DNA from: a virus | Taxonomy: Duplodnaviria; Caudoviricetes | DNA length: 30,733 nt | Reading direction: 5' to 3' (one strand) | Virus record (IMG/VR): IMGVR_UViG_3300032076_000035 | Location: 1 to 30,733 of that record | Shown: positions 1 to 30,733 of the stretch, piece by piece | Numbering within the stretch: position 1 is the first letter of the stretch | Layout: every line of letters starts with the position of its first letter | The notes under the pieces: model-generated | Seen by the model: the letters and a program-made list of their open reading frames with translations, nothing else | The model's database searches: none | Told to the model about the DNA's origin: nothing | Position numbers and translations under genes: made by a program

Positions 1-1
1 T

Positions 2-337
2 CCTACGTGGACGGCTGAGCTTACTGATTGGAATGATACTAAGATCGGTACTGTTCTAGATGGTAATCAGAATGGTGTATTCGCCACTGTTTGGCAATTC
101 TGGTTACAGAGGGTGGGCGATCTATCTGCATTGACTGATGTTTCTGATGCCGGTGCTGCTAGACCGCTTAGTCAGACATACCAACATGCTACTGAGATGC
201 TCAAATATTGGGATGCTGTAGCCGGCTTTAATGCTACTAGTGTTGGGAAGATCAAACGGCGTTACCCCAAGCGGCATGGAGTGTTCCCGCCGTATGGATT
301 ACAGCCTTATGGTGGTGTATATGTCCGCACCGACTAA
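2..337 (+). CDS. Head-to-tail adaptor (5'-truncated by window edge)
   Basis: Frame is open from base 2 (PTWTAELTDWNDTKIGTVLDG...FWLQRVGDLSALTDVSDAGAARPLSQTYQHA). The 'DVS-x-G-xx-R-x-LSQ' pattern and position before the stopper/neck/terminator genes resemble actinophage head-to-tail adaptors. Confidence 0.6.
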   Translation, partial: PTWTAELTDWNDTKIGTVLDGNQNGVFATVWQFWLQRVGDLSALTDVSDAGAARPLSQTYQHATEMLKYWDAVAGFNATSVGKIKRRYPKRHGVFPPYGLQPYGGVYVRTD

Positions 338-749
338 GAATCCAATTTTCACTGATATAGTTACTGGTTTGTTGCGATATACTACTGATTGGTTTATCAA
401 TCAAACGGCTACAATCGCTGGTCCGATTGAAATTGCTCTTCATCGCAGGCAGCCAGTTGACAAACCCGGTGGGGGACGTGATTTTCAGGATGTCGTAATT
501 CCGCTTCAGACATTCCGTTTCATAAATCAAACTGTGTCTAATGGTATTAATTACAGTAGCAATGATGATGGTATGGTTCGGCGGGACGACTATATCTTGA
601 TTGGTAGTTACGACGCTGATATTCAACCTAATGATTGGTGGAAAGATCCTTATAGGCAGTACAAAGTTGATGGATTGTTGCCAGCTAATGGTTATGAAAC
701 TCGTGCTGCTGTTGTTGTATTTACCGGCAATCCTGATTATGGGAGTTAA
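321..749 (+). CDS. Head-to-tail stopper / head-closure protein
   Basis: ATG at 321 (MSAPTKNP) preceded by GGTGGTG is preferred over the ORF-track start at 231. Beta-rich 142-aa protein (IALHRRQPVDKPGGGRDF...YILIGSYDADIQPNDWW..YKV) typical of siphovirus stoppers; synteny agrees. Confidence 0.6.
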   Translation: MSAPTKNPIFTDIVTGLLRYTTDWFINQTATIAGPIEIALHRRQPVDKPGGGRDFQDVVIPLQTFRFINQTVSNGINYSSNDDGMVRRDDYILIGSYDADIQPNDWWKDPYRQYKVDGLLPANGYETRAAVVVFTGNPDYGS

Positions 750-751
750 CG

Positions 752-1342
752 ATGACCGGTGAATTATTTCGTGAGCGATTTACCTTCAATGAAGGTAGCT
801 TGGGTCGTAATATTGATACGCTTGATGAAAGAATACATCGATTTATTAAAACTGATCTTGATGTAGCCGCTTCTCGTGGCGAAGCAGAAATGAAAACCAA
901 AGCTCCTTGGCGTAATAGAACTTGGAATGCTCGAAATACACTCTGGGCCGAAGCTGATAGTCGTCCTGGCTTCTATCAACTGTATATGGGTCATGGTATG
1001 GAGTATGGCATCTATTTGGAAAAGTCGAATGGTGGTAAGTTTCAAATTGTTATGCCAACTTTGATAGCTACGGCTCGTGCTTTTATGGAATCTCTTGAAG
1101 AGATGCTACATGATCTTGATAATCCAACTCCTGTGTTGCCTGTAGTTGCTCCTGGAATTGGAATTGAAAGAGGAACATCTCAGGGGGCTATTGAACATGG
1201 TCAACATGTTCGTGGAGCAGCTGAAAAGGTATTCAAGAAATCTAATAAGGTCAGAATTTACTTCAGGGATGTCAGAGGTCGTTTTGTTAGCACTAAAACA
1301 ACGGCGAAAACGGCTACTACGCGCAAAACTAGGCGGCACTGA
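752..1342 (+). CDS. Neck / tail-completion protein (HK97 gp10-like) with basic C-terminal extension
   Basis: KAPWRNRTWNARNTL...HGMEYGIYLE...GGKFQIVMPTL resembles the HK97 gp10/Ne1-like pattern. GGGAG SD; overlaps the next gene by TGATG. Confidence 0.6.
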   Translation: MTGELFRERFTFNEGSLGRNIDTLDERIHRFIKTDLDVAASRGEAEMKTKAPWRNRTWNARNTLWAEADSRPGFYQLYMGHGMEYGIYLEKSNGGKFQIVMPTLIATARAFMESLEEMLHDLDNPTPVLPVVAPGIGIERGTSQGAIEHGQHVRGAAEKVFKKSNKVRIYFRDVRGRFVSTKTTAKTATTRKTRRH

Positions 1343-1776
1343 TGTCTAGAGCAGCCATTTATGATGCAATTTTAGCTGAATCGTTGTTGACTGACCTCGG
1401 CTTTAGCAAAGACACTGTTTTAGTTAATTATGATGGTGATCAACGGCCATCTGATACCATGTTTATGGTCCTTAGTTGGGGTAATGAAGGTGAAGGACTG
1501 CGTGGTGATGACATTTGTTTTATTCCAGTTAAAACTTTGACAATTTGGGTCCACGTTTATAAGCAGTTTTCAACTGATTTTGTCAGAATAGACAATGTTT
1601 TCAATATCTTAGACGCTGTTTTAGGCAATATGATTGAAGTTGATGGTACCGACGGCGTTACGCTTAGTCAAGCTATTCCTGGATTACGTTCGCGTGATTT
1701 ACGTGATGACGCTTATCAGACGATATGTCGGTCGTCATCGTATAGAATACTAGACAAAGTTACAGCATCGGTTTAG
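1342..1776 (+). CDS. Tail terminator protein
   Basis: 144 aa; LTIWVH...DFVRID...SRDLRDD pattern; position between neck and major tail genes. Confidence 0.6.
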   Translation: MSRAAIYDAILAESLLTDLGFSKDTVLVNYDGDQRPSDTMFMVLSWGNEGEGLRGDDICFIPVKTLTIWVHVYKQFSTDFVRIDNVFNILDAVLGNMIEVDGTDGVTLSQAIPGLRSRDLRDDAYQTICRSSSYRILDKVTASV

Positions 1777-1788
1777 AAAGGAATCAGA

Positions 1789-2175
1789 ATGACCGAGACA
1801 CCAGCCAAGACTTCGGCAGCTGAGAAAGAGCCGAACAAGCCGTTGCCTGCTAACGCGCCAAAGCCGCCTGGCGATATTCGTCGGCGTGCTCCTAAGCCAA
1901 CGCGCAAAGGGCCATTCGTTAAGTACGTTGGTGATGCTAGCCATCGGAAGATTACACCGGCTCAGTGGAAAACTTTAGGTATTGAGTTGCATGATGATAT
2001 TGCTACTCATACATGGAGTGTAGCTAATGATAAGATGATCGAGTCATCTGAATTTTCCGATGAGCAGCTCGATTATCTGCTTATTGACGACAGGAAGGCT
2101 GGTTCAAATACACATGCTTTCTTGGAAGTTGATTACAACGAAAGCGGTCAACTTGTTCAGGTGGTGCCTGAATAA
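1789..2175 (+). CDS. Hypothetical virion-module protein
   Basis: AAGGA SD upstream. Pro/Lys-rich N-terminus followed by a globular domain (VKYVGDASHRKIT..QWKTLGI). Translationally coupled to the next ORF. Confidence 0.75.
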   Translation: MTETPAKTSAAEKEPNKPLPANAPKPPGDIRRRAPKPTRKGPFVKYVGDASHRKITPAQWKTLGIELHDDIATHTWSVANDKMIESSEFSDEQLDYLLIDDRKAGSNTHAFLEVDYNESGQLVQVVPE

Positions 2176-2393
2176 TGGTTATGCCTGACTTCGATTTTGA
2201 ACCTCTTGAGCTACGGTGTCGCGGTACTCTTCACGGCATTGTTAGGAATGGTAGTGGCGAACTTGAAGTCAAGTGTAAGCATTGGGCGTGCACGACGCCT
2301 GGTTACGTTACCTTTCACGTGTTCGATTTGGCAACAGGTCAGCCAATAGAAACGCATACGTACAAGGATCCAATTAAGAAGGAGCAAAAATGA
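2175..2393 (+). CDS. Small zinc-ribbon protein (Mu Com-like pattern)
   Basis: ELRC-x4-HG...LEVKC-x3-C. TAATG and ATGA...-type overlaps with both neighbours support a real gene. Confidence 0.55.
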   Translation: MVMPDFDFEPLELRCRGTLHGIVRNGSGELEVKCKHWACTTPGYVTFHVFDLATGQPIETHTYKDPIKKEQK

Positions 2394-3307
2394 CCGGACC
2401 TAGTCAATTGGCGGCCGCAGCACCTTGCACGTCAGGTACTTCTGATGTCTTGCCTTATGGCTTGCGTCAACTGAGTCTTACGCCGTATACGGATGCGCAA
2501 GGTACGTGTCTAGGGGCCACCAGTTATCCGCTGCCTGTCGCAATGACTCTCGGCTTCTCTGAAACAGAGCAGTATGATGAGTTGCGTGGTGACGATGTTC
2601 TAGTTGCTGTTCACGGTCGCGGTCCTCAGGTTGACTGGAGCCTCGAAGCTGGTGGTATGAATATGACATGCTGGTCGCTCCTCAGCGGTGGCTCAGTCAT
2701 TGAAGAGGGCGTAGCACCCACCCGCGTAACGCGCATGCGTAAGTCTGGTGATGACCTTCGACCTTACGTTCGCATAGACGGTCGTGCTATTTCAGACGCT
2801 GGTGGTAATCTCAAGACGCGCATCTATCGTGCTAAGGCAAATGGCCGACTTCAGGCTGATCTTCGTGGTGGAGCGTTCCAGACTAGTCGTATTGACGGCG
2901 TCGGCTTGCCGATGGTCGGAGATGGTGGCCGGTGGCTCTACGAGTTCATCCATGAAGAGCACGATTCGGCTATTCCAGGCACGCCAGAAGCCAACCCATT
3001 GCCTTCGCCTACTAATCTATACGCTGATGCTATTGGAACTACTACCGTAGATTTGGTATGGGATCAAGTTGGTATTTTCAATGCAACTAACGATAAATAC
3101 CAAGTTTACCAGAGTATTGATGCTGGTGTAACTTGGACTAAGGTTGCTTCTGCAAGTGGTGGTAATCCGAATACCAATGATACTCAGATTACCACGCTTA
3201 CTACAGCTACCCAATACTGGTTCCAAGTTACCTATGTGCAGAACGCAGTTCCTGGTCCTGGTGTCGAAGGTGACCCGAGCAAACCGGTGATTGTTACCAC
3301 AAATTAG
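2390..3307 (+). CDS. Major tail (tube) protein with C-terminal fibronectin type III-like domain
   Basis: AAGGAG SD. LPYGLRQL..TPY...FSETEQYDELRGDD...HGRGPQVDWSLEAGG is the actinophage major tail pattern. C-terminal PTNL..TTVDLVW..Y.VYQS..W..LTTATQYWFQV..EGDPS is an Fn3 signature. Confidence 0.85.
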   Translation: MTGPSQLAAAAPCTSGTSDVLPYGLRQLSLTPYTDAQGTCLGATSYPLPVAMTLGFSETEQYDELRGDDVLVAVHGRGPQVDWSLEAGGMNMTCWSLLSGGSVIEEGVAPTRVTRMRKSGDDLRPYVRIDGRAISDAGGNLKTRIYRAKANGRLQADLRGGAFQTSRIDGVGLPMVGDGGRWLYEFIHEEHDSAIPGTPEANPLPSPTNLYADAIGTTTVDLVWDQVGIFNATNDKYQVYQSIDAGVTWTKVASASGGNPNTNDTQITTLTTATQYWFQVTYVQNAVPGPGVEGDPSKPVIVTTN

Positions 3308-3308
3308 T

Positions 3309-3320
3309 TACAACTGAATA
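3309..3320 (+). promoter_or_regulatory. Possible boxA-like/antitermination element TACAACTGAATA
   Basis: Sits immediately after the major tail stop in the largest intergenic gap of the late operon. Resembles AACT(G/C)AATA motifs recalled from Gram-positive rrn leaders and actinophage intergenic regions; function is inferred. Confidence 0.3.
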
Positions 3321-3360
3321 TTAGAGCCCAAAAGAGGTCTAGGAACCCAATGGAGGTCAA

Positions 3361-4041
3361 ATGAGTAATCCAATTACTGCTGGCTTAGACGATGCAGAGC
3401 AAGCCACGATTCGTCGTGCTGCCAGACATGCAATAGGTGAAGAGCTTGAACGTAGAGATATAGGCGCAGAAACTAAAGCTGCAGCTGAACCAGAAGAACC
3501 TCCATTCAAGCCAGAAATGGCACCAGTCAATCCCTACGCACCTACTGGTTGGCGGAAAAAGCAAAGAACTGAGTTTGACGTTACGCTTCCTAGTGGACAA
3601 CTTTGTCGAGTGCTTCGTCTTGAGCGTGAGGATCTGTTTAGACTCAATCTGATGAGTTATTTGGATACATTCACGCCTATGCTGATGGAAGATTCAATCA
3701 GCACTGAAGAGCGTAATAGACGTATGCAAGAAACCATGACGAAACACCCTGATTCAATTGCGAATATGTTTATGGCAATTGATGAAGTAGTTATGGCTGC
3801 TACTATTAGACCGCGTGTAACTAATGACGAAAAGAAAGTTGATTACGGCGGTCCTCAAGACTGGGGGAATCCTCAATTTATCGCTACTGCTTATATTGAA
3901 GATATAAGCATGGAAGATCGTATGGCTATTTTTGCTTCAGCCTTCGGGCGGTCGATGGACGACTTGAAAAGTATTTGGAATGAAGCGGGAAGCGTGGCAA
4001 GCGTGGCAGATGGCCCAAGCGTACAACCAACCGCCGAGTGA
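3361..4041 (+). CDS. Tail assembly chaperone (G-like)
   Basis: GGAGG SD; lies between the major tail and tape measure genes; VTLPSGQLCRV and YIEDISMEDRMAIF motifs. Confidence 0.8.
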   Translation: MSNPITAGLDDAEQATIRRAARHAIGEELERRDIGAETKAAAEPEEPPFKPEMAPVNPYAPTGWRKKQRTEFDVTLPSGQLCRVLRLEREDLFRLNLMSYLDTFTPMLMEDSISTEERNRRMQETMTKHPDSIANMFMAIDEVVMAATIRPRVTNDEKKVDYGGPQDWGNPQFIATAYIEDISMEDRMAIFASAFGRSMDDLKSIWNEAGSVASVADGPSVQPTAE

Positions 4042-4306
4042 AATTTTTGGGGTTAAAGGTGCTGCAGGACTATTTTTCGACAAAGGGATATTCACTTTTG
4101 GTCGATATGTAGAAGGGGTTGTTGAGCATGCTGGTCAAGATGCGCTCAACGCGAGTTTTGCGAGGTCAGCACAACAACGCGCCTTTGCTCGGTGTATGGG
4201 CGATGATATGGAGAAATCTACAGCAGGCTTCGCTGATCCATTCTCTAGTGGGATGCATGCTTCCGAGACAGAAGACGGCGATGAGATTCTCAGAAGCGGC
4301 TACTAA
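3968..4306 (+). CDS. Tail assembly chaperone, second ORF (T-like; probably expressed by a +1/-2 frameshift fusion, alternatively from ATG 3980)
   Basis: The +1 frame is open from 3968 (after TGA 3965-3967). EAWQAWQMAQAYNQPPSEIFGV...FFDKGIFTFG is T-like. ATG 3980 lacks a well-spaced SD. Stop overlaps the tape measure ATG. Confidence 0.7.
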   Translation, partial: KVFGMKREAWQAWQMAQAYNQPPSEIFGVKGAAGLFFDKGIFTFGRYVEGVVEHAGQDALNASFARSAQQRAFARCMGDDMEKSTAGFADPFSSGMHASETEDGDEILRSGY

Positions 4307-7300
4307 TGCCTGATTATAATTTGGGTAGAGCGCATGGTGAGATTGAAATCACCGCCGATACTCGTGGTGCCCAAGAGGCTCAAGCTGCAATGGCTTCAAC
4401 AAAAGCTGAAGCTGCTGCCCTTGATGCTGAAATGGGCAAAGTTAATACTCAATTTGATAAAAATCGACAAAGTAGTATTCTTAGCGCTGAAGCTCTAGTT
4501 AGACAACGCGGTCAAGTTGAAGAACTTCGCAAAACATACGAACGATATAATCAAGATTACGAACGTGCATCCACACGAAAACTAGATACTGAACGTAAGT
4601 TACAAGAAGCTAGACGTAGAGAACAAACAGAAGGTGAAACGTTATTACGTTTAGGACGTGATGTCCAGCGATCTAGAGAAAATGAACAACGTTTGTTATT
4701 GCGCTCACAAGAGGCTTATGAACGTTACCAGACTAGATTATCTGCTTTACGTCTTGAAGTTGAAAGGTTTAATACTGCTCATATAGCTGCCACTACTGGT
4801 TTTTCTAATATGCGTAACGAAGCAGAAAAAGCAGGCCAAGCATTAGAAAAACTGTCAGATAAACTTACTGGTATTGCCAAAGTTATGACCAATATCGGTG
4901 TTTATGGCCTATTTGGGACAGGCGCGGCGGGGGCCTTGGGTATTATGGGTGGTGGTGGGCTACACGAGCTCACTATAGTTGCTGGTGCAGCTCTTGAAGT
5001 TATGAAAGATTTTGCTGGTGCTATGCTTTTACTTCCTGCCGGCATTAGTGCTGCAGCTGTTTCTTTGGGTACATTAGCTGCTGGATTTCATGGTGTTGCA
5101 CAAGCTATAGGTTCAATTGGTGATCCAGCTAAGTTTATTGAATCTTTGCGTGAATTATCGCCTGCAGCTAGAGAATTTGTAATTTCTATAGAGCGGTTCT
5201 CATATGCCATTCGTGGCGCTCGTGAGATGGTTCAGGAATCATTATTTCAACCACTTATTGCCGATATTCAACCGCTGGTATATACATGGTTACCACTATT
5301 AATGCAAGCAGGCCAACGACTTGCTAGTGAATTTGGACAGTCTTTCCGTCAAGTATTTCAATTCTTATTACAACCTGAGACTCAAACTGCTTTTCAAACT
5401 TTTACTAACAATCTAGTACATGGTTTCCAGGCTGTTCGTGGAGCAATACAGCCATTCATGGAAATGATGAGGACTTTAACCACTGTTGGTTCACAGATAT
5501 TTGTTAGAATTGGACAAGCTATAGCTCATATAGCGAATGAGTTCAATAACTGGGTCCAAAACGCTGCACAAAGTGGTCGCCTTCTACAAATAATGAATCA
5601 AGTACTGGATGATTTTACTAGACTTGCTCATATTATACGTGATCTTGGTATCGGATTATCTAACTTTTTTGATATAGCTGAAAGAACAGGCGGTGGATTC
5701 CTCCAACAGTTAGAACGAATAGCTGCTACATTCAGACAGTGGACTGAAAGTGCTCGTGGTCAAGCTGGTATATTGAATTTCTTTAATTTACTAAATCAAT
5801 CTGCTGAAGAAGCAAGGCCCCTTATACATCTATTGGGCCAAGGAATTTCTATTATTGCTAGTACACTTGATAGGCTTGGTTTAGCTATTCAGCCTGGGCT
5901 TGTATCATTCTTTACCTCATTTGTTGAAGCGCTGCGAGTCCTTAGCCCTGCTGTTCAAGCAATGGCTCCAGCGCTTAATGAATTTTTAGCTGATTTTGGT
6001 AAAACATTATTACAAATAGTTCAAGAACTTGGACCAAGACTACCACAATTCTTCAAAGATTTCGCAGACGCTCTATCAGAGTTAATGTATTGGTTACCAG
6101 GAGTTGCACATTTCATTGGTGTATTATTTGGTCTTTTAAGCCCGCATGAAATAGAAGTTATACTTGGTTTAGTTGCTGCAATTAAACTTCTTAATATTGC
6201 TCTTGGCGTTATGGATGTATTGATGGATGCCAATCCAATTGGTATCGTCATTGTTGCTATTGGTTTACTTATTGCTGGTATTGTTCTTTTAGTTACTCAT
6301 TGGGATACAGTCAAGCAAAAGATTGGTGAAGTCACTGAAAAGTTTGGTGGACTTCACGGTCTGATTGATGATGTAAAGCGTGCTTGGGATAGTTTAACAA
6401 ATACAGTATCCAATTGGTGGAATATACTTACAAATGCTATCAGTAGTGGCTGGGATAGCTTGGTCGGAGCTTTTGTTGACCTTAAGAACAAAATAGTTCA
6501 CTGGTTTGATGATATAGATTTGCTACAAATTGGTAAGAATCTTATAAAAAGTCTGGCCGATGGTATATTAGCTGCAATCCCCACTACGTTGAAAGATGCA
6601 TTAAAAGCAGCTGCCAACTCAATAAAGAATTTTTGGAATACAGGTTCACCTGCCCAAGAAGGGCCATTACACGATACATCACCAGATCAGATGGGTGAAA
6701 ATCTATCGACGAATTATGCGTACGGAATCTCTAGCGGTACGGGCGCGGTTAGCGACGCATCGTCTCAGGTAGCGTCAGGGGCCGCGCGAGGGCTATCGGG
6801 GAGCGCGGCGGGAGGAGCCGGTGGCGCGCCCGGTGGGACTGGAGGCGGAACTTATACATCGGCAGGGAATGTAGGCATTTCCGGTAGAGGCCAAGTTAGC
6901 GGTTTTGACCAGTATATTGCTTTTATTACTTCTGATATGCAAGCATGGCTTAAGATAGCTCAAGATGGTTGGAGTCTGTTCCAAAACATTACAAAGATTG
7001 TAACTGATACAACTAGGGTCATAGCTGATCTTTGGAATCGTGGAGATAACCCACTCACGCGACCTGGTGAGTTGTACGGACCTCCATTACCTACTGGTCA
7101 AATACAAGTTCCAGGTGTTCCTGGTGCTGCTATTCCTGGTGTACCGCCAGATGCATGGGCTAAGAACTTACCGGGAGCACTTCCTGGTGCTCAGCAAGCA
7201 CCACCTGGTGTGCCATTAGTTGGACCTAGAGGAGTTCCTCTTGGTGGTGCACTTCCAGCGGCTCCGACTCCTGGTCAACCTGGATTTATTGGGCCTGTTG

Positions 7301-10300
7301 CACCTACACGACCACCTGCACCTGCTGCACCTGCTGCACCTGCTCCTGCTGCTCCAGCACAGCCTGCTGGACCTGCCGGCGCTCCGGCGCAGTTGGCTCC
7401 TGGGGGCGGGTTAAATGCTAGACAGGCAGATATTGCTAATAGAATTATCAATGAAGGTCGTAGACGTGGTGCTAGTAATGATCAGATTAATGCTGCTCTT
7501 GCTATTGCAGCCGATGAAAGTAATCTCGGTGCAAATGATCAATTCAACACTAGTGGTGGTAATGCTAGCGTAGGTGGAGTTGGTGGGATATATCAGCAGG
7601 CTCCTGGCGCTGGTTGGGGCACTAAAGAACAGGTAATGGATCCTAATTACTCCATACCTAAATTCTGGGATGCTTTCTCGAAACATCCACAATATGCTAG
7701 CAATCCAATGGTTGCTGCGGTTCTTACTCAGAATCCACAAATTGGTCCCAGTCCTCAAGGAACAGAATATTGGAATGCTGTACAACGAGCTACGCAGCAA
7801 GGACCATATAGGACTGCTGCTGCCGGTGTTCCCGCTGCCGGAGGAGTTGCACCCACTGATGTAACTCAGCCTCAACCTATTGGACCAATTCCAGGAGCTG
7901 CAGTCAATCCAGCTACTCAAGCGAGATTCCCGCTTCAAGGTACCACTACATTTGCTATGGAACAAGCTCGTAAAGCAGGAACGTTTACAAATCCACCACT
8001 TTACCCGCCAGGGCTAGATACTGGTGGGTATGCTGGTCCTGGTGTTGGGAAGTTACCTCCTTGGGTAGTTCAATTTGCTGCTCGATTTGGACTTGTACCA
8101 AGTACTTATGCGGATGGTGGAACACTTCATCAATCTGGTTATGCTTTTGATTTCGCTGCTCCTGCAGGAACTGATCCTGAAGTAGCTGCTCAGCGAATGG
8201 ATGCTTTTTCAGAGTTTATCAAGACAGTTCTTCCAGGTCAAACGATGGAGCTCATCCACCAGAATGAGCGTACAGGTCAACAGTGGCGGATAGCCGGTGG
8301 TCAAGTAGTCGGACCTGGTACTCAGTATCAAAATTATTTTGATGCTGAGATGGGCGAACACGGCGATTATGGTACAGGCCCACACGTTCACTGGGCAACA
8401 GATGTTCCGCCAATACTTCCTGGGATTACTGCTCCACTTCCGGCTCCTGCGCCTCCTGCTCCACCGCAAGAAATAGCGCCAATTCCTAGATTGCCTGCTG
8501 GCCCTAGAGATAGATTATCTGGTTTACGTTTGCCTGGGGCATTAGGTGGTTGGGGACCAATTGGGATAGGTGCTGGCCTGATTGGCGCTGGTGGTCTCGG
8601 TTTGGCTCGTGCAGCTGGTGGGATGCGTACTAGATATTTACAAGCAACATACGATATGTATGATGCGCGTGCGAAGCTTGATGTTATTCGGAGTTTGTCT
8701 CCTGAAGAAATTGCACAGGCTGGTCTTACTAATCCTGATATGATCACCTTTACTGAAGGTGAACAACAAGCACTTCGCGGTCTTAACATTGATTTAAGTG
8801 GCCCACCACCTGGAGAAGTTCCCGCACCAGAAGCTGCTAGTGTAGTTGGCGATGTAGGTGCTGAAGCGGCTACTGGAAGTAGACTTCTTAGAGGACTTGG
8901 TGTTGCCGGTCGAGTTGCCGGCCCTGCTTTGACTGCTGTTGCTGCATTGCCATGGGCTTGGGGTGCTGCCCAGAATATAGCTGGTCCACGACCTGCTCGT
9001 GTTCAGGGTGTTGCAGGTATTGATGATATACTTTCTGGTAGACTGGGTGTCGGCAATATATTGACTGGTCCAATTACTGGACCATTAACTGCTGATGATA
9101 GAGCAAGACTTGCTGCACAAGGAGCTGGTCCTCCTCCTATAACTCCGACTGATTTAAGCAAGATTCCACAATCTACGATAGATTTAGCTGCACGTTCTGG
9201 TCATCCAATTCCTGGAACTACACCATCTTATGCTGCAGGCGGCGCTCCAGGTATACCAATTACGCCACAAAATCTTCCTGGTCTATTAGGATTGCCTGGG
9301 GCACCACCTTCAAATATTCCGCAGCAGCCTGCTGGGCCAAGACCACCACTTCCTGGTTATAATTTCTATAAAGATTGGTATGGTGCTGGCCAGCCATCTA
9401 CTCCTGTAACTGTTACTAATCCACAAGAATTTCCTGGTGGACAGAGAAGTCCAGGTGGACCTACGCCCCCAGCGGCAGGCCCTGGTCGTGTACCACGACC
9501 CGGTGAACCAGGATTTATTGGTCCTGTTGCAAATGCACCTGCGCAGATACAAGGCGATACACACCAAGGAACTGGCGCACCTCCTGGGCCTGCTGACTAT
9601 AAAGGTTGGTATGGTGGAACGCAGAACGCAGTAGGTAATTTTGATACTCGTTCGCCTATGCAGCAATTTACAGACTCTATGTCTGGTGTTGGTAAAATTA
9701 TTGGTGATGCATTTAAGATATTTGAAGATGTCATTGATAATATTCGTGCGGCCGCAGCAATTGGCGATACGTTAGTTCGTGGCGTTGAGAATACAGAAGA
9801 TATTGTTCATGTTATTCAAAATGTTCAGTCGTTTATAAAGACTGCTGGCGATATTGCTCAGACTGTTGGGGATACAGCTGGCGCTATTGCCCAAATGATA
9901 CCATCTACTGGTGGCGCTGACTTTGGTGGATCGGCAGCTGCTCAATCAGCATTACAAGCAGTTAGTGCTATAGCTAGTATAGTTTCAGCTGCAATTCAAG
10001 CTACGAATGAAGCTATTTCACTTGGCATCGAAGTTTATCATGAAGTTGGTAAGTACGCAGGCTTTATATTTGGCTCTGTACTTGGTGGAGCATTGGGCAC
10101 GCTTGGCGGGAATGTCAGGATGTTGCTAAATACCAGAACAGGTGAAATTTATACTTATAGCGAAGATAATCCATTAAACAAGAATACAATACGCACTCCA
10201 TTTGCTGGAGCTTATACTCAACCGCCAGCGATTCAAAATCAGAATAATCAGATGAACATATACACTGGACCTGGGCAGTCACCTATGCAAATGATGCAGA

Positions 10301-10365
10301 ATACGATGTGGATGGTTAGTACTGGTGCTCCACAAGTTGCTTCAGTAGCAGCAGGTGGTGACTAA
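4306..10365 (+). CDS. Tape measure protein (2019 aa) with putative lysozyme-like and peptidase-like domains
   Basis: Longest ORF, following the chaperones. YNLGRAHGEIEI N-terminus, coiled-coil/amphipathic helical repeats, hydrophobic ANPIGIVIVAIGLLIAGIVLL segment, W-periodic repeats, GSPAQEGPL motif, then a Pro/Gly-rich region with catalytic-like domains. Confidence 0.95.
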   Translation: MPDYNLGRAHGEIEITADTRGAQEAQAAMASTKAEAAALDAEMGKVNTQFDKNRQSSILSAEALVRQRGQVEELRKTYERYNQDYERASTRKLDTERKLQEARRREQTEGETLLRLGRDVQRSRENEQRLLLRSQEAYERYQTRLSALRLEVERFNTAHIAATTGFSNMRNEAEKAGQALEKLSDKLTGIAKVMTNIGVYGLFGTGAAGALGIMGGGGLHELTIVAGAALEVMKDFAGAMLLLPAGISAAAVSLGTLAAGFHGVAQAIGSIGDPAKFIESLRELSPAAREFVISIERFSYAIRGAREMVQESLFQPLIADIQPLVYTWLPLLMQAGQRLASEFGQSFRQVFQFLLQPETQTAFQTFTNNLVHGFQAVRGAIQPFMEMMRTLTTVGSQIFVRIGQAIAHIANEFNNWVQNAAQSGRLLQIMNQVLDDFTRLAHIIRDLGIGLSNFFDIAERTGGGFLQQLERIAATFRQWTESARGQAGILNFFNLLNQSAEEARPLIHLLGQGISIIASTLDRLGLAIQPGLVSFFTSFVEALRVLSPAVQAMAPALNEFLADFGKTLLQIVQELGPRLPQFFKDFADALSELMYWLPGVAHFIGVLFGLLSPHEIEVILGLVAAIKLLNIALGVMDVLMDANPIGIVIVAIGLLIAGIVLLVTHWDTVKQKIGEVTEKFGGLHGLIDDVKRAWDSLTNTVSNWWNILTNAISSGWDSLVGAFVDLKNKIVHWFDDIDLLQIGKNLIKSLADGILAAIPTTLKDALKAAANSIKNFWNTGSPAQEGPLHDTSPDQMGENLSTNYAYGISSGTGAVSDASSQVASGAARGLSGSAAGGAGGAPGGTGGGTYTSAGNVGISGRGQVSGFDQYIAFITSDMQAWLKIAQDGWSLFQNITKIVTDTTRVIADLWNRGDNPLTRPGELYGPPLPTGQIQVPGVPGAAIPGVPPDAWAKNLPGALPGAQQAPPGVPLVGPRGVPLGGALPAAPTPGQPGFIGPVAPTRPPAPAAPAAPAPAAPAQPAGPAGAPAQLAPGGGLNARQADIANRIINEGRRRGASNDQINAALAIAADESNLGANDQFNTSGGNASVGGVGGIYQQAPGAGWGTKEQVMDPNYSIPKFWDAFSKHPQYASNPMVAAVLTQNPQIGPSPQGTEYWNAVQRATQQGPYRTAAAGVPAAGGVAPTDVTQPQPIGPIPGAAVNPATQARFPLQGTTTFAMEQARKAGTFTNPPLYPPGLDTGGYAGPGVGKLPPWVVQFAARFGLVPSTYADGGTLHQSGYAFDFAAPAGTDPEVAAQRMDAFSEFIKTVLPGQTMELIHQNERTGQQWRIAGGQVVGPGTQYQNYFDAEMGEHGDYGTGPHVHWATDVPPILPGITAPLPAPAPPAPPQEIAPIPRLPAGPRDRLSGLRLPGALGGWGPIGIGAGLIGAGGLGLARAAGGMRTRYLQATYDMYDARAKLDVIRSLSPEEIAQAGLTNPDMITFTEGEQQALRGLNIDLSGPPPGEVPAPEAASVVGDVGAEAATGSRLLRGLGVAGRVAGPALTAVAALPWAWGAAQNIAGPRPARVQGVAGIDDILSGRLGVGNILTGPITGPLTADDRARLAAQGAGPPPITPTDLSKIPQSTIDLAARSGHPIPGTTPSYAAGGAPGIPITPQNLPGLLGLPGAPPSNIPQQPAGPRPPLPGYNFYKDWYGAGQPSTPVTVTNPQEFPGGQRSPGGPTPPAAGPGRVPRPGEPGFIGPVANAPAQIQGDTHQGTGAPPGPADYKGWYGGTQNAVGNFDTRSPMQQFTDSMSGVGKIIGDAFKIFEDVIDNIRAAAAIGDTLVRGVENTEDIVHVIQNVQSFIKTAGDIAQTVGDTAGAIAQMIPSTGGADFGGSAAAQSALQAVSAIASIVSAAIQATNEAISLGIEVYHEVGKYAGFIFGSVLGGALGTLGGNVRMLLNTRTGEIYTYSEDNPLNKNTIRTPFAGAYTQPPAIQNQNNQMNIYTGPGQSPMQMMQNTMWMVSTGAPQVASVAAGGD

Positions 10366-11918
10366 TGGCTGGTTTATCTGGTGAGTTTTTAGGTAAGACT
10401 CGATATAAAATCGGCAATCTTATATTTGGTGATAATACAAATATACCTGTGTCTAAGGCAGAAATACAGCCGTGGAATGTTAATAATCAAGACTTTCAGA
10501 TTATTCGTACAGATGAAGTTCGATTTGGCATTGATAATCTTGTTCCAGCACCTATAGTTTTTACCATGGCTGTTCTCAATAACTGGGCACTGGAAAACGT
10601 ACCTGGCGGTGGATCTGTACCAGACGGATTTTTGTACCAGGCTAGAAGTCTACTTGGACAATTAGCACATACTTGGAAAGCCACTACCGTTAGGCAAACC
10701 TGGGGATCTATGGTAAAGTTATTGTTTATAGATACTGATGGTATTACACGTCGTATTTATGGACGGCCAGGTAAGTTTCAACATGGTCCAGTTGAGAAAA
10801 ATGAATGGGTGGATGTACAGGCTGAATTTCGCCGGGCTGATACCAATGCTTATGCTGATACTGAAAAAGTAATAGAGATTGGTTACAATAACGATCCGAC
10901 TTACATTTACAGAGAAGCAGATCAAGGTGATGCTCCGGCCTGGTTTAGAGTTTTAATGTATGGACCATTGACACATCCTATTATTAGCGTAGGTAATGTT
11001 CAAATTGAACTTGGTTTAGATATAGCATCTAATACTGTATTAGAAGTCAGTAGTTATCCTTGGATGCGACGTATTGTCGATAGTAATAACGTTAACTGGC
11101 GAGCCGCATTAATTGGATCATCGCAGTATTTAGATCAACTTCAGATACCACCGCAAACAGAAATAGCTTTGCGATGGACAGATCAGTCATTAACAACATG
11201 GACGGAATTGCCTTATACACGAGTTGTAGAAAACCCAGACTTCTTGGATATGTTTTCTTGTACTAGTGATTGGCACAGCCTAGCTGGCATACCGATTTGG
11301 GGTTTTTCCCTCCAAAACGGTGGCTATATGTTTGCACCGTTCGGTATATGCGCCGTCCTGGATATACATCACAGCTATACTACACCTAGCCAATTCGCAG
11401 AAGCTACAATAGCTGATATATGGGCTGGTAGAACAACTATTGTTATATTATCCGATGATGCTATGACTAATTTTGCTGGAGTACAAGTTTTGAAAACAGT
11501 TGGTATCGGTTCAATAATTGGACAACCAACTACTAATGATAAAGTCCGAATTGTTACTGGTACCGCATATAATGCTACAACAACTCAATTTGAGTACGCA
11601 GTTCCTTCACCTGGTCTTAAGTCCAGTGATAAAGTTGGTATTGTCTATAATGCTAATGGTAATTTATTCATGGCTTATCTTAATGGCCAATACATAGGAC
11701 AATGGGCTGATACTGGCGCTATTGTTAGCCAAGCTAATAGGCGTCAAGGTTTCATTATGAATATGGATGATGCTCTTGACCATATTGATTTAGGCGTAGG
11801 TTGGAATAATCTAGTCGCATATGATGCTAGTTTTAATCCAACGGGTCCGCCAGCTGATCCAAATGATCTGTCTTCTCGTGTATTCCTATACTGGCGGGAC
11901 GCTTGGAGCATCGAATGA
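10365..11918 (+). CDS. Minor tail protein, distal tail (Dit)-like, with inserted beta-sandwich domain
   Basis: First gene after the tape measure (TAATG overlap). RRIYGRPGKF, GDAPAWFRV..YGP, VLEVSSYPWMRR and terminal WRDAW are Dit-like. About 220 extra residues lie before the final strand. Confidence 0.75.
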   Translation: MAGLSGEFLGKTRYKIGNLIFGDNTNIPVSKAEIQPWNVNNQDFQIIRTDEVRFGIDNLVPAPIVFTMAVLNNWALENVPGGGSVPDGFLYQARSLLGQLAHTWKATTVRQTWGSMVKLLFIDTDGITRRIYGRPGKFQHGPVEKNEWVDVQAEFRRADTNAYADTEKVIEIGYNNDPTYIYREADQGDAPAWFRVLMYGPLTHPIISVGNVQIELGLDIASNTVLEVSSYPWMRRIVDSNNVNWRAALIGSSQYLDQLQIPPQTEIALRWTDQSLTTWTELPYTRVVENPDFLDMFSCTSDWHSLAGIPIWGFSLQNGGYMFAPFGICAVLDIHHSYTTPSQFAEATIADIWAGRTTIVILSDDAMTNFAGVQVLKTVGIGSIIGQPTTNDKVRIVTGTAYNATTTQFEYAVPSPGLKSSDKVGIVYNANGNLFMAYLNGQYIGQWADTGAIVSQANRRQGFIMNMDDALDHIDLGVGWNNLVAYDASFNPTGPPADPNDLSSRVFLYWRDAWSIE

Positions 11919-13231
11919 CAATAAATGCAGATTTTAGTGGTAGTGGTACATTATCAGCAGATATAAAGATTGCTGGTCCTAATTCTCCAGCTATTATATA
12001 TAGTGGCGATGAAGATCGTTTTCGTTTTATTGTTGAAGAAGCTAGAACTGGTAATATTTTAACACGTGATCTAACAGTACAGAATCCTCAAGTAATGCGT
12101 GTGCTTAGTGGTCCGTGTCAAATTCAAGTTGATGTTGATTTTCGTGATACTTCAAATGCCGGTATATATTTTAAGCCATGGGCTCAATGGTTGCATGTTG
12201 AAAAAAGGATATTGGGTGAACGTGTAATATGGGCGAGTGGTATTGTACAACCGTCTGATGTCGATAAGAAAACAGGTGTGACACATTTAGTTGCCCAAGG
12301 ATTTGCCGGTTATCCAAAAAAGATGCCTTGGCTTGAAAATTGGAATCCGCTAGCTACAGATGTTTTTACGGTTGTTCATAAGATTTGGAATCATCTTCAG
12401 AGTTTTCCAAATGGTAATTTGGGTGTTACTGTTTATCCTGCTATTAGTGGAATTGAAATGTTACCAGGTTATGCTTTTGATGGTAATATTTTGAATCTAG
12501 ATTTCTTTGCTCAATTCATTCGTGCTACCGATAAAATTGATTGCGGAGATTATATCGACAAATTAGCTAGAGATATTCCATTTGACTACGTAGAGCAAAG
12601 TAGTTGGAATAGTGATCGAACAGCCATTAATAAACAAATATTTCTTGGTTATCCAAAGGCTGGAATAGAGCAGAATTGGCTTTGTTTTATCATTAATGAA
12701 AATGTCATGGAAGCCGTCCCTCATATAGAAACTCAAATTGACTGGGTAAGTGACATTACTATTGATGGATGGTTCCCAGGAACTGAATATAGTGCTAGTT
12801 TGACTAATGCTGATCCTGCTCGGTATCGACGGTCTATTTCACAGGATGATGCAAGGATTAACTCTAATGAACGAGCGGCTGCTTGGAGTAGACGTAAACT
12901 AACCCGCAGGCAGACACCTGCATTTTGGGATAGTATTGTTGTTGATATGGGTCACCCCAATGCGCCGTTCGGATTTTATGATGTTGGTGATCGTATTATG
13001 GTTCGTGGTTTGATGCCTTATATTGGTTATGTTAATCAGCAACATAAGATACTTGCTATTAAGGTTGATGAACAAAAAGGTTCATGTGAATTGACACTCA
13101 AGGCTGAAGGGGCATTCAATTACGACCCAATTTTCTATGCTGCACAGGTTAAGGGATCAACGCAAGTTAAAGTTACAAATATGCCTAATCTTCAATTTGG
13201 CGCTGATCAGCCCTCGATTGGTATAGGATAA
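11915..13231 (+). CDS. Minor tail protein, baseplate hub/Tal-like (ReqiPepy6 Gp37-like)
   Basis: ATGA overlap at 11915-11918 with GGAG SD. Motifs LSGP, WASGIV, A.GF.GYP, FDYVE.S.W, LGYP, HPNAPFG.YDVGD.I typical of actinophage hub proteins. Confidence 0.75.
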   Translation: MTINADFSGSGTLSADIKIAGPNSPAIIYSGDEDRFRFIVEEARTGNILTRDLTVQNPQVMRVLSGPCQIQVDVDFRDTSNAGIYFKPWAQWLHVEKRILGERVIWASGIVQPSDVDKKTGVTHLVAQGFAGYPKKMPWLENWNPLATDVFTVVHKIWNHLQSFPNGNLGVTVYPAISGIEMLPGYAFDGNILNLDFFAQFIRATDKIDCGDYIDKLARDIPFDYVEQSSWNSDRTAINKQIFLGYPKAGIEQNWLCFIINENVMEAVPHIETQIDWVSDITIDGWFPGTEYSASLTNADPARYRRSISQDDARINSNERAAAWSRRKLTRRQTPAFWDSIVVDMGHPNAPFGFYDVGDRIMVRGLMPYIGYVNQQHKILAIKVDEQKGSCELTLKAEGAFNYDPIFYAAQVKGSTQVKVTNMPNLQFGADQPSIGIG

Positions 13232-13728
13232 TGACAGTACAACCGCTTACAGGGCCAGAAGTACGCGATGTTAACGGTGTATTTTATCCATATGCACTAT
13301 TTATGGAATCGATGCTTGGCGGGCTGATTGACTTTGAAACTGATGTCTTTTATATGATGCTTGTTGATCCCACTTATACACCTAACCAAAATACTCATAA
13401 GTTCAAATCAGTTATAGCTGGTGAAATTAATTACAGTGGATACTCATCTGGTGGATTACAAATGGCTATCACTACTATAAGTTATACTATGTCTACTAAG
13501 ACGATGACCATTAATGCGAGTAATTTACAATGGCCTCTTGTTAATTTCCCAGCTCCTGGAGCCAGATATGGTATTGTATATGATAGTTTCACTAAGGATG
13601 GTTCTGGTTCTGATGGCGCTAAACCGCTAATTGGATATGTTGATTTTATTGGTCCTCAAATAATTACAGATCAAGCTTTTCACGTTAACTGGCCGGCTAC
13701 TGGAATGATGACTTTGAAGTTGCCATAA
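13231..13728 (+). CDS. Minor tail protein
   Basis: IDFETDVFYMMLV..TYTPNQNTH...EI..GYSSGG...ARYGIVYD...PLIGYVDF...F.VNW..G is a recurrent phage tail/baseplate protein pattern; coupled by TAATG overlaps. Confidence 0.7.
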   Translation: MTVQPLTGPEVRDVNGVFYPYALFMESMLGGLIDFETDVFYMMLVDPTYTPNQNTHKFKSVIAGEINYSGYSSGGLQMAITTISYTMSTKTMTINASNLQWPLVNFPAPGARYGIVYDSFTKDGSGSDGAKPLIGYVDFIGPQIITDQAFHVNWPATGMMTLKLP

Positions 13729-16700
13729 TGAGTCTTGATGCCGCCTTCGGTTTTCAGTCGCAAACTACTAAAGCTCTTGCGGCGATTGATAGTACGAAAT
13801 ATCCAGATACTAATAAAGATTTTCAAGCAAATCTAATTCGACTTAATCAATTCGTTGATTACATTGCTTCATATCTTCAGACGATGCAGAAAGGTATTGA
13901 TAAGAATAATCAAGATCCAATCGCTCAAATACAAGGTGTGGCAAGTGATCTTGTTGTTCTTCTGGGTGGGGGTGAGCTTCTTTATGGCATTGACCTGGGT
14001 GATCTTCAATATTTTCTTCCTGCTATCGGTGCTCTTTTAGGCTTTGATACTACAACGCCTTTCCCAATTAACCTATTTAACGCAGCTGAACATTTCCTTC
14101 TTGGTTATGTTGTACCTCTTGATTCTTTCGCTACTGTTATTGAAGGTATTATCGATGGTTGGGCGGTAGCTCTAGGCATCGATCAATCGTGGATCGACGC
14201 TATTAATGAATTGCTAGATGCGTTTGGTGGTCTATATACTAGTGCTTCAGACTTACTTACATCAGTTGAAAGCCTGTTCAATATCATTGGGACAGACTTC
14301 CCATTTATAGGCAACATGTGGCATTTGATTACTACATTGCTTGGTGGGTTTAGTCTAGATGAATTGGGGAGTATTCTCGATCCTGCTTTTAAAGCTGCGG
14401 CTCCGTGGATCGAAACTTTGGCCGAAGCAGTTGAATGGTTAAATCAGATCATAGAATCATTTGCCGGTGGAGTAACTGATGTTCAAGGTATTTTAAACTT
14501 TTCATCATTATTTAGTACAATTAACTTCTTGCCAGCTGGTGGTTTTCACCCAATCCCCGCGTTAACTAGTTGGATTCAAGGTTCACTTAAGCCAACTAAT
14601 CTATTGGCTATGTTGAGCACAGATCTTACTGGTGGATCTGGTCTAGGTTTAACTGGTGTTGTTCCACTTGAGAATATAGCAGTAGATGCTATCGGTGCTA
14701 TTATTGGTGGGGCACAATTAGTTATTGATGCGATTCTATCTACTGTAGGATTCCCAACTGGTAGCGGTACGCCTACAGACGTAACACATTACTTTACTGA
14801 CTTGCTTAGCATGCTCGGTAATCCTAACTTAACTAATGCTGCCTTTAGCGCAGTTACAGCCGTGACTAATTTCATTAATAATATGTTGGCGCCGACTAAT
14901 TTGCTACCAATTATGAATCCAGTCACTAAGCTGATTAGTTCACTTAACATACCAGGCTTAGATGCCAGTAAAATTACTAGCGGTCAATTCCCGCAGTCAA
15001 TGGTAAATATTACATCTATTGCTGCTAGTATTGTTACTGGCGTTCTAAATGTCGCGCAAATACCAGGTCTTGATGCGTCGAAGATAACTTCTGGTCAATT
15101 TGCGCAGAGTATGGTTAATCTGACTAACATACCGGCCAGCATTGTTTCTGGAGTGCTCGGAGCGGGACAAATTCCTGGTTTAGATGCTAGTAAAATTGTT
15201 AGCGGTATTTTAGGTGTAGGACAGATTCCTAATTTGCCGGCTAGCATTATAACTTCTGGTACTTTCCCTGCTGCCCAGATTCCAGGGCTAGATGCCAGTA
15301 AGATCATCACTGGCCAGTTTGCGCAGTCAATGGTTAACATTACTAATATTCCGGCTAGCATAGTTTCTGGAATATTAGGTGCTGCGCAGATACCTGGCCT
15401 AGATGCATCAAAGATTACAACTGGGCAGTTTGCTCAGTCTATGGTCAATATCACTAGTATCGCGGCTAGCATAGTTACTGGAGTCCTTGGGGCAGCACAG
15501 ATTCCAGGCTTGGATGCTAGCAAGATTATAACTGGACAATTCGCTCAATCAATGGTTACGAATCTTGTAACCGACTTGGGCAATCGGGTACTAACATCAA
15601 CATACAACACATTGCTGAACCAATTATATGGCGGCACAACAGTTCTCGGTTCCATTCTTGCCGGTAACGTGCCTGCTCTGGATGCCTCCAAGATTACCAC
15701 AGGTATTCTCGGAGTGCCTCAGATTCCAAATCTGCCTGCTAGCATCATAACTAGTGGATCGTTCCCTGCTAGCGTGATCCCAGGCTTAGATGCCAGCAAG
15801 ATTACATCAGGCGTCTTTACCGTCCCGCTCATCCCACCGTTAGACGCTAGTCAGATTCAATCTGGCATCTTCGGCCAGTGGGTGCTTCCTAATATCTCGG
15901 TCGGTTCGATTGGGCAGACCACACCCAATCTACTGGCCAACCCGAACTACGCGAGCGCCGTGTCTGTGGTGTCTAACCCGGACTGGGTATGGGTGTCCTC
16001 GCCGGATCACACAGGGGACGGCTCCGGTTCGGTCAGATGCATCGCCAACGGCAATGAGCACGATCTACTCTCCGACCCGCCCACACCTGTCGCACCCAGC
16101 CAAACACTGAGCCTATCGCATTGGCTGCAATGGTCCGGTGTCACCGGGTCGGGTGCCTGCTTCCAGCTTTCGGTCCTCGCCTACAACGGCGCGTCGTTAG
16201 TGAGCAGCACCCCGCTGCAGACTGTTTCCGGCCCGGCGGCGTCAGGCGGATGGACACAGCTGGCGGGCACTTATACCGTGCCATCGTCGGGTGTGACGCA
16301 TGTCCGCCTTGAGCTTCAGGTCCTTGTCGGGGCCACTACGGGTACCACCTACTGGGATGACGGCTCCATCACCAAAACCCAGCTGCTTCAACAGAACTGG
16401 ATGACAGGTACTGGTGGGACACTGCTGTCGCAGCTGAATACCATGGTGACCAACATCAGTGCCGCCGCTTTGCAGACCGATGTGATGAGTCTGGTTAACA
16501 ATCTGGGTCTGGGCAGCTTCGCCTCTGTGAGCGCGGCCCTGTCAACGATAACCAGTCGCCTGCAAGGACTTCCGGCCAGCGGTATCCTACAAGCCAACTT
16601 CTTGCAGGTCCTGGACGCCACCAAGATCACCACGGGCGTATTGGGTACCGCGCAGATTCCGCTCATCACAGCGGCTATGGCTCCGACCCACGCCGTCATG

Positions 16701-18209
16701 GACGACGTGGTGAACGGGATTTTTCACCCGACCACCCCGACGACAGGGAACACGCCCGCCCAGATGCAGGCGGCGCTGCAAACGATCCCGCACACCAACG
16801 TCACTCCCGTCCTGCAAGCGACAGATATTGGCCAAGCGATCCAGGACCATGTCGACAAGGGTGTGCAGGCCATCAACAACCTGGCCCCCGCCGACGCTGG
16901 TGCTACCGGCAACAGTCTGCAGACCTTCAATGCGGCACTCAAGAACGCATTGGTTAACTTCCTCGGCTACACCACATCAGGCACACCGACACCAGGCTCT
17001 CTCGCGGCGATAGCAAGGTCCAACAACGCAGCCCTGATGAACTCTGCGGTGAGCAAGCCACTGGCTGGTGGCGTCGATCCAAGTTCTGACGGGCCGTTCG
17101 ATCTCGCATTGGTGATGCAGAACTCGACGCTGCCGGTGGTCAACATCACCTCTGCGGCGTCGGCCATATGCTGGACCCCCACGCCAGCCGGTGGCACCAA
17201 GCAATCCATCCGCTGGCTCGGATACATCAGCGGCACGATCACCGGCTTCTACGTCAACGTGTACAAGCTCGACAAGGCTGCTGCGACATCCGCTTTGGTT
17301 TACGCCTCCGCCGACATACACACCAGCCTGGGTGGCGGAGCTACTCCGGTATGGAATTCGCTGAACATCGCCAGCGGCAGCTATATCAACAGCACCCAAG
17401 GTGACATCTACACGGTGGAAATGGTGGTCGTCGGCAGCGGCAGCTACAACGTGGTCGGCGCTATCAACTACCTGCCCGCTCTACCCGGTGCGACCCCGCC
17501 GAAATTCGGTGCCACCCGCTCTGGTGCCACTGGTAGCGCACCGTCATCCCTGCCAGCCATAGGGCAATCAGGTGGCCCGGCTGTCGCCACGCCGAACTAC
17601 ACACCCTGGATCGGTCTGGCCGGTACCGCAGGACAAACCCAGTATCCGCCCGTGCTGGTTCCGATCTCCGCTACAGGCAGCTCCAACTTCGATGCCACAC
17701 AGTACCCGTGGGCCAATTACTTCGACGTTGTCATAGCCGGTGGCGGTGGTGCCGGTAGGTCCGGTAGTACTGGTGCCGGTTATGGCGGTAGCTGCGCCGG
17801 TTGGGCTACTGCGACCTACACGAAGGCTGCGGTCGGCGGGCAATTGTGGACGTTCAACATCGGCACGGGCGGCTTCCCCAACCAGGTCACCGCCGGTAAT
17901 GGTGCTTCGGGTGGCAGCAGTACTTGTACTATTCCTGGCCAGACAACGCTCACGGCGATTGGAGGTCCGGGGGCTACTTCCGAATTTGTAGGTCAAATCG
18001 GTGCATCCGGTCAGAACATGCCAACACTTAATTACAACGACCACTACGGCAACCCGCACTCGTATCCTGGTGGAAACGGCGGGTATAACCCGCAGGACAA
18101 CGGTGGTGCGCCCGGTGGTGGTGGTGCTGGTGGCAATTCATCTTTCCAGGGTCACGTCTACGGTGGCTGGGGCGGCAACGGCTACGGGTGGGTCTATGTC
18201 TATCAGTAG
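13728..18209 (+). CDS. Large minor tail / tail fibre protein (LDASKI repeats, carbohydrate-binding-like module, Gly-rich C-terminal domain)
   Basis: 1493 aa. IPGLDASKITSG repeats typical of mycobacteriophage minor tail proteins. CBM_4_9-like segment (PNLLANPNY...WTQLAGTYTVP..VRLEL..YWDD, about 15925-16380). C-terminal DVVIAGGGGAG...GGNGYGWV glycine-rich domain. Confidence 0.85.
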   Translation: MSLDAAFGFQSQTTKALAAIDSTKYPDTNKDFQANLIRLNQFVDYIASYLQTMQKGIDKNNQDPIAQIQGVASDLVVLLGGGELLYGIDLGDLQYFLPAIGALLGFDTTTPFPINLFNAAEHFLLGYVVPLDSFATVIEGIIDGWAVALGIDQSWIDAINELLDAFGGLYTSASDLLTSVESLFNIIGTDFPFIGNMWHLITTLLGGFSLDELGSILDPAFKAAAPWIETLAEAVEWLNQIIESFAGGVTDVQGILNFSSLFSTINFLPAGGFHPIPALTSWIQGSLKPTNLLAMLSTDLTGGSGLGLTGVVPLENIAVDAIGAIIGGAQLVIDAILSTVGFPTGSGTPTDVTHYFTDLLSMLGNPNLTNAAFSAVTAVTNFINNMLAPTNLLPIMNPVTKLISSLNIPGLDASKITSGQFPQSMVNITSIAASIVTGVLNVAQIPGLDASKITSGQFAQSMVNLTNIPASIVSGVLGAGQIPGLDASKIVSGILGVGQIPNLPASIITSGTFPAAQIPGLDASKIITGQFAQSMVNITNIPASIVSGILGAAQIPGLDASKITTGQFAQSMVNITSIAASIVTGVLGAAQIPGLDASKIITGQFAQSMVTNLVTDLGNRVLTSTYNTLLNQLYGGTTVLGSILAGNVPALDASKITTGILGVPQIPNLPASIITSGSFPASVIPGLDASKITSGVFTVPLIPPLDASQIQSGIFGQWVLPNISVGSIGQTTPNLLANPNYASAVSVVSNPDWVWVSSPDHTGDGSGSVRCIANGNEHDLLSDPPTPVAPSQTLSLSHWLQWSGVTGSGACFQLSVLAYNGASLVSSTPLQTVSGPAASGGWTQLAGTYTVPSSGVTHVRLELQVLVGATTGTTYWDDGSITKTQLLQQNWMTGTGGTLLSQLNTMVTNISAAALQTDVMSLVNNLGLGSFASVSAALSTITSRLQGLPASGILQANFLQVLDATKITTGVLGTAQIPLITAAMAPTHAVMDDVVNGIFHPTTPTTGNTPAQMQAALQTIPHTNVTPVLQATDIGQAIQDHVDKGVQAINNLAPADAGATGNSLQTFNAALKNALVNFLGYTTSGTPTPGSLAAIARSNNAALMNSAVSKPLAGGVDPSSDGPFDLALVMQNSTLPVVNITSAASAICWTPTPAGGTKQSIRWLGYISGTITGFYVNVYKLDKAAATSALVYASADIHTSLGGGATPVWNSLNIASGSYINSTQGDIYTVEMVVVGSGSYNVVGAINYLPALPGATPPKFGATRSGATGSAPSSLPAIGQSGGPAVATPNYTPWIGLAGTAGQTQYPPVLVPISATGSSNFDATQYPWANYFDVVIAGGGGAGRSGSTGAGYGGSCAGWATATYTKAAVGGQLWTFNIGTGGFPNQVTAGNGASGGSSTCTIPGQTTLTAIGGPGATSEFVGQIGASGQNMPTLNYNDHYGNPHSYPGGNGGYNPQDNGGAPGGGGAGGNSSFQGHVYGGWGGNGYGWVYVYQ
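14949..15880 (+). repeat. Coding tandem repeat array (~18-aa unit IPGLDASKI[T/I][S/T]G / IPNLPASII, partly as 37-aa double units)
   Basis: Eight LDASK copies plus one LDASQ in two blocks, and a further LDATK near 16610. DNA copies differ at synonymous sites. Confidence 0.9.
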
Positions 18210-18216
18210 GCAATAG

Positions 18217-19704
18217 ATGGCGTGGGCGGAATCGCCTTCGGCACTTGGCCAAACCCCACTCAAGGGTTGGGCGGTAAGCCCATCCCCACCGGCCAATGTC
18301 GTTCCCGGTTGGAAGATCCCGAATTTCGCGCTGTTCTCCGGTTTAGGAGTACTGAGCGCAACAGTTTTCGCCAAAGCTCAAGTGGCTGCCCAGTATTCGG
18401 GTTCAGGCCAATTGGCTGCCGGTGTCATGCCAAGGTACAACTACGCGGTTGCGCTTTCTAGTGATGGTCAGTTGAGCGCCAGTCTCTCTCCGGTAGTCCC
18501 CGCCAGCTTCAGCGGGTCCGGGGCTTTGAGCGCAATATTGGCAGCCAACGCCATCCAGCTCGCTGCGGCGTTCTCCGGTAATGGAGCCTTGGCCGCGACA
18601 TGGTTCCAGCTGCTCACCGTTCCACCTGCGAACTTCTCCAGCTCGGGTCAGCTGTCGGCTACCTGGCTTCAGCAGTTCCGTTTGGCCGCAACACTATCCG
18701 GCGATGGCTCTTTGTCTGCGACGTGGTTCCAGAAGCTGGCCGTGGCCGCAGGGTTCTCTGGTGACGGAGCCTTGGCTGCGACTCTCAGCCAAATCTACAG
18801 CTTCAGCGCGTCGTTTTCCGGGACTGGGGCACTGTCGGCGACACTGCTGCCACAGATGGCGCTTGCCGCAGCACTGTCCGGGAATGGCACGTTAGCGGCC
18901 ACGATCATGGCACAGATGCTGGTTTCGCCAGCGTTCTCCGGTGACGGGGCACTAGCGGCAACCGTCAGCCAGCAATACAGCCTCAGCCCGGCATTCTCCG
19001 GTTCTGGTTCATTATCGGCCACTATTTTCGTGCCGTTCACCGAGACCAACACCGCCCGCACCAATCAGCCTGTCCCGGCTGGCACTAATGGTTGCTGGGT
19101 CACGCTCATCGGTGGCGGTGCTGGTGGCGGCACCGGAGCTGGTGCGGGTGGTGGCGGTGGTGGTGGTATCGCCAGAACCTTTGTGCCAGTAGCTAATTTA
19201 GGTGCTACCTATTCTGTTGCTGTTGCCGGGCAGGCTGGTGCGAACAGCGGCGGTGGCACATCTCAATTCTCTTCTGGCTCAGTGGTTTTCACAGCCAATG
19301 GTGGTGGCGCGGGAACTCAGGGCGCTGGTGGTGGTGGCGCGGGGACAAGTTCATACAGCGGTCCTGTTACTCCAAGCTTGGGCACGGGCGGTCCTGGTGG
19401 TGGTGTTCCAGGAGGTGCAACCCAACCAGGGACTCCCCCACCAGCAACAAATATCGGTGGTGGTGGAGGAGGGGCCGGAGCACGGCATGGCACATTCTCG
19501 AACACCCCTGGTGGTGCGGCAGGCACAGGAGTCGGCGGTGGTGCCAACGGCGGTGCCGGTGGTAATGGCAACTGGACTGGGGCCGGTGGTTCCGGTATCG
19601 GCGGCGGTAATCCAGGCGGTGGTGGAGGAGGCGGCGGTGATGGGTCACCCAACGGTGCGGGCAATATTGGTAACTTCGGCAGCACAAAAATCGAATGGGT
19701 ATGA
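18217..19704 (+). CDS. Minor tail protein with ~20-aa FSGxGxLSAT repeats and Gly-rich C-terminal domain
   Basis: 495 aa; twelve [F/L/Y]S[G/S]xGxL[S/A]A repeats followed by PFTETN...GCWVTLIGGGAGG...KIEWV, a mycobacteriophage minor-tail architecture. Confidence 0.85.
   Translation: MAWAESPSALGQTPLKGWAVSPSPPANVVPGWKIPNFALFSGLGVLSATVFAKAQVAAQYSGSGQLAAGVMPRYNYAVALSSDGQLSASLSPVVPASFSGSGALSAILAANAIQLAAAFSGNGALAATWFQLLTVPPANFSSSGQLSATWLQQFRLAATLSGDGSLSATWFQKLAVAAGFSGDGALAATLSQIYSFSASFSGTGALSATLLPQMALAAALSGNGTLAATIMAQMLVSPAFSGDGALAATVSQQYSLSPAFSGSGSLSATIFVPFTETNTARTNQPVPAGTNGCWVTLIGGGAGGGTGAGAGGGGGGGIARTFVPVANLGATYSVAVAGQAGANSGGGTSQFSSGSVVFTANGGGAGTQGAGGGGAGTSSYSGPVTPSLGTGGPGGGVPGGATQPGTPPPATNIGGGGGGAGARHGTFSNTPGGAAGTGVGGGANGGAGGNGNWTGAGGSGIGGGNPGGGGGGGGDGSPNGAGNIGNFGSTKIEWV
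18331..19023 (+). repeat. Coding tandem repeats, ~60-bp period (12 copies)
   Basis: Recurring ttctcc/ctgtcc-ggN-gacggN-gcN-ttg/ctg-gcN-gcg-acN units, translating to xFSGxGxLSAT. Confidence 0.85.
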
Positions 19705-19716
19705 GAAAGGTATGTT

Positions 19717-19923
19717 ATGACACAGCCGGTAACAGTACGGTATGAGTTTCATTATGTAACTGTAGCAGATGGTTTACAAGGAGGATTTGGTATAGGCAAT
19801 ATTAGTGATGATATCGCTAAAGGCATCAGGGTTGGCTTGGAAGGAGTGGCATCAATTACCGACGTAATAGCAGCTGAAGTTAAAGAATTCAAAGAGGAAG
19901 TTGTTCTTCCACCATTAGTATAG
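19717..19923 (+). CDS. Small hypothetical protein
   Basis: 68 aa with GAAAGG upstream; fills the gap between tail genes; AT-rich. Confidence 0.6.
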   Translation: MTQPVTVRYEFHYVTVADGLQGGFGIGNISDDIAKGIRVGLEGVASITDVIAAEVKEFKEEVVLPPLV

Positions 19924-19933
19924 GAGATTGAAA

Positions 19934-20278
19934 ATGGCTATTGCAGTAGCAGCATCACGACAGACCGTCGCGAATGCTTACGCAGGGCTCGGAGCATATA
20001 TTGGTGTCTGCACTGGTGATCCGGGTACCACGAACACACCGGCCAACGAAGCTACCGGAGGTGGCTATGTTCGTGTGGCAACCACGTGGACGCCAGGTAG
20101 CACGGGAACCGAAGCCGGTTCGGCGGTCACCGTAAACGTCCCGGCAGGCACATTCACCTATATTTTGCTCGCCTCGGCGTCCAGCGGAAACACCATGGTA
20201 GACAAGACGTCGGTAGCCTCGACGAACATGAGCGCTGCCGGGCAGTTAGTTATTACACCGAACTACACACAAACATGA
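19934..20278 (+). CDS. Minor tail protein (small beta-rich fibre-associated protein)
   Basis: AGGAG SD 7 nt before ATG 19934. MAIAVAASRQ..ANAY...TGDPGTT...EATGGGYVRV.TTW...VTVNVPAGT pattern recalled from mycobacteriophage tail modules. Confidence 0.75.
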   Translation: MAIAVAASRQTVANAYAGLGAYIGVCTGDPGTTNTPANEATGGGYVRVATTWTPGSTGTEAGSAVTVNVPAGTFTYILLASASSGNTMVDKTSVASTNMSAAGQLVITPNYTQT

Positions 20279-20625
20279 CTGAAGTCAACGCCGTTGGTGA
20301 TGGAATCTTAGAAGCCATTGTTTGGCCAGCTTACGCTGGGGCGGTTAAGGACAACGGTGACGAGCCAATGTTTGATTATGATTACGAGCGCGGCCAAATT
20401 CACTGGGACATGGTAGATGGTAAAATTACCGGAAGCACTAAGATCAAGGTGCCTAAAGGTAAGTGGTCTCATATCATTTACTGCCGTAATCAGTTTAAAC
20501 CGGGTTTTGTAGTGGCTGCGAAACTCGAACACCCAATAGTTGTCGACCATCCAGATACTATTGATCTGTTCGGTATTACAGAGCAAGATGTAGTATTCAA
20601 TCCACATCAGAACATATATGATTAG
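20275..20625 (+). CDS. Hypothetical protein (tail-module associated)
   Basis: ATGA overlap; WPAYAGA...EP...YERGQIHW...VPKG.W pattern; distantly resembles the preceding small tail protein. Confidence 0.7.
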   Translation: MTEVNAVGDGILEAIVWPAYAGAVKDNGDEPMFDYDYERGQIHWDMVDGKITGSTKIKVPKGKWSHIIYCRNQFKPGFVVAAKLEHPIVVDHPDTIDLFGITEQDVVFNPHQNIYD

Positions 20626-20633
20626 GAGATAAA

Positions 20634-20915
20634 ATGGCTACACCGCCACAATATGTGGTTGGATCAGTAAAGCAAGACCCGGAAACGCTAGCTGTAGCTG
20701 TACGTACAAATGTGCCTGAGGATCCATACATTGGGCATGCTTGGGCAGTTATGACAGTTGACCGCGGTGGGCACTACGCCGAGTGGGAAGAAATACAAAA
20801 TTGGACAGATCTATCAATACCGACAGGAACAAAAGATGACAGTACAGATGAACGGTCAGCAGTTGGATCTGACGCTGGAGGAGAAAGTGGAGACACTAAC
20901 GTGGCTTCTACATGA
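20634..20915 (+). CDS. Hypothetical protein
   Basis: AGGAG SD; GSVKQDPET.AVAVRT...AW.VMT..RGGHY..W..I..W.DL; the last ~27 codons overlap the next gene. Confidence 0.7.
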   Translation: MATPPQYVVGSVKQDPETLAVAVRTNVPEDPYIGHAWAVMTVDRGGHYAEWEEIQNWTDLSIPTGTKDDSTDERSAVGSDAGGESGDTNVAST

Positions 20916-21060
20916 ACAATCTGATCGAGTGATCAGACTTGCGCAGGTCATAGCTTCATTATTAGTGCAACAGTCACAACCTGCTATTGCTAATCAAGTG
21001 ATGAATCAATTGCTTAATCCTGCCACAACTATCCAAGGGGCACCACCCGTACTCCCGTAG
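20836..21060 (+). CDS. Hypothetical helical/coiled-coil protein
   Basis: AGGA SD before ATG 20836 (MTVQMNGQQLDLTLEEKVE...), preferred over the ORF-track start at 20758. Confidence 0.6.
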   Translation: MTVQMNGQQLDLTLEEKVETLTWLLHEQSDRVIRLAQVIASLLVQQSQPAIANQVMNQLLNPATTIQGAPPVLP

Positions 21061-21082
21061 TCGAATGGAGTATAATAAAGGT

Positions 21083-21823
21083 ATGATATTCCGGTTTGTT
21101 ATTGGCTTAGGTATATTAATGATTACTTATCAAATGCCAAATGCCAACGCCCAACCGATACCAATCCCGGTACCAGTTCCAGCCCCTGGTGGTGGGCCAG
21201 CCATTGCGGTAACACTGCCCGCGCCTGAAGGAAACGTCATTAGCGGAATTGCTGGTGGAGTTGCCGCCGGAGGAATCAGCGTTAATGCTCCATCATTAGC
21301 CCCGGCAACTGCCGGTCTATTCCTTTGCCCCGGTGTCGGTAAAGCGGCTGGTTCAATCGGCGCTGGTGGTGGTTACTGTGACTTTGACTTTGAGCCTGTG
21401 ATACTCACTGCAACCACGATGGGCTTACGACATATTCACTGTGAATGGGGTGGCTTTACACCATTCGTTGATGTTTGGAACTGTTGGCGTGTTTGGCCAG
21501 GTCAGCCAGACCACCCACAGTTGCCAGACCCAGATATCGTTCCAGACGGTTGGGGTGTGCCTTGGGCGATCAATGGTCCGACACCTAACGACCAGTGGCC
21601 TCCACCAGGTTTAGCTCCAGCAGGTCAGGTCGGTCCACCGCCTCAACCTGCACCACAGGTATTTGGTGCACCAGAACCTCTACAACCTGGACCGCCTGGT
21701 CTGCCTAATGCTCCACCAGGCCCGCAGCCAAATGAATCGGTACCAGTTCCATTTGGCGAACCGTTAGCGCCACCACCTGGACCGTTTAATCAACCGCTTC
21801 CACCTGAGGCACCGCCATCATGA
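21083..21823 (+). CDS. Putative exported Pro-rich protein with signal peptide and 4-Cys core
   Basis: MIFRFVIGLGILMITYQMPNANA|QP gives a basic residue, hydrophobic h-region and A-x-A site. Core CPGVG..GGGYCDFDF..HIHCEWGG..WNCWRVWP; long Pro-rich tail. Alternative start 21065. Confidence 0.65.
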   Translation: MIFRFVIGLGILMITYQMPNANAQPIPIPVPVPAPGGGPAIAVTLPAPEGNVISGIAGGVAAGGISVNAPSLAPATAGLFLCPGVGKAAGSIGAGGGYCDFDFEPVILTATTMGLRHIHCEWGGFTPFVDVWNCWRVWPGQPDHPQLPDPDIVPDGWGVPWAINGPTPNDQWPPPGLAPAGQVGPPPQPAPQVFGAPEPLQPGPPGLPNAPPGPQPNESVPVPFGEPLAPPPGPFNQPLPPEAPPS

Positions 21824-23469
21824 CTGACCCGGTATCTGTATTAGCAGATGCGATGCAATGGAGCGTAACATATGAGCGTTATGCAGAGTTATATCCAGCT
21901 TTATCGCAGTCATTACGTGAATCAGAATGTACAACGTATGATCGCATTGCGATGTACTGTGCACAGACCGGCCATGAATCGGCTGGCTTGTACTACATGG
22001 AAGAACAGGATTGGAATGGCGATAACTATGCGTATTTGGAAGGTCGATGTGATGACCTTGGTAACTGCTCTCCTGGTGATGGCGCTAAGTACCACGGGCG
22101 TGGTCCCATTCAAGTAACTGGGAAGTACAATTATACAGAATGTAGTCAATGGGCATTTGACGAAGGGCTAGCTCCGTCACCGACATTTTTTGTTGATATA
22201 CCAGAAGAACTAGCACAAGATGATAACGGTTTCCACGGTGTAACATGGTACTGGACTACGCAACGTCCAATGAATGATGCCGCAGATGCTCATGATATTT
22301 ACTTAGCGACTTACTATATCAATGGAGGGTATAACGGCATAGAAGATCGTGAACAACGATACAATCACTGTATGTCGATGGGCGATTTATTGCTAGTATT
22401 GTTACAACCGAAGGATGAGAGGCCACTCGTGGGTGAGAGAGTTTTATCATACAACCCTGATATCATTCCCCAAGAAACTGGCTATTGGTGCGGGCCAGCA
22501 AGCGCCCAGATGTGCTTAGATATGCGCGGCATTTACGAAAGCGAACAGACACTCGCTAACGAGATGGGCACAGACGATGGCGGGACTGATTACGTAGCAT
22601 TGATCGAGCAGTCATTGGATCCACGATTACCAGAAGCAAATTACTCTAGCCACGACGCTCCGCATGATCCACCGAGCGCACCCGAAAAGGAAGCACTTTG
22701 GGACGCTTTGAAACGCAGCATCGACAACGGGTATGGCGTTGTTATGAACTGGGTTGCGCCACCAGCTAATTATCCAATAGGTATCAAAGGATCACCAAAT
22801 CCTAGTTACGGTGGCGGGACAGTATTTCATTATGTTAGTGCTGCCGGTTATGACGATAACCCGAGCCAGCGTGCCGTCTGGATCGTTGATTCTGGATTTC
22901 AGCCATGGCATTACTGGATTAGTTTTGATCAGTGTTGCACACTTATACCACCGAAAGCATTCTGTTATGCTAATCTGCCACATACAGGAGGAGGAGAACC
23001 AATGAGCGACGAAACTGTCTGGGTTTATGAGCAATTATGCGGACCGATAAACCCGGCTACTGGCTATGGTTCTGGTTGGCCGCAATTAGGTCAGAACGAA
23101 CATGGTCAAAACCTCTACTATGTGGATGCGTTGGGGCGCACGCTAGCAATGCTAGAAGGCGAACCTTTCACAGATATTCAGGCGCAGCCTACGGCAGCGC
23201 CGCGTAATCCGCTTGATTATTCCGCGCTTTCACTAGATCAATTAGCTGGTCCTGTCACTGCTGATGGCGAACGACATGGTTGGCCACAACTAGGAAATCG
23301 TAGCGTAACTGATACGCAGGCTCACATTAACTCGCTTTTGAGCGAAGATAGCGGTGAGCCCCCTTTACAGAAGGCCCACCAGGAACAGAGCAGCCTAGTG
23401 GGAAACCGGCTCTCCTCACGTTTGCGGGAACGTGGGCAGCGCCAGGAACCGGATTCCCCAGCGACGTAG
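21820..23469 (+). CDS. lysA: Lysin A (endolysin): GH19-like glycosidase + C39-like cysteine peptidase + GWPQLG cell-wall-binding region
   Basis: GH19 motifs AQTGHES, LGN..PGDGAKYHGRGPIQVTGKYNY, INGGYNG..DR. C39-like PQETGYWCGPAS...HYV..AGYD...IVDSGF. Two GWPQLG repeats. Confidence 0.93.
   Translation: MTDPVSVLADAMQWSVTYERYAELYPALSQSLRESECTTYDRIAMYCAQTGHESAGLYYMEEQDWNGDNYAYLEGRCDDLGNCSPGDGAKYHGRGPIQVTGKYNYTECSQWAFDEGLAPSPTFFVDIPEELAQDDNGFHGVTWYWTTQRPMNDAADAHDIYLATYYINGGYNGIEDREQRYNHCMSMGDLLLVLLQPKDERPLVGERVLSYNPDIIPQETGYWCGPASAQMCLDMRGIYESEQTLANEMGTDDGGTDYVALIEQSLDPRLPEANYSSHDAPHDPPSAPEKEALWDALKRSIDNGYGVVMNWVAPPANYPIGIKGSPNPSYGGGTVFHYVSAAGYDDNPSQRAVWIVDSGFQPWHYWISFDQCCTLIPPKAFCYANLPHTGGGEPMSDETVWVYEQLCGPINPATGYGSGWPQLGQNEHGQNLYYVDALGRTLAMLEGEPFTDIQAQPTAAPRNPLDYSALSLDQLAGPVTADGERHGWPQLGNRSVTDTQAHINSLLSEDSGEPPLQKAHQEQSSLVGNRLSSRLRERGQRQEPDSPAT
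23361..23413 (+). promoter_or_regulatory. Candidate programmed -1 ribosomal frameshift signal (C_CCU_UUA + 7-nt spacer + H-type pseudoknot)
   Basis: Heptamer 23361-23367 is phased X_XXY_YYZ in the lysin A frame. Stem 1 CCCACCAGG (23375-83)/CCTAGTGGG (23394-402), 8 of 9 pairs. Stem 2 AGAGC (23387-91)/GCTCT (23409-13). Confidence 0.7.
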
Positions 23470-24323
23470 CTCATGCCTGTTTGGATGTGGTGGACGAGGT
23501 GGCTGTCCAGGCCCCGTGGTCGTTTGGTCCAATCCCACCCGGCGCCCTCCGGTCCCCCAGCTACAAAGAGTCTATACAGATTGCCATTGACTGGTCAGTG
23601 GATTGGACGTTAAATAACTCTGATCGGCCAATTCTTGTAGGTGGCTATAGCCAAGGTGCTGAAGCTGCCAGCAGATTCAGAATGGAATTCGAGCCTGGCG
23701 GGAGGCTCGAACATTTACGGCAAAACTGGGTTTGCGGTTATGTATTTGGTAATCCAAGCCGGCATTATGAAACTACATACTTTGGTGGTCCAGGCACTCC
23801 ATGGGAAGGTATTGCGGTTTATCGGTTGCCTAATATTGGTTATGATTGGTGTGAGCTCATTGATCCTAGCGATCTTTACGGAACTTGCGCTCGCGGTCTT
23901 GTTGGTGAGATTGAGCGTGATGTCTATTCCTTGTGCACAGAAATGGAAATGCATTCAGGATGGCGTGAATTCGCTCAAACATTCGTAGCTAATTTGCTTG
24001 AAGTAGTACGCAATTTGGATGGAGATGCTTACGATGATCTGGAAGCTGGGGTTGCTCGTTATAACGTTGATCTTGAAGGCGCTACAGTGGCTCCAGTCGA
24101 GAAAGTTAAACCACTCAGCGATGGTCTCCTTTCTATACAAGGGATTGCTGCAGCTATCGCAGCTGCCATTGACGGATTAATATTTTTCTGTACATCTCCG
24201 CCGACAGCTAGTCATATAGAATATCATATCAGGGAAGCTTGGCCTGGAATGACTTATGTAAACTTGGGCATACAACATGTTCATGATTGGGTTAGGAATT
24301 ACAGTGAACGAACAAACGCGTGA
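23367..24323 (+). CDS. lysB: Lysin B (cutinase-like mycolylarabinogalactan esterase); frame lacks its own start before the first conserved strand
   Basis: G-Y-S-Q-G nucleophile motif, FGNP, D-LY and terminal HIEY His. N-terminal KPALLTFAGTW lies at 23403-23435, upstream of the first possible start (TTG 23481). Confidence 0.88.
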   Translation, partial: TEGPPGTEQPSGKPALLTFAGTWAAPGTGFPSDVAHACLDVVDEVAVQAPWSFGPIPPGALRSPSYKESIQIAIDWSVDWTLNNSDRPILVGGYSQGAEAASRFRMEFEPGGRLEHLRQNWVCGYVFGNPSRHYETTYFGGPGTPWEGIAVYRLPNIGYDWCELIDPSDLYGTCARGLVGEIERDVYSLCTEMEMHSGWREFAQTFVANLLEVVRNLDGDAYDDLEAGVARYNVDLEGATVAPVEKVKPLSDGLLSIQGIAAAIAAAIDGLIFFCTSPPTASHIEYHIREAWPGMTYVNLGIQHVHDWVRNYSERTNA

Positions 24324-24588
24324 TCCACGTAAGTTTTGGAGAGATGTTTTTGAACGAGTGATACGAGCATTTGCACAGGGTATGCTCGCTACATTAGTTA
24401 TTGGTTGGCGAACATTTGATAAGGGTGGATTACCTTGGCTTGATTCATTTTATGTTGGTCTAGGATGCGCAGTAATTGCATTATTGCTGTCAATGGCCGG
24501 TGGAAAGTTTGGCGATATCAATAGTGGTAGTTTTATACAAGTACTTGGGAAGAAGGAAAATGGCACCGACCAAGCACCCGCTGATTGA
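24304..24588 (+). CDS. Holin (r1t-like)
   Basis: AGGA SD + GTG 24304. KFWRDVFERVIRAFAQG...W...LLLSMA is the r1t holin signature; two hydrophobic segments; follows the lysins. Confidence 0.85.
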   Translation: MNEQTRDPRKFWRDVFERVIRAFAQGMLATLVIGWRTFDKGGLPWLDSFYVGLGCAVIALLLSMAGGKFGDINSGSFIQVLGKKENGTDQAPAD

Positions 24589-25003
24589 TCTTGTATACAA
24601 TAACGAAACGGGCACCTATATAGGAATGCTTGAACGCAAGCTAGTGATCATGACGATTGAGAATCTTAAAATGCGATCATTACTCGAATTGCTCACTGGA
24701 GACATGTGGGATGATTGCAGATTTGAGAGCGAAGATAAAGAGATATTTAAACTTGCGGTGGATACTCTTGAGAGACGACTTCAGATATCTCACCAGGATG
24801 CTATTGACATCGTTAACGAAAGATGGGAAGCAACTAATCCACCTGAGCTTGAAGAAACTAAGACGTGGTTAATTGGGCAGAAGCGTAAGCCACAAAGAGT
24901 CGTTACTCATTCTCGACCACTTGCTAGCCCGCCAGGTGTAGATATGAAAAAGCACCTACAAGGCTTGGAAGTTAGTCGCGAGCATATGCGTGATCAAGTA
25001 TAG
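24560..25003 (+). CDS. Hypothetical protein, last gene of the rightward operon
   Basis: GAAGGA SD before ATG 24560 (MAPTKHPLIDL...); 147 aa, helical, no recognised motif. Confidence 0.7.
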   Translation: MAPTKHPLIDLVYNNETGTYIGMLERKLVIMTIENLKMRSLLELLTGDMWDDCRFESEDKEIFKLAVDTLERRLQISHQDAIDIVNERWEATNPPELEETKTWLIGQKRKPQRVVTHSRPLASPPGVDMKKHLQGLEVSREHMRDQV

Positions 25004-25233
25004 TCTCTGGGGTCGAGGCCGCGCAGTTTGTCATATTGGAAACCAGTCCAAGATTGTTCGCCAGCTTTGACATATGGAAGCTGATGTACACCTTGTTCAG
25101 CTAATTGCTCAGCAAAAATTGGGTGAGCTACTACGTCCAGATCAACGTGCGGAATGTGATATTCGTCTAGCTTCTTCTTGGTATATTCACATTGTACGCA
25201 GTCCGGTCTACAATAAACTTGGACTTCATTCAT
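24994..25233 (-). CDS. nrdH: NrdH-like glutaredoxin
   Basis: VYCRPDCVQCEYTKKKLD...QLPYV..GEQSWTGF: CVQC active site and W[S/T]GF motif. Confidence 0.92.
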   Translation of the reverse strand: MNEVQVYCRPDCVQCEYTKKKLDEYHIPHVDLDVVAHPIFAEQLAEQGVHQLPYVKAGEQSWTGFQYDKLRGLDPRDYT

Positions 25234-27953
25234 TCGTCAACTCCTGTTCTGAGTCTAATTCCAACGTAGCAGCGATAATTTGTACCTTTGACATTTCGAG
25301 TTTCTGATCGCGGAACACCCATTTCTCTCATCAAATCAGTTTTTGAAATGACATTTCGTTCTCCATTACTGGCACACCAACGTTGATATAATTCATAAAC
25401 GGCATCTGCCGCTGGAGTCCAATCCAGCTCCCAATCGGATACAGTTGGTACTGATTTTCGGCGTAAATGTGCTTTCTGAGTAGCTTTTCGCCGAGCTTCG
25501 AGAGCTTCTGGAGTATTCTTTTCAATACATTCTGATATAAATCGTTGGGTAGGATTGAGATTGCCAACCACATTGCCGCATAAAGCTTGGACTTCTATAG
25601 GCCATTCTGAACGCTTAAGTCCTTGCCTACAATACATCTTGTAACCGTCAACGAGCCAAGATAATACAGCTTCACTACAAGTTTTTTCTATATCAGATTG
25701 TCTACTATAATTGCGATCTTCCATCGGAATTTGAAAGTCAAACGGAAGAACCATAATACGTTCTTGTAATGCTTCGTCAACATTCTTAATTTTAGGTTCT
25801 TGATTACAAGCTATGAGTGTCGTAAATTGTGGTCGGCCCTCGAATATTTCATTACTAAATTTGGCTTCGGCGGTAACTGTATCATTACCAGTCAATCGTT
25901 TGATGATACTGGCATCCATATTACCATGATCGACTTCGCTCATCCCGGCTACACGGAGTGGGACCGCTCTAATTAAGCCAGGATTCAATTTCTGATTTGA
26001 AAATAAATTGATATCAATGGTTCCGTAATAATCACCAAGTGCCGATCTAATGCCACTAAGCATTGTAGATTTACCAGTATCGTGCGGGCCATAAACGAAG
26101 ATCAATAACTTTTCTGGATTCTCTCCAACCAGAAGATGTCCCATTACCTTTTGGATGAAGTGTCGGACCTTAATATCTGGAAGGAAAATATCCAGATACT
26201 CTTGCCAAAGTTTATAGCCCTCCAATACTCCACATTCGTCAGCAGCCTCAGTGTCCCATGGGATGTAGGTGGTGTGTGTGTTAAACGTAACATAATCTTC
26301 TTTCTTGGCTGGTCGTATATATGGATCCCTATCTAAAATGAGAATACCATTTTCGCAGCCAAGCATCGCTGGATTACTATCAAATTCTGTACCCAACGTA
26401 GCGACTGGTTCACCTTGATAAAATAATGTTCTAGATTGTCTGAGCGCATTCAAAATAGGCTGCGAATTGCCTGATCTTAATGCCCATCGTTGCCACGAGT
26501 TTGCTATTTTCATCTGTACTTGATCGCCACGTGGTAACTTTTTTGCGTGGATCATCTGTCTTGCTTGAACTATACTAAATGCTCTATTGGCTAGTTTCTC
26601 ATCAATATCTCGATACCACTGTAAGCCATTCCATAGAACCCAGCTTTGTCTACTTTCAACAAACTTAATATTGTCTCCGAATAAATCTATGAAATGTCTA
26701 GCATTACCTGTATCAGTTTGTTCATATTGATCTGAATTATGCGCCGGACATCGTGGCATATGACTTATTACCGGCCCTAGAATATCAAAGTCACCATCAC
26801 TGGTAGAGATGTCTTCTTCATCTAATTTAACTCCCCAGTGATCTACATCATGTAGCGATGTTACGTTGCCTACCGCACATTCATCTTCTGGTATATACTT
26901 CCCAACACTAGGTTCAATCTTACTAAGAGTACCCATTACACTACGTTGTATCTCAGCCATCAGAACTTCAGGACCATCTGCATCACGATCTTTAAGTGTT
27001 TTCTTAAACCACTTATTATTGAAGTTTTGCATTGCGACAATCCAGCCGCTATGGCCTTCAGCACCAAGACGCAATATTTGCCAATGAGCCTTAGTTAATA
27101 AATCATGATGGCTAATACATTCAAGCAATTCAGCTAATTTCTTCTCGACAGCGTTTGACATCATGCGACACATCTCGCCATGACTGTCATTGAACGTCTG
27201 GTTGGCCCACTCCAATAGCTCGCCGCCACCTAGTGAACTAACTTCATGTTCAGTGGCTAACATTCTATTACATGATAAGTAATCAAGCCAAGCTTCTGGC
27301 AAAACGGTAACATCGCTTAGCGGCGGAATCGCTGCGGCTAGAGCGTCGATTGTACCGGCCTGAGAGCGATGCTCGTAATATGCGCCGTCGGGTCGCTTAA
27401 AGCGATACGTCGAACTTTCGGCATAAGGTACGTCGGGATTGAGCGAAGGCCATACTAACATGTACCTGTGAGCCTTTTGGATAATGTCGATTGCTGGAGC
27501 TGCTTTACCAAGGAATCGTAATCCTGCTGGCACCAAATACACTCTAACGCCCGAATGTGGACTCTGTTCCCAACGACTACTGCTACACACAGTTGGCGCG
27601 AGTTTCCCAAGTTCCGATTCCAAAGTTTGCAATTGTTCGTATCCGGCTTTGTCTGCGTAGTCATCTACGTCTATCCCTAACAATTCATATGCATTTGTTT
27701 GATATGGAGAGGCTTCTGGAAGAAATGAAGTTTCAGCTAATCGTAAAGCAATATTACTTCGACTATCCTTCTGCCATATAACAACTTGTTTATCATCAGG
27801 ATACAGTGCAGCCGCCCCAGTAAATCCACGAGGTGGCGGGTGCTTTTCATGATATGGAATTGGGATTGTTCCTAACCAACCTGCCTTTCTGTACAGTTCT
27901 GCGACAGAGTACGGACTGAAGTCATGCTGTTGCTGCTCAACAGGCATTGCCAC
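25230..27953 (-). CDS. DNA primase-polymerase / SF3 (D5/P4-type) helicase fusion
   Basis: N-terminal Prim-Pol-like (IPIP..EKHPPP.GFTG, NIALRL, GIDVDD). D5_N-like TDTGNARHF..W..WNG..W. Walker A GPHDTGKST, KRLTGND.V.A..KF, CNQEP, RIMVLPF. Confidence 0.92.
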   Translation of the reverse strand: MAMPVEQQQHDFSPYSVAELYRKAGWLGTIPIPYHEKHPPPRGFTGAAALYPDDKQVVIWQKDSRSNIALRLAETSFLPEASPYQTNAYELLGIDVDDYADKAGYEQLQTLESELGKLAPTVCSSSRWEQSPHSGVRVYLVPAGLRFLGKAAPAIDIIQKAHRYMLVWPSLNPDVPYAESSTYRFKRPDGAYYEHRSQAGTIDALAAAIPPLSDVTVLPEAWLDYLSCNRMLATEHEVSSLGGGELLEWANQTFNDSHGEMCRMMSNAVEKKLAELLECISHHDLLTKAHWQILRLGAEGHSGWIVAMQNFNNKWFKKTLKDRDADGPEVLMAEIQRSVMGTLSKIEPSVGKYIPEDECAVGNVTSLHDVDHWGVKLDEEDISTSDGDFDILGPVISHMPRCPAHNSDQYEQTDTGNARHFIDLFGDNIKFVESRQSWVLWNGLQWYRDIDEKLANRAFSIVQARQMIHAKKLPRGDQVQMKIANSWQRWALRSGNSQPILNALRQSRTLFYQGEPVATLGTEFDSNPAMLGCENGILILDRDPYIRPAKKEDYVTFNTHTTYIPWDTEAADECGVLEGYKLWQEYLDIFLPDIKVRHFIQKVMGHLLVGENPEKLLIFVYGPHDTGKSTMLSGIRSALGDYYGTIDINLFSNQKLNPGLIRAVPLRVAGMSEVDHGNMDASIIKRLTGNDTVTAEAKFSNEIFEGRPQFTTLIACNQEPKIKNVDEALQERIMVLPFDFQIPMEDRNYSRQSDIEKTCSEAVLSWLVDGYKMYCRQGLKRSEWPIEVQALCGNVVGNLNPTQRFISECIEKNTPEALEARRKATQKAHLRRKSVPTVSDWELDWTPAADAVYELYQRWCASNGERNVISKTDLMREMGVPRSETRNVKGTNYRCYVGIRLRTGVDE

Positions 27954-27969
27954 GGTTGCCCTTCAGAGA

Positions 27970-28335
27970 TTAAGTCACCAAATCGGCGAGTTTGTCCCAT
28001 AGTTCTTCTGGTTTATATCTATTGATTGTGCCTTCAAACTCGGCAACATCACGCACATAAGGTGCTACTGGTGCTTTTGGAAGACCATGTTCTGGACCTT
28101 CATAGTAAAGAGCAACCAGCACATCAGGTAGTCTATAAAAATCAGGTTCAGGCTGAAGCCTAGGATCATCAATGCTAAAGATTGGTTCAATAACTATAGC
28201 ATGACAAACGGTACAAATATTTTGCCCTAGCTGATCTTTCATTGTGGTATGGATATGTCTTTTTTCCACTTGTTCCCCGCAAATACATTTACCTATACTG
28301 TTGATCCAGCTAGGTGGATGATGACACGTCACCAT
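27970..28335 (-). CDS. Hypothetical protein with Cys/His clusters (possible Zn-binding)
   Basis: CHH..CIC and HIH..CTVCH motifs; in operon with flanking - strand genes. Confidence 0.6.
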   Translation of the reverse strand: MVTCHHPPSWINSIGKCICGEQVEKRHIHTTMKDQLGQNICTVCHAIVIEPIFSIDDPRLQPEPDFYRLPDVLVALYYEGPEHGLPKAPVAPYVRDVAEFEGTINRYKPEELWDKLADLVT

Positions 28336-28694
28336 GGACCCAGAGCAGGATCAGAATCACCCCAAAGTGGATCCGCCGCCTGCATCGGCTGGGCTGGTTG
28401 CATACTAGCTGTCATGCCACCTTCACCACTAAACGATACAGGGACTGGTTCTGGTTGTGGAAATAAAGCTGCTTGTTGCTGATCTGGATTCCATTCAGCA
28501 TAAAGCGTTAGAAAAGACTCGTCAAAATCGCCAAAGAAGATACCGAATAGGTATTTCAATGCTTCTTTCTTATCTCCATAAGCTGGTCCTCGGGCGATAA
28601 CTTTTGGTGTGGCATTATCATCCAATTCGACTATTTTCCAGGTCCAACCTCCTGGATCTTCATATACATCGACATGTTTGATAGTCATTGCCAC
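28329..28694 (-). CDS. Hypothetical protein
   Basis: GAGG SD; VYED..GWTWKIV...VIARG..Y..K..A resembles the small YegP/DUF1508-like fold; acidic Pro-rich tail. Confidence 0.65.
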   Translation of the reverse strand: MAMTIKHVDVYEDPGGWTWKIVELDDNATPKVIARGPAYGDKKEALKYLFGIFFGDFDESFLTLYAEWNPDQQQAALFPQPEPVPVSFSGEGGMTASMQPAQPMQAADPLWGDSDPALGPW

Positions 28695-28990
28695 TGCCTC
28701 AATCCGTCATCATAGTCATTTAAATAGTGTTCAGGATTACCCCAAACACGTAAGCCTTCAGTGATTATTTTAGTTGGTGTATCCATCCATGCACGTTCCT
28801 GCTTGACTTTTCTTTCAAACTTAATTTCACGAAGTTTTAAGTAAGTTTGGACTAAAAGCCAACTGGCCGCCATACAAATGGCGACCAATAAAATGTATTT
28901 CCAGAACACGATCATTGCGCCGGCTGCTAATATAACCAACCACTCTGACCTGTCTTTACGTTGATCTACAACGTACACAGTTTTAGCCAT
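28685..28990 (-). CDS. Small membrane protein
   Basis: GAGAGGA SD; hydrophobic stretch WLVILAAGAMIVFWKYILLVAICMAASWLLV followed by basic residues. Confidence 0.7.
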   Translation of the reverse strand: MAKTVYVVDQRKDRSEWLVILAAGAMIVFWKYILLVAICMAASWLLVQTYLKLREIKFERKVKQERAWMDTPTKIITEGLRVWGNPEHYLNDYDDGLRQWQ

Positions 28991-29030
28991 TTGGTTCCTC
29001 TCTAAACCTATGTTTACCTGCGCTTTTCCT

Positions 29031-29060
29031 ATTTTACCGGATAGTAACCGGGAAAGAAAT
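29031..29060 (-). promoter_or_regulatory. Possible leftward promoter (-10 TAAAAT) overlapped by an imperfect inverted repeat
   Basis: 93-bp AT-rich gap; ATTTTA at 29031-36 reads TAAAAT on the - strand; TTTACCGG-N7-CCGGGAAA at 29033-55; -35 match is poor. Confidence 0.35.
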
Positions 29061-29083
29061 TCTGAGAAAACTTGGACTTTTCA

Positions 29084-29755
29084 CTATATATATGCACCTC
29101 GTTTTCCATAAAGATGCGGCCATGCTAACGCTCTAAACTTAGAATTTGTTTTTGCTTTCCTAAGAAATAGGAGAGCGTGACGATCGGCATCACGGGCATG
29201 TTGTAAACTGCCATACGGATCGTACATGCCCCATTCCTTAAGCCTTTGATCTGAGCAAATTGTCTTTGCATCTGCTGGGCTTTGTACGTGATATTCCCTA
29301 CCATTAAGCCACATTGAGTAGCCAATAGCTGAAGTTATCCGAACTGGGGACAATAGATCGCGGTCCATTCGTAATGTCCTGAGTGTGAAATCTTCAATAA
29401 CAACTGCTGCGACTGGCCACAATTTAATAAATTCGGCCAAATCATAAATCCCAGAAAATTCTCCATCTGTACTAATCCCATCATGAAGTGAGGAGTGGAG
29501 ATTACCTCTGTGTGTACCGCAATCAACTTGTCCATGTTGGTGGCAGAATATATTATCCAAGAAATCAGCATTTGTTTGCACCAGTGATTCAGGATGAACG
29601 GAAAGCAATGACCAACCAGTTGTCCCGCCAGGGTCTATGGCAATCACTGTTGTCTCGCCATAAGTGATTTCGCTTTCAGTAATGTAGCCTTTGCGGCGTC
29701 GTCTAAACTTCGTGATATCAATAGTCGCGATACCACGCATTGGTGCAGTTGTCAA
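29084..29755 (-). CDS. ruvC: RuvC-like Holliday junction resolvase
   Basis: VIAIDPGGTTGW, VVIEDF, QSP..AK and HARDADRH give the RNase H-fold acidic residues; GGAGG SD + TTG start. Confidence 0.82.
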   Translation of the reverse strand: MTTAPMRGIATIDITKFRRRRKGYITESEITYGETTVIAIDPGGTTGWSLLSVHPESLVQTNADFLDNIFCHQHGQVDCGTHRGNLHSSLHDGISTDGEFSGIYDLAEFIKLWPVAAVVIEDFTLRTLRMDRDLLSPVRITSAIGYSMWLNGREYHVQSPADAKTICSDQRLKEWGMYDPYGSLQHARDADRHALLFLRKAKTNSKFRALAWPHLYGKRGAYI

Positions 29756-29772
29756 TGAGCACCTCCGTTAGA

Positions 29773-30717
29773 CTATTGACTTACTCTTGCCGCCGCAGGG
29801 TCCAACATCCATTCTTCATCATGAATAACCATATCATCGCCAACTACTGCAGGATTACCCCATTGACTGGTTCGTATCCCTTTACCAGCAAATTCCTGTA
29901 CACGATCGCGAATTGTACATGCCCTATCTACATCGCTGAGAAACTGGCATGAGCCTTTTTGGTAGCAGATTGGTTTGAAGATAGTACTTAGTTCATTGAA
30001 TTGCCATTCACTAGAATGTACTGGACCTAGCGATTCATCTGTTGCATATGTTTCTCCGCGGCCATATTCGCGTATGGCTTCCATTATTCGGAGCCAGACG
30101 AGTCTCCACTCGAATTGTGCTTGCGTACATAGTCGAAGCCCAGCATGTTCAAGCAGACCACGCAAGCTCGTGTTGTAATTGATCCGTGTAAGTAGGTTTG
30201 TTGGTAGCAAGCCCCTAGCATCTTCTGCTGGCATTCCAGAGTTGATGAGACTATTGTATGCATCGGTGATGTGTCTGACACAGTCATCCCAGACCACCTT
30301 CCAGTTTTCCTCTTGGGCCATTCGCTGGCCCTGGATGCTTGGCGGGTAGCCTACTGGAACATCTTCCTTGACAGCAAAACGTGTGGACTCTTGAGTGTAA
30401 GTTGCAGTTCGCTGTCTGACCATTTGGTGAGTAAAGCCCCTGGTGACTCCACTAATGAGGAAATGGAAATTGACAAATTCAAGTGGGGCAGCCAGAGCAT
30501 TCTTACGCACGTCGTCCAAATAGTGTCGTCGCTCCTCGTCACTAATGAGTGCGAGTGTCTCCACGTATTCGCCTTTGTACATTTTTGCAGCAGCTGCGAT
30601 CGTTCCCAAGGGGTCAGAATTACAACTGAGAAGCTGTACCCGTGGGCCAGATTCTTTGTCAATTGGCGCGGCTTTGAACATAGCCACGTCAGCCCATTTT
30701 TGAACATCTTTAGTCAT
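29773..30717 (-). CDS. thyX: Flavin-dependent thymidylate synthase ThyX
   Basis: PLEFVNFHFLISGVTRGFTHQMVRQRTATYTQESTRF, PAEDARGLLP, LR.LL..RLC..AQFEW; AAGGAGAGG SD. Confidence 0.92.
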   Translation of the reverse strand: MTKDVQKWADVAMFKAAPIDKESGPRVQLLSCNSDPLGTIAAAAKMYKGEYVETLALISDEERRHYLDDVRKNALAAPLEFVNFHFLISGVTRGFTHQMVRQRTATYTQESTRFAVKEDVPVGYPPSIQGQRMAQEENWKVVWDDCVRHITDAYNSLINSGMPAEDARGLLPTNLLTRINYNTSLRGLLEHAGLRLCTQAQFEWRLVWLRIMEAIREYGRGETYATDESLGPVHSSEWQFNELSTIFKPICYQKGSCQFLSDVDRACTIRDRVQEFAGKGIRTSQWGNPAVVGDDMVIHDEEWMLDPAAARVSQ

Positions 30718-30733
30718 TGTTCCTCTCCTTGCG

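What the first reader, a model, noticed from the sequence alone, without database searches (positions are those of the whole stretch)
23341..23481. Programmed -1 frameshift predicted to fuse lysin A to lysin B (slippery heptamer + pseudoknot)
Seen: (1) The lysin B frame is closed by TAG 23349 and TGA 23355, then open with no ATG/GTG/TTG until 23481, yet it encodes a Pro/Gly linker (TEGPPGTEQPSG) and the apparent first cutinase strand KPALLTFAGTWAAPGTGFPSDVA. (2) Lysin A reads GAG CCC CCT TTA, a correctly phased X_XXY_YYZ heptamer (C CCT TTA, 23361-67), and lysin B is in the -1 frame. (3) Seven nt downstream is stem CCCACCAGG/CCTAGTGGG, whose loop AGAGC can pair with GCTCT at 23409-13 (H-type pseudoknot). 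(4) The 0-frame tail after the site looks like non-domain sequence. Inference: ribosomes make either LysA (549 aa) or a GH19-C39-CBD-LysB fusion (834 aa). With the internal starts, up to six isoforms could share one binding domain, fixing the peptidoglycan hydrolase to mycolate esterase ratio by recoding. I know of phage frameshifts in tail and capsid genes but not of one joining lysin A and lysin B.
Basis: partly seen in the sequence, partly recalled or inferred. Interest (0 to 1): 0.93.

Follow-up and report, generated by a model that had tools for sequence, protein, structure and literature searches.

The report
Frameshift joins two phage lysis enzymes
In this uncultured soil phage the gene for the outer-membrane-cutting enzyme (lysin B) has no start codon for its conserved first part, and a slippery sequence kept across dozens of related phage sequences likely makes ribosomes slip back one base, joining lysin B to the end of the cell-wall enzyme (lysin A); this use of frameshifting was in none of the papers I searched, and no protein has been examined yet.

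Summary
Lysin A (21820-23469) reads CCC CCT TTA at 23359-67, and start-less lysin B lies in the -1 frame. It is not an assembly error: contigs from 6 of 8 other runs laid bridge the site without a gap, and the other 2 do not cover it. Of 29 distinct related junctions, 28 keep CCC CCT TTN in phase and one has A AAT TTA. In 27 of them lysin B is in the -1 frame, over 15 linker lengths. The other 2 are in-frame fusions whose -1 frame stops three codons on (a dnaX-like reversal). The start-less lysin B segment is under selection in the -1 frame and forms the first predicted strand and helix. A 3' hairpin is plausible but weak, and the pseudoknot's second stem is missing in the closest relatives. 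A Shine-Dalgarno-like element just 5' of the site is new here. Best reading (0.85): programmed -1 ribosomal frameshifting gives lysin B the C-terminal repeat module of lysin A. The scan found the same thing before on other DNA (e1-7846457). Nothing has been tested experimentally.

The parts
21820..23469 (+). Lysin A ORF, 549 aa: GH19, C39-like peptidase, two GWPQLG-type repeats and a 0-frame tail
   Evidence: Pfam; PHROG endolysin hits
21931..22299 (+). GH19 domain (residues 38-160)
   Evidence: PF00182 E 8e-9
22429..22431 (+). Possible internal GTG start at the head of the C39 domain (would give 346 aa, or 631 aa after the shift)
   Evidence: relatives L002, L008, L017, L027, L043 have an SD-preceded start at the head of this domain; inferred
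22465..22893 (+). C39-like peptidase domain (residues 216-358)
   Evidence: PF13529 E 4e-13
23002..23358 (+). SD-preceded internal ATG 23002 and the two-repeat C-terminal module, a presumed wall-binding domain (would give 155 aa, or 440 aa after the shift)
   Evidence: The same repeat ends lysin A of phage LeBron and four unrelated endolysins. No Pfam, PHROG or Atlas hit, so the binding role is inferred from position
23353..23358 (+). SD-like element GGTGAG directly 5' of the shift site; it contains the -1 frame stop TGA 23355
   Evidence: anti-SD pairing in the top 10% of upstream positions in 25 of 29 junctions
23359..23367 (+). Shift site CCC CCT TTA; heptamer C CCT TTA at 23361-67
   Evidence: TTT in 29/29, CCC CCT in 28/29, last base A 12, C 16, T 1, G 0
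23375..23402 (+). Predicted hairpin 7 nt downstream (possible 3' stimulator; weak)
23387..23413 (+). Proposed pseudoknot stem 2 (AGAGC/GCTCT): not supported
23364..23480 (+). Start-less N-terminal segment of lysin B (-1 frame): Pro/Gly linker, first strand and first helix
   Evidence: selection; model E16-20 and H30-38 with pLDDT 89-98 over residues 11-40
23358..24323 (+). Lysin B open frame (-1 relative to lysin A); GYSQG at 23643-57
   Evidence: top Foldseek hit is D29 lysin B 3hc7, E 4.6e-8
23368..23469 (+). 0-frame tail of lysin A, not under selection
24277..24588 (+). Holin
   Evidence: PF16945; phrog_443

Best explanation
Lysin B of this phage has no start codon for its conserved first strand and helix, and is likely made by a programmed -1 ribosomal frameshift at C CCT TTA (23361-67) at the end of the lysin A frame. 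Ribosomes that stay in frame would end lysin A at 23469. Those that slip would add the esterase to lysin A's C-terminal repeat module, giving 834 aa from ATG 21820 or 440 aa from the SD-preceded internal ATG 23002. SHOWN: the layout, the absence of an indel, conservation of the phased heptamer and of the -1 offset, selection in the -1 frame, the reversed layout, and the LysB fold (predicted model). INFERRED: that the slip is ribosomal tandem slippage; that an SD-like 5' element, a Pro-Pro pause and a simple 3' hairpin stimulate it; that the repeat binds the wall; and that the purpose is to tether a set, smaller amount of esterase to the binding module.
For: Site conservation: 28 of 29 distinct junctions have CCC CCT TTN in the lysin A phase and one (L055) has a different valid heptamer, A AAT TTA. 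These codons are rare in many of the genomes: CCT is 1-9% of Pro codons and TTA 1-4% of Leu codons in the GC3>0.8 loci that have them at the site. Control prolines nearby vary freely. Offset: 27 of 29 are -1, over 15 linker lengths of 35-95 nt, all 2 mod 3. Reversal: L006 and L007 are in-frame fusions that keep the site and an SD-like element, with TAA or TGA three codons into the -1 frame, against 3-8 stops per 300 codons in that frame. Loss when fused: in-frame L074 has CCA CCG TTC at the same place. Selection at 23406-23480 against 26 relatives: 348 synonymous and 90 non-synonymous codon differences in the -1 frame, 19 and 399 in the 0 frame. Starting at TTG 23481 would delete model elements E16-20 and H30-38. 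22 of 27 -1 junctions, the window among them, have no ATG/GTG/TTG between the site and the first strand. In E. coli assays C_CC.U_UU.A exceeded 0.10% without stimulators and C_CC.U_UU.C was called high-level (PMC4066793, passages). In the LysB tree the frameshift and in-frame-fusion forms share one 100/100 clade, and the 10 separately started LysBs lie outside it.
Against: No RNA, ribosome or protein data. The 29 junctions are not independent (about ten form a tight cluster) and most come from a few soil campaigns. The 3' structure is no stronger than synonymous shuffles (mean z +0.64; 11 of 29 below 0), and the pseudoknot fails. The SD-like element ends only 2-5 nt before the heptamer, short of the 9-14 nt reported for -1 shifts (PMC5009743, passage). 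Five junctions (L008, L017, L028, L029, L055) have a GTG or TTG within 4 codons of the first strand, and in L017 and L055 it overlaps the lysin A stop as TTGA. So the one A AAT TTA case could instead be coupled re-initiation. A few 52-57%-identical database proteins (P0048, P0056, P0060, P0062) begin with their own short Met-started N-terminus. The window's TTA version is not among the most efficient E. coli motifs (H_HH.U_UU.Y), and host tRNAs are unknown.
Confidence: 0.85

Rival explanations
1. Same fusion, other direction: a forward +2 hop of peptidyl-tRNA-Pro along the C5 run (CCC 23359 to CCC 23361), pushed by the close SD-like element as in RF2-type forward shifts.
For: All five C's are kept in 28 of 29 junctions although tandem -1 slippage needs only three. 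The SD-like element lies 0-3 nt from the first CCC, near the 3 nt reported for +1 shifts (PMC5009743).
Against: It does not explain TTT in 29/29: a first Phe codon could be TTC, which dominates in the GC-rich genomes. L055 lost the C run but kept an X XXY YYZ pattern. The extra CC is explained by a conserved Pro in the preceding codon (29/29).
Confidence: 0.05
2. Transcriptional slippage adds one base in C5T3, and standard translation of those mRNAs yields the fusion.
For: Context-dependent polymerase realignment at a T5C5 run is known (PMC5009743, passage). The run is nearly invariant.
Against: The runs are short (C5, T3), and the known T5C5 case removes a base rather than adding one. L055 swaps the run for a phased AAATTTA, and the codon phase fits X XXY YYZ in all 29.
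Confidence: 0.04
3. Lysin B is translated separately, from TTG 23481/GTG 23487, from a non-canonical codon positioned by the SD-like element (such as the TTT), or by coupled re-initiation.
For: Cultured phages use separate starts (LeBron TAGTG overlap; CELFI). All 12 genome loci found with the first-strand pattern have their own start 21 codons upstream. A TTG overlaps the lysin A stop in L017 and L055.
Against: The window has no cognate or near-cognate start before the first strand. The segment upstream of 23481 is under purifying selection. A start at TTT would be useless in L006 and L007, where that frame stops after three codons, and would not need the C run.
Confidence: 0.04
4. Assembly error, or a recently broken fusion gene.
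For: In-frame fusions of 771-852 aa with this LysB exist (11 of 12 hits), and the site is a homopolymer run.
Against: 6 runs bridge the site without gaps. 27 distinct junctions with LysBs 49-77% identical to the window's, where aligned, share the -1 offset, and the LysB frame stays intact and under selection.
Confidence: 0.01

Closest known systems
dnaX tau/gamma -1 frameshift, including the reversed layout (PMC5009743, passages)
   Same: One gene gives a short and a long product. Both layouts occur among relatives (long product by shifting, or by staying in frame with a stop just into the -1 frame). An SD-like element sits 5' of the site and a hairpin is likely 3'.
   Different: Phage lysis enzymes rather than a polymerase subunit; C_CCU_UUN rather than A_AAA_AAG; SD spacing shorter than 9-14 nt; efficiency unknown.
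Phage tail assembly chaperone G/GT frameshift
   Same: Programmed frameshift in tailed phages that fuses two overlapping frames. In SEA-PHAGES annotations 2397 of 2476 joined genes are these chaperones and 79 are hypothetical (PMC10885494, passage).
   Different: A lysis cassette rather than tail assembly; it joins two different hydrolases; I found no annotated lysin case in the passages seen.
Mycobacteriophage lysin A/lysin B cassettes (D29, Ms6, cluster L LeBron and CELFI)
   Same: Gene order lysA-lysB-holin; LysB cutinase fold and GYSQG. LeBron lysin A ends in the same GWPQLG repeat, with lysB in the -1 frame. Many LysBs carry an N-terminal binding domain (PMC6116114; PMC10888907).
   Different: Those LysBs have their own start codon and, in several, their own binding domain. 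Here lysin B has neither and would borrow lysin A's module. The best cultured match is 44% identical.
Ms6 lysA in-frame internal start (Lysin384/Lysin241; PMC3111421, passages)
   Same: An SD-preceded internal start gives a second, shorter lysin A product.
   Different: No frameshift and no lysin B fusion in Ms6.
RNA-phage coat/lysis frameshift as summarised in PMC10885494 (passage)
   Same: A frameshift tied to expression of a lysis gene.
   Different: There the shift ends coat synthesis early and brings the ribosome to the lysis start; it is not a fusion of two enzymes.

Membership tests
Programmed -1 ribosomal frameshift (tandem slippage) | X XXY YYZ heptamer in the 0-frame phase | tested here: met
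   C CCT TTA 23361-67; 29 of 29 junctions have one
Programmed -1 ribosomal frameshift (tandem slippage) | Downstream ORF in the -1 frame without its own start, under selection | tested here: met
   5 of 27 -1 junctions have a possible GTG/TTG near the first strand
Programmed -1 ribosomal frameshift (tandem slippage) | Nucleotide-level conservation of the site beyond coding need | tested here: met
   site lost in in-frame L074
Programmed -1 ribosomal frameshift (tandem slippage) | 3' stimulatory structure 5-9 nt downstream | tested here: inconclusive
   Hairpin in the top 10% of internal positions in 16 of 29, but not beyond synonymous shuffles; 1 compensatory pair in 3 sequences, reached by 146/500 shuffles
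Programmed -1 ribosomal frameshift (tandem slippage) | 5' SD stimulator 9-14 nt upstream | tested here: inconclusive
   SD-like pairing enriched in 25 of 29, but it ends 2-5 nt before the heptamer and overlaps Gly-Glu codons
Programmed -1 ribosomal frameshift (tandem slippage) | Measured shift and trans-frame product | not testable with these tools
   needs a reporter and mass spectrometry
H-type pseudoknot stimulator | Conserved loop-to-3' stem 2 | tested here: not met
   5 bp in the window arises by chance 5-15% of the time; 3 bp in L027 and L043; 3 of 29 reach 5 bp
Lysin B (mycolylarabinogalactan esterase) | Cutinase-like alpha/beta hydrolase fold | tested here: met
   model pLDDT 80; top hit 3hc7, then cutinases
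Lysin B (mycolylarabinogalactan esterase) | G-X-S-X-G with conserved Asp and His | tested here: met
   GYSQG, D170 and H284 invariant in 29 aligned sequences; assignment as the triad is inferred
Lysin B (mycolylarabinogalactan esterase) | Position after lysA in the lysis cassette | tested here: met
Lysin B (mycolylarabinogalactan esterase) | Esterase activity on mycolyl-arabinogalactan | not testable with these tools
   needs an assay
Cell-wall-binding domain (GWPQLG repeat) | Match to a known binding family, or shown binding | tested here: inconclusive
   No Pfam, PHROG or Atlas hit; C-terminal position in several endolysins

The most novel reading that the evidence does not exclude
A clade of soil actinophages runs lysis from one recoded gene. 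Internal starts and a -1 frameshift combine to make up to six enzymes sharing one wall-binding module, so the peptidoglycan hydrolase to mycolate esterase ratio is set by recoding. Lineages flip repeatedly between frameshift, reversed frameshift and permanent fusion, using a compact signal (close SD plus Pro-Pro pause) that departs from the known 9-14 nt SD rule.
Probability: 0.4. Interest if true: 0.88.

Novelty: new variant of a known kind. Interest (0 to 1): 0.76.

Why it matters
Annotated phage frameshifts are almost all in tail chaperone genes. This one would put recoding into the lysis cassette and join the two enzymes that breach the mycobacterial-type envelope. Lysin B dose matters: in D29, LysB aids release, but excess extracellular LysB blocks adsorption (PMC13463830, passages). 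A frameshift is a direct way to cap and tether it, and that is now testable with a roughly 130-nt cassette. Natural in-frame LysA-LysB fusions are also of interest as enzymes. In practice, gene callers truncate these lysin Bs: 43 of the 78 near-length database hits lack the first-strand motif, including the window's own 278-aa call; some may be contig fragments. Cloning the called gene would likely give an incomplete enzyme.

Tried and rejected
DNA search of cultured phages with 22900-23900: no match. Protein search: 1095 records, all under 60% identity, best 44%, so no cultured member of the clade was found. Genome scan with alignment A1: 132 stretches matched a pattern, none confirmed. A first-strand DNA pattern then found 12 genome loci, all with their own start and no shift site; L097 has an AAAAAAG in a Lys/Ala-rich tail but also its own ATG. 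No RNA holder was listed. Rfam scan of L001, L003, L006, L039, L046: one chance-level hit, no intron or RNA family. The pseudoknot was rejected. Synonymous-shuffle test of 3' folding: no excess. The sequence search of solved structures was weak (3hc7 E 0.062). The ESM Atlas gave no usable hit for the repeat. A search with P0004 for its DNA returned only the L085 contig, so the DNA of the in-frame fusions P0001, P0003-P0007 and P0009-P0011 was not seen; P0004 and P0007 have Pro-Leu at the junction and might keep a site. L011-L014 are unrelated endolysins ending in the repeat, with no lysB. A GTG in the +1 frame at 23354 followed by a +1 shift was considered and dropped: only about half of the junctions have that GTG. 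The VIA-align comparison was not obtained. No complex prediction was run. Literature: 7 searches listed no paper on a lysin A-lysin B frameshift, and the lysis-enzyme review PMC6116114 has 0 hits for 'frameshift' and 'fused'. Subscription journals are mostly not covered, I read no supplements, and only the first 300,000 of 449,034 characters of PMC5009743 are held.
Full report
SETTING. The window is a 30.7 kb virus record, estimated 44% complete, found in soil metagenomes. It has tail genes, a lysis cassette and a primase. Its lysins match mycobacteriophage proteins; the host is not known. Lysin A (21820-23469) has GH19 and C39-like domains, then two GWPQLG-type repeats. A holin follows lysin B.

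OBSERVATION. The coordinates given are right. Lysin A reads GAG CCC CCT TTA at 23356-67. Lysin B's frame is -1, closed by TAG 23349 and TGA 23355, and has no ATG/GTG/TTG until 23481. There is no near-cognate start before the first-strand Leu at 23415 either. The run is not an assembly error: 6 of 8 runs laid bridge it with 0 gaps, and the other 2 do not cover it. One of them, X13, carries 7 substitutions in its bridging contig and no gap. These runs are Logan contigs, not raw reads, and two are flagged as possible sources.

THE START-LESS SEGMENT IS REAL PROTEIN. A model from a 29-sequence alignment (pLDDT 80) matches D29 lysin B best (E 4.6e-8). Its first strand (16-20) and helix (30-38) lie upstream of TTG 23481, which is residue 40. 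Over 23406-23480, 26 relatives differ from the window by 348 synonymous and 90 non-synonymous codons in the -1 frame, against 19 and 399 in the lysin A frame. These are summed pairwise counts, not independent events.

RELATIVES. Scans gave 8 viral loci, 7 by a junction pattern (this pattern contains the site, so it is biased) and 40 metagenome loci. One search examined these 55 loci plus the window. Seven lacked the N-terminus on the contig. Forty-eight had CCCCCTTT within 150 nt upstream of the first strand, in 27 distinct junctions, and one (L055) did not. Duplicate loci L010 and L062-L069 were left out. An unbiased first-strand pattern gave 19 viral and 12 genome loci. Of the 19 viral loci, 11 were already known, L085 added a -1 junction with the site, L074 was an in-frame fusion, and 6 had separate starts. 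All 12 genome loci had separate starts. With L085 and L055 the set is 29 junctions: 27 with lysin B in the -1 frame and 2 in frame.

WHAT IS CONSERVED. TTT in 29/29, CCC CCT in 28/29, and a last base of A, C or T, never G. The amino acid there switches between Leu and Phe, while control Pro codons nearby vary. In GC-rich relatives the site uses codons that are otherwise rare. Site-to-strand distance takes 15 values from 35 to 95 nt, all 2 mod 3. L055 has A AAT TTA in the right phase, though a TTG overlapping the lysin A stop makes it ambiguous. L006 and L007 are in-frame fusions that keep the site and hit a -1 stop (TAA in one, TGA in the other) three codons on. This is the reversal described for dnaX (PMC5009743). 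In-frame L074 has lost the heptamer by synonymous change. A longer-protein search found 11 in-frame fusions among 12 hits. In a 48-row LysB tree (L027 left out as too short), all frameshift and fusion forms fall in one 100/100 clade apart from the 10 separately started LysBs, and the -1 state needs 4 changes. The root is a midpoint, and recombination could decouple LysB from its junction, so I claim no order of events.

STIMULATORS. L027 and L043 keep it with one compensatory pair and repair the mismatch, which is not above shuffles in three sequences. Across the set, a hairpin starting 3-10 nt after the site ranks in the top 10% of internal positions in 16 of 29 (12-17 background positions each). 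Folding is not better than synonymous shuffles of the Pro/Gly linker, so structure and linker composition cannot be separated. Stem 2 of the pseudoknot is not conserved. An SD-like element (GGTGAG or GGGGAG) sits right before the site and ranks in the top 10% in 25 of 29 (the anti-SD used is recalled, not from a call). All 14 Gly codons two places before the site are GGT, including in genomes where GGT is 2-17% of Gly codons. Its spacing is shorter than the 9-14 nt reported for -1 shifts, which keeps a forward +2 hop open as a minor rival. A Pro precedes the heptamer in 29/29, and tandem prolines can be slow to decode (PMC5009743); a pause is my inference. E. coli data rate C_CCU_UUA, C_CCU_UUC and C_CCU_UUU as shift-prone (PMC4066793).

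PRODUCTS. An SD-preceded start at the head of the repeat module occurs in 16 of 27 loci (no background control; 2 of the 11 without it have too little upstream frame). Ms6 gives a precedent for internal starts. In L003 a 188-codon ORF, HNH-like by my recognition and not by a family scan, separates lysin A from an SD-started 43-codon repeat carrying the site, and Rfam finds no intron. There the shift can only give repeat-LysB unless an unrecognised intron is spliced out; this rests on one contig. More distant LysBs carry their own N-terminal domain and Pro linker, as reported for several LysBs. I therefore infer that the shift mainly supplies lysin B with lysin A's C-terminal module, and that the 440-aa form may matter as much as the 834-aa form. 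The binding role of the repeat rests on its C-terminal position in other endolysins (general architecture in PMC3314691).

AGAINST AND LIMITS. There are no expression data. The junctions are related and come largely from a few soil projects. Five of 27 -1 junctions have a GTG/TTG near the first strand. Some 52-57% relatives have their own short N-terminus. The DNA of most in-frame fusions was not seen. No cultured phage of the clade was found.

LITERATURE AND PRIOR NOTES. Seven searches listed no report of a lysin A-lysin B frameshift. I saw passages only, no whole texts and no supplements, of PMC3111421, PMC13313380, PMC5009743, PMC4066793, PMC10888907, PMC10885494, PMC6116114, PMC13463830 and PMC3314691. 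The scan itself noted the same CCCUUUA LysA-LysB reading on another genome (e1-7846457) and related lysin frameshifts in other phages. These notes are not independent evidence; my reading was recorded before I saw them.

VERDICT. A real, conserved recoding signal, most likely a programmed -1 ribosomal frameshift (0.85). It is a new variant of a known mechanism in a context I did not find in print. The pseudoknot should be dropped. Interest 0.76.

Noticed in passing
window 3361-4041 and 3980-4306: The tail assembly chaperone pair (PHROG hits) overlaps with the second ORF in the +1 frame, open from TGA 3965 with an ATG at 3980. This is not the usual -1 layout; a +1/-2 shift or a separate start is possible.
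   Followed up: partly
L003 3259-3825; L006 about 4782-5453: HNH-like ORFs (label by my recognition) sit inside or next to the lysis cassette: between lysin A and the repeat mini-gene in L003, and right after the fusion in L006.
   Followed up: partly
L046, about 252 nt upstream of the site: An in-frame TAG interrupts lysin A inside the first repeat; single contig, so an error or a real break.
   Followed up: no
window 21065-21823: A 252-aa Pro-rich protein with a hydrophobic N-terminus and several Cys lies just before lysin A. It has no Pfam or PHROG hit, and similar ORFs lie near the cassette in L002, L004 and L008.
   Followed up: no
P0048, P0056, P0060, P0062: Related LysBs with a short Cys-containing N-terminal peptide (M-x-G-L-C-x-C-P) before the Pro linker, a fourth kind of LysB start.
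   Followed up: no
L017 and L055 junctions: A slippery heptamer and a TTG overlapping the lysin A stop (TTGA) coexist, so these could make both a fused and a free lysin B.
   Followed up: partly
window 4306-10365: The 2019-aa tape measure protein has an internal segment (about 1032-1175) matching an endolysin PHROG.
   Followed up: no
window 29773-30717 (-): Thymidylate synthase-like gene, possibly for DNA base modification.
   Followed up: no
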